The notes beneath the pieces are model-generated. The model searched no databases and was not told where the DNA came from. It was given only the letters and a program-made list of their open reading frames with translations. The position numbers were made by a program, and so were the translations under genes. From positions 323,428 to 387,427 of the forward strand of contig JAHBUQ010000002.1 of assembly GCA_019637995.1 (NCBI GenBank): a stretch of DNA of 64,000 nucleotides, in the 5' to 3' direction. The DNA is from Ignavibacteriota bacterium. Its GTDB lineage: Bacteria; Bacteroidota; Ignavibacteria; Kapaibacteriales; UBA2268. Below are positions 1 through 64,000 of this stretch, in pieces (the first letter of the stretch is position 1; every line of letters starts with the position of its first letter).

Positions 1-1
1 A

Positions 2-340
2 GTTAGAAATTGCTTTCTTAGCTTTTCTAACAACAGGTCTTTGACCGGAAATTAACTCTAACTCATTAATAGCACTTTGCAGTGCTTTAAGGTCTTGAGT
101 AGCCATACCGACGCCCATATTGAGGCAGATCTTTTGTAATTTTGGCACCTGCATAACAGATTTAAACTGAAATTTATTCATTAGTGCAGGCGCAACAGTA
201 CTTTTGTAGTAATCTGCAAGTCTCGGGACAGGCGGCTTAGCCGTTTGCTTTACATCTTCAAGCCTTTTACCCTCCGGAGTAAATTCTCCTTTTTTCGAAC
301 CTGCTTTACCTGTTTGTTGTTGTACTTTCTGCTTAGCCAT
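2..340 (-). CDS. rplE: 50S ribosomal protein L5, 5' part (runs off the window start); carries a ~37-aa N-terminal extension
   Basis: Hand translation from ATG at 340: MAKQKVQQQTGKAGSKKGEFTPEGKRLEDVKQTAKPPVPRLADYYKSTVAPALMNKFQFKSVMQVPKLQKICLNMGVG...ELISGQRPVVRKAKKAISN. The L5 motifs are present and the gene follows rplX. Confidence 0.95.
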   Translation of the reverse strand, partial: MAKQKVQQQTGKAGSKKGEFTPEGKRLEDVKQTAKPPVPRLADYYKSTVAPALMNKFQFKSVMQVPKLQKICLNMGVGMATQDLKALQSAINELELISGQRPVVRKAKKAISN

Positions 341-362
341 TTTAGATAATCACTTTAAAATT

Positions 363-683
363 TTAAATTACTTTGTTATTTTTTTTAGAATACCTTACGG
401 TACTTGTTTCAGTGCCTTTAGTTTCTTTTCTGAAACCGACACGTGTTGCATTTTTGTCTGAATCTATGACGAGAACATTTGAATAATGAATTGGAAATTC
501 TTTTTCTATACGCCCACCATTCTGATTTCTCTGACTTGGTTTTTCGTGTCTGACATGTATATTGACACCTTCAATGAGGACTGTCATTTTTTTAGGGTCA
601 ACCAGAAGTACTCTGCCGGATTTGCCTTTATCATCGCCGGCAATAACTTCAACTATGTCATTTTTTTTAATTTTTAGTTTCAT
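363..683 (-). CDS. rplX: 50S ribosomal protein L24
   Basis: KKNDIVEVIAGDDKGKSG KOW motif, IEGVN, EFPIHYSNV; lies between rplN and rplE. Confidence 0.97.
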   Translation of the reverse strand: MKLKIKKNDIVEVIAGDDKGKSGRVLLVDPKKMTVLIEGVNIHVRHEKPSQRNQNGGRIEKEFPIHYSNVLVIDSDKNATRVGFRKETKGTETSTVRYSKKNNKVI

Positions 684-699
684 TTCAATTACACCTTAT

Positions 700-1068
700 T
701 TAAATTACTTCAGGAGCGAGTGAAACAATTTTCATATAATTCCTTTCACGCAACTCTCGAGCAACCGGTCCAAAAATGCGAGTACCGCGTGGTTCGCCTT
801 TATCATTCAGGATTACTGCTGCATTATCATCAAATCTGATATATGAGCCATCGCGTCTTCCAACTTCTTTTGCTGTGCGAACTATAACAGCTTTTACAAC
901 TTGACCTTTTTTCACTGCTCCGTTTGGAATAGCCGCTTTTACAGCGCATACGACCAAATCGCCAAGTCCTGCATATTTTTTGCCGTGACCACCAAGAACT
1001 CGGATAACTCTCATTCTTTTTGCGCCTGAATTATCGGCAACAGTTAGATTAGATTCTTCTTGTACCAT
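700..1068 (-). CDS. rplN: 50S ribosomal protein L14
   Basis: [37 protein letters not shown]. Confidence 0.99.
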
Positions 1069-1084
1069 AACATTTACTCCTTGA

Positions 1085-1393
1085 TTACTTGGCTCTTTCT
1101 AAAATTTCTACCAGATTCCAACGCTTATGTGCACTTAAAGGTCTTGATTCAACAATTTTCACAAGGTCACCGATATTGCAATCGTTGTTTTCATCGTGAG
1201 CCATTACTTTTTTAGTAACTTTATAGTATTTTTTATAAAGCGGATGGCTGACTTGTCGCTCTGAAGTTACGGTAATTGTCTTGTCAGCTTTGTTAGATTT
1301 TACTCTGCCAACCAGTATTTTCTTGTGTGCAGTTTTCTTTACTTCTGCTACAGGTGCAACTTCATTGTTCATAATTTCTGTATTATTATCCAT
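1085..1393 (-). CDS. rpsQ: 30S ribosomal protein S17 (short N-terminal extension)
   Basis: [44 protein letters not shown]. Confidence 0.97.
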
Positions 1394-1598
1394 TTTGCTT
1401 AGCTCTTAAACGTTCGTTTAAAATGGTTTTAATTCTTGCTATATCGTTTCTTAAAATATTAAGATAAGCAGTATCGTGCAATTGCTTTAGAGCGTGCTGA
1501 AAATTTTGCTTTGAAAGAGTTTCGATTGACTCTGTATAAAGCAATGACAATTCTTCGTCGTTCAGCTCTTTTAAATCTTTAGCGTTACGTGGTTTCAT
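1386..1598 (-). CDS. rpmC: 50S ribosomal protein L29
   Basis: [17 protein letters not shown]...[15 protein letters not shown]; start moved to the ATG at 1598; lies between rplP and rpsQ. Confidence 0.92.
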
Positions 1599-2016
1599 TG
1601 TAAACCAGATCTGTTCGTGTAACAAATTTTGTTTTTATAGGCAATTTATGAGAAGCGAGTCTCAATGCTTCTTCAGCAAGTTCTCTCGATACGCCGTCGA
1701 CTTCGAATAGAATTCTGCCGGGACGAACTACAGCCACCCAACCTTCTGGGCTACCTTTACCTTTACCCATACGAGTTTCGAGAGGTTTCTTTGTGTAGGG
1801 TTTGTCCGGGAAGATTCTTATCCAGACTTTACCGTCACGTTTTAAGTATCTGTTAATCGCAATACGTGCAGATTCTATCTGACGATTAGTTATCCAGTGT
1901 GGCTCCAAAGCTTTCAATCCAAATGAACCGAATGCTACGGTTGAGCCTCTGAATGACTTTCCGGTCATCCTGCCGCGAAACGTTTTGCGTCTTTTAACTC
2001 TTTTAGGTGATAACAT
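1585..2016 (-). CDS. rplP: 50S ribosomal protein L16
   Basis: [35 protein letters not shown]. Confidence 0.99.
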
Positions 2017-2048
2017 GACTTAATTTCCGTTTTTTTAATTTCTTATAA

Positions 2049-2684
2049 TTATTGCTGTTTTCCGATAACTTCGCCTTTACAAATCCATACTTTGATACCG
2101 ATGATACCATAGATTGTAAGAGCTTCGGCTGTTCCGTAATCAATATCAGCACGCAAAGTATGTAGTGGAATTCTACCTTCCTTGTACTGCTCAGTCCTTG
2201 CCATTTCGGCACCGCCGAGACGACCTGAGCACATAATTCTAATACCTTGTGCGCCCATTCTCATAGTAGAAGAGACAGCCATTTTCATAGCACGGCGGAA
2301 TGATATTCTTCCTTCGAGCTGCTGACCAATATTTTCAGCAACAAGTAATGCGTCTAATTCCGGACGTTTAATTTCGCTGATAAGAATCTTAACATCTTTT
2401 CCGGTAAGTTTTTTCAATTCTTCTTCAAGCTGAGTAATATCTTTACCTGAACGACCAATAATAACACCAGGTCTTGAAGTATTGATAGTAATACGCATTT
2501 GTTTTGCAGTTCTTTCGATAAGAATTCTTGCAATACCAGCTTTTTTCTTACGATTGCGAATATAATTTCTTACTTTGAAATCTTCGGCTAATTTTTCGGC
2601 TACATTTCTCTCGTCGAACCAATTAGCGTCCCAATTGCGGATAATACCTAATCTAAAACCAATCGGATTAGTCTTTTGTCCCAC
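2049..2684 (-). CDS. rpsC: 30S ribosomal protein S3
   Basis: MGQKTNPIGFRLG, RPGVIIGRSG KH motif, SGRLGGAEMARTE, GRIPLHTLRADIDY. Confidence 0.99.
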   Translation of the reverse strand: MGQKTNPIGFRLGIIRNWDANWFDERNVAEKLAEDFKVRNYIRNRKKKAGIARILIERTAKQMRITINTSRPGVIIGRSGKDITQLEEELKKLTGKDVKILISEIKRPELDALLVAENIGQQLEGRISFRRAMKMAVSSTMRMGAQGIRIMCSGRLGGAEMARTEQYKEGRIPLHTLRADIDYGTAEALTIYGIIGIKVWICKGEVIGKQQ

Positions 2685-2689
2685 TTTAA

Positions 2690-3082
2690 TTACTCCTTGT
2701 TGCTTGATTCGTTACCGGAAACATTTTCATCCTCTGTTGGTGTCGCTACAATAATAGTCAAATGATTAGAGCGTTTTTTGATTCTGAAAGCTCTACCCAT
2801 TGGAGCCGGTAATATTCTTTTAGCAGCCGGTCCACCGTTAACGAAGGCAGTCTTAACATAAATATCTTCATCATTAAAAGCAATTTCATTCTGTTCAGCT
2901 TTTACATTGAGATTGGCGATAGCCGAACGTAATACCTGTTCTGCGACACGAGCTGCATGCTTTGGCGAGAATCTTAATATATTAATTGCCTCTGCAGCAT
3001 TTTTGCCACGAATCATGTCTATCACAAGTCTCATTTTCAGAGGTGATGACGGTATATATCTTTTTAGAGCTTTTGCTTCCAT
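2690..3082 (-). CDS. rplV: 50S ribosomal protein L22
   Basis: SPLKMRLVIDMIRGK, PAPMGRAFRIKKRSNHLTI; acidic C-terminal tail. Confidence 0.97.
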   Translation of the reverse strand: MEAKALKRYIPSSPLKMRLVIDMIRGKNAAEAINILRFSPKHAARVAEQVLRSAIANLNVKAEQNEIAFNDEDIYVKTAFVNGGPAAKRILPAPMGRAFRIKKRSNHLTIIVATPTEDENVSGNESSNKE

Positions 3083-3104
3083 TTTTAAAATAATCTCCTA
3101 TTTA

Positions 3105-3392
3105 TCACTTTTTAGCTGAACGTTGTTCTTTTCTATGACCGGCATGACCTCTGTATATACGTGTTGGGGAAAATTCACCGAATTTATGACCTACCATGTT
3201 TTCAGTCACATATACAGGTATGAAATTTTTTCCATTATGTACAGCAATAGTATGCCCAACAAAATCAGGAGTAATAGTACAAGCGCGAGCCCATGTCTTA
3301 ACAACCTGTTTCTTTTTGGCTTCGTTCAAATCTGCTACTTTCTTGAGTAGTTTATAATTAACAAAGATGCCTTTTTTTAGCGAACGCGACAT
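3105..3392 (-). CDS. rpsS: 30S ribosomal protein S19
   Basis: [33 protein letters not shown]. Confidence 0.99.
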
Positions 3393-3408
3393 TCTCTTTT
3401 ATCCTTGA

Positions 3409-4245
3409 CTATTTTGACTTTCTGTTTCTAATAATTAACTTATCTGATGGTTTGTTCCTGCGAGTTTTCAAACCTTTTGCATATTTGCCCCAAGGGGAGC
3501 GTGGATGCTGACGACCACCACCTGATTTTGATGTACCTTCACCACCACCCATAGGGTGATCTACCGGGTTCATTGCCATACCGCGTGTTTGCGGACGAAT
3601 ACCAAACCAGCGAAGTCTTCCTGCTTTACCCCAAAGGATATTTTCATGATCGGCATTGCCAACTGAACCTAAAGTAGCATAGCAAACATTTGGAACCAGT
3701 CTGATTTCACCTGATGGCATTTTAAGATGTGCGAATCTGCCTTCATTTGCTACAAGTTGTACCTGAGAGCCGGCTGATCTTGCAATCTGTCCGCCTTTTC
3801 CAGGCTTAAGTTCAACATTATGTATGAACAAACCAACAGGAATTTTTTTAAGCGGAAGTGCATTGCCATCTTTATATTCTACATCAGGACCCGAAATAAT
3901 CACATCACCTACTTTAATTTTAGCAGGAGCGAGAATATATCTGAACTCACCATCTTGGTACTCTACTAAAGCAATACGTGCATTACGGTTAGGGTCATAT
4001 TCAATAGTTTTTATAGTAGCCGGAATACCGTGTTTATTACGTTTAAAATCTATAATTCTGTAACGTCTTTTGTGACCTCCGCCTCTGTGACGTGAAGTTA
4101 TTCTACCGGTATTGTTTCTGCCGCCCGATTTCTTAATCGGAGCTGTCAGCGGTTTATGAGGTCTGTCAGTAGTGATTTCGTTAAATTCACTTACTGAGTA
4201 AAATCTCGTACCCGGCGTAATCGGTTTTAGTGTTCTAATTGCCAT
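3409..4245 (-). CDS. rplB: 50S ribosomal protein L2
   Basis: [46 protein letters not shown]. Confidence 0.99.
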
Positions 4246-4277
4246 TTTTCAAAACTTACTTGAAATTGATAATAATT

Positions 4278-4583
4278 TTATTCGTTGTCTCCGCCTACTC
4301 CGGACACGATTTCAATCTGTTGTCCTTCTTTCAGAGTCACGTATGCTTTTTTCTTTGAAGCTGTCTTACCACGCATTAAACCGCGGCGAGTCATTCTAAT
4401 TTTGTTTTTACCTTTTACATTTACAGTGCGAACACTTGTAATATCTACATCGAACATATCCTGAATAGCTTGTTTTATCTGAATTTTGTTAGCATCAGGA
4501 TGCACCTCAAAGACGTACTGTCTTTGAGAAGCAAGGTTCATTGCTTTTTCTGTAATTATAGGCTTTTTAATCAATTGAATCAT
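4278..4583 (-). CDS. rplW: 50S ribosomal protein L23
   Basis: KPIITEKA, ANKIQIKQAI, KKAYVTL. Confidence 0.97.
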   Translation of the reverse strand: MIQLIKKPIITEKAMNLASQRQYVFEVHPDANKIQIKQAIQDMFDVDITSVRTVNVKGKNKIRMTRRGLMRGKTASKKKAYVTLKEGQQIEIVSGVGGDNE

Positions 4584-4597
4584 TTTTCTAAACCGCC

Positions 4598-5224
4598 TTA
4601 ATTGCCAAAAGTTTTTTCAATCTTGTTAATAGCGCATTTTAAGATAATAATTTTTCTATGATTTAAAATATCATAAGTAGAAATTTTATCAGCCGGCTGG
4701 ATGCTTAAATTTGGAATATTTCTTCCTGACATATAGACATTATAATCCACATCAGGCAATAATACCAAAGTTTTAAGACTACTCAGTGACAATTTATCTA
4801 AAACGCCTGCCATTTGTTTAGTTTTGATTGCATCAAAAGTAAAGTCATCAACAATCATGAGATTGTTTTCAGTTACTCTTAATGAGTAAGCTGATTTTCT
4901 GGCAAGACGACTCACCTTTTTGGGCAATTTATAAACGTACTCATGAGGTTTCGGACCGTGAACAGTACCACCGCCGACCCATACTGGAGACCTTGATGAA
5001 CCTGAACGGGCAGTTCCTCTTCCCTTTTGTTTCCATGGTTTTTTGCCGCCACCTGAAACTTCGGAACGAATTTTAGTTTTTGCTGTACCCTGACGGCGAT
5101 GAGCCAGATAAGCAACAACTGCCTGATGCATTGCATGCTCATTGGGTTCCACTGCAAAAATGGAATCCGGCAGTTCTACTTGCCCTATAACTCCGCCTTC
5201 CTTAGAATATAAATCTACTTGCAT
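4598..5224 (-). CDS. rplD: 50S ribosomal protein L4
   Basis: RQGTAKTKIRSEVSGGGKKPWKQKGRGTAR. Confidence 0.99.
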   Translation of the reverse strand: MQVDLYSKEGGVIGQVELPDSIFAVEPNEHAMHQAVVAYLAHRRQGTAKTKIRSEVSGGGKKPWKQKGRGTARSGSSRSPVWVGGGTVHGPKPHEYVYKLPKKVSRLARKSAYSLRVTENNLMIVDDFTFDAIKTKQMAGVLDKLSLSSLKTLVLLPDVDYNVYMSGRNIPNLSIQPADKISTYDILNHRKIIILKCAINKIEKTFGN

Positions 5225-5231
5225 AACTTGC

Positions 5232-5858
5232 CTAAACCTTTACTATTTCTAACAAAGTATTCTTTGGTCCGGGTACACTACCCTTGAGCAATATAATATT
5301 TCTTTCCGGTAGAATATCAAATATTTGTATATTTCTTATGGAAATTGTTTTTCCGCCCATACGACCTGCCATTCTTAAACCCTTGAATACTCTTGAAGGG
5401 TAAGAAGATGAACCGATTGAACCAGGGTGACGTTGGCGATCTGACTGACCATGTGTCTGCATACCGACTCCGCCAAAGTGGTGACGTTTTACAACGCCCT
5501 GGAAACCGCGTCCTTTGCTTGTACCACTGACTTTAACTTTATCTCCGACTTTAAATTCTTCTACAGTAACCTGTGCGCCAATTTCATATTCTTTTTCAAG
5601 ATTACGAAATTCTTTCAAATGTCTGACAGGTGTAACACCTGCTTTTTTGAAATGACCTGCTTCAGGTTTGTTTACCTTGTCTTCACGGATATTGCCGTAG
5701 CCAAGCTGTATTGCACTATAGCCGTCTCTTTCGGGAGTTCTGATATTTACAACCGGACAAGGTCCTGCTTCGATAACAGTAACCGGTACAGCTACACCAT
5801 CCTGATTGTAAATACTTGTCATACCGACTTTTTTACCTAAAATAGCACTTTTCATCAC
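5232..5858 (-). CDS. rplC: 50S ribosomal protein L3
   Basis: GKKVGMT, SKGRGFQGVVKRH, PGSIG, GLRMAGRMG. Confidence 0.99.
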   Translation of the reverse strand: MMKSAILGKKVGMTSIYNQDGVAVPVTVIEAGPCPVVNIRTPERDGYSAIQLGYGNIREDKVNKPEAGHFKKAGVTPVRHLKEFRNLEKEYEIGAQVTVEEFKVGDKVKVSGTSKGRGFQGVVKRHHFGGVGMQTHGQSDRQRHPGSIGSSSYPSRVFKGLRMAGRMGGKTISIRNIQIFDILPERNIILLKGSVPGPKNTLLEIVKV

Positions 5859-5870
5859 TTAGCTCCTATA

Positions 5871-6179
5871 TCACACTTTCACTTCAACATCTACACCGGC
5901 AGGCAATTCAAGTCTCATCAGAGCATCAATTGTCTTTTGGGTCGAGCTGAAAATGTCAATTAATCTTTTATGAATTCTAGTCTCAAATTGTTCTCTAGAT
6001 TTTTTATCTACGTGTGGCGAACGATTTACAGTATAAACCGAGCGTTTTGTAGGCAGGGGGATCGGTCCTGAAACGACCGCTCCCGTCTGCTTAACTGTCC
6101 GAACAATTCTTTCTGAAGATTTGTCAATCAGGTTATGATCGTATGATTTAAGTTTTATTCTTATTCTTTGTGTTGCCAC
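5871..6179 (-). CDS. rpsJ: 30S ribosomal protein S10
   Basis: [31 protein letters not shown]; GTG start. Confidence 0.99.
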
Positions 6180-6216
6180 TTTGTATTATCCTTGAGATTT
6201 ATACGATCCCTGTTTC

Positions 6217-7422
6217 TTATTCATTAATTTTAGTTACAACGCCTGCACCAACTGTTCTGCCGCCTTCACGAATAGCAAATCGCAAACCGTCTTCCATACC
6301 AACAGGTGTGATAAGTTCGATATCAATCGCATCAAGGTTGTCGCCGGGCATAACCATTTCTACGCCAGCCGGAAGTTCCATAGAGCCGGTTACGTCAGTA
6401 GTTCTGAAATAGAACTGTGGACGGTAACCATTAAAGAATGGAGTGTGACGTCCGCCTTCTTCTTTTTTCAATACGTAAACCTGAGCTGAAAATTTGTAGT
6501 GAGGTTTGATTGAACCCGGTTTGATAATAACCATACCACGTTCCAATTCATTTTTGTCAACACCGCGAAGAAGAAGACCAACATTATCGCCGGCACGTCC
6601 TTCATCGAGTAATTTACGAAACATTTCAACACCAGTACAAGTTGTTTTCTTTTGAAGACCGAAACCAACGATTTCAACTTCTTCGTTAACTTTTACAATA
6701 CCGCGTTCAATTCTACCAGTTCCTACAGTACCACGACCTGTAATTGAGAATACGTCTTCAACAGGCATAAGGAATGGTTTATCAACATCACGAATAGGTG
6801 TTGGAATATATGAGTCAACTGCATCCATTAAATTCCAGATACACTGGTATCTTTCATCATCAAGAGGAGCATCTGCTGCACCGGCATCAAGAGCATGAAG
6901 AGCTGAACCAGGGATAATCGGAATTTCATCGCCGGGGAAATTATATGAAGAAAGAAGATCACGAAGTTCCATTTCTACGAGCTCAAGAAGCTCTGGGTCA
7001 GCGATATCAACTTTATTCATAAATACAACTATACGTGGCACACCTACCTGACGAGCAAGAAGAATATGTTCACGAGTTTGTGGCATCGGACCATCAGTTG
7101 CAGCACATACGAGAATCGCACCATCCATCTGAGCAGCACCGGTAATCATATTTTTGATATAGTCGGCGTGACCGGGACAGTCAACGTGAGCATAGTGACG
7201 TGCTTCAGTCTGATACTCAACGTGAGCGGTAGCAATCGTTATTCCACGTGCTTTTTCTTCTGGCGCGTTGTCAATTGAGTCAAATGTTCTTTTTTCACCG
7301 CCTGATTTTTTTGACAATGCCATTGTTATGGCAGCGGTTAAAGTAGTTTTACCATGATCCACGTGACCAATTGTACCAACGTTCACGTGCGGCTTACTGC
7401 GATCAAATTTTTCTTTAGCCAT
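6217..7422 (-). CDS. tuf: Elongation factor Tu
   Basis: [39 protein letters not shown]; AGGAG Shine-Dalgarno upstream. Confidence 0.99.
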
Positions 7423-7479
7423 TAGTACATCGCTCCTAATTAATACTGAGTTTTATAAATAAATAATTCAATTACAAAA

Positions 7480-9534
7480 TTAATACAAACTTTTGATTAC
7501 AGCAGGTTCATAATGAGAAAATGTCATTGTGAAAACTGCTCTGCCCTGACTTTTGGAACGCAACTGAGTTACATATCCAAACAATTCCGAAAGAGGCGCT
7601 ATCGCTTTTACAAGCTGCATAGAAAGAACACTTTCGATACCTTCAACTCTGCCTCTTCTCGAGCTGATATCTGCAATTATATCGCCTACATATTCATCCG
7701 GCGAAGTAATATCCACTTTAAAAACAGGTTCAAGCATTATCGGTATAGCCTTCCGGCAAGCGTCCTTAACAGCTGTGGAAGCAGCTATTTTTGAGCCTAT
7801 TTCTGTAGTTACATCTTCGATATAATTACTTTCTAAAATCCTGACTTTGACATCTATCATAGGATACCCTGAGGGTCCTACATTCAAAGCTTCTCGAACA
7901 CCTTGCTCTAAAGCAGTAACAAGATTTTCGGGAATCTTCGATTTTCTGAGCATATTCTCAACGACAAGACCTTCATTTCTATCAGCAGGCATTACTTCAA
8001 TTTTTACATGTCCGTACTGATTCTTATTAGCCATTTGTCTCTCGAACTCTCCTACTTCTATCGCTTTTGCTGACACTGTTTCACGGTAAGATACTTGTGG
8101 TTTTCCAACTTTTGAAGGTATTTTGAACTCCCGGTTAAGTCTGTCCACAATAATTTCAAGATGAAGTTCACCAACACCGCTAATAATTGTCTGACCACTT
8201 TCTGCATCAGCTGTGAACCTGAAAGTAGGATCTTCATCGCTGAGTTTTTGTAATGTTTCAAGCAGTTTATCCTGATCGGCGATTGATTTGACTTCTATAG
8301 CCTGATTAATTACCGGTTCGGTAAAACTGATTTTTTCATATAAAAGTGGTTGATTTGTTTCACAAAGAGTATCACCGGTTCGGGTAAACTTTAAACCGGG
8401 AATAGTAACAATATCTCCGGCGTAAGCTTCCTGTATTTCTTCACGTTTGTTAGCATAAATTTTCATAATTTTCAGAATTTTTTCTTTCTTTTCAGCTGAA
8501 GTATTGCTGACACTGCTGCCAACTTTCAAACAGCCGGAATAAATTCTGATAAAAGTGAGTTTACCTATAAACGGATCGGTTATTAATTTGAAGGCAAGGG
8601 CTGAAAAAGGCTCGCTGTCATCAGGTTTGCGAGAAATCAGTTTTTCGGTATCCTTAACATCATAACCGGGGAAATACTCTACTTCGAGTGGTGATGGGAG
8701 GTATTGTATGATAGCATCCATTAAAGGCTGGACACCAACATTTTTTAGGGAAGAGCCACAAAGTACGGGTACAAATTTTTGCTCAATTGTACCACGTCTT
8801 ACAGCCGCCATGATTTCGGATTCAGATATCTCTTCGCCAGCAAGGAACTTTTCCAAAATATTATCTTCTATATCTGCCAGAGCTTCCAGCAAATAGGAAC
8901 GATATTCCTCAGCTTTTTCGACAAAAGCCGCAGGAATTTCATATTCAGCGTATTCCAAGCCGAGTGTTTCGATATCAAAGCGCAAGGATTTCATTTTAAT
9001 TAAATCCACCACGCCTTCGAATCTGTCTTCGGCGCCCATAGGGAACTGTACAGCAACAGGTTTAGCTTTGAGACGGGTTCTCATGGTTTCGAGAACTCTC
9101 TCAAAATCAGCACCGGTTCTATCCATTTTATTGACGAATGCAATTCTTGGAACACGATACTGATCTGCCTGATGCCAAACTGTTTCCGATTGTGGTTCAA
9201 CGCCGCCCACTCCGCAAAACAATGCGATAGCTCCATCAAGTACACGAAGTGAACGCTGCACTTCGGCGGTAAAATCAACATGACCGGGAGTATCTATCAA
9301 ATTAATTTGATAGTCATTCCACATACAGGTTGTTGCCGCAGACATTATCGTAATCCCTCTTTCTTTTTCCTGCTCCATGTAATCCATAAAAGCAGTACCG
9401 TCATCAACCGCTCCCATTTTATGAAGGTAACCCGAATAATACAAAATTCTTTCTGTAGTAGTCGTTTTACCAGCGTCTATGTGAGCCATAATGCCGATGT
9501 TGCGAAATTTCGATATGTCAACTTGACGAGTCAT
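7480..9534 (-). CDS. fusA: Elongation factor G family protein in the str operon; divergent, EF-G2/recycling-type features
   Basis: AHIDAGKTT, RGITI, DTPGHVDF and NKMD are intact; five-domain length; lies between rpsG and tuf; domain IV tip loops are degenerate (see findings). Confidence 0.93.
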   Translation of the reverse strand: MTRQVDISKFRNIGIMAHIDAGKTTTTERILYYSGYLHKMGAVDDGTAFMDYMEQEKERGITIMSAATTCMWNDYQINLIDTPGHVDFTAEVQRSLRVLDGAIALFCGVGGVEPQSETVWHQADQYRVPRIAFVNKMDRTGADFERVLETMRTRLKAKPVAVQFPMGAEDRFEGVVDLIKMKSLRFDIETLGLEYAEYEIPAAFVEKAEEYRSYLLEALADIEDNILEKFLAGEEISESEIMAAVRRGTIEQKFVPVLCGSSLKNVGVQPLMDAIIQYLPSPLEVEYFPGYDVKDTEKLISRKPDDSEPFSALAFKLITDPFIGKLTFIRIYSGCLKVGSSVSNTSAEKKEKILKIMKIYANKREEIQEAYAGDIVTIPGLKFTRTGDTLCETNQPLLYEKISFTEPVINQAIEVKSIADQDKLLETLQKLSDEDPTFRFTADAESGQTIISGVGELHLEIIVDRLNREFKIPSKVGKPQVSYRETVSAKAIEVGEFERQMANKNQYGHVKIEVMPADRNEGLVVENMLRKSKIPENLVTALEQGVREALNVGPSGYPMIDVKVRILESNYIEDVTTEIGSKIAASTAVKDACRKAIPIMLEPVFKVDITSPDEYVGDIIADISSRRGRVEGIESVLSMQLVKAIAPLSELFGYVTQLRSKSQGRAVFTMTFSHYEPAVIKSLY

Positions 9535-9578
9535 CTCAAGTCAGGTTTACAAATTTACAAAGAACATTCTAAAATCAC

Positions 9579-10046
9579 TTACCATTTAAAATGTGCAAAG
9601 GCTTTATTAGCTTCTGCCATTTTATGGGTATCTTCACGTTTCTTTACAGCCGAACCCTCACCTTTGGAGGCAGCCATAAATTCTGCAGCAAGTCTCTGAG
9701 ACATTTTTTTGTCACGGCGAGCCTTTGCATAATTTTTTATCCAGCGAATAGCAAGAGCAAGACGTCTTTCTTCGCGTACATCAACGGGCACCTGATAAGT
9801 AGCACCACCAACACGGCGGGAACGAACTTCTACCAGGGGAGCAACATTTGATATCGCTTTTTTGAAAACCTCTACCGGATCTTCATTAGTCTTTTCTTTA
9901 ACTATATCAAACGCATCGTATATAATTGTGCGGGCGACATTCTTTCTGCCCTCAAACATAATGTTGTTTACGAACTTAGCTACAACGTAATCATTGTATA
10001 TCGGATCTAAAACAACCGGTCTTTTTTCTGCTCTTCTTTTTCTCAT
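9579..10046 (-). CDS. rpsG: 30S ribosomal protein S7
   Basis: MRKRRAEKR, PLVEVRSRRVGGATYQVP, HKMAEANKAFAHFKW. Confidence 0.99.
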   Translation of the reverse strand: MRKRRAEKRPVVLDPIYNDYVVAKFVNNIMFEGRKNVARTIIYDAFDIVKEKTNEDPVEVFKKAISNVAPLVEVRSRRVGGATYQVPVDVREERRLALAIRWIKNYAKARRDKKMSQRLAAEFMAASKGEGSAVKKREDTHKMAEANKAFAHFKW

Positions 10047-10063
10047 TGCTGTATTTTATTTAA

Positions 10064-10477
10064 TTATTTCTTTTTACCTTTTGCAGCAGGTCCTGTAGCT
10101 TGTCCCGGTTTAGGACGCTTTGAACCATATTTTGATCTACCCTGACGTCTTCCGTCAACACCCTGAGTATCGGCGGTTCCACGTACGATGTGATATCTTA
10201 CACCCGGCAAATCTTTCACTCTGCCACCGCGTACATATACAATTGAGTGCTCCTGTAGGTTATGACCTTCTCCAGGAATATATGCCGTTACCTCAAAACC
10301 AGATGTAAGCCTTACACGGGCAACTTTTCTGAGAGCTGAGTTAGGCTTCTTAGGAGTAGTGGTATATACTCTGGTACATACACCTCTTCTTTGAGGGCAT
10401 GAATTCAGAGCCGCTGACTTACTCTTTTCTACTAACTTTTTTCTGCCCTTACGGACTAACTGACTGATAGTTGGCAC
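10064..10477 (-). CDS. rpsL: 30S ribosomal protein S12
   Basis: [32 protein letters not shown]; Lys-rich C-terminal tail; GTG start with GGAG SD. Confidence 0.99.
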
Positions 10478-10529
10478 TTTAAATCTCCAAAAATTATATT
10501 TTTCTTACACTTTACGGTGATAGAGCTTA

Positions 10530-10561
10530 CAAAAGTAATAAAGTTTTCCGAATCTGCCAAA
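10530..10561 (-). promoter_or_regulatory. Putative Bacteroidota-type housekeeping promoter of the str/S10 operon
   Basis: Minus strand reads TTTG (10561-10558), a 20-nt spacer, then TACTTTTG (10537-10530). This matches the TTTG-N19-21-TAnnTTTG consensus and lies ~50 nt upstream of rpsL. Confidence 0.6.
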
Positions 10562-10723
10562 TTATTTTTCAACTTTTTTTGATTTTTTTCAAAAATATTT
10601 TAACTTCTTTTTTAAAATATCAAGAATATGGCTTTTTATAAGTAAATATTACACTTTGGACGGTAATTACCTGAATTAAGTATTTTTTAAAAAAATTTTT
10701 ATATTATCTTTTGAAAACTAATA

Positions 10724-11599
10724 TTACCTTTTATAATATTTTTTTCTTTTCTGTGGTTGAATCTCATTTTTTGCACGGTCATTAACATTGAATGTATAGT
10801 TAATACGTATAAAAGGTAAAATATTATTTACAGAGTTAGTATATTTATTAGCAAAAGTATAAATATAATTTCCTCCAATCACAAGATAATATGATGGAGA
10901 CAGGTCTATTGATACTCCTCCGCTTATCAGCAGATTGTGATTTCTGATTCCTTCGCTTTCATAAGCAAGATTATCCCAGGTTGTTACCTTAAACAAACTT
11001 TGATTAACGTAAGCAATTCTTAAAAAGAGAGTCGGATAATTATCCCGCCGTACTGTATTAAATGTAACAGATCCAAAATAATTCCAAGCAAACGAACTTC
11101 CACGCGTACTGTCATATAATCTGCCTTCTCCCATAAGCCATTTAAAGTTGTATGAGAAATCAGCATCAATATGCCTGAAATCAAATCCGGCTCCTACATC
11201 ATAACGAATTGCAAAATTATCATACTTTTCGATATGACCAATTCCCAACATACTTCCAAATAAAATTTTTCCATCTGTCAAACCACCATCAAAACCTGCG
11301 AAAATTCCAATCTTATTATCAACCTTATAATCAAAATGTGCATCAATAATAGTATTTACAATTGTTACCTCACCCTTTTCAAGTCTTTCATCAGGTATTA
11401 ATTGAAAATTTTTATTTTTGTTATGAGAAATTCCAATTGAAGCATCAACCCTGCTTGTATCACAGGGTTTTGTAATATGAACAGGTAAATATGCCGCACG
11501 GGATTTCACCTCAGCATTATGCACTATCATATTTTCAGCCGTGCACGAAACAAGTAGCACAAACACACTGATTACATATAATATTCTGATTACTAACAT
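10724..11599 (-). CDS. Hypothetical lipoprotein, probably beta-strand rich / outer membrane
   Basis: Hydrophobic signal ending LLVSC; alternating aromatic/Gly pattern; basic C-terminal tail. Confidence 0.6.
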   Translation of the reverse strand: MLVIRILYVISVFVLLVSCTAENMIVHNAEVKSRAAYLPVHITKPCDTSRVDASIGISHNKNKNFQLIPDERLEKGEVTIVNTIIDAHFDYKVDNKIGIFAGFDGGLTDGKILFGSMLGIGHIEKYDNFAIRYDVGAGFDFRHIDADFSYNFKWLMGEGRLYDSTRGSSFAWNYFGSVTFNTVRRDNYPTLFLRIAYVNQSLFKVTTWDNLAYESEGIRNHNLLISGGVSIDLSPSYYLVIGGNYIYTFANKYTNSVNNILPFIRINYTFNVNDRAKNEIQPQKRKKYYKR

Positions 11600-11855
11600 C
11601 CATTTGTCAGATAATTTCGTAATAATAGTTTTTCAAAAATACAATTATTATCTATATATTCAATACAATTTGTTTTTGCCGGATTATCTATTAATCAGCA
11701 ATTACTCAATGATGATAATAGTTAGCAACTGCATTGTTGATATGTAATGTAAATTCATTTACTAACCCGCAATCTAAACAATTTCTCAATTGTAAAATAA
11801 TAAATTACCAATTTGTTTGTTTATATAAAATTATGCTCAATAAATTGAATATTTT

Positions 11856-12983
11856 ATGAAATTCGACTATTTGATTGTAGGTGCAGGTTATGCGGGTAGC
11901 ATTCTTGCAGAAAGAATCGCAACCCAACTGGATAAAAAGGTTTTAATCGTTGACAAGCGTGACCATATCGCCGGAAATGCTTATGATTACTATAACAATG
12001 ACGGAGTGCTTGTTCATAAGTACGGTCCCCATATTTTCCATACTTCATCAAAAAAAGTTTGGGATTACCTCTCTGAATTTACTGAATGGAACACATACAA
12101 CCATTATGTTCAGGCAATAGTCGAAGGAAAACGTGTACCTGTTCCGTTCAACTTAAATTCTATCTATGCCCTTTTTCCACAAAAATATGCAGAAAAACTT
12201 GAAACCAAGCTAATTGAAAGGTATGGATACGGAATTAAAATCCCAATCCTGAAAATGAAAGAGGTCGAAGATGAGGAATTGCGGTTTTTGGCTGAGTATA
12301 TATATAAAAATGTATTTTACGGATACACAGTCAAGCAGTGGAATTTAAAGCCGGAAGAGCTCGATTATAATGTTACTTCCCGAGTACCTGTTTATATTTC
12401 ACGAGATGACAGATATTTTCAGGATACTTATCAAGCACTGCCAAAAAACGGCTATACCGAAATGTTCAAACGAATAATTTCACATCCAAATATCCGAATT
12501 TTGCTAAAAACAGATTATCGCGAAGCTGTGGAATATATTAAATTCGATAAGCTGATTTACACAGGACCACTTGATTATTATTTCGACAATATGTTCGGTG
12601 AGCTTCCATACAGAAGTCTGAATTTTGACATTAAGACATTTGATACTGAGCAATATCAGGAAGTCGGTCAGGTAAATTATCCCAATAATTATGACTACAC
12701 GCGAATAACCGAATTCAAACATTTATCACAGCAAAAGCATCTTAAATCAAGCGTAGCTTTCGAATATCCTCAGGCATATATTCCGGGAGTAAATGACCCT
12801 TATTATCCAATTCCCCGCCCCGACAATAATGAGCTTTTCGCAAAATATAAAGCTGAAGCAGATAAATTAGATGGTTCCGTATATTTTGTAGGCAGACTTG
12901 CTGATTATAAATATTACAATATGGATCAGATTGCCGGAGTTGCGCTTCAGCTTTTTGAAAAGAAAATTGCTAAATCAAGATAG
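11856..12983 (+). CDS. glf: UDP-galactopyranose mutase
   Basis: IVGAGYAG FAD motif, HIAGNAYD, HKYGPHIFHT, DRYFQDTYQALP, EPYYP-like DPYYP, GRLADYKYYNMDQ. Confidence 0.96.
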   Translation: MKFDYLIVGAGYAGSILAERIATQLDKKVLIVDKRDHIAGNAYDYYNNDGVLVHKYGPHIFHTSSKKVWDYLSEFTEWNTYNHYVQAIVEGKRVPVPFNLNSIYALFPQKYAEKLETKLIERYGYGIKIPILKMKEVEDEELRFLAEYIYKNVFYGYTVKQWNLKPEELDYNVTSRVPVYISRDDRYFQDTYQALPKNGYTEMFKRIISHPNIRILLKTDYREAVEYIKFDKLIYTGPLDYYFDNMFGELPYRSLNFDIKTFDTEQYQEVGQVNYPNNYDYTRITEFKHLSQQKHLKSSVAFEYPQAYIPGVNDPYYPIPRPDNNELFAKYKAEADKLDGSVYFVGRLADYKYYNMDQIAGVALQLFEKKIAKSR

Positions 12984-12987
12984 TAGA

Positions 12988-13674
12988 TTACAGTTTAGAA
13001 TTAATTATATCGTGGACTTGTTTCATCAGTTCCATCTCATCGGCTTTATTTGACCCATTGTAAGTAATCGGGTCAGAAATATTGATGCTAATGTCACCAC
13101 TTATGATGAGTAATTTTTTGTTAGGCAATACTTTTGCAGAGCCGTTAACAGTTACAGGTACAATCTTTTTGCCACTTCTTGAAGCGAGAAGGAATGCTCC
13201 ACGCTTGAATTCACCTAATTTACCATCCTTAGACCGGGTGCCTTCCGGAAAAATTACAACTGAATCGCCACACCTGACGGATTCTACAGCAGTTTCAAGA
13301 CCTGACATTGAATCTCTTCCGCTTTCTCGTTTGATACCAATAAAGGGTGACAATTTGAGCCCCCAACCAAATACAGGTATTTTCTCCAGCTCTTTTTTGT
13401 AAATTATTCTGAAATTAATATCAATTGCTGCAAGTAAAGCAGGAATATCAATGAGACTACTATGATTTGCTACAAAGATATAACTTTCATCTTTGGATAT
13501 TTTATCTTTACCCGAGATTTTAAGTTTAACCCCTGAGGCGTAGAGCAGATGCATTGCCCAATGTCTTGCAATCGGATAAAAGATTTTTTTGCCAAATAAC
13601 AAAATAGCAAAAGCAGCAATTATTGAGTAAACAAGAGATATGTATGCAACATAAACTGATTTAAGAAAAGACAA
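12988..13674 (-). CDS. plsC: 1-acyl-sn-glycerol-3-phosphate acyltransferase
   Basis: NHSSLID (HX4D), FPEGTRS, FKRGAF. Confidence 0.9.
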   Translation of the reverse strand: MSFLKSVYVAYISLVYSIIAAFAILLFGKKIFYPIARHWAMHLLYASGVKLKISGKDKISKDESYIFVANHSSLIDIPALLAAIDINFRIIYKKELEKIPVFGWGLKLSPFIGIKRESGRDSMSGLETAVESVRCGDSVVIFPEGTRSKDGKLGEFKRGAFLLASRSGKKIVPVTVNGSAKVLPNKKLLIISGDISINISDPITYNGSNKADEMELMKQVHDIINSKL

Positions 13675-13690
13675 TATTTTATTAAATAAA

Positions 13691-13993
13691 CTAATATTCT
13701 AATCTTCCGCAAACTGCATGACATATTTTTTGAACTGTGAAATCAGTTAGCTTATAGTATCTCATAAGTCCTTCGGGTCTGCAGTTAACTATACCATTAT
13801 TTTGCAGAATCCTGAGCTGCTTTGATACATTCGCCTGAAGTAAGCCGGTTCTTTCGATGATTTCGGATACTGATTTCTCTCCGTCGAAAAGCGAGCGAAG
13901 TATTTTCAATCTCGAACCTTCCGACAATATCTTGAATCTTTGAGCTACGTGCTCAATTTCAGAATCGGTCAGGAATTTATTCTCATCATCCAT
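13691..13993 (-). CDS. ArsR/SmtB-family transcriptional regulator
   Basis: FKILSEGSRLKIL, SVSEI...QANVSKQLRIL winged HTH, RYY wing; start set at MDDENK; C-terminal CHAVC. Confidence 0.88.
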   Translation of the reverse strand: MDDENKFLTDSEIEHVAQRFKILSEGSRLKILRSLFDGEKSVSEIIERTGLLQANVSKQLRILQNNGIVNCRPEGLMRYYKLTDFTVQKICHAVCGRLEY

Positions 13994-14136
13994 ATAAATT
14001 ATTTCAATTAGTCGTTCCATAGTATCGCAAAATTAATAAATAATAGTTTCTTAATAAAATTATTTATCAAAATTATATGCTTACAGATTCTTATTTTCAT
14101 AATTTTGTATCTTTTGACAAGATATGAGTGGCAATA

Positions 14137-15186
14137 TTACTTTTTTCTAATAATTCTAATTCCGGTATTTGAGCCAATTTGCAATGGAAGTGACCTGTTA
14201 GATGACCTAGCAAAATTCATCCCATCGCTCCATGAACCGCCACGCATCACTCTGCTGTTGCCTGTGGCAGGACCCAATGGGTTGACATCAGGTGATGTAC
14301 TGTAATATTGTCCACCGTAGAAATCCCAGCACCATTCCCAAACATTGCCGTGCATATCGTAAATTCCAAAGTCGTTAGCTTTTTTTCTGCCACCCGGATG
14401 CATTTTCATTCCTGAATTTTCAGAATACCAAGCCATCTCGTTCAAAATTCCGCTTCCGGCGAAATCACCTTGAGTTCCGGCTCTGCATGCATATTCCCAT
14501 TCTGCTTCAGTAGGCAGACGCCATCCGGTTTTAGCTGTATCCATAGTTACATCAATACCTGTAACGGTATATACTGATTCAAGGTTGTGCATTGCAGAAA
14601 GCTTATTACAGAATTCAACTGCGGCAAGCCAGCTTATACTATCAACCGGTAAACGAATATCTTTAACATTTGAAGGATTACTACCTGTTACTGCCTGATA
14701 AACTCTCTGATTAACTTCGTATTTGCTGATATAGAAATCACTTGATATTGCAATTTCCCGGGCAGGCATTTCATTTAAAGATGAAACATTTGAGCCACGT
14801 GTGAATTTTCCGGCTTTAACTTCGACAACATCAAAAAAAGGAACTTTACTTATTCCTATATAAGTACTGTCTATAGCTAAAGTATCAAAATAAAGATACG
14901 CCATTCCTGAGCGAGTGCCGTTAGGAATTACAAGATGAATTTCTGAATTATGCCAAAGCAGGCATTCATTTGAATTTACCGAAACTAATGAATCAAATAT
15001 CAATCTTTTCCCGGGCATAGATGAACCAAAGAATTTACCTTTAATGATTAGAGTATCACCATAAGCCAGTGAATCGGAATTAAGTGATAGTATTTCTGTA
15101 TCGCCTGAAGGAATGACGGGATTATCTTTATGGCAAGCCGATAAAGCAAAAATTACTAAAAGTAATATAATTATTCTGTATCTCAT
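14137..15186 (-). CDS. Lipoprotein with an IPT-like N-terminal region and a formylglycine-generating-enzyme (FGE/SUMF1) domain
   Basis: LSAC lipobox; WRLPTEAEWEYACRAG, NDFGIYDMHGNVWEWC, RVMRGGSW. Confidence 0.9.
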   Translation of the reverse strand: MRYRIIILLLVIFALSACHKDNPVIPSGDTEILSLNSDSLAYGDTLIIKGKFFGSSMPGKRLIFDSLVSVNSNECLLWHNSEIHLVIPNGTRSGMAYLYFDTLAIDSTYIGISKVPFFDVVEVKAGKFTRGSNVSSLNEMPAREIAISSDFYISKYEVNQRVYQAVTGSNPSNVKDIRLPVDSISWLAAVEFCNKLSAMHNLESVYTVTGIDVTMDTAKTGWRLPTEAEWEYACRAGTQGDFAGSGILNEMAWYSENSGMKMHPGGRKKANDFGIYDMHGNVWEWCWDFYGGQYYSTSPDVNPLGPATGNSRVMRGGSWSDGMNFARSSNRSLPLQIGSNTGIRIIRKK

Positions 15187-15294
15187 GATTTTAAAAAGAA
15201 ATTTTAATTTTCAAATTAAACAATTTACAAATATAATGAAAAGTATTTAGATGTTATTAGCATTAAATTTATTAATTTTGAATTTCTTTTAAGG

Positions 15295-16344
15295 TTGAAT
15301 TTGAAAATAGATTTAAAAAATATAGTTAAAGAGTATCAAAAAGGTACAAGAGCAGTAGATGATGTGAGTATTTCCGCAGATTCCGGTGATTTTCTCGTAC
15401 TTGTAGGACCATCAGGTTGCGGGAAATCAACTATTTTAAGAATGATAGCCGGACTTGAAGAAATTACTTCAGGAGAGCTGTTTTTTGATGAAAAGAAAAT
15501 AAACGACCTGGAGCCAGGAAAGCGAAATATTGGTATGGTATTCCAAAATTATGCCTTGTATCCGCATCTGACAGTTTATGATAACCTTGCTTTTCCACTA
15601 AGAATAATAAAGATTCCGAAAAAGGAAATTGAAGCAAGAGTCATAGAAATTGCTCATCTTACCGGTCTTGACGAACTTCTCAAACGTAAGCCTAAGCAGC
15701 TTTCGGGCGGTCAACGTCAGAGAGTTGCACTCGGAAGGGCGCTTATAAGAAAGCCGAATGTATTTCTTTTCGATGAGCCACTTTCAAATCTTGATGCTAA
15801 ACTAAGAATTCAAATGCGTAATGAAATTGTTAATCTACACGAAAAAGCAGGCACAACATCTGTCTATGTGACACACGACCAAGTGGAAGCTATGACAATG
15901 GGTACTAAAATTGCTGTGATGAATAATGGTAAAATTATGCAATACGGCACCCCAGACGAAGTTTACAATCGTCCTGAAAACATTTTCGTCGCCGGGTTTT
16001 TAGGTAGTCCTCAGATGAATTTTTTCAAAGTCAGACACCATCCCCTTGGTTTTGAAATTGATGAGAATATAATCAATGTCGGTCATGAAATACATGAAGA
16101 TATTTACTCATTTGGGATAAGACCGGAGAATATCAGTATAGTAGCTAATGATGAAGATATTTGTTCTACTGTCAAACGATATGAATTCTTAGGTTATGAG
16201 CAGTTGATTTATGCAACTACAGGAAGAACTGATTTCTGTATCAGACAAGATATAAAAAGAAAATTTAAAGCAGGCGAAGAAATTAAGATTAAGTTAGACC
16301 GTGGTGCTTTACACTTTTTTGACTATCAAGGAATAAGGTTATAA
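15295..16344 (+). CDS. MalK/UgpC-type sugar ABC transporter ATP-binding protein
   Basis: GPSGCGKST, FQNYALYPHL, LSGGQRQRVALGRA, FLFDEPLSNLDAKLR, YVTHDQVEAMT; TTG start. Confidence 0.93.
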   Translation: MNLKIDLKNIVKEYQKGTRAVDDVSISADSGDFLVLVGPSGCGKSTILRMIAGLEEITSGELFFDEKKINDLEPGKRNIGMVFQNYALYPHLTVYDNLAFPLRIIKIPKKEIEARVIEIAHLTGLDELLKRKPKQLSGGQRQRVALGRALIRKPNVFLFDEPLSNLDAKLRIQMRNEIVNLHEKAGTTSVYVTHDQVEAMTMGTKIAVMNNGKIMQYGTPDEVYNRPENIFVAGFLGSPQMNFFKVRHHPLGFEIDENIINVGHEIHEDIYSFGIRPENISIVANDEDICSTVKRYEFLGYEQLIYATTGRTDFCIRQDIKRKFKAGEEIKIKLDRGALHFFDYQGIRL

Positions 16345-16348
16345 TATA

Positions 16349-17233
16349 ATGCCGTTTATAGGTGAAATTTCCGCACTTGCAGCCGCAATATTCTGGGCAG
16401 GTATTTCAATAGTTTTTACAACTGTGGCTTTCAGAATTGGAGCCATCCAGCTGAATATTGACCGTATGATTCTCGCCGCAATATTTTTACTGATAACAAT
16501 TTTTGCTTTTTCAATTGATTTTACAGTAAATTTAAATCAAATACTATTTTTGACAATCAGTGGCTTTATCGGTCTTGTGCTTGGAGATACATTTCTTTTC
16601 AAGTCATTTCAGGAAATTGGTCCGCGGGTTACTATGCTTATTTATTCAATTAATCCTGCAATAGCTGCCATACTTGCATACTTTTTCCTTGGTGAAGTAA
16701 TGGAAGTATTAGCAATCACAGGTGTGCTGGTTACTCTAACCGGAATTGCTGTTGTTGTAATGGAGAAACCGAATGCAGAAAATAAATTCAAGACTACTCG
16801 AAAAGGGCTTATGTATGCACTTCTCGGAGCTGCGGGTCAGGCTATCGGACTGATTTTTGCCAAAGGAGCCTATAGTTACGGTGATATTCACAGTCTGACA
16901 GCTACATTTGTAAGAATTGCATCAGCTGCGATTGTGATGTTGCCATTAGGTATATTATTTAAAAAATATAAAAACCCAATTAAGCTGTATTTCAAAGAAA
17001 GAAAAACATTTAATCTTGTGATTTTAGGTTCGATTATAGGACCATATTTGGGTATATCCCTCAGCTTCGTGGCTCTGACAAATACTAAAATCGGTATTGC
17101 CGCAACATTGATGTCAACAGTACCTGTTATAGTTTTGCCGCTTACATGGTATTTTTACAAGGAAAAATTGACATTTATATCAATAGCCGGTGCATTCATA
17201 ACAGTTGCAGGTGTTTCTATGCTGTTTTTATAA
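16349..17233 (+). CDS. EamA/DMT-family transporter
   Basis: About 10 hydrophobic segments in two repeats; GLVLGDTFLF...IGPR motif. Confidence 0.85.
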   Translation: MPFIGEISALAAAIFWAGISIVFTTVAFRIGAIQLNIDRMILAAIFLLITIFAFSIDFTVNLNQILFLTISGFIGLVLGDTFLFKSFQEIGPRVTMLIYSINPAIAAILAYFFLGEVMEVLAITGVLVTLTGIAVVVMEKPNAENKFKTTRKGLMYALLGAAGQAIGLIFAKGAYSYGDIHSLTATFVRIASAAIVMLPLGILFKKYKNPIKLYFKERKTFNLVILGSIIGPYLGISLSFVALTNTKIGIAATLMSTVPVIVLPLTWYFYKEKLTFISIAGAFITVAGVSMLFL

Positions 17234-17386
17234 ATATTTGTGATATTTAAAAAATTTCTAAGAATTAAAATCATATAATAATTTCATTTTTTTGGAATGT
17301 ATTTCGGCTATTAAAATAAATTTTATTATTTTAGGTTTCTTAAATAAAGTATAATTAAGAAAATATTTGATAAATATAAAATTTGA

Positions 17387-19618
17387 ATGAAACCTATACA
17401 CCTGCTTATATTGCTTTGTATATTAACAATACTGATAACTCTCGGTATTGCCTTATATACCAATAATATTGTTTCTTACGGAATGCCGGGACTTGAGCAG
17501 CTCGAGAATCCTCAAACAAATTTAGCAACAAGAATCTACAGTTCGGATGGCAAATTATTAGATCATTTTTTTAATGAACGGCGTGTAAATCTGACTTATG
17601 ACAGCATTCCCGATAATTTTATAAAAGCTCTTGTAGCTACTGAAGACAGAAAATTCTGGACACACTGGGGAGTTCATACCGGTAGGGTAATAAATGCCGC
17701 CATAAAGAACGTATTAGGCGATAAAGAAGGAGCCAGTACACTTACGATGCAGCTTTCACGAAATTTGTTTTTGAGCCATGCTGTATCTTGGGACAGAAAA
17801 ATTCGGGAAGCGTTTCTATCATTACAAATTGAAAAGACATATACCAAAAAAGAAATTCTTGAGATGTACTCAAATACAGTATATTTTGGAAGCAGCGCTT
17901 ATGGAATTCAGGTCGCTTCTCAGGTTTATTTTGATAAAGACCCTTCTGAGCTCATTCTCCCTGAATGTGCTCTTCTTGTAGGATTACTAAAAGCACCGGA
18001 AAGTTACAACCCTTTTAAAAAGCCTGAAAAAGCAATTTCGAGACGCAACCTTGTATTGAAATTAATGTATGACCAGGAATATATCACAGCCGGTCAATAC
18101 ACGGAAGCGATTAAATCGCCTCTAACTGTATTTAAGCAGGAAAAAGGTGCAGATAAGAAGAAACGAAGATTTATGGGTGAGCTGATTGCACCTCATTATG
18201 TAGAGATGATTAGGCAGGATATTTCGCGTGACAATTCGATGCTTGATTACAATCTTTATCGCGATGGTTTAATAATTCATACTACACTTGATTCGAGAAT
18301 TCAAAGACACGCCAACGAAGCTGTTGCAGAGCATTTGAAGGAACTTCAGCAATTATTCGACAAAAAATGGAATTGGAGCAGACAAAAAACATTACTGGAT
18401 GATTTACTTAAAAAAGCTATCACAGGAAGAGCAGATTACAGAGCTGCTGATAAAGAAGGTAAAAAATCATTAGACCAACAATTAAGAGCTGATAAAAAAT
18501 TTATTGATTCTGTTAAAAATGCAGCTATTACAATTCAGGTAGGACTCGTGGTAATTGACCCCACAAATGGCTCTTTACTCGCGATGGTTGGCGCTTCACC
18601 AAAATTTATGCAGGAACACAGAGAATCCAAATATTCTTTAAACCATGCTTTCCAAATTAAAAGACAACCCGGTTCTGCTTTTAAACCGTTTGTATATGCA
18701 AGCGCCCTGCAAAAAGGAATGACCCCGGAATCTATGATTGAATGCGGACCATTTTCTTATTTGCTCCAAACAGGTGAAGTATGGGAGCCAAAGGGCACCG
18801 GAAATTGTGAAACCGGTGAAAAAACAAGTCTTTTAAACGCTTTAAGAATTTCGATAAATACAGTCTCTGCAAGATTAATTACTGAAGTTACTAATCCAAG
18901 AGATGTCGTCAATCTTTCCCGAAAGATGGGTATTCAATCTGTGTTAGCAGGAGTACCTGCTTTGTCATTAGGAGCAGGCGGTGATTTAGATCCTCTTGAG
19001 CTGACATCTGCCTACGGAACTTTTGCAAATAACGGGATTTATGTTCCACCTTATTATATTTCAACAATTTACGACAAACACGGCACTTTAATACGCGAAA
19101 AACGTAAATTTGTAAATATGACTGAAGCAATGCAACCGGAAATTGCGGCTCAGATGATTTTCATGATGCAAAGAGTTGTTGATGCAGGCACAGCATCGAG
19201 AGCTATAAGGTCACGATTTAAGGATATACAGGCTGCCGGAAAAACAGGTACAACAAACGATGCCGCTGATGCTTGGTTTGTTGGTTTCACACCACAGCTT
19301 GTGTGCGGTGTTTGGCTGGGTTTTGATGATAAAAGAGTAACATTCGATGTTTTAGGTTCTGATGGATATGGTGGTCGCTCTGCTGCACCGATTTGGGGGA
19401 TTCTCATGGACAAGATTTATTCTGATATGACTTTACCATACAAGCAAAGAATGTTCAGTTATACTAAAAAAGATGACAGTCTGACCTGGAATGCAGTTCC
19501 CTATCCTGTAACTGAAATGCAGTTGAATAGTGACCCGCAACTACGTCAAAAAATCGAAGACACGGTCCCAAGAATTCTCCCTAAAGAGATTATACTGCCG
19601 CCTTTACCGTTAAGATAA
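17387..19618 (+). CDS. Class A penicillin-binding protein (PBP1A family)
   Basis: Transglycosylase ATEDRKF, GASTLTMQL, RKIRE, YSN-YFG; transpeptidase QPGSAFKP, SINT, AGKTGT. Confidence 0.93.
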   Translation: MKPIHLLILLCILTILITLGIALYTNNIVSYGMPGLEQLENPQTNLATRIYSSDGKLLDHFFNERRVNLTYDSIPDNFIKALVATEDRKFWTHWGVHTGRVINAAIKNVLGDKEGASTLTMQLSRNLFLSHAVSWDRKIREAFLSLQIEKTYTKKEILEMYSNTVYFGSSAYGIQVASQVYFDKDPSELILPECALLVGLLKAPESYNPFKKPEKAISRRNLVLKLMYDQEYITAGQYTEAIKSPLTVFKQEKGADKKKRRFMGELIAPHYVEMIRQDISRDNSMLDYNLYRDGLIIHTTLDSRIQRHANEAVAEHLKELQQLFDKKWNWSRQKTLLDDLLKKAITGRADYRAADKEGKKSLDQQLRADKKFIDSVKNAAITIQVGLVVIDPTNGSLLAMVGASPKFMQEHRESKYSLNHAFQIKRQPGSAFKPFVYASALQKGMTPESMIECGPFSYLLQTGEVWEPKGTGNCETGEKTSLLNALRISINTVSARLITEVTNPRDVVNLSRKMGIQSVLAGVPALSLGAGGDLDPLELTSAYGTFANNGIYVPPYYISTIYDKHGTLIREKRKFVNMTEAMQPEIAAQMIFMMQRVVDAGTASRAIRSRFKDIQAAGKTGTTNDAADAWFVGFTPQLVCGVWLGFDDKRVTFDVLGSDGYGGRSAAPIWGILMDKIYSDMTLPYKQRMFSYTKKDDSLTWNAVPYPVTEMQLNSDPQLRQKIEDTVPRILPKEIILPPLPLR

Positions 19619-19661
19619 TTTTGTAATTGATAATTTTATAATGAATAAATGAGAGTTATGC

Positions 19662-20324
19662 ATGAGCTACAAAAAATATTCAATTCAGGGAGAGAGTGAT
19701 ATTGAAGTTGGTACTATTTATTGTATAGGTCAAAATTACTCAAAACATGCAGCCGAGATGGGTTCAAGTGTATCGCCTGAACCTGTGATATTTATCAAAC
19801 CGCCAGCTGCTTATATTCAAAGTGGGGAAAATGTTGTTCTTCCTGATTTTTCAGAAAATGTTCATTATGAAGTTGAGCTTGTGGTCTTAATTGGAAATGA
19901 CTGCCATAATATTTTGCCTGAGGATGCACATAAGTATATTGGTGGATATGCTGTCGGGATTGATGTTACACTCAGAGATTTACAGAAAAAAGCAAAAGAA
20001 GAGGGAAAACCCTGGTCTGTTGCAAAAGGTTTTTATACCTCAGCTCCTGTTTCCGGATTTATTCCACAGAGCCGTTTTGAAAATGAAGTACCATATTTCG
20101 ATTTGAAATTATGGGTCAATGATGAACTTAAACAGTCAGGTAGTACTAAAGAAATGGAACGTACGGTAGCTGAATTGATTCAATATATTTCCAAAGTTTT
20201 TTCACTAAGAAAAGGTGACGTCATATTCACCGGAACTCCCGAAGGTGTTGGACAGATAAGGAAAGGAGATATTATAAAAGCTGAGCTTTCAGGTTATGTA
20301 GAATTATCGGTTGGAGTTGTTTGA
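19662..20324 (+). CDS. Fumarylacetoacetate hydrolase family protein
   Basis: YCIGQNYSKHA, HYEVEL, DVTLRDLQ, GDVIFTGTPEGVG. Confidence 0.92.
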   Translation: MSYKKYSIQGESDIEVGTIYCIGQNYSKHAAEMGSSVSPEPVIFIKPPAAYIQSGENVVLPDFSENVHYEVELVVLIGNDCHNILPEDAHKYIGGYAVGIDVTLRDLQKKAKEEGKPWSVAKGFYTSAPVSGFIPQSRFENEVPYFDLKLWVNDELKQSGSTKEMERTVAELIQYISKVFSLRKGDVIFTGTPEGVGQIRKGDIIKAELSGYVELSVGVV

Positions 20325-21697
20325 TGAAAATAATTTTTATCATATTATCATTATTATTTGTGATTTTAATTTCGTCCTGTGGCTCTCTGACACGAACGGA
20401 GCAGGATGTGTATACAATAACCGATAAAGATACAATTTTCACTTATCATGTTCGCAATAATCCGGGCAATCGCGATAATGGTGTTATTTATCCATCATCT
20501 AAAGTCGTAATGCCTGAACGGGAGTTAATGCAACTTGACTCAATTGTCGAAAGATTCTATCCCGATTTTATCAGATTCGGCTTTTTTGAAAGTGTTGGAA
20601 CAATAGGCGGAAACAGTGATTTTGGAATTGGAACCGGTTTATTGGGCATTTTTCCTGATTTGGATAAAGTAACAGATACATACCGTGGAAATTCAAATTC
20701 CATTTTCACTGGTGGAATCTACAGAATTGGAATTTTTGAACATCGCTTGAGGTGGTTTCGGGATTCAAAAAACTGGACTCTCGGCACTCACGGATTAGAA
20801 TTTTTATTACCTGATGCACGTGGTGAGAATATGCTATTTAGTGTTCTGCCTGTTTATCTTAGAAAGAGGTACTACATCAGCGAAGAGATACCATATCTGT
20901 CAATTACTCCATCAATAGGGTTTGGCTTTTATCCTTCACTTTATACAAATATTTCAGGTAGTATTGAATTTGGTTCAATTGGTGGATTAAATCTACGAGC
21001 TTATCTAGGACTTGCAGCAGGATATAACCCAACATACTCCCCACAAATTCGCAATAATGATTTTCAGAACCGAAATGAAGGAATAACCTCGGTGTTTCCA
21101 TATTTTGGAATAGGAATATCATTTTTAGATTTTCATAATTTAGTTCGTGAAACAGAGACAGAATGGAAAGACCACGAACATTCATCATGGAATATTGGAT
21201 TGGTTCAATTTGCATTTCTGAGAGGCAGTTCAGTAAATTCAATTACCGATAATGAAATTTTTACCGGATTTCAGTTTAAACTTGCTAATTCATATCTTGC
21301 CATACCCCATAAAAATAACAAGATTTTTCTCGGCACTTCACTTCTGAATATGATGATTTTGGGCAGAGAATCCTGGGGAATTGGCATATTGCCAATCAGA
21401 GCCGGCTATTGGTTCGTTCTTGCCCATGACGAGCTATCTGCCGAACCATTCTTAGAAATCAGTTATTTCCCTTCATCTATGATTAATACCGGTATCAAGT
21501 TAAATCTCGTTATAAGTGAATCAATAAATTTCGGTCTTATTGCCGGATATGCAAGCGGTTCTACAACTATCAACCTTCCAGCCGGATTAATTGGCGATTA
21601 TGGAATTACAAAAAACTTTTCAAATTTTTATCTTGGACTTAATTTTGGATTACTTGACAGGATATTTTATCCTCATGAATTGAGGTATAACAAATGA
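20321..21697 (+). CDS. Hypothetical lipoprotein with an internally duplicated beta-rich domain
   Basis: ISSC lipobox; two similar halves (see findings); start overlaps the upstream stop (TGATG). Confidence 0.7.
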   Translation: MMKIIFIILSLLFVILISSCGSLTRTEQDVYTITDKDTIFTYHVRNNPGNRDNGVIYPSSKVVMPERELMQLDSIVERFYPDFIRFGFFESVGTIGGNSDFGIGTGLLGIFPDLDKVTDTYRGNSNSIFTGGIYRIGIFEHRLRWFRDSKNWTLGTHGLEFLLPDARGENMLFSVLPVYLRKRYYISEEIPYLSITPSIGFGFYPSLYTNISGSIEFGSIGGLNLRAYLGLAAGYNPTYSPQIRNNDFQNRNEGITSVFPYFGIGISFLDFHNLVRETETEWKDHEHSSWNIGLVQFAFLRGSSVNSITDNEIFTGFQFKLANSYLAIPHKNNKIFLGTSLLNMMILGRESWGIGILPIRAGYWFVLAHDELSAEPFLEISYFPSSMINTGIKLNLVISESINFGLIAGYASGSTTINLPAGLIGDYGITKNFSNFYLGLNFGLLDRIFYPHELRYNK

Positions 21698-22281
21698 TTA
21701 AATATTTGATAACATTGTCTCTTATTTCAATACTCTTTTCCGGATGTCACCCTGATAAATTCACACTCAATCGCCATGACCAGTATCGGGTAATTGGAAC
21801 AATACTTGGTGATTTGGATTCTTTCAAGCAAATTAATGATAACAGCTTCTCTCTCAAAGATGGCGCTATAGCACTTAAATGTCAAAGAGTAACACAACTG
21901 GATATTCATTTTAATTACGAAGTCAGGACAGGAGATAAGATTGACTTCTATTTGAGAAATATTGAAAATAAATTTGATCCAGAAAAAGGGCTGAAAATCA
22001 CTATCTCTAAAAGTGGCACTGAAGTCAGGGAAGATGATAAATTGATATTGGAAGATAAGGATACAAAGCTCACTTTTGGTAAAACTGCATATATAAATTT
22101 CAGAAATGTAGGAAATATATTAAACTTTCGGCATAATTGTTCCGATATTAAAATTAAGAGCAGACTACCCGCTACTGAATATATGTTGATTTCAGCAGAT
22201 AAACAAAGCGAAATTTATTTTAGCGGAATGTACTTTGACAGAGTTTTAAAAACACCTGCAGAAATAATTTTAGGTTTTTGA
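21694..22281 (+). CDS. Hypothetical lipoprotein
   Basis: LFSGC lipobox; ATGA overlap with the upstream gene. Confidence 0.65.
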   Translation: MIKYLITLSLISILFSGCHPDKFTLNRHDQYRVIGTILGDLDSFKQINDNSFSLKDGAIALKCQRVTQLDIHFNYEVRTGDKIDFYLRNIENKFDPEKGLKITISKSGTEVREDDKLILEDKDTKLTFGKTAYINFRNVGNILNFRHNCSDIKIKSRLPATEYMLISADKQSEIYFSGMYFDRVLKTPAEIILGF

Positions 22282-22291
22282 AAAAAAATCC

Positions 22292-22318
22292 TAAAGTTTT
22301 CTTCAAGTAAGACGATAT
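22292..22318 (+). promoter_or_regulatory. Sigma28 (FliA)-type promoter of flagellin
   Basis: TAAAGTTT-N11-GACGATAT versus the consensus TAAAGTTT-N11-GCCGATAA; 75 nt upstream of the fliC ATG. Confidence 0.8.
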
Positions 22319-22345
22319 GAATAAGTGGATGAAAAAATATCAATC

Positions 22346-22388
22346 GGCAGGATGCCCGGCAATAATTAATTTAACTTTACATGGAGGT
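22346..22388 (+). promoter_or_regulatory. Putative CsrA-binding sites in the flagellin leader
   Basis: Hairpin GGC-AGGAT-GCC (22346-22356) and TTACATGGAGGT (22377-22388) overlapping the SD; both resemble the RUACARGGAUGU consensus. Confidence 0.6.
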
Positions 22389-22393
22389 TTATT

Positions 22394-23353
22394 ATGGCTA
22401 CGGCTATATCCGGTGGATCAAGAATCCGCACAAACACGCCTGCTGAAAATGCTTACAACGCATTAAAAGCATCTAATGATAACATTGCACTTCGCCAGTT
22501 GAGACTGTCAACAGGTAAGAGAATCAACTCTGCGTCAGATGACGTTGCAGGTTATATCACTTCACGTGCCTTACAGGCTCGTAACACATCACTTAAATCA
22601 GCTCTTAAGTCAGTTGGTGAAGCCAAGAACGTGACTGCAATCGTTCAGGATTCACTTGACAACATTCAGAACCTTTTGAATGATATCAAACAGCTTGCTT
22701 CAAATGCTGCTTCTGGTGCACTTGGTACTGACGAAAAAGTGGCTCTTGCAAAAGGTGCTTTCCGTCTTGCAGAACAGATTCAAACTATTGTTGACTCGAC
22801 TGTATTTGGTGGTCGTGAACTTCTTGACGGTACATTCTCTGGTTCTTGGAATATCGGGTTTAAAGCAGATAATAGTCTATTGAATATTGACGTGAATCTT
22901 AAAGAAACTAATACTGATGATTTCAATATAGTTGGAGATGGTATAGCAACTGGTGAATTTAATTTGAATTCAACATCAGATTCTGGTGTATCAAATTTTG
23001 CAGCTGTTGAAGGTTTAAACTTAGCTGACTTGGATGGAGTTGCATCAGACGATCTTGATATATTTAGTGAAGCAAACATTGCAACAACCCTGCAGAGTTT
23101 ATCTACTGCTATCAACAATGTGAATAAAGTAGCATCTTATATTGGTGGTATTGATGCTCGTTTGACATCTCAGGAAAGTCTTTTGACTTCACAGATTACA
23201 AACTATAATGCTGCGATTTCAAGAATTGAAGATGCAGACGTTGCAGAAGAACAGTTAGAACTTATCAAATCACAGTTCTTACAACAGGCATCATTGGTGT
23301 CATTGACTCAGGCGAATCAGAATCCTCAGAATTTCCTCCAGCTCTTTAGATAA
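22394..23353 (+). CDS. fliC: Flagellin
   Basis: LRLSTGKRINSASDDVAG N-terminal motif, FGGRELLDG, SRIEDADVAEE...LQQA...QANQNPQ C-terminal motif. Confidence 0.95.
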   Translation: MATAISGGSRIRTNTPAENAYNALKASNDNIALRQLRLSTGKRINSASDDVAGYITSRALQARNTSLKSALKSVGEAKNVTAIVQDSLDNIQNLLNDIKQLASNAASGALGTDEKVALAKGAFRLAEQIQTIVDSTVFGGRELLDGTFSGSWNIGFKADNSLLNIDVNLKETNTDDFNIVGDGIATGEFNLNSTSDSGVSNFAAVEGLNLADLDGVASDDLDIFSEANIATTLQSLSTAINNVNKVASYIGGIDARLTSQESLLTSQITNYNAAISRIEDADVAEEQLELIKSQFLQQASLVSLTQANQNPQNFLQLFR

Positions 23354-23402
23354 GAGTAACAAGGAAGATTCAGGAATCTTCAAGGATGATGAAATAATTT
23401 AC

Positions 23403-23438
23403 GCAGGGTGGCGGTTATACCGCCGCCTTGCTTTGTTG
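23403..23438 (+). terminator. Intrinsic terminator after fliC
   Basis: GCAGGGTGGCGGT-TAT-ACCGCCGCCTTGC stem (with G-U pairs) followed by TTTGTTG. Confidence 0.75.
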
Positions 23439-23495
23439 ACATATAAAGGGTGTTTTGCTTATTTTATATTTTAAAAATAATTGTCAAAAATATGC

Positions 23496-23522
23496 TAAAG
23501 ATATTTGTTAAGCTGACGATAT
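23496..23522 (+). promoter_or_regulatory. Second sigma28-type promoter (fliS-fliD-flaG-fliT-flgM)
   Basis: TAAA-N15-GACGATAT; same -10 octamer and spacing as the fliC promoter. Confidence 0.75.
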
Positions 23523-23559
23523 TAAAGTAAAGTACAAAATAATTTTTCAGGAAATCAAT

Positions 23560-23910
23560 ATGTCAAATGTAGCACAAAAGTTAGCAGCTTCTAAAGTTTA
23601 CGGTGGTGAAAAAGGTAAAGTTCCGGCTTATTTAGAACAGGAAGTTCTTTCATGGAGCAAGGAAAAAATTATCCTCAAGATGTATGACTTATTCCTTGTC
23701 AGTGCCCGTAAGCAAGATTCGTCCAAAATGAATCGTGTTCTTGTCGAATTAATGAGCTCGCTGAATTTTGAATACGAAGAAGTGGCAACAAGACTTTATC
23801 GCTTGTACGAATACTGCCAAAGATGTGTGATGCAGAAAAAATTCGATGAAGCTTATACGATTATTAAAGAGTTGCGTGTTTCATGGGCAACAGCTTTTAA
23901 TCTCGAATAA
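23560..23910 (+). CDS. fliS: Flagellin export chaperone FliS
   Basis: IILKMYD, ELMSSLNFE, LYRLYEYC, IIKELRVSW; located between fliC and fliD. Confidence 0.82.
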   Translation: MSNVAQKLAASKVYGGEKGKVPAYLEQEVLSWSKEKIILKMYDLFLVSARKQDSSKMNRVLVELMSSLNFEYEEVATRLYRLYEYCQRCVMQKKFDEAYTIIKELRVSWATAFNLE

Positions 23911-23942
23911 TTATTTGAGATATATGTAGAGGAGAAAAGAAA

Positions 23943-25370
23943 ATGAGTTTAAATAGTGTATTACAAACTAATCAGTCTCAAACAGATTTACTTGTTGAGT
24001 CTTATAAAGCTACTCAGCAAAATAAAATTGATAGTTTGACTAACAGACGCACATTGTTGCAGTCTCGTCAGTCATTCTATACTAATTTAAATACCCGTAT
24101 TAATTCCCTCTCATCTCAGATTGATAAATTCAAAGCCGCAGATGCAATTGACAAATTCTTTGCCAAGTCTGTAACTTCATCTGATGCCTCTATTGCAACA
24201 GCAAGCTCAAAAAGCGATGGAACAATAGGCAATAATACTCTGAAAGTAAATCAACTTGCCTCTAATGATTTATTAATTACAAGTAGATTGAACCTTGGTG
24301 ATAACTTCGGAGAAGATGCCGGGGACAAAACTTTTGAGTTTACTATTGGCGACGTAACTAAAGAAGTTTCGGTAACTTTCGACGGTACAGAAACGAATGA
24401 GCAGGCAATGAAGAAAATTGTTCAGGCTATTAACAGCGCAGCTGACCTTGATATCAATGCCGCCTTTGTAAAAGATACTACAACTACCGGAAGATTATCT
24501 CTTACTGCTAAGAATACAGGCTCGGATAACCGTATCAGATTTTCGGAAAGTACAGTATTGGATAAATTAGGGCTCAATCCTACTGCTCTCCTTAGCGATA
24601 CGAATACAAGAGTTTTATCAACTGAAACCGGTGCCGGCTTCAGACGCGAAGATTTTTCTGATTTAGATGCTAAATTTGAGCTGAATAGTATCAATATTAC
24701 AAGAGGCTCTAATACTGTTACTGATGTTTTGGATGGCTTGACTATCAATCTGCTCAAAACCCAGGAACAGGATGCCAGTCCGATTACACTTTCGACAACT
24801 GTTAATACCAAATCAGTTGAAGATTTTGTAAAAGGCTTGCTCACATCTATAAATGATGTAATGTCAAGTATTAATCAAAATAAAGATATTCGCAGAAATG
24901 ACTCGGCAGTAACCGGACTACTCCAGAATTTGAGAAATGTTGCTCTAACTAAATTCACCGACTCTGCTGAAGACGGTTATCAATATTTGGTAGATGTTGG
25001 AATTAAGTTTGATAATAGCGGTTTTCTTGTGATTTCTGACAGCGATAAATTCAAAACCGCACTTGAATCTGACCCTCAGAAATTAGCTGATTTGTTTTCA
25101 GGAGAAAACGGCATAGCAAAGCGAGTCGAAGAGCTGATTTCTCCTTTCAAAGGAAATTCAGGATTGGTGTCGGAACGAAACAAAAATCTAAAAACTCAAA
25201 TTGATTCAACAAGTAAAAGACTCGCAGATACTGAAAGCAGAATTGAAACTCAGGCTAATGCTTTGAGAAGACAATATCAAAGTTATTTGAAACTCTTCTA
25301 TGAAGCACAGAATCAAAATACATATTTAAGCGGTTTCATTACACAAGGTAGTGAAAACGGATTATTCTAA
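23943..25370 (+). CDS. fliD: Flagellar filament cap protein FliD
   Basis: N-terminal coiled coil, SVTSSDASIATAS, LKVNQLA, DAKFELNSINITRGSNTVTDVLDGLTINL, LVDVGIKFD..G.L, C-terminal coiled coil. Confidence 0.9.
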   Translation: MSLNSVLQTNQSQTDLLVESYKATQQNKIDSLTNRRTLLQSRQSFYTNLNTRINSLSSQIDKFKAADAIDKFFAKSVTSSDASIATASSKSDGTIGNNTLKVNQLASNDLLITSRLNLGDNFGEDAGDKTFEFTIGDVTKEVSVTFDGTETNEQAMKKIVQAINSAADLDINAAFVKDTTTTGRLSLTAKNTGSDNRIRFSESTVLDKLGLNPTALLSDTNTRVLSTETGAGFRREDFSDLDAKFELNSINITRGSNTVTDVLDGLTINLLKTQEQDASPITLSTTVNTKSVEDFVKGLLTSINDVMSSINQNKDIRRNDSAVTGLLQNLRNVALTKFTDSAEDGYQYLVDVGIKFDNSGFLVISDSDKFKTALESDPQKLADLFSGENGIAKRVEELISPFKGNSGLVSERNKNLKTQIDSTSKRLADTESRIETQANALRRQYQSYLKLFYEAQNQNTYLSGFITQGSENGLF

Positions 25371-25392
25371 AACCTTTTAATTGAGGTGCATT

Positions 25393-25791
25393 ATGATTAG
25401 CGCTATTAGTGGATTGCCTGACCTTATGATTGACAAGCAGAACGATGTTCAGATTGAAATCGAAATGAACAATCGTGCACGGCTTGAAAATTCGAAAATA
25501 AATGGTCAGCCCAAAAGCGATTCCGAAACTCAGAAGGTTGAAGTTAAGGAAAAAAAATACAATCAGGAATCAATTGATGACTTGAATCGTGAACTTAGAG
25601 GCATTTTGGAAGGTAACCAACTAAATGTCGAATTCAAGTTTGAGAAAGAAGCAAATCAACTGATTATGAAACTGATTGACCAGGAAACTCAGGAAGTTGT
25701 TCGTCAGATGCCTCCTGAAATTATGCTTAAAATTGCAAAAATAGTATCGAATCAAATTGGCAGCGGAGCTCTGGCTGATGCTAAAGTATAA
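25393..25791 (+). CDS. flaG: FlaG family flagellar protein
   Basis: LNVEFKFEKEANQLIMKLIDQETQEVVRQMPPEIMLKIA; G.L.DAKV-like end; start set at the ATG after GAGGTG. Confidence 0.88.
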   Translation: MISAISGLPDLMIDKQNDVQIEIEMNNRARLENSKINGQPKSDSETQKVEVKEKKYNQESIDDLNRELRGILEGNQLNVEFKFEKEANQLIMKLIDQETQEVVRQMPPEIMLKIAKIVSNQIGSGALADAKV

Positions 25792-25798
25792 CGAAGCG

Positions 25799-26122
25799 AT
25801 GAAACTACTGAATTCTACTTATGAAATTACGTTAGGAATTCAGGCATTTCTATGTGATTCTGCAGAAGACCACTTCGCAGATATCGCCTCGTATTATACT
25901 GCCAGAAAACCAATTTTAGATGAGTTAAGTAAGTATCTTTCATCTCCTGAAGTTGGTACTTTAACTCAACGGCAACGTGAGCTTATGAATGATAAAATTC
26001 AGGAAGTAATCACATTCGATAAACAAAATATTGCATTGATTGATGAGAAAGTCAAAATTGCAAAAAATTCGATTAAAAAGTTAAATAGTCAAAAATCATT
26101 GTTAATTTATAGCAAGAGCTGA
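25799..26122 (+). CDS. FliT-like FliD chaperone (putative)
   Basis: About 107-aa all-helical protein between flaG and flgM; RKPILDEL and I..FD..NI..I patterns; assignment is largely positional. Confidence 0.5.
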   Translation: MKLLNSTYEITLGIQAFLCDSAEDHFADIASYYTARKPILDELSKYLSSPEVGTLTQRQRELMNDKIQEVITFDKQNIALIDEKVKIAKNSIKKLNSQKSLLIYSKS

Positions 26123-26124
26123 AA

Positions 26125-26376
26125 ATGAAAATAAACTCTGTTAATACACTTGCCAATATATACGGGCTCAAAAATGAAACTGAATCCCGTAAAGCAGCTG
26201 TTGATAATAAAGCAAGCAGCTCTTCGGAAAGAATAAATAAAAGTGATAAACTTGAAATTTCTGATGATATCAAAAAAATTCGTCTAATAAAGTCAAGACT
26301 TGAAGATGGAACTTATAACAATAGAGATATTGACTTGGAAATCGCAAGCAGAATATTAGAATACGCAGAGATTTAA
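26125..26376 (+). CDS. flgM: Anti-sigma28 factor FlgM (compact)
   Basis: MKIN start, DKLEIS, KIRLIKSRLEDGTY...IASRIL C-terminal FlgM pattern. Confidence 0.72.
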   Translation: MKINSVNTLANIYGLKNETESRKAAVDNKASSSSERINKSDKLEISDDIKKIRLIKSRLEDGTYNNRDIDLEIASRILEYAEI

Positions 26377-26400
26377 TTTTTTTTGTTATTTTTGTAATCT

Positions 26401-26438
26401 AAAATTTTCCATTAAATATAATGGAAAATTTTTTTTTG
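26401..26438 (+). terminator. AT-rich hairpin/terminator after flgM
   Basis: Perfect 14-bp inverted repeat AAAATTTTCCATTA-AATA-TAATGGAAAATTTT followed by a T run. Confidence 0.55.
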
Positions 26439-26523
26439 TTATAGATGTAATTTATAATGATAATTTCGTCTATTCTCTTTAACAAATATTTATTCATTAC
26501 GATATTACGGGATTGGAACACTT

Positions 26524-26988
26524 ATGTCGAGAGCACTTAACAAAGTAATGTTGATTGGAAATGTTGGAAAACAGCCTGAATTAAAACATACTCCTTCGGG
26601 AATTCCGGTAGCTCATTTCAGATTAGCCACATCTGAATCATGGAGGGACAAAGATGGTAATTTTGCAGAGCATACTGACTGGCACACTATTGTAGCATGG
26701 CGTTCTCTTGCTGAAATTGTAATGAAAATAGTTCATAAAGGCACCAGAATATTTGTTGAGGGTAAATTACGAACTCGTAAATTCGAAGATAAAAATAATG
26801 TTAAAAGATTTTATGTTGAAATAATTGCAGATAATATCCTGCTTCTGGATAATAAGAGATTTTCGCGAGATAATTCAGAAAACCATACCGATGCTGATAA
26901 TGTGAACGATGATTATGATTTTGACTATGATAATCAAAATGATAGTGCTTTCGGCAATTTTAACAATGATGATGAGCTTTTATATTAA
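26524..26988 (+). CDS. ssb: Single-stranded DNA-binding protein
   Basis: LNKVMLIGNVG, FRLATSESW, TDWHTIVAWR, VEGKLRTRKF; atypical tail ending DDELLY. Confidence 0.93.
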   Translation: MSRALNKVMLIGNVGKQPELKHTPSGIPVAHFRLATSESWRDKDGNFAEHTDWHTIVAWRSLAEIVMKIVHKGTRIFVEGKLRTRKFEDKNNVKRFYVEIIADNILLLDNKRFSRDNSENHTDADNVNDDYDFDYDNQNDSAFGNFNNDDELLY

Positions 26989-27002
26989 AATATTTTAAAT
27001 GA

Positions 27003-27950
27003 ATGAAAAATCAAAAAAATAAGGAAATAACAGTAGGCATTGTAACTTTTATTGCACTTGCATTGCTATTTTTAGGTATTTCACTTGGGAAAGGATATAA
27101 AGTTACATCCGAAGACAGACTTTTAAAAATCAGATTTCCAAACTCAGGCGGTGTGCAGGTATCAGAACCGGTAGTAGTAAATGGAGTTAAGCGCGGCAGT
27201 ATTATTAATGTAAAAAATGATAACTCATCAGTGCTTATAACTGTAATGCTTGATAATTATAACGATATCAAATCTGATGCAAATGCAAAAATTACTTTAC
27301 TTGAAATCACCGGTGGAAAGAAAATCGAAATTAATCCGGGCGTTGAATCACAAAAATTTAATATTCAGAATGAAATGACAGGATTTACTCCTCCTGATAT
27401 TGCGCAGCTGGTAACTTTGGTTGGCGAAGTTTCTGGTGATGCTGTTATGTTAGTTAGAAGGCTTGATACAATTGCAGCATCAGCAACAGATTTGCTTGCA
27501 GATGGCGAAGTTCTGAAAGACATTCGCTTAACAGCTAAAAATGCAGCTGAACTCTCTGCGAATCTGAATAATTTCCTTGATAATAATTATACTAAGCTTG
27601 ATAATTCAATTAGTAATCTGAATTTACTGACTGAAAGCCTTAGAAAAGCTGTTGATAAACACGAACCTACAGTTGCCAATATACTTGGTGATATTGATAC
27701 AGCTTTAGATGATGTCAAAATTTTACTTAAAAATGTTGATACAACTATAGCCGGTGCTAACGATTTGATTGCGAATGTAAATACAATTGCAGTTGACCTT
27801 AGAAATGGAAGTGGATTTGCCAGTAAACTTCTATATGATAAAGAGCTTATGAATAAATTAGACAGTGCATTTATCAATCTTTCCATTCTTCTTGAACAAG
27901 TAAATAATCACGGAGTGAATGTTAATGTTCGACTTGGAACAAGACCATAA
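27003..27950 (+). CDS. MCE/MlaD-family lipid transport subunit
   Basis: N-terminal TM helix, GGVQVSEPVVVNGVKRG MCE motif, long helical region, G.ASKLLYDKEL. Confidence 0.88.
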   Translation: MKNQKNKEITVGIVTFIALALLFLGISLGKGYKVTSEDRLLKIRFPNSGGVQVSEPVVVNGVKRGSIINVKNDNSSVLITVMLDNYNDIKSDANAKITLLEITGGKKIEINPGVESQKFNIQNEMTGFTPPDIAQLVTLVGEVSGDAVMLVRRLDTIAASATDLLADGEVLKDIRLTAKNAAELSANLNNFLDNNYTKLDNSISNLNLLTESLRKAVDKHEPTVANILGDIDTALDDVKILLKNVDTTIAGANDLIANVNTIAVDLRNGSGFASKLLYDKELMNKLDSAFINLSILLEQVNNHGVNVNVRLGTRP

Positions 27951-27964
27951 GAGGAAATTCTAAG

Positions 27965-28627
27965 ATGTCTCAGAAACCCACACCCGTTGATGACCGTTTG
28001 TTTGAATATCTGAAACAAAATTTCTCTTCAGAAGATGATTTTTTGCGAAATCTTGTCGAAGAAGCAAGAACTGAAGGTATTCCCGATATAAGCATATCAC
28101 CAGAACAAGGGCTTTTTATGCAGTTCATTTTGAAATCTATTAAAGCCAGAAACATTCTGGAACTTGGAACCTTAGCAGGATATTCTGCCATAACAATGGC
28201 AAGGGCTCTGCCTGATGATGCTAAGATTATTACCATAGAAAACGAATTTAAGCACGCTGTTTTTGCTGTAAAGAAAGTTAAAGAAGCGGGACTGGAAAAC
28301 ATCATTGAAGTCCAAAACAGTGACGCTCTTGAATTTTTAAGAATATACAATCCTGAAAATAAATTCGATTTTATATTTGTTGATGCTGATAAACCAAATT
28401 ATGCGAGGTATCTTGATTTTTTGACACCAATGTTAAGAGTTGGCGGTATTTTTGCCGCAGATAATGCTTTTGCCTTCGGATTTGTAGCAAGTTCTGCTCC
28501 GGAAAGAAATCCCGAAGATGTGAAATCAATTACAGGCTTCAATAACTACTTCCGAAATCATGAACAGTACTCTGTTTGTATGGTTCCGGTCGGTGATGGA
28601 ATAATTATGGGTGTCAAAATAAAATAG
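27965..28627 (+). CDS. O-methyltransferase (class I SAM-dependent, COMT/YrrM-like)
   Basis: ILELGTLAGYSA, FDFIFVDADKPNY, GGIFAADN, VPVGDG. Confidence 0.9.
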   Translation: MSQKPTPVDDRLFEYLKQNFSSEDDFLRNLVEEARTEGIPDISISPEQGLFMQFILKSIKARNILELGTLAGYSAITMARALPDDAKIITIENEFKHAVFAVKKVKEAGLENIIEVQNSDALEFLRIYNPENKFDFIFVDADKPNYARYLDFLTPMLRVGGIFAADNAFAFGFVASSAPERNPEDVKSITGFNNYFRNHEQYSVCMVPVGDGIIMGVKIK

Positions 28628-28636
28628 GTCAGTGTC

Positions 28637-30085
28637 ATGAAAAAGTCCAAATATTTGTTAATTTCCATTTTAATGCTATTTTCAATCAGCTTTCTGACTA
28701 ATTCTTGTAAAACTCCTCGTAAGACAGGATTCGAGCTTCAGAAGGAAATTTACGAAGAGGAAATGCGATTGAAATATGGCGATGAAGAACCTCCAAAAGA
28801 AATTTATCTCAGCGATACAAAACCCATTGATTCAGTAGATGTAAATTTGCTAATATTCGATATGTTCAGGTTTGAAGCAGAGGATTATCCAAAAGAAGTA
28901 CGGTTCTTTGCAAGAGTTTACGACTCTTTGGGTAATTTCGTCACTCATATGGCTGACCCTTACAAAAAAGATAAGGATATCGAATATTTTACTTCGGTCA
29001 GAGAGGAACTTGGGAAAAATTACAAGATTAGGCACGCTCCAATCAAAGATTTTAAAGTCAGAGAGTTCGGAGCAGATGATTCAATTGCCTATGATATTGT
29101 GCTCACAGTTGATTACAGCGGCTCAATGGATGCAATTCTAAGTGCGATATTCGAAGGAACGGAATTGTTTGTTTCAATGAAATTTCCGCAGGATAGGATT
29201 GCTCTTGGCACATTTAACCGAACACTTGATGTAAAAGTGCCTCTTTTAAAAGATACTGCCGATATTCTCAGGCTTTACAGAGCTAAACGTAATGAAGGTC
29301 TGGGTCTTTTTACAGGTGTTTTTGATGCAATTTACGGAAGTATAAATTTGCTCAAAGACAGCCCGAAAGACCAACCCAAAATTGTAGTAATTTTATCCGA
29401 TGGTGATGATAATTATTCCAAAAAAAACCTTGATTCTTTAATCCGAAAAGCAAAAGAGCTTGATGTTCATGTATTTTGCGTCGCTTTTGGATATTCAAAG
29501 GATGAATCATTGAGATTGCTCTCGCAATATACCGGTGGAAAATTTTACAAAGCCCATACAAAAGAACAACTCATAGCAATATTTAAAGATATTTATATGA
29601 GCCTGAGATATTTTTACCGAATTACTTATGTACCGCCTACATATTGGGGTTATCATCATGCCTACGCCGCTATAAATGTGCCCGGAAGAGCAGATTCACT
29701 TGTAGCGGACGGGTTTTATGATACAACCGGCTGGCTTGCACTTTCAGATACAGTCGTCAGGCCGATTAACTTTGATTTTGATAAAGCTATAATCAAGGAA
29801 GATTCATATCTGACACTTGATGAATTAGTTGATTTAATGATGACCTGGCCCAATTTAAAATTTGATATTCAAGGGCATACTGACAATATTGGCACAAAAG
29901 AATATAACGAAGCATTGTCAGAGCGCCGAGCCCAAGCTGTTTATGATGCTTTAGTTGAGCGTGGGATTGACGAAAGAAGGCTTAGATATCGCGGTTTTGG
30001 TTTTGCTAAGCCTGTTGCCAGCAATGAAACAGAAGCAGGACGCTCAAAAAACAGAAGAACTGAATTCATTATAATCGCAAAATAG
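28637..30085 (+). CDS. Lipoprotein with a VWA domain and a C-terminal OmpA-like peptidoglycan-binding domain
   Basis: TNSC lipobox; DYSGS MIDAS, LSDGDDN; INFDFDKA, QGHTDNIG, LSERRAQAV, NRRTEF. Confidence 0.88.
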   Translation: MKKSKYLLISILMLFSISFLTNSCKTPRKTGFELQKEIYEEEMRLKYGDEEPPKEIYLSDTKPIDSVDVNLLIFDMFRFEAEDYPKEVRFFARVYDSLGNFVTHMADPYKKDKDIEYFTSVREELGKNYKIRHAPIKDFKVREFGADDSIAYDIVLTVDYSGSMDAILSAIFEGTELFVSMKFPQDRIALGTFNRTLDVKVPLLKDTADILRLYRAKRNEGLGLFTGVFDAIYGSINLLKDSPKDQPKIVVILSDGDDNYSKKNLDSLIRKAKELDVHVFCVAFGYSKDESLRLLSQYTGGKFYKAHTKEQLIAIFKDIYMSLRYFYRITYVPPTYWGYHHAYAAINVPGRADSLVADGFYDTTGWLALSDTVVRPINFDFDKAIIKEDSYLTLDELVDLMMTWPNLKFDIQGHTDNIGTKEYNEALSERRAQAVYDALVERGIDERRLRYRGFGFAKPVASNETEAGRSKNRRTEFIIIAK

Positions 30086-30091
30086 GTATTT

Positions 30092-31483
30092 ATGAATAAA
30101 TTCGCTTTTCTAAAATATTTACTACTGATTAATTTTCTGATATTATTAGGATTTCAGGCAAAATCTGAGCAAAATTCTGCTTTTTTCGCTGAGAACTATT
30201 CAGGTATAGCTGATTTAATAATCAAACAAGCGCATTCTGATACATTAGCATATCACCGGCTTGAATATATGTGTGATGTATTCGGTCCGCGTCTTAGTGG
30301 CTCGGAGAATCTTGAGAAAACTCTTGAATGGATGCTTTCGGAAATGAAAAAAGACGGCTTTGAAAATGTCAGAGCAGATGAAGTTATGGTGCCTCACTGG
30401 GTAAGAAATCACGAAAATTGCGAGCTGACTCATCCCAGAAAAGCTAATATTCCTGTTTTTGCATTCGGAGGTAGTATTGCAACCCCAAAAGGAGGAATTG
30501 AAGCTGAAGTTATTACAGTTGATAGTTTTGAAGATTTACACAAAAAGAAAAACCTTGTTCAGGGTAAAATAGTTGTATATAATTTTCCTTATGAAGGTTA
30601 TGGAAAAGGATTTGCATACAGATTTTATGGTGCCGACAGTGCTGCAAAGTACGGCGCTGTTGCATCGCTTATGAGACCTCTCAGTACAAATATTTCAAAT
30701 AATGTTCATACCGGGATGATGGTTTATTCCGACTCTGTCCCAAGAATTCCTCATGGTTCTATCACCCCTGAAGATGCAATGCTTTTTGGCAGATTAGTCA
30801 AATATGGAATCACTCCAAAAATAAGATTGGAATTTGATTTGGATTCTTTACCTGATGCTGTGTCGCATAACTTAATAGGTGAGCTGACGGGCACTGATTA
30901 TCCTGATGAAATAATTGCTGTCGGAGGTCACACTGATTCATGGGATGCAGGAACTGGTGCTCAGGATAATGCAGGTGGATGTATTGTTACCTGGGAGGCT
31001 GTCAGACTATTAAAAAATCTTGGTCTGAAGCCTAAAAGAACAATTAGAATTGTTCAATGGACTAATGAAGAGAATGGCGTAAGAGGCGGCTACTCATATC
31101 GTGATGCACATCAGCATGAAAAGCATGTACTTATGTTTGAACATGATTCAGGCATTTTCCCGCCATCTGCTTTGAGATATACCGGTTCTGAAAGTATGCT
31201 TAATACATTAAAAATTATTGAGCCATTGCTTCAAAAAATCAATCCGGAGATTCAGGTTACAAAAGGTGGTGGTGGCGTTGATATTGGTCCAATGATGCGT
31301 ACAGGTGTTCCGGGCATGAGTCTTGGCACAAATGATGGCGGAAAATACTTCTATTATCACCATAACCATTCAGATACACCTGATAAAGTGAAACCAAAGG
31401 ATTTGAACGATTGCATAGCCGCAATTGCAATTGCACTATATATTTATGCGGATTTACCACAAGAATTGATTAATCAAAAATAA
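30092..31483 (+). CDS. M28 family aminopeptidase / carboxypeptidase Q-like
   Basis: FGPRLSGS, PA insert, GGHTDSWD, GAQDNAGG, WTNEENG, EHDSG, YHHNHSDT. Confidence 0.9.
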   Translation: MNKFAFLKYLLLINFLILLGFQAKSEQNSAFFAENYSGIADLIIKQAHSDTLAYHRLEYMCDVFGPRLSGSENLEKTLEWMLSEMKKDGFENVRADEVMVPHWVRNHENCELTHPRKANIPVFAFGGSIATPKGGIEAEVITVDSFEDLHKKKNLVQGKIVVYNFPYEGYGKGFAYRFYGADSAAKYGAVASLMRPLSTNISNNVHTGMMVYSDSVPRIPHGSITPEDAMLFGRLVKYGITPKIRLEFDLDSLPDAVSHNLIGELTGTDYPDEIIAVGGHTDSWDAGTGAQDNAGGCIVTWEAVRLLKNLGLKPKRTIRIVQWTNEENGVRGGYSYRDAHQHEKHVLMFEHDSGIFPPSALRYTGSESMLNTLKIIEPLLQKINPEIQVTKGGGGVDIGPMMRTGVPGMSLGTNDGGKYFYYHHNHSDTPDKVKPKDLNDCIAAIAIALYIYADLPQELINQK

Positions 31484-31494
31484 CGGGATTTTTA

Positions 31495-32037
31495 ATGACA
31501 AGAGAGCAACTTGCTGCAGAAATTTATAAAGCATCTTATATTAAAGGTGAATTTTTACTACGCTCAGGCAAAATAAGCAATGAGTATTTCGACAAATATC
31601 AGTTTGAAAGCAATCCGGTTTTACTGGATGCTATTAGTGATTTTATGATTGACTTACTTCCAAATGATTTCGATATGTTTGGAGCACTTGAAATGGGTGG
31701 AATACCACTTGCAACCTTACTTTCGGTCAAAACAGGGAAACCTGTAATATTTACTCGCAAAAAAGCAAAAGAATACGGCACGCAAAAATTTGCCGAAGGA
31801 CCTGATTATGATGGTAAGAAAATCCTTATTGTCGAAGATGTTGTTACAAGCGGTGGTCAGATTATTTTAAGCGTAAAGGACTTAAGGAGTACGGGCGCTT
31901 TGATTCAGGATGCTGTCTGCGTAATTGACCGTGAAGCGTCAGGTGTGGAAGCATTGACCGAGAACAATATCTGTCTTCATCCACTCTTTACTATGAGCTA
32001 TATCAAAAATGCTGCAAATAAGGCTGGTTTAATTTAG
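31495..32037 (+). CDS. pyrE: Orotate phosphoribosyltransferase
   Basis: GEFLLRSGKISNEYFDK, RKKAKEYGT, VEDVVTSG PRPP motif. Confidence 0.93.
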   Translation: MTREQLAAEIYKASYIKGEFLLRSGKISNEYFDKYQFESNPVLLDAISDFMIDLLPNDFDMFGALEMGGIPLATLLSVKTGKPVIFTRKKAKEYGTQKFAEGPDYDGKKILIVEDVVTSGGQIILSVKDLRSTGALIQDAVCVIDREASGVEALTENNICLHPLFTMSYIKNAANKAGLI

Positions 32038-32078
32038 AACTCAGTTTTTTATTAAAAAATAAATAATTCTAAAAATGA

Positions 32079-32112
32079 AAAAGCCGAAAAGCAGTTAATC
32101 TCTTCGGCTTTT
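32079..32112. terminator. Bidirectional terminator between the convergent pyrE and flotillin genes
   Basis: AAAAGCCGAA ... TTCGGCTTTT inverted repeat with A/T tails on both sides. Confidence 0.7.
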
Positions 32113-32147
32113 ACAATTTTGTTATAGCTCATCTGAGATTGTAATTA

Positions 32148-33860
32148 TTATTCGCTCTTATCAACTTCAATGTTTTCAATTTCAGGTTCAGTGTCATAAT
32201 TATCTTCAAAACCATAATTATCAAAATTGCTTCTGAAATCATCCATAAAATTATCCTGATCATTCTCAGGCTTTTTCTTGAAACTATTCAAAATGTCAAT
32301 TCCTGTAGCATTTTCGAGCATTTCGGCAAGGTTTACAACAGCCGCAGGAATTTGATTTACTACCTTTGTCATAGGAGAGCCTGTTCCGCCACCTGAATCA
32401 ATGATGCTAATTTTATCAATTTTGACATCCTTAACAGTTGAAACGAGCTGCTCAATAATCTCAGGAAGCATATTTAACATAAAAATCCTGTCACCATCAC
32501 CTTCTGCAGAAATGTAAGCTTCAATTTTCTTACGCAGAATTTCGAGTTGAGCTTCACCATCAGCAATTATTGATGCAGCCTGACCTTTAGCTTCAAGTTC
32601 CATTGCTTCTTTTCTGGCTTTAGCCGGCTCTATAACATCAGCCATCAGTCTTTTCTTTTGGAGTATGATACGCTCTTCTTCAAGTTCTTGTTCGAACTTA
32701 ACTTTAGCTTTTGTACCGGCAACTTCAGCTTCTTTTTCCTTGACAACAGCAATTTTTTCAAGTTCAGCTTTTTTAATACGATAATTATTATTTTCAATTT
32801 CAATTTGCTGGTCAGCTTGTGCTTTAGAAATCTTTACGTTCCTTTCGGAATCAATCTGTGCTTGCTCAATAGCTTGCTTGGCAATAGCACGAGCTTTTTC
32901 TGCACGCTCACGAGCAAGTGCGTCGGCTTCCTCGGTAGCGGCTCTTTTATTTGATGCAGCAATGTTTATACCTTGCTCGGCTGCAATCTGTGCCTGCTCG
33001 ATTTCCTGCTTAGCAGCGGCTTGAGCTTTAGCGGCACGCTGCTCAGAGAGGGCTTCTGCTTCGCGTGTTTCTGCATTTTTGTTTGCACGCGACACAAGTA
33101 CATTCTGTTCAGATTCAATCTGTGCCTGCTCAATGTTCTGTTTAGAGAATGCTTTTGCACGCTCAGCACGTTCCTGAGCTTCAGCTTCAGCTTGCTCTGA
33201 TTCAGCTTTTTGGGCGGCTTCAACTTTTTTAGCATTGGCAATTACTTCAGCAGTTTTTCCACGACCAATAGAATTGAGGTAATCATTTTCGTCAGAAATA
33301 TTAGTAATTTTCAGAGTATCAAGCTGAAGACCAAGCTTCTGCAAGTCAATATCGGCTTCGTCCATAAGAGTTTCTGCGAATTTCAAACGGTCTTCATTCA
33401 CTTCTTCAGGAGTAAGTGAAGCAAGAACGCCACGCAAGTTACCCTCCAAAGTATCTTTAGCTATACCATGAATTTCAGACTCTTTGCGTGTTAAAAATCT
33501 TTCAACAGCATTACCAAAATATGGCTCCTGAGATGCAATTTTAATATTTGCTATAGCCTCAACTCGAAGAGGAATACCTCCTTTTGAATAAGCGTTAGTA
33601 ACTTGCAGTTCAATCGGTATTGTCTCAAGAGACATTCGAATTGCTTTTTCCAAAAGTGGTATTTTGATTGTTCTACCGCCACGAATTGTTCTGTAGCCGA
33701 CTGATTCTCCATTTTCGAGTTTGCGTTTTCTACCCGAAAGGATAATCACTTCATTTGGATGCGCTATAAGCAAAAGTTTGCTTATAGTGACTAAAATAAT
33801 AATTATCGCAATTGCTCCTAATGCGGCAAGCGGTAATAACAACTCAATAATACTTTCCAT
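32148..33860 (-). CDS. Flotillin-like SPFH-domain protein with an extended coiled coil
   Basis: N-terminal TM; AHPNEVIILSG, AVERFL, TLEGNLRGVLASLTPEE SPFH motifs; Ala/Glu-rich repeats; VKIDKISIIDSG C-terminal motif. Confidence 0.92.
   Translation of the reverse strand: MESIIELLLPLAALGAIAIIIILVTISKLLLIAHPNEVIILSGRKRKLENGESVGYRTIRGGRTIKIPLLEKAIRMSLETIPIELQVTNAYSKGGIPLRVEAIANIKIASQEPYFGNAVERFLTRKESEIHGIAKDTLEGNLRGVLASLTPEEVNEDRLKFAETLMDEADIDLQKLGLQLDTLKITNISDENDYLNSIGRGKTAEVIANAKKVEAAQKAESEQAEAEAQERAERAKAFSKQNIEQAQIESEQNVLVSRANKNAETREAEALSEQRAAKAQAAAKQEIEQAQIAAEQGINIAASNKRAATEEADALARERAEKARAIAKQAIEQAQIDSERNVKISKAQADQQIEIENNNYRIKKAELEKIAVVKEKEAEVAGTKAKVKFEQELEEERIILQKKRLMADVIEPAKARKEAMELEAKGQAASIIADGEAQLEILRKKIEAYISAEGDGDRIFMLNMLPEIIEQLVSTVKDVKIDKISIIDSGGGTGSPMTKVVNQIPAAVVNLAEMLENATGIDILNSFKKKPENDQDNFMDDFRSNFDNYGFEDNYDTEPEIENIEVDKSE
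32772..33167 (-). repeat. Three degenerate 132-bp (44-aa) tandem units in the flotillin coiled coil
   Basis: Units begin AERAKAFSKQNIEQAQI (33167), AAKAQAAAKQEIEQAQI (33035) and AEKARAIAKQAIEQAQI (32903). Confidence 0.85.
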
Positions 33861-33861
33861 A

Positions 33862-34548
33862 TCATACCTCTAATTTATCTACAATAAGTATATTTTCTAC
33901 AACTTCAATAACTAAAATTTTATCTCTAATGCCAAGACTATCATACTGCGAAGATTCGGATAGCTGAACAGAATATTCACGGCTGTTCGAGCCTGTATAA
34001 ATAACCGCTTTTGAAATACGGTCTTTTGTAATAGGAAGTCCGGCAAAACCTGTCTTGCCGATTAATCCTCTTATGCTGATTTCTCCACCTGATTCGCTAT
34101 TTCGCAAGTATTTCATCAGTCCGTAACCAAATAAATAGCTGAATGCACCCATACCAAGTGATGCAATTAGCACCAAAATTCCTGATATATCGAACAAATT
34201 GAAGACTGTGCCGGTCAGACCGAAGAAAGTCATAAAAAATATAAGGTTTCTGAAACTGAAAAATTGTGCGGCTTCCTTGATAATTCCTGATTTGCTGATA
34301 CTCTCAATCGTATTTGATGCAGAAGTACTTGTCAGGTCGGTATGGTGGTCGTAATCTGAGGTGTGGGAAATTTCGGTATCATGGCTCACATCAACATCAT
34401 GGCTCACATCAACATCATGGCTCACATCAACATCATTTCCAATATCGGTATCAGACAATTCTCCCGTATCGCCACCACCAAAGCTAATCAGGGAAGCTCC
34501 AAGCAGAATTCCGCCGAAAATTAAACAAGCAAGATAGAGAGTAAACAT
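33862..34548 (-). CDS. NfeD/YuaF-like flotillin partner
   Basis: TM - Asp/His-rich linker - FFSFRNLIFFMTFFGLTG TMs - C-terminal OB-fold (LIGKTG...I, ILVIEVVENILIV); ends 1 nt before the flotillin start. Confidence 0.8.
   Translation of the reverse strand: MFTLYLACLIFGGILLGASLISFGGGDTGELSDTDIGNDVDVSHDVDVSHDVDVSHDTEISHTSDYDHHTDLTSTSASNTIESISKSGIIKEAAQFFSFRNLIFFMTFFGLTGTVFNLFDISGILVLIASLGMGAFSYLFGYGLMKYLRNSESGGEISIRGLIGKTGFAGLPITKDRISKAVIYTGSNSREYSVQLSESSQYDSLGIRDKILVIEVVENILIVDKLEV
34381..34434 (-). repeat. Perfect 18-bp x3 coding tandem repeat (DVDVSH)
   Basis: atggctcacatcaacatc repeated three times exactly on the + strand. Confidence 0.95.
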
Positions 34549-34672
34549 TTTTCAAATTTGTAATTGTGATACTTTCTAAATTAATACTTTTTAAACTAAT
34601 ATCTCTATTTAATTCGATTTTTTTAAAAAAATGTTTCAAAAAAACTTGCCATTACAAATATTTAGAGATTTA

Positions 34673-35176
34673 TTAAAAAGGCATAGGAGGTAAATCGTCA
34701 AAATCAACTTCAATTTCTATGTTATATGTATTACCTTTTTCAATCATAAGCTGAGAAGCTTTAGTTTTATCGCCCGTTTCGGTATATACTCCTATTACCC
34801 TTTGGGATAAAATATCAGGTGTATATTGCCATACAGCAACAATATAAACCAGATTTACGGGTGCTTCAGTAATATCGAATGTAAAATTAATAGAATCCTG
34901 ATACATTGGTAGTGACTCACCGGTAAAATACGCATTACCGCCAAGAATTGCAAGTATGATATTCGAGTCGGGCATTTCCTTGAATGCTGCCGCTCTGATA
35001 GCAAAAACAGAATCTTCGGGGGGCCAGTTGTCATTGCCCTTAACAAATTTTATTTTTCCGTTCAAAACTGACTTGTCTGATTCCTTACGTGGAGCAAGTC
35101 CGCCGTCACAAGAAGAAACAATGAATAGAATTGTAACAGAAAATATCAAAGATAATATTTTATTTATAATAATCAT
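34673..35176 (-). CDS. Hypothetical lipoprotein
   Basis: VSSC lipobox followed by DGGLAP; single beta-rich domain; ends DFDDLPPMPF. Confidence 0.7.
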   Translation of the reverse strand: MIIINKILSLIFSVTILFIVSSCDGGLAPRKESDKSVLNGKIKFVKGNDNWPPEDSVFAIRAAAFKEMPDSNIILAILGGNAYFTGESLPMYQDSINFTFDITEAPVNLVYIVAVWQYTPDILSQRVIGVYTETGDKTKASQLMIEKGNTYNIEIEVDFDDLPPMPF

Positions 35177-35191
35177 TTTAATTCTTAATTC

Positions 35192-36043
35192 TTAATTTTT
35201 AATATATTCGTAATTGATTGCAGTAATAAAATTATTTTCAGCATCATACATTGCTGTACTGATAAGTAAATTATTTTCATCATAAATATGCTTAACCGTG
35301 ACCATCAATTTATTTGGAAAACCAATATTGCGAACTTCGGAAAGATTGGATTTTTCGTCATATATATTATGATATTTTATTTGGTAAGGTTCATCAATAT
35401 TTTTTTTGTAAACTTCGCGACTGTTTATACCGTTTGAATCGTAAAAATATGCCGTAATTCCATTGATTTCGTTATCCTTTGTATAATATGAAGTTTTAAT
35501 GATTTGGTTAAAAGGCTTGTCATAAAGATGAATTGCATATTCTATGACATTATTACTACTATCTTTTATACTTTCTATGACTACGCTTTTCTCTTCAACA
35601 TATTCGTATTGAACAGTTTGTATATGCACATCCTGATAACCTGTGGTCAGTACTTTCACCAGCTTCCCAAACGGGTCATAGGAGTAAGTGTGCTTTTGGA
35701 TAATTGTACGAAAATTATCCGTTTCCTCAAGATTGATGAGCATACCTTCATCATTATATTTATATATAGCATTAATTTGGACTGAACCATAATCATCAAT
35801 TGATTCAAATTTCAAGATATTGCCTTTTTCGTCAAAATACTCTCTTGAAACAATCTTTCTATCTGAAGTATCCAATTCACTTAATAATCTGTATGCGTAT
35901 TTTTCAACAACCTTATTATTAATTATCTGACTTCTGTTTTTTGCGATGTTTAACTGACTGAACTCAGAAAAAGGTTCAGTATGTTCGCTTCTGACAGAAT
36001 TAAATATTATTAAAAATATAACAATAATGTATAAATATTTCAT
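35192..36043 (-). CDS. Secreted protein with YD-like beta-hairpin repeats
   Basis: Signal peptide; repeated Y.YD..G.L/I units (YFDEKGNI, YKYNDEGML, YSYDPFGKL, YFYDSNGI, IYDEKSNL, IYDENNLL). Confidence 0.65.
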   Translation of the reverse strand: MKYLYIIVIFLIIFNSVRSEHTEPFSEFSQLNIAKNRSQIINNKVVEKYAYRLLSELDTSDRKIVSREYFDEKGNILKFESIDDYGSVQINAIYKYNDEGMLINLEETDNFRTIIQKHTYSYDPFGKLVKVLTTGYQDVHIQTVQYEYVEEKSVVIESIKDSSNNVIEYAIHLYDKPFNQIIKTSYYTKDNEINGITAYFYDSNGINSREVYKKNIDEPYQIKYHNIYDEKSNLSEVRNIGFPNKLMVTVKHIYDENNLLISTAMYDAENNFITAINYEYIKN

Positions 36044-36237
36044 GAATATATTACGATTTATAAAAATTGAGATTTAAAACTGAAATAACGATTTGAAATT
36101 ATAAAAATTGAAAGATATTTATAGCTTTCATAACCAAGAAACATTGTTTTTTAATAAAATACAAGTTTTTTAATATAATTTCGTAACTTTTTTCATATTA
36201 AATTGTCATTATACTAATTGTGTTAACATAATCTTAA

Positions 36238-39156
36238 ATGAAGAAATTTTACAAAATAGAATCTTCTCGGAAAAGTCGCTTTTTACTTTTAATTGCGACA
36301 GCTATTTTGTTTTTTTCCTTTATTAAGAATGGATATTCTAAAATTGATACTGTTGATATCAAACCACCTGTTATAGTTAGTGGGTCGCACTGCGGTGAGT
36401 TTGCCATACAGGTAACAGATGACCGCAGCTTAATGATTAATCAGGATACTTTCCAGCGCGATGTAGGCATAATTCAACCACCGGTACTGCTTGCCGGACG
36501 GTCGGAAAACATATCCGAGATTCACTCCAGCACATTTGAGCCCGGACAAGTGAATTATGATTTCTCGTTTATGCTTAGTGTATTGAATAAATATGTAGAT
36601 GCAAAAGCAGTTTTTTTTGTAGTAGATTCAACGAACAGGAATTTTGCATTTGATTCGGTTGTTTATCGTGCTGAGCGAATTCAACTGACACCAAATCTCC
36701 TTTCATTCGGAAATGTGTTTATTAATACAGAATCCCGCTTAAATGCTCAAATCGAAAATATGACCTCCCGAGATATAGAAATAGTTTCAATCAGGCTTGC
36801 AAAAGGAATACTCTTCAGCATTGTTGAGATGCCCAAAGATTTGATAATTTCACCTGATTCAATTCATCGAATAATAATTTCATTTAATCCTCTCACAGAT
36901 AAATATTCAGAAGATGTATTTGATGTTGATACTTTACTTATTGAAACCGAATGTCTTACATACCGTCTTCCAATGAATGGAATAGGGGTCAAACCTGCAA
37001 TAATTGTAGAAGACATTGACTTTCGGGCTGTTGAAGTAGGCAAAATAGTCGTATATAATGAGTCATTCAATCCTGTTTACGGTAAGGGGTTAAATATATC
37101 AAATCCGGGTTCAGGCAAGCTCATAATCTCGGGATTTTATCCATTATCAGACTTTAGTCCATTCGGTATTTCGCAGCAAGCGGCTATGCAGCTTAATAAT
37201 TTCGAGATTAACCCACAGATGGAACGATTTATTAACGGAATCACGTTTCAACCGACTACACATGGCGAATTTTTCGATACATTAACATTTAAAAACAATG
37301 CTTCCGGTCCTGACAGTGTTTGTCATATAAGAGGAATTGCATACCTTCCCGGTCCATATTTGTCTGATGTACATATTGGCAGAGTTCGAGTTGGGGACAG
37401 AAAAAAAGGATATTTATATCTCAGAAACAGCGGTGAAAATCCTGTGTCTGTAAGTGGTTTTGAATTAAGCCAATTATCAAACGAATTCAGAATAATTGAC
37501 AGCGAAATTAAACCAAGGCTTAGCTCTCAATCGCCTGCGTTACTTTATCCTGACAGACCTGAATACCTTGGATATTTACAGGAGATACAAATCCCGGTGG
37601 AATTCTCACCAAATACAGAATTTTTAAAGGAAATCAAGGTAATTCCGATATTTGATATCGCTTCCGGAATTGAAAAAGGTCGTATATTTAATTATGTACG
37701 CGGATTCGGATTTAAACCATTAATCGAAGCAAGCGGTTATCAATTCCCCGGTAAAACACTTGTAAGTATCAAGCATCCTTCAACGGGCAACGTCAGTATT
37801 GCATCAAAATCATGGTCAGCAGATTTATTCATCAAATCAATTGATGTTATGCCGGTAGGGTTTACACTACCGGATGAATTTACTTTTGGCAAAGCACTTC
37901 CTCGGGATACTTCTATCAATATATTAAATCCGCTTGAAATACCCGTTTCTTTTCTTCCACGTGAAGCAGGCGAAAGGCAAGTAGCTTTGAGGATTATTTC
38001 CGACTCTTATTATGGTGTTGACGGCTCAAAATGGGATACTACTTTTATTTATGTCACCGGAACAAGCTATAACAAGGTTATCTCAATTGAAAATATATCA
38101 ATTGACAGTGCATTTCACTGCCGTATAACAGAGGGGCTCATCAAAATCAAGAACATCTCAGATACTACTGAAGCCTTCATAATCGAGGTTAAGCCTGTTG
38201 CAGGAGATTTAGGAGCTTTTACTATCGATACAGACAGCATTGATAATAATTTTGTTATACTTGATCCTTTAGACAGTATTTACCTTAGATTCAGGTTTGA
38301 GACATATGATGAAGATAAGGACATTTTCGAACTATTCCTGCGTGTGTTCAGCGATGTTGATACTTCTACAGGAATAATCAGAATCAATACAGTCAAGAGA
38401 AATTTAATTGTCCAATTGCCTGAAATAGAAAATACAGTACCGGGAGCAATTCTTGAATATAATCCTCCAAAATCATTTGGACCGGAATTTGAAATAATCG
38501 GTGACTTTACCGATTTGAATGAAATTGATATTTATAGTTTTGAATTGGAAATTGAATATGATAAAAAAGATTTGTTCTTTGGTGGAAAAGTTTTGCCGGG
38601 AGATATTACAAGTGGATGGATAAGTTTTGATACATACGAAACTGAAGTTGATGGTGATAGAATCAGATTAAATATCACAGCCCGTGGAAGTACAAGTCTG
38701 AAAGGACTTAAAGGTGTTTTATGTAAACCGGTATTTATTGTACTTCTTGGAGATTCAAGCTCAAGCGATATTGAACTTAAAACTGCCATTTTTCCATCTG
38801 CTGAAAGATGCATTAACAAGAAATTATTTTCAGGTAAGGTCAGAATGTCCTATTGCGGTGAAGAAGTTCGCAAAATTGTTTTGTCCAATAGATTTTATGA
38901 TTTGAAAAGTAAGACAGCAAATCCTGTTTTAGGTGGTTTTGCAGAAATCAGCTATACTGTGGCTTTACCGGCTCAGACTTATATTGAAGTGTTTAACTCA
39001 TTTGGCGAATCAATAAATTTGATTTCAGACGGATTCAAAGAAAGTGGCACTTATACTCAAATAATTGACTTTAAAGAACTAAATACAGGCCTCTATTTTG
39101 TAAAAATGGTATCGGGTCCATTTGCCAAATCAATTAAAATAATGGTAGTCAAATAG
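36238..39156 (+). CDS. T9SS cargo surface protein: tandem Ig-like (ASH/choice-of-anchor D-like) domains, cohesin-like domain, C-terminal sorting domain
   Basis: Repeated 'F/I G.V.V...L.I.N.G...L.I' modules; FELEIEYD cohesin-like segment; C-terminus IEVFNSFGE...GLYFVKM...KIMVVK. Confidence 0.75.
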   Translation: MKKFYKIESSRKSRFLLLIATAILFFSFIKNGYSKIDTVDIKPPVIVSGSHCGEFAIQVTDDRSLMINQDTFQRDVGIIQPPVLLAGRSENISEIHSSTFEPGQVNYDFSFMLSVLNKYVDAKAVFFVVDSTNRNFAFDSVVYRAERIQLTPNLLSFGNVFINTESRLNAQIENMTSRDIEIVSIRLAKGILFSIVEMPKDLIISPDSIHRIIISFNPLTDKYSEDVFDVDTLLIETECLTYRLPMNGIGVKPAIIVEDIDFRAVEVGKIVVYNESFNPVYGKGLNISNPGSGKLIISGFYPLSDFSPFGISQQAAMQLNNFEINPQMERFINGITFQPTTHGEFFDTLTFKNNASGPDSVCHIRGIAYLPGPYLSDVHIGRVRVGDRKKGYLYLRNSGENPVSVSGFELSQLSNEFRIIDSEIKPRLSSQSPALLYPDRPEYLGYLQEIQIPVEFSPNTEFLKEIKVIPIFDIASGIEKGRIFNYVRGFGFKPLIEASGYQFPGKTLVSIKHPSTGNVSIASKSWSADLFIKSIDVMPVGFTLPDEFTFGKALPRDTSINILNPLEIPVSFLPREAGERQVALRIISDSYYGVDGSKWDTTFIYVTGTSYNKVISIENISIDSAFHCRITEGLIKIKNISDTTEAFIIEVKPVAGDLGAFTIDTDSIDNNFVILDPLDSIYLRFRFETYDEDKDIFELFLRVFSDVDTSTGIIRINTVKRNLIVQLPEIENTVPGAILEYNPPKSFGPEFEIIGDFTDLNEIDIYSFELEIEYDKKDLFFGGKVLPGDITSGWISFDTYETEVDGDRIRLNITARGSTSLKGLKGVLCKPVFIVLLGDSSSSDIELKTAIFPSAERCINKKLFSGKVRMSYCGEEVRKIVLSNRFYDLKSKTANPVLGGFAEISYTVALPAQTYIEVFNSFGESINLISDGFKESGTYTQIIDFKELNTGLYFVKMVSGPFAKSIKIMVVK

Positions 39157-39193
39157 CTGCTTTTCCTAATTATCAGCTCATTGTTGCTTGTAT

Positions 39194-39937
39194 TTAGATT
39201 TGTTTTGATTTACCTGATTCATTTTTTTTGAAATAATATTTCAGGCTTACATAAATCATCCATACGTTGAATGCCAGAAGCAATGTTGCCCAAAACCAAT
39301 ATGGCAAAAATAAATTATCGGCTATAACCTGCGTATCACTCATATTGGGCGAACCATCTACTGAAGCTCCAGTTGAATATAAATATCCTATACTTTGATA
39401 CACGCTTATAAACGCTTGAACAGCAAGGAATTGAAGTGTCATAATTTTGGCATTAATTGAAGCCTTTACAGATACTAAAGTAGCTGAAACCGCAAAAAAC
39501 AATACGATAAGAAATCCCCAACTTATAAGTGGTCTTACCCATATAAGTGAAGATAAAATCAGCAAAAAACTGAAAATATAAAGAGCCCATTCTGTTGATT
39601 TTTTATTAATTGATGCAATTATAAACAGTGAACCTGCTATAGTTGGACCAACAGGACCTGCAGCTGCAACAATGGATTTCCCTATGCCACCCAGAAAAAG
39701 TGATGTATATGCAAATTGAGCGTAACCGGAGCCATCCGGGAATATAACCAATTTCTGAAAACTACCGCCCATTAAAATCGCAGCAATACCATGAGCCATT
39801 TCGTGGAACCAAGTTCCAAGTAAAGTAAACGGATATAAAACTAAACTTAAACCGGGAATATTCCATAATATTATTGTAACTAAGCCAAACCCGAAAAGAC
39901 TGTATGTTTGTATCTTCTTGACTTGCAAATCTGACAT
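39194..39937 (-). CDS. M50B-like membrane metalloprotease
   Basis: TWFHEMAHG (HExxH), AAGPVG, SD motif, multiple TMs. Confidence 0.85.
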   Translation of the reverse strand: MSDLQVKKIQTYSLFGFGLVTIILWNIPGLSLVLYPFTLLGTWFHEMAHGIAAILMGGSFQKLVIFPDGSGYAQFAYTSLFLGGIGKSIVAAAGPVGPTIAGSLFIIASINKKSTEWALYIFSFLLILSSLIWVRPLISWGFLIVLFFAVSATLVSVKASINAKIMTLQFLAVQAFISVYQSIGYLYSTGASVDGSPNMSDTQVIADNLFLPYWFWATLLLAFNVWMIYVSLKYYFKKNESGKSKQI

Positions 39938-40204
39938 ATACGGCTCATTCTAATTTAAAAATTATATAAAGTATATGAGCTTAAAATATTGTTTATATGT
40001 TTATTGCAAATATGTTCCTTAGAATATACTTCGCACTGTTAAAATGAATAATTTTGCTCTAATCAATAACACGAAATAGAAAGCAATTAATCAATATTTT
40101 AAGAATCTATACTCTCAAATTACTCTACTTTGTTGCAATTTACTGCAATCAATATCCGATACTATTACTTTCTGACTGATATATTTACACTTAAAGCAGC
40201 ATTT

Positions 40205-40238
40205 GAGAAAGAAAAGGGGTACAGCAAGCTATACCCCC
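40205..40238 (-). terminator. Intrinsic terminator after the FKBP gene
   Basis: Minus strand GGGGTA-TAGCTTGCTG-TACCCC followed by TTTTCTTTCT. Confidence 0.7.
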
Positions 40239-40272
40239 AACAGAAAATTTTTAGCTGAAAATACTAATAGAT

Positions 40273-41001
40273 TTACTTTTCAATTCTGATTAATTCAACT
40301 TCAAAAATCAAAGTTGCGCTTGGTGGTATAACCGGAGGACGTCCATTTTCTCCATAACCAAGTTCGGAAGGGATGTAAAGTATTGCCTTACCACCTTCGC
40401 CGAGAAGCTGAAGACCTTCAGTCCAGCCGGGAATAACCCCATTCAGCGGGAATTTAGCTGGCTCGCCACGTTCAATACTGCTGTCAAAAACAGTACCATC
40501 AATAAGGGAGCCTTTATAGTGTACAACAACATTATCAGTAGCTTTAGGTTTTGCTCCTTTGCCGGGATTGATGATTTTGTACTGAAGACCTGATGCAGTT
40601 ACTTTAACATCACTTTTTGATTTGTTTTCTTCAAGGAATTTTTGTCCTTCAGCTAAATTCTTGGGTCCCTGAGCTTTCAAAGCTTCCTGCTCGGCTTGCT
40701 GGGATTCCATTTGTTTTTTCTGCAATTCGCCAACAAAAGCCTGAATGATTTCATTACTCTTTACTTCATCAATTTTGATTTCGCCTTTAAATGCATCTTT
40801 GAAGCCCATAGTTATTGCTTCGATATTTGCAGCAATAGAATCATTATTTAACTGCTTACCCCAATTAACACCTAAAATGTATGAAACTGAGTCCATATTG
40901 GTTTTCAGTTCCATATCTTTGCTGGCATTACCTTTAGTATCGGTATTACAAGCACTTAACAATACTAAGATTGTTAAAAAAAGCACAATAAATTTATTCA
41001 T
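40273..41001 (-). CDS. FKBP-type peptidyl-prolyl isomerase (FkpA/Mip-like lipoprotein)
   Basis: LSAC lipobox; [46 protein letters not shown]. Confidence 0.95.
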
Positions 41002-41153
41002 TATAAAATCCGTTTAAGTTAAAACAATAGTTAATTCGACTATAAAAAATATAAAATCGTTTAAGAAGAAAAATAATTTTACATTTTGCAATTTGACTAA
41101 TATTAAAAGTAACTTAAAAAATTGGAAATACAAAGTTTAAAGGAAATAAAATT

Positions 41154-41618
41154 ATGCCAAAAGTAATTGAGGGCATATTTGATGCTCAGGATAAATCATT
41201 TGCAATTGTAGTATCAAGGTGGAATCAGTTCGTTGTAAGTAAATTGCTTGATGGTGCTTTAGATGCACTAAAGCGAAACCGGGCAGATGAGAGCAGAATT
41301 ACTATAGCTTACTGCCCTGGTGCTTTTGAAATTCCACTGGTTGTGAAAAAATTTGCAGATTCCAAAAATTATGATGCAGTAATTGCTCTTGGAGCGGTTA
41401 TCAGAGGTTCAACACCTCATTTCGATTATATCGCTGCTGAAGTTTCAAAGGGAATATCAAAAATCAATCTTGATAGCGGTGTGCCTTGTATTATGGGTGT
41501 TTTGACTACCGATACCATCGAACAAGCTATCGAGCGATCAGGCAGTAAAGCCGGCAATAAAGGCTTTGAAGCTGCAGTGTCAGCAATTGAAATGGCTTCT
41601 TTATTAAAAGCAATGTAA
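41154..41618 (+). CDS. ribH: 6,7-dimethyl-8-ribityllumazine synthase
   Basis: [37 protein letters not shown]. Confidence 0.97.
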
Positions 41619-41678
41619 ACAGGAGATTCCAAGTAGATTTTTTTACTGCTTTGTTAAATTATTTTCCGGAAAAAACCA

Positions 41679-43952
41679 ATGCAAAAACTCCTGATAAGCT
41701 TTTTGACAGTTGGGCTAATATTTATTTTTAATATCAGTCTTCATTCCCAATTGCGGCTTGACAACTGGAAAGCCCATACATCACTTGTAAATACACGTTC
41801 GGTTGATATTGACAACAGTGGAAGAATTTGGGTGGCTTCCACAGGAGGCTTATACACAATTGATACTGATGCAAATAATTTCAAGGTCTTTCGTAATATT
41901 GACGAGATGCTTGATATTAATATTAGCGTCGTAAAGATACATCCTCATTCAGGAAATGTTTACGCAGGCAGTGAAAACGGCTATTTAGATATTTATGATG
42001 AAAATATTGGCTGGACACATATTACGGATATTTTTAGTCAGAGATTTTCAAATCCCGGAATTAATGACATAGCTTTCCACGGAAATAAAGCTTATATCGC
42101 AGGTGGATTTGGTCTTGCGGTATTTAATATTGATAGAATGGTATTTGAAGAAACTATCAGAAGATTTTCAAATTTTAATACTAATAATCCTGTCAACAGA
42201 ATATTAATTGATAACGGAAATATTTGGATAGCTACAACAAATGGAATTGCTTCTGCCAATCTCAATTCACAGCTTGCAAACCCGGCAAATTGGAATGGAT
42301 ACCGGTCAAACCCGGGCTTATTTGAAACATCAATCATTGATATTGCAATTTATGACGGCATAACTTATGCAATGAGCGAGAAATTTATAACAAGACTTGT
42401 TAATGATACTCTGAGAGAATACCGCTCTACACAAGACAGATATACCTCGATTTATTCAGATGAAAGCGGATTTGCATATTCAACAATTTTCGGAATGCTG
42501 GATTTTGAAGACAGATTAATCGAAATTCCAAATCCTGAATCTTTTGTCAATGGTTTTTTACCTTATAATAAAGCTGGAAAATCAGGTTATATTGTAATAT
42601 ATAATAATAACGGCATCGGAATATTTCTAAATGGAAATTTTATTCATTATTTACCGGATTCTCCATTGCTGAATGTATCAACAGACCTGGAAGTTGATAA
42701 AAACGGGAACCTGTGGATTGCAACAGATATTGACCCTAATGGACGCGGTTTTGCCAAATTTGACGGAAAGACCTGGGAAAATTTTACTGTAAATAAGTAT
42801 CCTGAAATCAAAGGGAATAATTATCATAAAATAACAGCGGCACCGGATGGCAGAATAATCGTGTCGAACTATGGTACAGGTCTTCTTGTGCTTGAACCTC
42901 AAGGTAACGAATATAACTTCAGAACTTTTGATACGAGCAATTCTAAGCTTTATGGCTTGGCAAATGCAGCCGGATATCTTGTGTGCGGGAAAGCAAGAGT
43001 AGATAATAGCGGCAATATATGGGTTCCAATTTTAGGCAATCAGTCTCAGGGTCCTGCAATAGTAGCGTTTGACAAAGAGTATAATTCTTACGGCTATACT
43101 AATCCGCGTAATTCTAATCAACGATTTTTCTCGTCTCTTGCAATTGATTTCTTCGGAACAAAATGGGTCGGTGGAAGTAGAATTGAGGGCGTTGGTATGA
43201 TGTATGTCAACGAAAACGGAAGTTTAAGCAATCCCGCTAATCAGCAGCATCGTGGCTTTTTGACTCAAAATGATTATCCTAATATCCCTGATAATACTCA
43301 TTCTCATATAGAAACTGATAAGGCAGGATTTGTCTGGATTGGCACCCCTCGTGGACTTGCTGTAATATCAAATCCCTCAACTGTTGTTTCATCTCAGGTT
43401 AATATCAATGTGCGAAATCTCAATCGTTTGATTGGTGAGCAGAATATTAATTATATAATGGTTGATGCTCAGAATAATAAATGGCTTGCAACTAATAACG
43501 GTGTGTGGGTAATAAATGCTGACGGCTCTGATACTTTAGGTAATATCAACCGTAGTAATTCACCTCTTCCTACTGACGAAATTCTTTCAATTGGCTACAA
43601 TGAAATTACAGGTCAGGTTTATCTCGGAAGCAAATCCGGAATTTACGAAGCACAGAGTTTATTTCTGCAACCTGCGACATCTTTTGATATAAAATGTTAT
43701 CCTCAACCATTCAACCTCTCAAGCGATAATGAAATGGTAATTGATGGGCTTGAGGAATTTTCAGATATCAGAATTGTTACACCTGCGGGAGCACTTGTAA
43801 AAAAGTTTCTGGTGAACAGCAGAAAAACTATCTGGGATGGCAGAGATGAAAATGGCAACAGAGTTCCTAATGGAGTTTACCTTGTATTAGCCACTTCATC
43901 GAGTACAAAACATTCTGCTGTGCAAAAAATCGCTGTAGTAAGCTCTGACTAA
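41679..43952 (+). CDS. porZ: PorZ-like T9SS accessory protein (beta-propellers plus CTD)
   Basis: Signal peptide, WKAHTS N-terminus, two-component-regulator propeller repeats (D..GNLWIAT, D.QNNKWLAT), CTD YPQPF...WDGRDENGNRVPNGVYLV. Confidence 0.8.
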   Translation: MQKLLISFLTVGLIFIFNISLHSQLRLDNWKAHTSLVNTRSVDIDNSGRIWVASTGGLYTIDTDANNFKVFRNIDEMLDINISVVKIHPHSGNVYAGSENGYLDIYDENIGWTHITDIFSQRFSNPGINDIAFHGNKAYIAGGFGLAVFNIDRMVFEETIRRFSNFNTNNPVNRILIDNGNIWIATTNGIASANLNSQLANPANWNGYRSNPGLFETSIIDIAIYDGITYAMSEKFITRLVNDTLREYRSTQDRYTSIYSDESGFAYSTIFGMLDFEDRLIEIPNPESFVNGFLPYNKAGKSGYIVIYNNNGIGIFLNGNFIHYLPDSPLLNVSTDLEVDKNGNLWIATDIDPNGRGFAKFDGKTWENFTVNKYPEIKGNNYHKITAAPDGRIIVSNYGTGLLVLEPQGNEYNFRTFDTSNSKLYGLANAAGYLVCGKARVDNSGNIWVPILGNQSQGPAIVAFDKEYNSYGYTNPRNSNQRFFSSLAIDFFGTKWVGGSRIEGVGMMYVNENGSLSNPANQQHRGFLTQNDYPNIPDNTHSHIETDKAGFVWIGTPRGLAVISNPSTVVSSQVNINVRNLNRLIGEQNINYIMVDAQNNKWLATNNGVWVINADGSDTLGNINRSNSPLPTDEILSIGYNEITGQVYLGSKSGIYEAQSLFLQPATSFDIKCYPQPFNLSSDNEMVIDGLEEFSDIRIVTPAGALVKKFLVNSRKTIWDGRDENGNRVPNGVYLVLATSSSTKHSAVQKIAVVSSD

Positions 43953-43977
43953 ATTTTGGATTAAGGAATTATTTATA

Positions 43978-44307
43978 TTGAATGAGAAAGAAGAATTACT
44001 TGAAATAATTAAAAAAGATATTATTTCAACACAACTTGAAATTTTACTATTGGAAGGTAGAACTGAAGCCATTGCTCCGGATGATTCGATTGGTAGAATT
44101 ACCAGAATGGATGCAATTAATAATAAAAGTGTTGCTGATTTTTCGCTTACAATGTCCCGAGAAATGCTGAAAGGACTCGAATTCAGACAAAGTAAATACG
44201 GTACAGATAAGTTCACAAAATGCGTAAGGTGCAATGCGGAAATACCTATCAAAAGGCTGATGTTTATGCCCCATAGTCTTACTTGTGTTGCTTGCAGCCC
44301 AAGTTGA
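43978..44307 (+). CDS. TraR/DksA C4 zinc-finger protein
   Basis: APDDSIGRITRMDAINNKSV coiled-coil tip; C..C-x17-C..C. Confidence 0.88.
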   Translation: MNEKEELLEIIKKDIISTQLEILLLEGRTEAIAPDDSIGRITRMDAINNKSVADFSLTMSREMLKGLEFRQSKYGTDKFTKCVRCNAEIPIKRLMFMPHSLTCVACSPS

Positions 44308-44398
44308 TTAAATTGCTAATTTTAAAAATAATAATGCTCATCAAATTTCGTTAAGAAAAAAATAGTCAAAATTTTAGTCATATATTGGAAATTATCAA

Positions 44399-45571
44399 AT
44401 GAAATCAGTGATCTTATCAGCAGCAAGAACTCCAATCGGAGCCTTTATGGGCAGTCTTGGCTCACTTTCGGCGCCACAACTTGGTGCAGTAGCTATAAAA
44501 GAAGCTGTAAAGCGGGCAGGTATTGCACCCGAAGATGTCCAGGAAGTAATTATGGGCAATGTTCTCACGGGTGGTGTCGGGCAGGCGCCTGCACGTCAGG
44601 CAGCAATCTATGCCGGACTTCCAAAAAATGTAGAATGTATGACAATCAACAAAGTCTGTGGAAGCGGACTTAAAGCTGTAATGCTTGCTGACCAGGCAAT
44701 CAGATGCGGCGACTTACAGGTAGCTGTAGTAGGTGGTCAGGAATCTATGACTAATGCTCCATATATTCTCCCAAGAGCACGCGAAGGCTACAGAATGGGA
44801 AATGGCGAGATTGTTGATTCAATGATAAGTGACGGCTTGTGGGATGTTTATAATCAGCTGCACATGGGTATGGCAGGTGAGTTATGCTCAACTGAATGTG
44901 AATTTTCACGCGAAGCACAGGATGAATTTGCTGTCGAAAGCTACAAAAGAGCTATTGCAGCTCAGCAGGAAGGCAAGTTTACTAATGAAATCATACCTGT
45001 TGTTATTGAAGACCGCAAAGGCTCAGTCACGGTTGATACTGACGAAGAACCCGGAAAAGTTAGATTTGATAAAGTGCCTTCATTAAAGCCTGTATTTAAA
45101 AAAGATGGCGCAATTACAGCAGCAAATGCTTCTTCAATTGATGACGGAGCTGCAGCACTTGTGATTTCTTCTGAGGAATTTGCCAATGCTAAAGGAATCA
45201 AACCGCTTGCTACAATAATCAGCCATAATTCACACGCTCAAGACCCGCAGTGGTTTACAACAGCTCCAACTGCTGCCATCACTAAATTATTAAATAAAAC
45301 AGGACTGAGTATCGCTGATATTGATTTATTTGAAATTAATGAAGCATTTTCCTGCGTGCCGATGCATACAATACGCGAACTTGCTATTCCAAGAGAAAAA
45401 GTAAATGTTCATGGCGGTGCTGTTTCGTTAGGTCATCCCATCGGAGCATCGGGTGCGAGAATATTGACAACTTTGATTTACGCTTTAAAGCATTATAATC
45501 TCAAACGCGGAATTGCTTCGTTATGTATTGGTGGCGGCGAAGCAAATGCATTACTTATTGAATTATTATAA
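44399..45571 (+). CDS. Acetyl-CoA C-acetyltransferase (thiolase)
   Basis: INKVCGSG, EINEAF, GHPIGASG, SLCIGGGE. Confidence 0.96.
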   Translation: MKSVILSAARTPIGAFMGSLGSLSAPQLGAVAIKEAVKRAGIAPEDVQEVIMGNVLTGGVGQAPARQAAIYAGLPKNVECMTINKVCGSGLKAVMLADQAIRCGDLQVAVVGGQESMTNAPYILPRAREGYRMGNGEIVDSMISDGLWDVYNQLHMGMAGELCSTECEFSREAQDEFAVESYKRAIAAQQEGKFTNEIIPVVIEDRKGSVTVDTDEEPGKVRFDKVPSLKPVFKKDGAITAANASSIDDGAAALVISSEEFANAKGIKPLATIISHNSHAQDPQWFTTAPTAAITKLLNKTGLSIADIDLFEINEAFSCVPMHTIRELAIPREKVNVHGGAVSLGHPIGASGARILTTLIYALKHYNLKRGIASLCIGGGEANALLIELL

Positions 45572-45598
45572 TTCTGAAAACTAAATATAGCAGATTAT

Positions 45599-45651
45599 CT
45601 GAGCGAAGTTGTGAATAATGGTTGAATAATCAATATTTCTACTTCGCTCAG
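45599..45651. repeat. 11-bp inverted repeat, REP-like palindrome
   Basis: CTGAGCGAAGT (45599-45609) and ACTTCGCTCAG (45641-45651) with a 31-nt spacer, intergenic. Confidence 0.6.
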
Positions 45652-45723
45652 TTCGACAAAAGATTATTTATTTGTTCATATTAGAATTATCCCACGAAAA
45701 ATTAAGATTTAACTTAAATTTGT

Positions 45724-46812
45724 ATGATGAAAAGAATACTTGTAATAGAAGATGAAGATGACATTAGGTCGAATGTTCGTGACCTTATGGAATTGAACGG
45801 ATACGAAGTTTTATGCGCTGAAAATGGCAAAATTGGAATCGAATTGATTTTAAGTTCCAAGCCGGATCTAATCGTATGCGATATTAATATGCCTGAAATG
45901 AATGGGCTTGAACTTATTAAAGAGCTAAGACAATATCCGGAATTTTATACAACTCCTTTCCTTTTTCTAACTGCTAATGCGAGCGATGATGCAGTCCGAA
46001 CGGGTATGAATCTTGGTGCTGATGACTATATCACCAAGCCATACAAAGGTTCCGAATTAATCAGAGCAGTTGAAACAAGGTTGAAAAAGAATGAATTAAT
46101 GAAAGATTCGCTTTCAAATAAAGTAGATGACCTGATTAAAAATATTTCTATGTCTATGCCGGGTGAGCTAACAGGAACTTTGAATGCAATTATGGGATTT
46201 TCTAAAATTCTAAAAGGGAATGTTGCTGAGATAAAAAATGAAGAAATGGATGGAATTATCGAGCATATTCATGATTCAGGCGCCAGACTGATGAGATTAG
46301 TGGATAATTATAAATATTTCAATGATTTGAATAGCAATATCATCACTTCAACAGATGTTAAAAAAATCGAAGATTATTCAATTGAATCTGTCATACGCTC
46401 TGCATGCGGTACCGCAAAATCTAATTATTCAAAAGTAAAAAACATAACTTATGAATTATGCCCTGATAAAAATATCAAGATTGCTGAGCAATATGCCTAT
46501 AAAATTTTGTACGAAATTGCCGATAATGCTGCAAAATTTTCAGACCCCGATAAGTCACTTGATGTTGTTAGTATTGCGAGTGGTGGATTTTATATTATCA
46601 AAATTATTAATTTCGGCAGAGGTATGGACAAATCAGAAATTCAAAATATTGGTTCTTTTATGCAGTTTGGCAGAGAAATATTTGAGCAACAAGGAATTGG
46701 GCTTGGGCTTGCAATAGTGCAAAATTTATTAAGATTAGCCGGAGGCAAGCTCCAAATTGACAGTAATCCCAATGAATACACTTCTGTAAGAATTTATCTT
46801 CCTGTCGTCTAA
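45724..46812 (+). CDS. Receiver domain fused to a degenerate histidine-kinase (HisKA-HATPase) module
   Basis: REC: ILVIEDE, CDINMP, FLTA, YITKP. H-box reads MPGELTGTLNAIMGFS (no His); N-box EIADNAAKF; G1 NFGRG; G2 GIGLGL. Confidence 0.85.
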   Translation: MMKRILVIEDEDDIRSNVRDLMELNGYEVLCAENGKIGIELILSSKPDLIVCDINMPEMNGLELIKELRQYPEFYTTPFLFLTANASDDAVRTGMNLGADDYITKPYKGSELIRAVETRLKKNELMKDSLSNKVDDLIKNISMSMPGELTGTLNAIMGFSKILKGNVAEIKNEEMDGIIEHIHDSGARLMRLVDNYKYFNDLNSNIITSTDVKKIEDYSIESVIRSACGTAKSNYSKVKNITYELCPDKNIKIAEQYAYKILYEIADNAAKFSDPDKSLDVVSIASGGFYIIKIINFGRGMDKSEIQNIGSFMQFGREIFEQQGIGLGLAIVQNLLRLAGGKLQIDSNPNEYTSVRIYLPVV

Positions 46813-46817
46813 ATTTA

Positions 46818-47420
46818 TCACCTGATTATCAAAAATACTACAAATAATATAAAAATAATTGCGAATGAAACAGCAATGATTCTGGAATATTTATTCAAAA
46901 ATACTTGAACTGCCGGACCAAAATAATTTATCAGTAAGGCAAGCAAAAAAAATCTTGTAGCTCGACCCACAAATGATAGAAGTAAAAATGTTGTAAAATC
47001 CATATCCGCCACCCCGCTTGCCATAGTTGCCAACGCAAATGGCAAAGGTGTGAGCGATGCAACGATTAAAGTCCATTTTGCATATTCACCTCTAAAAGTA
47101 TTAAGCATAATTTCCCAAGTCTCTTCACTGTCAAATAAAGCAACAATAGCTTTACCAAATGAAGCCATAAATTCATGACCGATATAATATGCAAATATAC
47201 CGCCCAAAACAGAGCCAATTGTTGCCCATAGAGCAAAAATAAATGCTTTTTTTGGTGCTGCTATCGAAATAGGAATCAGTGTAATATCAATAGTTACAGG
47301 GAAAAATGACGAATCTGCAAATGAATGAAGAAAAAGTGTAGTTTTGGCATATGGTTTTTGAGCGAACCTCATCAACCATGATGAAATTCGCCATTTCCAT
47401 ATTCGCAGACGTCTTAGCAT
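46818..47420 (-). CDS. YqaA/DedA (VTT-domain) membrane protein
   Basis: DSSFFPV..D..L, TIGSVLGG..AY.IG, TPLPF, GRATRF. Confidence 0.88.
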   Translation of the reverse strand: MLRRLRIWKWRISSWLMRFAQKPYAKTTLFLHSFADSSFFPVTIDITLIPISIAAPKKAFIFALWATIGSVLGGIFAYYIGHEFMASFGKAIVALFDSEETWEIMLNTFRGEYAKWTLIVASLTPLPFALATMASGVADMDFTTFLLLSFVGRATRFFLLALLINYFGPAVQVFLNKYSRIIAVSFAIIFILFVVFLIIR

Positions 47421-47456
47421 ACCAATTCTGTTTTATTGTTTGTATATGGTTAGGGA

Positions 47457-48416
47457 TTATTTGGCTTCTTCCCAAACTCCCATAGAATAGAACTTTTCTC
47501 TTCGCTTTTTAAGAAGTTTTTCAGCATTGAATTTTTTAACGGCATTAAGCTCACGGATTATTGTTTCTTTCATAATTGCAAACATTTTATCTCTATCCTT
47601 GTGTGCTCCACCGAGGGGTTCTGGAATAATTTCATCTATTACATTCAGTTTTTTCAGGTCATTTGCTGAAAGTTGAAGAGCTTCGGCTGCTTGCTCTTTG
47701 TAATCCCAGCTTCTCCAAAGTATTGAAGAGCATGATTCCGGTGAAATAACTGAATACCATGAATTTTCCAGCATAAAGATTTTATCTCCGACTCCTATTC
47801 CAATAGCACCTCCGGAAGCACCTTCTCCGATTACTATTACTAAAACAGGTACTTTCAACTGATTCATCAAAAGTAAATTTGCCGCAATAGCTTCTGCCTG
47901 ACCACGCTCTTCAGCTTCTATGCCGGGGAATGCACCGGGTGTATCAAGTAGAGTAATTATTGGCTTGCCGAATTTTTCCGCGAGTTTGAAAAGTCTTGCA
48001 GCTTTTCTGTAGCCTTCTGGATTTGACATACCAAAATTTCTGTAAACATTAGACTTAGTATCAACACCTTTTTGGTGACCAACAACCATAAAAGATTGCT
48101 TATTAATTGTTGCAAAACCGCCAATAATTGCAGGGTCATCTTTGAACTTTCGGTCGCCGTGTAATTCAGTAAATGAATCAAAACAATTTTGAATATATTC
48201 AAGTGATGATGGTCTGTCCGGATGTCTGGCAATTTGCACTCTTTGCCAACGATTAAGGTTATCATAAATATCGTGTCTTAGCTCATCAATTTTACTTTCC
48301 AAAGTATTAATTTCTTTGGAAATATCAATTCGCTGTCCCAAATCACGCATTTCAGCAATTTTTGACTCTAAATCAATAATGGGTTTTTCAAAATCAAATG
48401 TTAATTTACTTGCCAT
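47457..48416 (-). CDS. accA: Acetyl-CoA carboxylase carboxyltransferase alpha subunit
   Basis: [46 protein letters not shown]. Confidence 0.98.
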
Positions 48417-48616
48417 AATAATAAATTTTTGTTAACTGAAAATTCAAATATCAAAATCAGTTTGATATACTAATGTTATAACGTAATAAACAAAACATAT
48501 TTTTTATTTAGCAATATTTTGAATTTCGTAAATATTTATTTTCATTTATTGACAATAATCAATTATATTCGTAATAATTTTTTTTGCAAATAATTAAAAT
48601 ATTATGGAGAAAATGT

Positions 48617-49132
48617 ATGAACATTAAGACATTATCAGTAACAATCGTGCTTGTTGCGATTATTTTAATAGCTTTTCCAAGTGAAAGCCATTCTCAAAGA
48701 GTAATGAAAAATTATAACGAAGCTATAACAGCCAACCCGCTGGCACTTGCTTTCGGCATATTTAATGTCAATTATGAAATGCAGGTAAGCCGTGAAAACT
48801 CACTGACTATCGGCGCTACTTATTATGGTTATCAAGGCTGGACTGGTGTTGGTTTGCAAGGTATTTACAAATGGTATCTTTTTCAGGATGCTGACAAAGC
48901 TATAAAAGGATTCGGTTTCGGTCCAAGTGCTTCGATTGGGTATATCGGCTATCGCGATGCAACTTATGCCAATAGAATGACTCTTGCGATTGGTGCTGAA
49001 GCTACTTATAAATGGATTTTTGATGATTTTGTACTTGAGCCTGTTTTTGGAATCAATTACAATGTTCTTGTTGAAGCAGGCATGGACTGGAGACCCTTTT
49101 ACTTAGGCGTCAATGTGGGATACGCATGGTAA
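48617..49132 (+). CDS. Small outer-membrane beta-barrel (DUF3575-like)
   Basis: Start set at the ATG after GGAG; signal peptide; NP.AL..G..N..YE motif; C-terminal GVNVGYAW beta-signal. Confidence 0.7.
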   Translation: MNIKTLSVTIVLVAIILIAFPSESHSQRVMKNYNEAITANPLALAFGIFNVNYEMQVSRENSLTIGATYYGYQGWTGVGLQGIYKWYLFQDADKAIKGFGFGPSASIGYIGYRDATYANRMTLAIGAEATYKWIFDDFVLEPVFGINYNVLVEAGMDWRPFYLGVNVGYAW

Positions 49133-49159
49133 TTGAGTTTGACTTATTAAGTAAATTTT

Positions 49160-49196
49160 GCCGCTTGGATAAATAGATTTTCAAGCGGCTTTTTTT
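49160..49196 (+). terminator. Intrinsic terminator
   Basis: GCCGCTTG ... CAAGCGGC followed by T7. Confidence 0.75.
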
Positions 49197-49309
49197 ATTT
49201 TTGCAAAATAATAATTGATTATTTTAATCATTTTACTAATAAGTATGGATATTAACAAAAAATTGTTTTTATTTGTGTAAATTGATAAATAAGTTTAAGG
49301 AAAAGTTAA

Positions 49310-51160
49310 ATGAAAATTTATAGAAATTATATTTACATTGCAATTATAATTGTTCTTCTGCCTTTATTGACAACTGAATCATTCGCTCAAATAAATCCCG
49401 AGCAAAGCCGGATGCGTGAAGCAGTCAAATACCTTTCTGATGACGAACTCAAAGGGAGATTCCCCGGAACTGAAGGTATAGAAAAAGCCGCTGTTTATAT
49501 CGAAAATCACTTCCGCTCAGCCGGACTTAAGAATTGGAATAATACTTTCAGGCAGGAATTTAGTGTAGCAACAGGTTTCAGCTATGGACAGGCAAGCTCT
49601 GTGGCTTTGCAAACTGTTGTTCAGCGTCCTGGAGTTCCGGTAGCAAGATTGCCGAAAGTTAAGCAGAATTGGGTTTTAAGCGAAGATTTCGTGCCACTTG
49701 GCTTCAGTGAAAATGGGCAGGTTCAGGGTGAAATTGCATTTGTTGGTTTTGGCATATCGGCTACTGAGCTTGATTACGATGATTATGCCGGAATTGATGT
49801 CAAGGACAAAATAGTAATTCTAATCTCTGAAACACCCGATAAAGAAAAGAAAGACGGTCCTTTTGCTAATTATTCTTCCTTAAGATATAAAGCAACAAAT
49901 GCAAAAAATAAGGGCGCTATTGGCATAATCATGGTTAGAATTCAGGGCGACTCGATGAATGTATTCGAAAGACCTGAATACACAAATATGGGCAAAAATT
50001 CCGGCATAATTGCAATTCAGGCATGGAGGCAGTCCTTGTCAAAATTTTTCCCAAAAAATCAGGCGCTTATCGCATCTGAAAATAAAATTGTTGCCGACCG
50101 TAAACCGCAAAGTTTTATACTTCCCAATGTTACAGTTGAAATCAATGTTGAAATAATTGATCAGAAGTCACCTGCCTACAATTTGAATGGATTTATTACA
50201 GGAACTGACCCAAAGCTTAAAGATGAATACATTCTAATTGGCGCTCACTATGACCATCTGGGATACGGAGGTCCAACATCAATGCAGCAGGGCAGACGTC
50301 CTCAAATCCATAATGGAGCAGATGATAATGCTTCTGGTGTAGCAGCGATGATTGAACTGGCTTACTATTATGCTCAGAATCCTCCTAAACGCAGCATTAT
50401 TTTCAGCTCGTTTTCCGGAGAGGAAATGGGGCTTTTAGGTTCATCTTACTTTGTAAATAATCCACCTGTTGACCTTAGCAAAATTATCACAATGATTAAT
50501 ATTGATATGGTCGGCAGGATGAATAAAAACGAGTTTACTGCATTTGGAACTGCATCCGGCAATATTTTTCCACAAATGATTGACTCACTTGATTTGATTG
50601 ATACTCTTTCAATTACTAAAGCATCTGACGCATACGGACCAAGCGACCATGCTTCATTTGTTATCAAGGACATTCCTGTTCTGATGTTTTTCACTGGCGT
50701 CCATGAAGATTATCATAAACCAAGCGACACATTCCAAAAGATTAATTTCAACGGAATGTCATGGGCTGTTAACTTTATTTCCAGAGTAGTAGAAACTCTT
50801 GGTAACTCTGATTCCAGACCAGAATTTATCAAATCCGAAATGAAAGCGCCGGAGAGAAAATCCGACAGAGAAAAAGGATATGGCGAAGTATGGTTTGGTA
50901 TTATACCCAACTTTGAAGAAAGTCCGCTCGGATGCAAAATATCAGGTGCTACTCCCGGCAGTCCGGCTTACAAAGCAGGCTTACAGCCGAACGACATAAT
51001 TGTTCAAATTGATGAAACCGAAATTAAGAATTTATATGATTTCATGTACAAAATACGCGAAAAGAAAGCCGGTGATGTTGTGAATGTACATATTCTACGC
51101 GGCGATAACTATCAGGAAAAAATAGAAGTTAAAGTAACACTTGTGCAAAAAGCTCAATGA
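49310..51160 (+). CDS. M28 peptidase with PA and C-terminal PDZ domains
   Basis: LSDDELKGR, GAHYDHLG, NGADDNASG, GEEMGLLGS, NIDMVGR, SDH, YHKPSD; PDZ FGIIP...GSPA.KAGL. Confidence 0.92.
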   Translation: MKIYRNYIYIAIIIVLLPLLTTESFAQINPEQSRMREAVKYLSDDELKGRFPGTEGIEKAAVYIENHFRSAGLKNWNNTFRQEFSVATGFSYGQASSVALQTVVQRPGVPVARLPKVKQNWVLSEDFVPLGFSENGQVQGEIAFVGFGISATELDYDDYAGIDVKDKIVILISETPDKEKKDGPFANYSSLRYKATNAKNKGAIGIIMVRIQGDSMNVFERPEYTNMGKNSGIIAIQAWRQSLSKFFPKNQALIASENKIVADRKPQSFILPNVTVEINVEIIDQKSPAYNLNGFITGTDPKLKDEYILIGAHYDHLGYGGPTSMQQGRRPQIHNGADDNASGVAAMIELAYYYAQNPPKRSIIFSSFSGEEMGLLGSSYFVNNPPVDLSKIITMINIDMVGRMNKNEFTAFGTASGNIFPQMIDSLDLIDTLSITKASDAYGPSDHASFVIKDIPVLMFFTGVHEDYHKPSDTFQKINFNGMSWAVNFISRVVETLGNSDSRPEFIKSEMKAPERKSDREKGYGEVWFGIIPNFEESPLGCKISGATPGSPAYKAGLQPNDIIVQIDETEIKNLYDFMYKIREKKAGDVVNVHILRGDNYQEKIEVKVTLVQKAQ

Positions 51161-52002
51161 TAAGTCATTTTTTTGAAATAATGAATTTATCAGGTGATTT
51201 AATCAGAGGGGATATTCGTATCCCCTCTGAAGTGGGAAAATTTCCTTTGGTTATTTTTTCCCATGGCTTCAAGGGCTTTAGAAACTGGAGTTTTATCCCG
51301 TATATCTGTGAAAAATTTGTAGAAAACAATGTAATTGCTATAAATTTCGATTATTCCCTAAATGGTATAGTGGATGATTTGAATCAAGTTTATGATGACT
51401 CAATTTTCAGGCGTAATAAAGTATCAGTTGAAGTTTCTGATTTATCGCAATTAATATCAAAAATAATTGAAAATAAATTAGATAATGATGAGCTCAAAAG
51501 CAAATTCAATGGCGAAATATATCTTGCAGGACATTCATTAGGAGGAGCGGTTTCGATTCTTACAGCTCGCAAGTTTGAGAATATTAAAAAGATTGCACTT
51601 TGGGCTTCAATTTCACAATTAGACAGAAATACAAATCGTCAAAAAGAGGCTTGGAGAGAAAATGGAAGTGTTGAAATAGAAATTGCTAAAACAGGACAGA
51701 AACTGCATCTTGATTATAGTTATATTGAAGATAAAGACACGAACTTCCCTGATAATGCAATTTTGAACGAAATGTCGAAAATATCATTGCCTGTGCTAAT
51801 AATTCATCCCGATAATGATATTACTGTCAAGATGAAAGAAGCACTCGAACTTAAATCTACTGAAAGCATTAACAAAAAACGTGATTTAATCGTCATACCA
51901 AAAGCAGGACATACTTTCAATTGCTCACATCCATTTAAAGGTCGGAATGAGGCAATTGAAACGGCAATTAAGTCCACTTTAGAATTTTTTAAGAATACGT
52001 AA
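51157..52002 (+). CDS. Alpha/beta hydrolase
   Basis: HGFKGF oxyanion motif, GHSLGG nucleophile elbow, D..V and GHTF. Confidence 0.88.
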   Translation: MISHFFEIMNLSGDLIRGDIRIPSEVGKFPLVIFSHGFKGFRNWSFIPYICEKFVENNVIAINFDYSLNGIVDDLNQVYDDSIFRRNKVSVEVSDLSQLISKIIENKLDNDELKSKFNGEIYLAGHSLGGAVSILTARKFENIKKIALWASISQLDRNTNRQKEAWRENGSVEIEIAKTGQKLHLDYSYIEDKDTNFPDNAILNEMSKISLPVLIIHPDNDITVKMKEALELKSTESINKKRDLIVIPKAGHTFNCSHPFKGRNEAIETAIKSTLEFFKNT

Positions 52003-52424
52003 TGAACAGATTACTTGTAATATTATCGTCATTTCTCATTTGCGGTTGCGAATTGGTTGTTGTTGGTACGAGAGCAGATTTTGCTACTCAAAATTATGTA
52101 GAATTCAATCAAAAATCAGCTTTAGGTGCTATATATTTGTTCAAAGCTGAGCTTGACAGCAATAATGTTCCCGCCGCTTCTCAAATGATTAAGCAGGAGG
52201 ACGGCATGGCTTATCTTGCAATCGAGAGATATGAAAAATTTTATGATATACACAGAATTAAAAGGATGATATCACTTGCTGAAATAACAGATATCAAAGC
52301 TGATACATTGTCTTCAAATCAAATGCGGTACAATCTTGAGTTTAATTTCAGAAGAAAATTATTTTTCAATGCCTTAAAAGTAGAAAATAATTGGTTTATA
52401 ACTGATATGGGGAACTATGAATAA
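52002..52424 (+). CDS. Hypothetical lipoprotein
   Basis: ICGC lipobox; translationally coupled on both sides. Confidence 0.6.
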   Translation: MNRLLVILSSFLICGCELVVVGTRADFATQNYVEFNQKSALGAIYLFKAELDSNNVPAASQMIKQEDGMAYLAIERYEKFYDIHRIKRMISLAEITDIKADTLSSNQMRYNLEFNFRRKLFFNALKVENNWFITDMGNYE

Positions 52425-53037
52425 GTTATATATGCTATTTATCCCTTTAATCATTCTTGCCGGATGTATTAATCTACGGGAGCCCTATCCTGTTATTAAT
52501 TACTATGAGCTGAAGCAGGAACCGACTCTGCTGAAGAATTTACCTGTATTGGAGCAGACTGTAATGATTAGGAGGGTATTTGTAAATGAGACTTTTGATA
52601 CGCCTCACTTCCTGATAAGTACTCCTCCAAATAATGTAGAGCGTCTATTTTATCACAGATGGATTAGCGATGTTTCGACTTTAGCTACCGACTTTGTAGC
52701 AACTAGAATAAATCAAAGCGGACTTCTGAAACACGGAGTATTGAAAAGCGGCTCGATAGCTCTGCCGGAGTATATTGTGGAGCCACACTTGATTGAAATG
52801 ACTACTTATAATGATGACAGCCCTCAGACAAGAGAATACTACGTTCAGATTGAGTTCAAAGTTGACTATCTAAAAAGACTGAACGACAATAAACTTGAGC
52901 TCTTTTTCAGCAGTAATTATAAGCAAAAGTTCGTAAGAAGGAAGTACGAAACTAAATTCATAGCAGAAGCATACAGCAGAGTTTTTTCTATGGCTGTAGA
53001 TAATATCATATCCGATTTGTCGAACATTATTAAATAA
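52417..53037 (+). CDS. PqiC/ABC-type transport auxiliary lipoprotein
   Basis: LAGC lipobox, YYEL, YHRW...P-like motif. Confidence 0.65.
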   Translation: MNKLYMLFIPLIILAGCINLREPYPVINYYELKQEPTLLKNLPVLEQTVMIRRVFVNETFDTPHFLISTPPNNVERLFYHRWISDVSTLATDFVATRINQSGLLKHGVLKSGSIALPEYIVEPHLIEMTTYNDDSPQTREYYVQIEFKVDYLKRLNDNKLELFFSSNYKQKFVRRKYETKFIAEAYSRVFSMAVDNIISDLSNIIK

Positions 53038-53048
53038 TAATTTTTTTT

Positions 53049-53807
53049 ATGGATACTAAAAACTCTATACTATTTGCAGATATAGGCAATTCAAGAATTA
53101 AACTTTTCAAGAACGGCGTCAAAACTCCGTTTCATTATAAGCATACCGGATTTGCTCTTAGTTTGTCCGATTATCTATCTCATGAGTCATTTGATAGGGT
53201 TGTTTACTCATCAGTAAATTACAATGCAGAGAATATTTTCACTACTATTGTTCGAAATAAGAAGGTTTACGATTTTGTCAACATCAAAGATTTAATAAAA
53301 GAGCAAAATATAGTTGATATTAGAGATATTATTGGAATTGGAAATGACAGGCTGTTGGGTATTGTCGGGGCTACCGTTTTCGACGAACCACCAATTATTA
53401 CGGTTGATTGCGGAACCGCTGTAACAGTTAATGTACTTGATTACAAATACAAAGTCCTGGGTGGAGCAATTTTTGCCGGTGCTTATACTCAAAAAAATAC
53501 ACTTGCATCAATATCCGAAAAACTTGGATTTCCGAAATTCGATTTTAATCCAAAAGGTGCAGGTGCAAATACTCCTTCTGCTCTTAGTTTAGGAATTATT
53601 ATTGGAGTTGCAGGAGCTATAAGAATGATTATTGAAAATATAATCGAATTTGACCATCTTGAAAATCCGTCAATTTTTATTACCGGCGGCTATGGCGGGA
53701 AAATTCAGAAGTATGTTGTAAAGCATTTCCCGGGTGCTGTATATGACGAAAATTTGATTTTCAGAGGTATGGCAAAAATTTATGATAATGTAATGTCTAA
53801 TAGTTGA
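53049..53807 (+). CDS. coaX: Type III pantothenate kinase
   Basis: DIGNSRIK, GNDR, VDCGTAVT, GGAIFAG, ITGG. Confidence 0.92.
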   Translation: MDTKNSILFADIGNSRIKLFKNGVKTPFHYKHTGFALSLSDYLSHESFDRVVYSSVNYNAENIFTTIVRNKKVYDFVNIKDLIKEQNIVDIRDIIGIGNDRLLGIVGATVFDEPPIITVDCGTAVTVNVLDYKYKVLGGAIFAGAYTQKNTLASISEKLGFPKFDFNPKGAGANTPSALSLGIIIGVAGAIRMIIENIIEFDHLENPSIFITGGYGGKIQKYVVKHFPGAVYDENLIFRGMAKIYDNVMSNS

Positions 53808-53889
53808 TATTTATTTGATTCAATTTTTAAAATTTAAATTTTTGCATATATTTATAAATTGATTAATTATTATTACGTCTCTGAATGCA

Positions 53890-55908
53890 ATGATAAAATG
53901 TAATTGTAATATGAAGCAAATAATAATATTCCTTTTAGTGTTAAGCACATTCGAAGCAAATTCCAATACAGTCTATTGGGCTGATAAGCTGGTAGGCTAT
54001 TCATCGCAAACCGGCAATAAAGAATATTCGGCATTTCAGGTTTTGGGCAAACCAAGCATAATGCCGTATCAGGGACTTAGTGCCAGTGCCTGGATGCCAA
54101 AATTCCCTACTGACAGAATTGAATGGATACGTGTCAAATTTCCTGAAAAAATATTCGCAGAACAAATTATAATAAATGAAAATTTAAATCCCGGAGCAAT
54201 TGTAAAAATAATTCTTTACGACTCACTGAATCAAGGTCATCTCGTATTTTCTAATCACCATGTCAGAAATCAGCTTCGTGAAGGCAGACTTAGCAAGTTC
54301 AATATTGACAGAACAGCTTTCCGAACCGATGAAATCAAAATTGAAGTTAACGTCATTGAATATTATGATAAATATCAAATTGAAGCAATTGGCATTGCTG
54401 ATTATCACAGCGATTACGAAATCACAATCAATACTATTGAAGACAGCGTAACTTATGAGAAGGAACGCCTGAGCGACAAAGTAAATAGTCCATATTCGGA
54501 ACTTGCTCCAATTATTTCTCAGGATGGCAGAACACTTGTTTTTACCCGCGAAGGTCATCCCGGAAATATTGGCGAAAAGAAAAGACAAGATGTATGGATT
54601 TCACGCCTTGACAGCACCGGAAATTTTTCAGAAGCCGAAAATCTCGGCGAGCCTGTAAATAATGAAAATGCAAATTTTGCAATTTCTATTTCTACTGATG
54701 CAAATTCAATTTTTCTCGGGAATATTTATCTTCCTGATGGCACTTTGAAGGCAGGTTTCTCTGTTTCTAATTTTGATGGATACAGATGGTCATATCCTGA
54801 TTCTATAATAATAAATGATTACTATAACTTATATCCTAAATCAAGCTTCTGTCTTGCAAATAACAGCAAAATTCTCATTACAGCAATCAAACAAGATGAC
54901 AGCTATGGAAAAACCGATTTGCATGTCAGTTTCCTCGAAGATGATTCTGTGTGGAGTAAGCCTAAAAATTTAGGCCCTCTAATCAATACTTCAGAAGAAG
55001 AACTTTCGCCATACCTCGCAAGTGATAATAAAACCCTTTATTTTTCTACTTCAGGAAGACCTGGATACGGCAACTGCGACATGTATGTCTCCCGCAGACT
55101 TGATGATAGCTGGACAAACTGGACCGAGCCGGTAAATCTTGGTCCGCAGATTAATACTTCCGGATGGGATGCTTATTATACTGTAACAAGCGATGGACAG
55201 TATGCGTACTTTGTCTCATCACATAATTCTGAAACTGCTGAGGATATCTATCGTGTAAGGCTGCCTCAGTCTGCCAAACCCGATATCGTAGTATTGATTA
55301 AGGGAAAAGTATTAAATCAAAAGACCAATCAGCCGCTTTCTGCTGATATTCGTTATGAAATTCTTCCCGATGGAAAAGAAGCCGGAATGGCACGTTCAAA
55401 CCCACTGACAGGTGAATACAGCATAATACTTCCTGCCGGAAATATCTACGGTTTTTTGGGTAGGTCGAAGGGATTTGCCTCAGTTAATCAAAACATTGAC
55501 CTAAAAAATATTAAGCAGTATAATGAATTGAGAAGAGATTTATACCTTGTGCCTATAGAAGAAGGACAAATTGTAAGAATAAATAATATTTTCTTTAACT
55601 TTGCTGAATCTGAGCTTCTACCTGAGTCATATTCTGAGCTTTATCGTCTTGTTGATTTACTCAATCAAAACCCCGATATGAAAATTCAACTTAATGGACA
55701 TACTGACAATGTCGGCAAAAGTAATTTCAATAAGACCTTATCGTTAAAGCGTGCTGAAGCTGTTGCTGATTTTCTTCAAGGATATAACATCAGTATGAGT
55801 AGAATCAAAATTCAAGGATTCGGTAGCACAAAACCAATTGATAATAATACTACCGATGAAGGCAGAGCTCAAAACCGACGCGTTGAATTTGTCATACTTG
55901 AAAAATAA
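53890..55908 (+). CDS. OmpA-family protein: N-terminal beta-sandwich, PD40 propeller, C-terminal OmpA domain (PorE-like layout)
   Basis: PD40 repeats (ELAPIISQDG, ELSPYLASD, NLGPQINT); NNIFFNF, GHTDNVG, LSLKRA, NRRVEF. Confidence 0.85.
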   Translation: MIKCNCNMKQIIIFLLVLSTFEANSNTVYWADKLVGYSSQTGNKEYSAFQVLGKPSIMPYQGLSASAWMPKFPTDRIEWIRVKFPEKIFAEQIIINENLNPGAIVKIILYDSLNQGHLVFSNHHVRNQLREGRLSKFNIDRTAFRTDEIKIEVNVIEYYDKYQIEAIGIADYHSDYEITINTIEDSVTYEKERLSDKVNSPYSELAPIISQDGRTLVFTREGHPGNIGEKKRQDVWISRLDSTGNFSEAENLGEPVNNENANFAISISTDANSIFLGNIYLPDGTLKAGFSVSNFDGYRWSYPDSIIINDYYNLYPKSSFCLANNSKILITAIKQDDSYGKTDLHVSFLEDDSVWSKPKNLGPLINTSEEELSPYLASDNKTLYFSTSGRPGYGNCDMYVSRRLDDSWTNWTEPVNLGPQINTSGWDAYYTVTSDGQYAYFVSSHNSETAEDIYRVRLPQSAKPDIVVLIKGKVLNQKTNQPLSADIRYEILPDGKEAGMARSNPLTGEYSIILPAGNIYGFLGRSKGFASVNQNIDLKNIKQYNELRRDLYLVPIEEGQIVRINNIFFNFAESELLPESYSELYRLVDLLNQNPDMKIQLNGHTDNVGKSNFNKTLSLKRAEAVADFLQGYNISMSRIKIQGFGSTKPIDNNTTDEGRAQNRRVEFVILEK

Positions 55909-55909
55909 T

Positions 55910-56611
55910 CTACAAACTTCCTGCTTGTGGTGTGATGATTACTTCCTCAATCATAAGCCGGGGATTTAGTGATAACTTTATGTTTTCAAAAATTATTTCA
56001 GCAATTTCTTCCGGTAGCATCATTTTGCTGCCATAAGAAGCAGCGAAATCTTTATCCCAAATATCAGTCAGTGTAGCGCCGGGTAGAAAGTCTAAAATTT
56101 TGATTCCTTTTCCACGAACTTCCTTTCGAAGTGAACGTGAAAATGAAAGAAGTCCCGCTTTTGTAGCATTATATACGCTGCAATCTGCAAAATTTTCTAT
56201 TGCTGCTATTGAAGAAATGTTAACAATTATTCCAAATTGATTTTTTAGCATATCTCCTAATAAATTATGAGTAAGTGAAATAGCTGATGATAAATTCAAA
56301 TTTACCATATTGTAATTACTTTCAGAATTAGAACTTGCAAAATTACAAAAATCAGCCAAACCGGCGTTATTTACAAGCATATTTAATTCATACCGGCTTT
56401 TAATTTCATCAATTACAGCTTTTGTCCTGCTAAAATTTGTAATATCGCAACTGATATGAGTAAAATTTTGATGGAATGCCGCAAATTCACTCCGACCTAA
56501 TGAAAACACTCTCGCACCGGCATTTAACAATGATTTTGCAACGGCAAGCCCAATTCCTTTATTTCCGCCACTTATCACAGCATTAATTTCGTTAAAAGAT
56601 TTTTTATTCAT
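55910..56611 (-). CDS. Short-chain dehydrogenase/reductase
   Basis: SGGNKGIG, VNNAG, NISS, YNATK. Confidence 0.92.
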   Translation of the reverse strand: MNKKSFNEINAVISGGNKGIGLAVAKSLLNAGARVFSLGRSEFAAFHQNFTHISCDITNFSRTKAVIDEIKSRYELNMLVNNAGLADFCNFASSNSESNYNMVNLNLSSAISLTHNLLGDMLKNQFGIIVNISSIAAIENFADCSVYNATKAGLLSFSRSLRKEVRGKGIKILDFLPGATLTDIWDKDFAASYGSKMMLPEEIAEIIFENIKLSLNPRLMIEEVIITPQAGSL

Positions 56612-56676
56612 TTAATTTTGTATTATGACTAACAAGTATTATTTTTAAAAAAATAAATTTACAAAAATCGTGAAGT

Positions 56677-57963
56677 ATGAGTGAAAATATTATTTCAATA
56701 GATAGTGTTTTATATGATTTATTCGCAAAGCAACGATTTGGAATTAAGCCCGGGCTTGAGCGAACTCTTGCACTTTGCAATTCGCAGAATAGTCCTCAGA
56801 ATAAATTTCGAAGTATTCATATAGCCGGAACAAACGGAAAAGGTTCGGTATGCTCGTCAATTGCCGCAATTTTGATGGATGCCGGCTATAAAACAGGGCT
56901 TTATACATCACCACATCTGCTTGATTTTAACGAAAGAATCAGAATAAATGACACACTTATCAGCAATAGTGAAATTGTTGAATATTACCACAAACTTAAG
57001 GGCACTGCTGAAATAATTGGAGCCACTTTCTTTGAGATTACTACTGTAATGGCATTTATGCATTTTGCTGAGAAAGCTGTTGATATAGCTGTAATAGAAA
57101 CCGGAATGGGTGGAAGATTTGACTCTACGAATGTAGTATATCCACTTGTATCGGTAATTACGAAAATTGATTTAGACCATCAGGAATATTTAGGAGATAC
57201 TATTGAAAAAATTGCTAAAGAAAAAGCCGGTATAATCAAACCGGGCATACCCTGCGTACTTGCACGCAATAACGATAGAGTTAATAATGTCGTAAATCGG
57301 CATTGTCCGGAAAGCGTATTGATTGAGGCAGACAAATATATTCAAATTAAAAATATCATAAGCAAAAATATTCTTGTATCAAATTTTTCTGTAAAATACC
57401 CCGATGGAAAATTACTTGAGACAGACTTTGGTTTAAGCGGAAAGGCGCAGAAAGACAACTTGAAAACCGTGCTTTCGGCAATTGATATTATCAGACAAAA
57501 TTACAAAATCAATGATTTAAATATTCAAAACGGATTAAAAAATGTAAGGTCGCTAGCAGGATTAAAAGCAAGAATTGATGTACTGTCAAATAGTCCGTTG
57601 ATAATACTTGACGGGTCTCATAATGACAATAGCATTGAGAATTTATTTAATACTTTGGAGCAGTATTTTCCTGATAAAAAGTGGAATATTATTTGCAATT
57701 TTATGGCAGATAAAAATTTTGAAATATTAAATCAATACTTGAAGAAATATGCTTTATCGGTTCATATTCCTGATTTGAAAATACAAAGAGCGATGAAATC
57801 TTATGACCTTGCAAATAAATTCAAATCATTTGGAATAAGTAATATCAAAACTTATACTGATGTAAATAATGCATTAACAGCAACCGCTGATTTAGATAAC
57901 ATCCTGATTTTCGGCTCATTCTATCTTGTCGGTGAAGTCCTCGAAAATATAAATATAAATTAA
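56677..57963 (+). CDS. folC: Folylpolyglutamate synthase / dihydrofolate synthase
   Basis: HIAGTNGKGS, YTSPHL, TFFE, ETGMGGRFDSTN, LDHQEYLG, EKAGI, DGSHN, GSFYLVG. Confidence 0.96.
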   Translation: MSENIISIDSVLYDLFAKQRFGIKPGLERTLALCNSQNSPQNKFRSIHIAGTNGKGSVCSSIAAILMDAGYKTGLYTSPHLLDFNERIRINDTLISNSEIVEYYHKLKGTAEIIGATFFEITTVMAFMHFAEKAVDIAVIETGMGGRFDSTNVVYPLVSVITKIDLDHQEYLGDTIEKIAKEKAGIIKPGIPCVLARNNDRVNNVVNRHCPESVLIEADKYIQIKNIISKNILVSNFSVKYPDGKLLETDFGLSGKAQKDNLKTVLSAIDIIRQNYKINDLNIQNGLKNVRSLAGLKARIDVLSNSPLIILDGSHNDNSIENLFNTLEQYFPDKKWNIICNFMADKNFEILNQYLKKYALSVHIPDLKIQRAMKSYDLANKFKSFGISNIKTYTDVNNALTATADLDNILIFGSFYLVGEVLENININ

Positions 57964-57982
57964 CAAATAAAGGGAATAAATT

Positions 57983-58654
57983 GTGAGCAAAGAAGAAGTA
58001 TTAAATTGGTTCGAACATAGATATAATCCTGCTAATATCGAAGGAATGGCAAGATTCGGAATTACGACAACTAAAGCATTCGGCGTGACTGCCGGTCAAC
58101 TCGAAGAGCTCAGAAGGCAAATCAAACGCAATCATCCACTCGCACTCGACCTTTGGGAAACAGGTTTTCATGACGTGAGAATACTCGCTGCATTAATTGC
58201 TGACCCCAAGATAATAGAAGAGCAAACAATAGACAAATGGGCTGGAGATTTCGATAATTGGGCAATATGCGATTCGGTAACCGGTAAGCTCTTTCAAAAA
58301 ACAATGTATGCTTATGACAAAGTTCATGAGTGGCAAAATGATGAAAGACTTTTTGTCAAGCGGGCTTCATTTGCATTAATTGCATGGATTGCGGTTCATC
58401 ATAAGAAGTTGCCGGACAGCTTTTTCAATCAATATATTGACATCATTATCACACATTCAACTGATGAAAGACATTATATCAAAAAAGCAGTAAACTGGGC
58501 ACTCAGACAAATAGGTAAGCGCAACAGAAACTTAGCATTAAAAAGTTTGGATATTTGCGATTTACTTAATGAAAAATATTCGAAAAGTAAAGCTGCAAAA
58601 TGGATTGCATCTGATGCAAGAAGGGAGCTGAAAAGTAAGTACGGAGATTTATAA
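57983..58654 (+). CDS. DNA alkylation repair protein (AlkD-like HEAT fold)
   Basis: DFDNWAICD, W..DE..FVKRA, ER.YIKKAVNWALRQIGKRN; GTG start. Confidence 0.88.
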   Translation: MSKEEVLNWFEHRYNPANIEGMARFGITTTKAFGVTAGQLEELRRQIKRNHPLALDLWETGFHDVRILAALIADPKIIEEQTIDKWAGDFDNWAICDSVTGKLFQKTMYAYDKVHEWQNDERLFVKRASFALIAWIAVHHKKLPDSFFNQYIDIIITHSTDERHYIKKAVNWALRQIGKRNRNLALKSLDICDLLNEKYSKSKAAKWIASDARRELKSKYGDL

Positions 58655-58895
58655 TGTTATCCTGATATCTTAAAAAATACAAAGTATTAAACAAGTCATG
58701 CCTATTTTATTGTTCCCTTGATTTTGGAGTTTGATTATTATTCAGTTATAAAAAAAATTGATTAATATTCATAAAATAAGATGTGGAAATTATTGTGAAT
58801 CAAAAATATTTTTTTAAATTAATATTTTATAATTATATTGCGTTATATTTTTGTACATATTTTTATAATTTTTACTTACTAAAATGAGGTAATTT

Positions 58896-59897
58896 ATGAA
58901 ACATTTTTTTACTATTTGTCTTTGTTTCTTATTTGTAATTCTGATTGCAAAATCTGAAGAACCAAAATTAATGTGGCATACATCCGACAAAGTTCTTAGT
59001 GATATTCTTTACTCTGGAAAAAGTTTTACCGGCGATACTTTGGTTATAGTTGAACAACATTATATCAAACTTATTAATTCATCAAGCTTTGAAATAATGA
59101 GCTCTATACCAATTATGTCTTTTAATTATAGTTCTGCTGACCCCTCAAAAACTTTTACCCAACTCACTCTAAACAATATATACCATATAAACTTGCCATA
59201 CATAATTGTCGGAAATTATCTTTTAAATATTTCCGATAATTCCATTTATGACTATGTTCAAGGTAAATTAATTGACTTTAAGATGAATAATGATGGCAAA
59301 TCTGCATATTTTGTAACTTCAAGCAAAAACAGTAGCAACCAAGAAGAATCAAAATTATATGTCCTTGATTTCGATTCAAAGTCAACAAATGGAATATTTT
59401 CCATTTCACATTTGAACAAGAGCATAGAAAATATACAAAAATTTTCCGCAGATGAGTACATTTTTATTTTTGATGGAAAAATTCATTCCTATACTGATGG
59501 CAAATTTAAGTTGCTAACCATAAATGGTTTGGAAGGTGTTATGATAGACAACTTAAAATCGCATAAGTACAGGGATATAATTTACTTTTACAGCAATAAC
59601 GATACTGCAAAATTATTAAAACTAGACTTAAATAATTTAAAAATCGAGAATATCCCTTCTTTTGACAGTTTTTTCTCTGACAAAGAAAATTATTATTTAG
59701 TCAGTACATTTATTGATGATTTAAATCCAAATAGTATCTCATTTAACTATGTAATAAAAGATGATAAATTTAATATCAATTCAATAAATTATCAACAATC
59801 AATGATTATTAGTTTAGAAAATGAAGAAATAAACAATATTAATTTATTAGATATAAATCCAAATTACTATCAATATCCAAAAAAATATTCAGTTTAA
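58896..59897 (+). CDS. N-terminal part of a frameshifted secreted (T9SS) protein
   Basis: Signal peptide; ends shortly after an A7 tract (59879-59885); the -1 frame is open from 59843 to 62170. Confidence 0.7.
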   Translation: MKHFFTICLCFLFVILIAKSEEPKLMWHTSDKVLSDILYSGKSFTGDTLVIVEQHYIKLINSSSFEIMSSIPIMSFNYSSADPSKTFTQLTLNNIYHINLPYIIVGNYLLNISDNSIYDYVQGKLIDFKMNNDGKSAYFVTSSKNSSNQEESKLYVLDFDSKSTNGIFSISHLNKSIENIQKFSADEYIFIFDGKIHSYTDGKFKLLTINGLEGVMIDNLKSHKYRDIIYFYSNNDTAKLLKLDLNNLKIENIPSFDSFFSDKENYYLVSTFIDDLNPNSISFNYVIKDDKFNINSINYQQSMIISLENEEINNINLLDINPNYYQYPKKYSV

Positions 59898-59917
59898 ATA
59901 ATAACAATGTAGAATAT

Positions 59918-62170
59918 TTGTTTTATGTACAAGACTGGGTGAATAATTACTTTAATGTTGATATAATGAATGTCGATATTAGAAGTAGTCAGGGAACTTT
60001 AGTCCAACAATTTAATCTTACGCGATCAAGATTTTTGCATTTTGCTAAGCCTTATTTAGCAACATCAGTTGGTCCATATTTAGACTTTATTGATATTAAT
60101 ACAGGGGATTTGATATATACAAAGACTTATGATAAATCCCTCGATATTTATGGGCAACCTTTAAACATCTCGAAAGTGTATTCAAATGACAGCAAAGATG
60201 GTTTCTTGGTGGGTCTTGGTTCTAAAATTATAGACTCTGAAAGTGAAAAGTTTATCGACCATATATTCTCAAAAAGAACTGGAAATATTAGTATTTTACC
60301 AAATTCCATTTCTGATGATCAAACTAAATTGCTTTCTCATGGTAGTCTCATAGATACAAAAACATTAAAAGTACTTAAGAAATTTATTGACGGGTATGTA
60401 TTCTACAATGACTCATTGATTTATTTTACCTCAGGTGAGATAATTTTTGGTAGAGAATATCCAAATATATATAATATCAATAAAGATGAAGTTATTTCAT
60501 TTGATTTGAATATCTATAAAGCATTTAGCGATTACACAAATTCAAACAATAAACTATTCGCAATTTTCAATGAAGAACAAATTGTAAATATTGATATATC
60601 AACTGGAAATTTTAGAGCAATTTCAATATACAAATTTGAGCCGAAGTTAGATGTTATTTTATATGATGTTTCATCAGATAACAAATATGTGGCAATTTTG
60701 TATAAAGAACAGAGTTTTAAATTAAGAGTTTATGACGCAGTTTCACAAAAAATTATATATGACGAAACTCTAAGCAAACAAGGAAGTGTAAATCATCTTA
60801 AATTTATCAAAAATACAGATGAAATTTTCTTCACGGTGTTAAATCCCGATGAAAAAATCAGCAATATTGCCTATATGAAGGCATCTGATTTGAAATTGAA
60901 GTTTAGTAATGATCTGACTCTTAATCATGAATATTATGATCAAGGTAATACTATGGGATTTACAAGTTTTGATTATCATAAAAACAGATTTGTCTATCAG
61001 GGTAAACGAGATGAAATCATATTTCTTGATAAAGAGTTCAAAATTTTACACAATGAAACTTTTAAATCAACATCTTTAGATGATAATACTCTTAGTGTTT
61101 TTAATTCATCATTTGTCGAGCAAATACATCTTTGGAAAGTAAACTCAACTATTTCTTTATATGCCAGGTCTACGATAAATCCAAGAAGAGCTATACATGC
61201 AGATATTTTTTCAACATTCGATCACAACAATAATAAACTAAGTGAATTTTTAATTACAGGATTCACCTATAATATTAGTAAAATAAAACCTTCAATTTAT
61301 AACATTTTTAGTTTGAGAGATAATGTCGCAATATTTGAGCAATATTATTTAAAGGATGAGATCAAATTAGTTGCAAATATAAGCAATAGTGCTGGTTTGG
61401 ATCCTAATTATTCGCTATCTGATGATGATTCAAAGTTCCTTGCAACAGATGGTTCTAAGATTTATACTTTTGACTTGGCTAATAAATCAGTAAGCGGTTT
61501 ATTTGATGCACGGCAATATCACAACAATGATTTCGTATATAACAATTCTTGTGTGATTCAATATGCTAATCCCAAAATAACTCAACCGGGCAATATAATT
61601 TATATCAATGATATAGCTTCGGGGAATTTAATCGAACAGAAGGTAATTGAAAAATCAAATATTTATCCGCATAGAATTGTTAAATTTTTAAATATTCCCG
61701 GAAGAAATTCTTTTGTTACAGCCCATCAAGACGGCACAATAAGATTTTGGGATAAAGGCACCAATACTCCGAAGCATCTCATAAATACTTATAGTCCGGT
61801 GAGTGATATGCTTTTGATTCAGAGCAAATATCTTATTGCCAAAACTACTGATAATCTGCTTGTTGGTATTCAACTCAATGATTTTCAAGGTACATCAGTA
61901 GAAGATACTGAGGATAATTCTATAGAATTTTCTATGAAAATCTATCCGAATCCTTCTTCTGAATTTATTGAAATCAAGATTAATTCTGGAGAATTGAGTG
62001 ATAAAAAACTTAAAGTAATTAACCCATTAGGTATTGATGTAACGAGTATTTGCAACATAAACTCATCAAACAACTTTAAGACTGTTATAAGAGTTGATAT
62101 TTCAATGCTTCCAAGCGGTGTTTATATTATTCAAATTGGTGAAAAAACTGAAAAATTTGTAAAAATTTAA
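59918..62170 (+). CDS. C-terminal part of the same protein: WD40/propeller-like repeats plus T9SS C-terminal sorting domain
   Basis: No signal peptide or convincing start; VTAHQDGTIRFWD WD40 motif; KIYPNPSS...LPSGVYIIQIG..TEKFVKI CTD. Confidence 0.75.
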   Translation: MFYVQDWVNNYFNVDIMNVDIRSSQGTLVQQFNLTRSRFLHFAKPYLATSVGPYLDFIDINTGDLIYTKTYDKSLDIYGQPLNISKVYSNDSKDGFLVGLGSKIIDSESEKFIDHIFSKRTGNISILPNSISDDQTKLLSHGSLIDTKTLKVLKKFIDGYVFYNDSLIYFTSGEIIFGREYPNIYNINKDEVISFDLNIYKAFSDYTNSNNKLFAIFNEEQIVNIDISTGNFRAISIYKFEPKLDVILYDVSSDNKYVAILYKEQSFKLRVYDAVSQKIIYDETLSKQGSVNHLKFIKNTDEIFFTVLNPDEKISNIAYMKASDLKLKFSNDLTLNHEYYDQGNTMGFTSFDYHKNRFVYQGKRDEIIFLDKEFKILHNETFKSTSLDDNTLSVFNSSFVEQIHLWKVNSTISLYARSTINPRRAIHADIFSTFDHNNNKLSEFLITGFTYNISKIKPSIYNIFSLRDNVAIFEQYYLKDEIKLVANISNSAGLDPNYSLSDDDSKFLATDGSKIYTFDLANKSVSGLFDARQYHNNDFVYNNSCVIQYANPKITQPGNIIYINDIASGNLIEQKVIEKSNIYPHRIVKFLNIPGRNSFVTAHQDGTIRFWDKGTNTPKHLINTYSPVSDMLLIQSKYLIAKTTDNLLVGIQLNDFQGTSVEDTEDNSIEFSMKIYPNPSSEFIEIKINSGELSDKKLKVINPLGIDVTSICNINSSNNFKTVIRVDISMLPSGVYIIQIGEKTEKFVKI

Positions 62171-62194
62171 TAATCAAATTAAAATATTTTCTAC

Positions 62195-62265
62195 TGGATG
62201 TATCATTTCATTCATATTGACAAAGCCAATTGTCAGACTGAATGAAAAGATGCATCCATTTTTTT
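62195..62265 (+). terminator. Long imperfect hairpin with a T7 tail (terminator or structured RNA)
   Basis: TGGATGTATC/GATGCATCCA, TTTCATTCA/TGAATGAAA and TGACAA/TTGTCA nested stems, 25 nt after the stop codon. Confidence 0.6.
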
Positions 62266-62296
62266 AGTTTGTATTTTTATGGATTCAGCCATTTGA

Positions 62297-62404
62297 TTTC
62301 AAATATTCAATCTTAAGAATGACCTCGCGGATGCTTTCAAACAAGTTGAATTAATTCGCTCCGGTAAACTCAAAAAACAAAGTAAGGAAGATATTTTTGA
62401 ATGA
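62297..62404 (+). pseudogene. Start-less fragment resembling the C-terminus of a small antitoxin-like protein
   Basis: Hand translation FQIFNLKNDLADAFKQVELIRSGKLKKQSKEDIFE*, preceded by an in-frame TGA; family resemblance from memory only. Confidence 0.35.
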
Positions 62405-62436
62405 GATAAATTAGTCATTTTTTTATATTTTACACA

Positions 62437-62901
62437 TTTTTCCACCCTTTCTTTTATATTAATTATAAATGCCGTATTTATGTATATTTAATAATTTATA
62501 ACATCAAAATCATAAATTTATTAATAATTACGAAAAATGTATAAAAATAACAAATTACAAAGTTATTCACAAAAAAGTAATTAACGTCTGTACCTTAACG
62601 GGCTTTTTCCGTTCATTTCACTTGCTGGTGTGTCTTTCATTGTTGCAACCATCCCAATATCCTGAATTGCTGAAGATATAATTTCTTTGAATAAATCTTT
62701 GTTATTATTCATCATATCCATAATTGCGGATTTAATCATTGATTCCGACAGAACATTTTCAGTTAAGTTTTGCATTTCTTTTTCTCAATTAATTTAAAAC
62801 ATAATATAACAACGTAAATTAAAATATTTTCATTTATTGAAATGTAAAATTCTTTTTCCCATCCATTCTTTTATTTTAAACATAAATACCGTATTTTTGT
62901 A
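62437..62901 (+). repeat. 48-bp imperfect direct repeat (62437-62484 and 62854-62901)
   Basis: Ungapped hand alignment at offset 417 gives 40/48 identical positions. Confidence 0.7.
62581..62775 (-). CDS. Small antitoxin-like protein (possibly C-terminally degenerate)
   Basis: IKSAIMDMM..NKDLFKEIISSAIQDIGMV.TMKD amphipathic pattern typical of small TA-associated proteins; family recalled, not verified. Confidence 0.4.
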   Translation of the reverse strand: MQNLTENVLSESMIKSAIMDMMNNNKDLFKEIISSAIQDIGMVATMKDTPASEMNGKSPLRYRR

Positions 62902-62935
62902 ATATTGATTTAATGATGATTTAACAAAAGGATTT

Positions 62936-64000
62936 ATGATTATGCAAAGATTAACTGCTTTAGTCATTGGAATTTTATTTATTGCTATAGGCGCATTTTC
63001 GCAGGAAGCAAGATTATTAAGATACCCTAATACTTCAGAAACTCAGGTTTCATTTATCTATGGTGGTGATGTTTATATTGCACCGATTTCGGGGGGTATT
63101 GCACAACGAATCACCACTTCGGAAGGATTGGAACGTTATCCAAGATTCTCTCCCGATGGCAGTAAGCTCGCTTTTACAGCTGAATACGACGGAAATAATG
63201 AAATTTACACAATTGATTTGAAAGATAATTTCCTTAATCCAAAACGTATTACTTATTCATTTATGGAAAGTGGTGTTGCTGAACGTCAGGGACCCGATAA
63301 ATTAATCATGCAATGGACTTCCGACGGCTCGAAAATTCTTTACCGAAGCCGCCATATTGGATGGAATTTAGCAGGGCAACTATTTTTTGTTGGTCAGGAT
63401 GGAGGACTTCCGGAGCAGTTGCCTGTTCCACGCGGAGGTTTTGCCACTCTCAGTCCGGACGGAAAGAAGATTGCTTATAACCGCATATTTCGCCAGTACC
63501 GTACATGGAAACGTTACAGTGGCGGGCAGGCAGATGATATCAGAATTTATGACCTGACAAACGGGCAATCCGAGAATATTAGCAATACGAAGTTTCAGGA
63601 TATTATTCCAATATGGGCAGGCGATAAGATTTATTATCTATCAGACCGCGATTTTACTATGAACCTTTTCTGCTATGATTTAACTACCAAACAGACCAAG
63701 AAAATCACAGAATTTACAGAATTTGATGTTAAATTTCCTTCTCTTGGTGCAAAACATATTGCTTTTGAAAATGGCGGTTATATTTATCTGATGGATTTAG
63801 TTTCGCAAAATGTGCAAAAATTAGAAATATTCATCACTAATGATTTTGCTGCTGTGCGTCCATCACCGGAAAAAGTAAGTAGCAGAATTACATCCGGTGA
63901 TGTTTCTCCTAATGCTCTTCGTGCAGTTTTTTCAGCACGCGGCGATATCTATACCGTGCCAGCAAGCAAAGGTAAAATCGAAAATCTGACAAATGAATCT
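62936..64000 (+). CDS. Tricorn protease (S41) homolog, 5' part (runs off the window end)
   Basis: Hand translation MIMQRLTALVIG...ARLLRYP...FIYGGDVY...PRFSPDGSKLAFTAEYDGNNEIY...TWKRYSGGQADDI; not in the ORF track because it has no stop in the window. Confidence 0.92.
   Translation, partial: MIMQRLTALVIGILFIAIGAFSQEARLLRYPNTSETQVSFIYGGDVYIAPISGGIAQRITTSEGLERYPRFSPDGSKLAFTAEYDGNNEIYTIDLKDNFLNPKRITYSFMESGVAERQGPDKLIMQWTSDGSKILYRSRHIGWNLAGQLFFVGQDGGLPEQLPVPRGGFATLSPDGKKIAYNRIFRQYRTWKRYSGGQADDIRIYDLTNGQSENISNTKFQDIIPIWAGDKIYYLSDRDFTMNLFCYDLTTKQTKKITEFTEFDVKFPSLGAKHIAFENGGYIYLMDLVSQNVQKLEIFITNDFAAVRPSPEKVSSRITSGDVSPNALRAVFSARGDIYTVPASKGKIENLTNES

Follow-up and report, generated by a model that had tools for sequence, protein, structure and literature searches.

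A str-operon elongation factor G with a rewritten domain IV tip in Kapaibacteria, probably specialised in ribosome recycling

The str-operon EF-G

The window, a 64,000-nucleotide stretch of DNA from an Ignavibacteriota bacterium, contains the genes rpsL, rpsG, fusA, tuf and rpsJ in the usual str-operon order (Table 1). We refer to the product of fusA as KapA. A scan of the locus for promoters and terminators gave no signal above shuffled expectation, and no terminator-like site was seen on the minus strand in the gaps between rpsG, fusA and tuf. A gene at this site, beside tuf in a highly expressed operon, would be expected to encode the main translocase, an observation that counts against the division of EF-G function proposed below.

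Table 1. Genes of the str locus and sequence features of KapA, in positions of the window
Feature	Position	Strand	Remarks
rpsL (S12)	10064..10477	(-)	Heads the str operon; ORF; 81-96% identity to rpsL of related loci with conserved order
rpsG (S7)	9579..10046	(-)	ORF; gene order conserved in related loci
fusA (KapA, 684 aa)	7480..9534	(-)	Ancestral fusA slot; proposed recycling-specialised EF-G
G1/P-loop AHIDAGKT	9463..9486	(-)	Canonical; invariant in 36 KapA-type sequences
Switch I/G2 RGITIMSAA	9334..9360	(-)	Catalytic Thr retained; RGITI invariant in 36 KapA-type sequences
G3 DTPGH with catalytic His	9280..9294	(-)	Invariant in 36 KapA-type sequences
G4 NKMD	9121..9132	(-)	Motif position; invariant in 36 KapA-type relatives
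Domain IV loop I QMANKNQ (residues 500-506), for QSGGRGQ	8017..8037	(-)	Both tip glycines lost
Domain IV third loop RKSKIP, for KGGVIP	7930..7947	(-)	Alignment to E. coli EF-G
Domain IV loop II SNYIEDVTT, for GSYHDVDSS	7804..7830	(-)	Invariant His (E. coli H583/584) replaced by Ile
C-terminus FSHYEPAVIKSLY	7483..7521	(-)	About 12 residues short of EFG-I; no C-terminal helix in AlphaFold2 model
tuf (EF-Tu)	6217..7422	(-)	ORF and conserved order; 57 nt 3' of fusA
rpsJ (S10)	5871..6179	(-)	Opens the S10 cluster; ORF and conserved order

KapA has the five Pfam domains of an EF-G (GTP_EFTU, EF-G_D2, EFG_III, EFG_IV and EFG_C) and scores 919 bits against TIGR00484, for which the cut-off is 659. Its AlphaFold2 model, in which domain IV is folded with confidence (pLDDT 83-91), was matched to EF-G structures by Foldseek with a TM of about 0.7. 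When compared with the sequences of solved structures, KapA scored higher with bacterial canonical EF-G (785 bits) than with mtEFG2 (491 bits); because the changes in KapA are local, this ranking is silent on function. Overall, KapA is nearer to canonical EF-G than to mtEFG2 and passes the NCBI equivalog cut-off, which again speaks against a split of function. We also considered whether it might be a tetracycline ribosomal protection protein, and rejected this on its score with the tet_protect model NF012153 (391 bits; cut-off 775).

The domain IV tip and its evolution

The tip loops of KapA were read off an alignment with E. coli EF-G. The invariant tip of EFG-I, comprising Q-x-G-G-x-G in loop I, G-G in the third loop and G-x-x-H-x-V-D-S in loop II, is absent from KapA. 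An earlier note on this DNA had described a fusA with intact GTPase motifs and a rewritten domain IV, and the ORF, Pfam, TIGR00484 and alignment results all bear this out. It had placed QMANKNQ at exactly the coordinates in Table 1, and the two other replacements that it reported, GGVIP by RKSKIP and GSYHDVDSS by SNYIEDVTT with loss of the conserved His, were found as well. The note had further likened the N-terminus to that of GFM2. The pattern that it gave for GFM2 (ERILYYSGY...VDDG...ITIQSAA) does match PDB 7NSH chain BC, but is not a signature of the KapA-type clade. Indeed, we rejected ERILYYSGY/VDDG as a family marker, as early-branching KapA-type members have the EFG-I-like reading FYTGV...EVHEG, and the N-terminal likeness of KapA to GFM2 is probably convergent.

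Eleven tip positions were scored across families (Q508, G510, G511, G513, G542, G543, G581, H584, V586, D587 and S588; E. coli numbering with Met counted). All were 100% conserved in 25 EFG-I sequences from the class, 22 EFG-I from the phylum, 19 proteins of the type of KapB (a paralogue described below) and 10 spdEFG1. Among 64 distinct KapA-type sequences, none of the 11 was conserved in the EFG-I manner, and at position 584 His was not one of the three commonest residues. Judged from these alignments, the loss of tip residues in KapA-type proteins is far in excess of chance. Some relatives retain the loop I GG (e.g. QMGGKNQ and PIGGKAQ), so loss of these glycines is not in itself a general feature, and the new domain IV motifs of the group, GKNQ and T-T-E, are weakly conserved. 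The same pattern of tip loss was found in spirochaete and deltaproteobacterial spdEFG2-like proteins, and likewise in human mtEFG2 (TLGDKRH, LTIHPGTSTT). The last ~12 residues are missing from KapA-type and spdEFG2-like proteins alike, as scored in an indel table. Published structures and mutants link the glycines of loop I with insertion at the decoding centre, and a shorter C-terminal helix has been argued to permit co-binding of EF-G2mt with RRF (PMC8203779). KapA shares both of these traits of a recycling EF-G, with GG changed to AN in loop I and no C-terminal helix in its model.

The extra divergence of KapA-type proteins is concentrated mainly in domain IV, where mean pairwise identity is 42%, as against 69% for KapB-type proteins and 71% for EFG-I of the class. 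Domain II is also less conserved (54% versus 65-66%), and the remaining domains differ far less than domain IV. In genome-matched pairs, the KapB-type protein was the more conserved in 28 of 28. Nevertheless, the KapA gene is under strong purifying selection across its full length, with dN/dS of 0.03-0.08 overall; within domain IV, unsaturated pairs gave 0.035-0.095. These ratios, together with the invariant residues of the G domain, reject the idea of a pseudogene or decaying gene.

EF-G paralogues and a proposed division of labour

The host genome, which is 98.5% complete, has three EF-G genes, encoding KapA, KapB and KapC, and no canonical EFG-I; the equivalent three genes, again with no EFG-I, occur in two relatives whose genomes are closed or a single contig. 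KapB is a second full-length EF-G with canonical tip loops, encoded 630 kb from KapA (G000:C2:962179-964260), and the two proteins are 42% identical and fall in different subfamilies. KapB is a clear orthologue of spdEFG1/mtEFG1. It carries the 3-residue switch I insert diagnostic of that group and shares three 1-residue deletions with it. Its identity to the spdEFG1 of spirochaetes and deltaproteobacteria is 56-61%, versus 43-49% to Bacteroidota EFG-I, and its best PDB match is mitochondrial EF-G1 (787 bits). It grouped with spdEFG1/mtEFG1 with support of 100 in a 93-row tree; in a 66-row tree, support was 96/81 for its grouping with spdEFG1 and 100/100 for that with mtEFG1. Hence KapA is not the only EF-G, and the translocase that the earlier note supposed to be encoded elsewhere has a strong candidate. 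KapC belongs to EFG-II and resembles Bacteroides EF-G2; since its tips are canonical, the work may be shared among three proteins. The RRF gene (frr) is present as a single copy.

The same association was apparent in the wider survey. An EF-G with canonical tips accompanies the KapA-type gene in all 22 genomes surveyed, and in 21 of them, which lack EFG-I, it is spdEFG1 (7/7 genomes of the order and 14/15 further genomes); the one genome without spdEFG1 holds another EF-G with canonical tips. Immediately upstream of rpsL, about 24 related loci carry the spdEFG1-type gene. In 54 further genomes of the class, the str operon contains a single canonical EFG-I and spdEFG1 is lacking; across the rest of the class and phylum, this slot is occupied by one canonical EFG-I.

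Since the tip has been lost from KapA while KapB retains it, translocation and recycling have probably been divided between these two proteins, as they are in mitochondria and spirochaetes. We propose, with a probability of roughly 0.7, that KapA is a GTP-hydrolysing EF-G that has been freed from tRNA-mRNA translocation and would split post-termination ribosomes together with the single RRF, translocation most likely falling to the spdEFG1-type KapB. At the level of sequence this supports the earlier suggestion of a split EF-G function with the recycling paralogue in the ancestral slot. Mechanistically, a tip that has lost both glycines of loop I, the His of loop II and the VDSS motif would be unable to interact with the codon-anticodon helix inside the decoding centre, whereas the body of domain IV could nonetheless push against RRF and disrupt bridge B2a. 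Absence of the C-terminal helix would, in turn, take away a potential clash with RRF.

The purifying selection on domain IV and its weak new motifs could also be explained if KapA acted in the rescue of stalled ribosomes, in quality control or in a role resembling ribosome protection, with recycling left to KapB or KapC. Tet proteins, which are EF-G paralogues whose domain IV tips have changed, serve in roles other than translocation, and the partner of spdEFG1 in Fibrobacter was classed as 'Tet' by HMM (Atkinson 2015, PMC4342817). We nevertheless regard such a role as unlikely, given the sub-threshold tet_protect score of KapA and the fact that mtEFG2 and Borrelia EF-G2, recycling factors characterised by experiment, carry the same set of changes. 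Moreover, recycling is the one essential function of EF-G for which the tip is dispensable (PMC8203779).

Quite unlikely, too, is that KapA remains the main, bifunctional EF-G on a ribosome that tolerates its odd tip, with KapB as an accessory factor for special conditions. Its position between rpsG and tuf, its score on TIGR00484, and an intact G domain under strong purifying selection would all fit. However, tip residues that are invariant in every sampled group of translocating EF-Gs are unconstrained across the KapA clade, and the KapA-type gene always has a canonical-tip partner in the surveyed genomes. In addition, it is the KapB-type protein that evolves more slowly in every genome-matched comparison, and KapB outscores KapA on the EF-G equivalog model itself (954 versus 919 bits). 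Finally, it is very improbable that KapA is a relic of the old fusA decaying towards loss: it does evolve faster than EFG-I and its domain IV is highly variable, but the ORF is unbroken in >60 genomes with at least 150 invariant positions, and the low dN/dS and confidently modelled domain IV also stand against this.

Origin of KapA and comparison with known systems

To place KapA, we used the quick 93-row tree, a tree from which the longest rows had been dropped along with domain IV and the C-terminus, the careful 66-row tree, and two AU tests. KapA, for which clustering inside canonical EFG-I would have told against the earlier note, lay outside that group in every ML tree, although trees constraining it to EFG-I of the phylum were not rejected (AU p = 0.36 and 0.076). 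Its neighbours were the spdEFG2-like proteins of spirochaetes and deltaproteobacteria, together with human mtEFG2 (SH-aLRT 94; UFBoot/SH-aLRT 84/93); all of these are long branches, and support fell to 71 in the reduced tree. At signature sites, KapA has 8 in common with Bacteroidota EFG-I versus 2 with spdEFG2-like proteins. The evidence on origin is therefore split, with the trees leaning towards spdEFG2, and synteny and signature sites towards divergence in place. It is possible, though at somewhat less than even odds, that KapA is the lineage's own fusA and no orthologue of spdEFG2: an ancestor of the Kapaibacteria order would have gained a spdEFG1-type translocase directly upstream of rpsL, after which the resident fusA lost its tip and C-terminal helix and turned to recycling. 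If so, 'spdEFG2' would be a recurrent end state, a grade arising partly from long-branch attraction rather than one ancient family, and the gain of a dedicated translocase would predictably push the resident EF-G to recycling only.

KapA also bears on the question of whether spdEFG2 forms a single family or is an outcome reached more than once. Because sister orders hold a single canonical EF-G in the identical slot, the path by which a bifunctional factor became specialised should be traceable, and the pattern of lost constraint in the KapA clade should show which residues serve translocation only. NCBIfam labels KapA and KapB alike as EF-G, so the HMM assignment is blind to the split; as both pass the NCBI equivalog model, automatic annotation names each 'elongation factor G'. 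On the practical side, uncritical use of Kapaibacteria fusA as a single-copy phylogenetic marker is inadvisable.

The closest known arrangement is the spdEFG1/spdEFG2 pair of Spirochaetes, Planctomycetes and Deltaproteobacteria (Atkinson and Baldauf 2011; Margus et al. 2011, PMC3150367), of which EF-G1/EF-G2 of Borrelia burgdorferi is the tested case. As in the Kapaibacteria genome, canonical EFG-I is absent, one paralogue (here KapB) combines canonical tips with the 3-residue insert in switch I, and the other (here KapA) has degenerate tips, a shortened C-terminus and a domain IV that evolves fast. The differences are that the host belongs to Bacteroidota, in the FCB group, and that the degenerate copy sits in the rpsL-rpsG-fusA-tuf slot, where the spirochaete and deltaproteobacterial genomes examined have neither paralogue. 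In human mitochondria, translocation and recycling are similarly shared out between two EF-Gs, EF-G1mt (GFM1) and EF-G2mt/RRF2mt (GFM2). EF-G2mt resembles KapA in its altered loop I, absent loop II His motif and shorter C-terminal helix. In contrast, KapA lacks the C-terminal extension of EF-G2mt, its similarity to that protein is far below its similarity to bacterial EF-G (see above), and the GFM2-like ERILYYSGY/VDDG string is variable across its clade.

Two further precedents concern the partner and the slot. Fibrobacter succinogenes has spdEFG1 and a 'Tet'-classed protein with no canonical EFG, and Bdellovibrio bacteriovorus has EFG plus spdEFG1 (Atkinson 2015, PMC4342817); in both, as here, spdEFG1 is paired with an EF-G that carries no spdEFG2 assignment, and Fibrobacter is itself a member of the FCB group. 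These entries are HMM classifications only, and Kapaibacteria are absent from that data set. In the literature that we searched, nothing relevant was found on a split EF-G in Kapabacteria or Ignavibacteria. The earlier note had called an FCB-group case notable; Fibrobacter already supplies a partial published precedent for one. For the slot, the precedent is Pseudomonas aeruginosa, in which the str-operon EF-G1A is a poor translocase that acts with RRF, and EF-G1B, encoded elsewhere, is the translocase (PMC3832671), the same placement of the recycling copy as we propose for KapA. That pair is recent, however, being 84% identical with both members in EFG-I, whereas KapA and KapB are far more distant. 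Kapaibacteria are, in sum, a new lineage for an already-known kind of split EF-G system, which extends from mitochondria, spirochaetes, planctomycetes and deltaproteobacteria to an uncultured order of Bacteroidota.

The str-operon EF-G and its tip loops

The str genes lie in the classical order rpsL, rpsG, fusA, tuf, rpsJ within a 3.92-Mb, 98.5% complete assembly (the window is G000:C2:323428-387427), with intergenic gaps of 17-57 nt and, in a terminator scan, no terminator-like site between them on the minus strand. The fusA product, KapA, has all five EF-G domains (Pfam) and scores 919 bits on the NCBI equivalog model TIGR00484 (cut-off 659). Just upstream of rpsL, a functionally unassigned 291-aa ORF (10724-11599, minus strand) whose N-terminus carries a hydrophobic segment sits in an AT-rich stretch (10001-12000, GC 0.33), the slot of an spdEFG1-type gene in relatives. 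NCBI titles of related loci include Candidatus Kapaibacterium, a genus that NCBI taxonomy places in the FCB group (phylum Bacteroidota, family Kapaibacteriaceae).

Coordinates of the EF-G genes, their str neighbours and KapA motifs
Feature	Position	Strand	Basis or remark
rpsL	10064-10477	minus	ORF, str order
rpsG	9579-10046	minus	ORF, str order
fusA (KapA), 684 aa	7480-9534	minus	ORF
tuf	6217-7422	minus	ORF, str order
rpsJ	5871-6179	minus	ORF, str order
AHIDAGKT	9463-9486	minus	KapA motif search
RGITI	9334-9360	minus	KapA motif search
DTPGH	9280-9294	minus	KapA motif search
NKMD	9121-9132	minus	KapA motif search
QMANKNQ for QSGGRGQ	8017-8037	minus	alignment with E. coli EF-G
RKSKIP for KGGVIP	7930-7947	minus	alignment with E. 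coli EF-G
SNYIEDVTT for GSYHDVDSS	7804-7830	minus	alignment with E. coli EF-G
KapB, 694 aa	G000:C2:962179-964260		42% identical to KapA
KapC, 709 aa	L003:1435-3564 (G000:C1)		P-loop GHAGSGKT, EFG-II type; domain IV tips canonical

All KapA motif positions in the earlier note matched, and its tip replacements were seen against E. coli EF-G. Residues Q508, G510, G511, G513, G542, G543, G581, H584, V586, D587 and S588 (E. coli numbering, Met counted) were 100% conserved in four groups, comprising 25 same-class and 22 phylum EFG-I (the canonical bifunctional EF-G), 19 KapB-type proteins and 10 spirochaete or deltaproteobacterial spdEFG1. Among 64 distinct KapA-type proteins, none of these 11 positions was conserved as in EFG-I, and I, D, E and others took the place of His584. 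The tip change is thus beyond noise. At the C-terminus, KapA-type proteins stop ~12 residues short of EFG-I; in an AlphaFold2 model built from 36 relatives (mean pLDDT 79; TM about 0.7 to EF-G structures), domain IV was confidently folded (pLDDT 83-91) and no C-terminal helix followed the last strand of domain V. The N-terminal pattern that the earlier note gives for GFM2 (EF-G2mt, the human mitochondrial recycling factor) is identical to PDB 7NSH chain BC, but early-branching KapA-type lineages read FYTGV...EVHEG, as EFG-I does. We therefore rejected it as a common KapA-type trait and take it as convergent or coincidental.

Mean pairwise identity in domain IV was 42% for KapA-type, 69% for KapB-type and 71% for class EFG-I proteins; the corresponding values were 77, 82 and 85% in the first part of the G domain, and 68, 78 and 78% in domain III. 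The spirochaete and deltaproteobacterial spdEFG2-like set was similarly low in domain IV (36%). KapA-type was less conserved than KapB-type in 28/28 pairs from eight genomes with both genes. Decay of the KapA gene was ruled out by a dN/dS of 0.03-0.08 overall (domain IV 0.035-0.095, unsaturated pairs) and by more than 150 positions invariant in 36 relatives, none of them within the three tip loops.

Partner EF-Gs and their distribution

A whole-assembly search found three full-length EF-G genes, KapA, KapB and KapC, and no canonical EFG-I. KapB is the second EF-G predicted to lie elsewhere: its tips are canonical (KKQTGGSGQF, GGAIP, GSFHAVDSS), mitochondrial EF-G1 is its top match among solved structures (787 bits), and it is 56-61% identical to spirochaete and deltaproteobacterial spdEFG1, as against 43-49% to Bacteroidota EFG-I. 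It shares with spdEFG1 three single-residue deletions and a 3-residue switch I insert, the defining spdEFG1 mark of Margus et al. (PMC3150367). On the Bacteroides EF-G2 model NF058620, KapC fell slightly short of the cut-off of 1000, at 936 bits. The genome has one frr (RRF) gene; an EF-G query (E <= 0.001) matched only EF-Tu, IF2 and frames of LepA/TypA size, with nothing RF3-like.

In an even sample of 150 phylum genomes, KapB-type genes (69-72% identical) occurred only in the seven of the window's order, its own included; the remaining genomes gave one best match, their EFG-I (43-49%). The same seven, out of 60 class genomes, carried KapA-type and KapB-type together; canonical EFG-I, usually with EFG-II, was found in the others (54/60), and 24 fetched from these had canonical tips and, in all but one, rpsL-rpsG-fusA context. 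KapA-type loci led to 15 further genomes, 14 of which had a KapB-type gene (69-89% identical). The fifteenth (G211, locus L022) pairs its KapA-type str gene not with spdEFG1 but with an EFG-I-like gene of 692 aa outside the str operon (L185:2016-4094), whose tip loops are canonical; either the partner was replaced or the MAG is contaminated. KapA is not a sole EF-G, since every KapA-type genome surveyed has another with canonical tips; the single-contig genome G117 and closed chromosome CP058732.1 hold only KapA-type, KapB-type and EFG-II.

KapA-type genes always lie in rpsL-rpsG-X-tuf-rpsJ, and in about 24 related loci (including L021, L030, L034, L039, L046, L048, L052, L054, L057, L058, L065 and L088) a same-strand KapB-type gene immediately precedes rpsL. 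In the examined genomes of spirochaetes and deltaproteobacteria, spdEFG1 and spdEFG2-like genes are without str neighbours. The KapB gene of the window's genome lies ~630 kb away from the window, and the ORF after it (L095:1-603) is transposase-like, with CxxC pairs; the gene's distance from rpsL and this neighbour suggest displacement by rearrangement.

Separately, two PVC genomes (L172, Planctomycetota G200; L165, Kiritimatiellae G201) have a divergent EF-G in rpsL-rpsG-X-rpsJ without tuf, and Spirochaetales G191 (L166) has three EF-Gs, of which the str-operon copy is EFG-I-like and the others are spdEFG1 and spdEFG2-like. The titles 'uncultured Hyphomicrobiales bacterium', 'Chloroherpeton thalassium' and 'Rickettsia typhi' misfit their loci (L014, L017-L019, L021, L024, L028-L030, L036, L037, L049-L051, L053, L057, L064, L067, L088); because most carry Kapaibacteria-type str operons, these labels look wrong.

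Origin of KapA

In a quick tree (93 rows, LG+C20+F+G4), KapB-type grouped with spdEFG1 and mtEFG1 (100), and KapA-type was monophyletic (100), adjoining spdEFG2-like proteins (SH-aLRT 94) apart from Bacteroidota EFG-I. A careful 66-row tree joined KapA-type, spdEFG2-like and mtEFG2 at 84/93, with 96/81 and 100/100 on the KapB side. KapA-type fell outside canonical EFG-I in every tree built, but AU tests did not reject its grouping with Bacteroidota EFG-I (p = 0.36 and p = 0.076). The KapA-type, spdEFG2-like and mtEFG2 branches are the longest in the tree, and support for KapA-type with spdEFG2-like dropped to 71 after trimming of domain IV and the C-terminus and exclusion of the longest rows. 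Additionally, eight lineage-specific KapA-type residues are common to Bacteroidota EFG-I and two to spdEFG2-like, and KapA-type occupies the exact ancestral fusA slot. We therefore file KapA by its putative working, likened to that of spdEFG2/mtEFG2, and withhold subfamily placement. Deltaproteobacterial EFGs showed the same ambiguity in Margus et al. (PMC3150367).

Proposed roles and known split systems

According to Koripella et al. (PMC8203779), domain IV can enter the decoding centre in translocation owing to a universally conserved pair of glycines in loop I; one of the pair is missing from the recycling-only EF-G2mt and Borrelia EF-G2, and a shorter C-terminal helix allows EF-G2mt and RRF to bind jointly. 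In KapA both glycines are missing, as are the His motif of loop II and the C-terminal helix; the G domain and domain IV body remain constrained. Read against that work, these losses and retained domains suggest that KapA would hydrolyse GTP on the ribosome and, with RRF, split post-termination ribosomes; KapB would be the translocase, and KapC may be a starvation-type EF-G2, as in Bacteroides.

Published surveys confined spdEFGs to Spirochaetes, Planctomycetes and Deltaproteobacteria (PMC3150367). Atkinson (2015, PMC4342817) later added spdEFG1 in Fibrobacter, listing Bdellovibrio as EFG plus spdEFG1 and Chlorobi as EFG plus EFGII, with no Kapaibacteria or Ignavibacteria entries. Our literature searches found no split EF-G in Kapabacteria or Ignavibacteria; the Fibrobacter entry is a partial precedent within the FCB group. 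What is new is the lineage and its distinctive operon arrangement; the split system itself was already known. P. aeruginosa EF-G1A (PMC3832671) is an earlier, tested case of a str-operon copy acting in recycling, the role proposed here for KapA.
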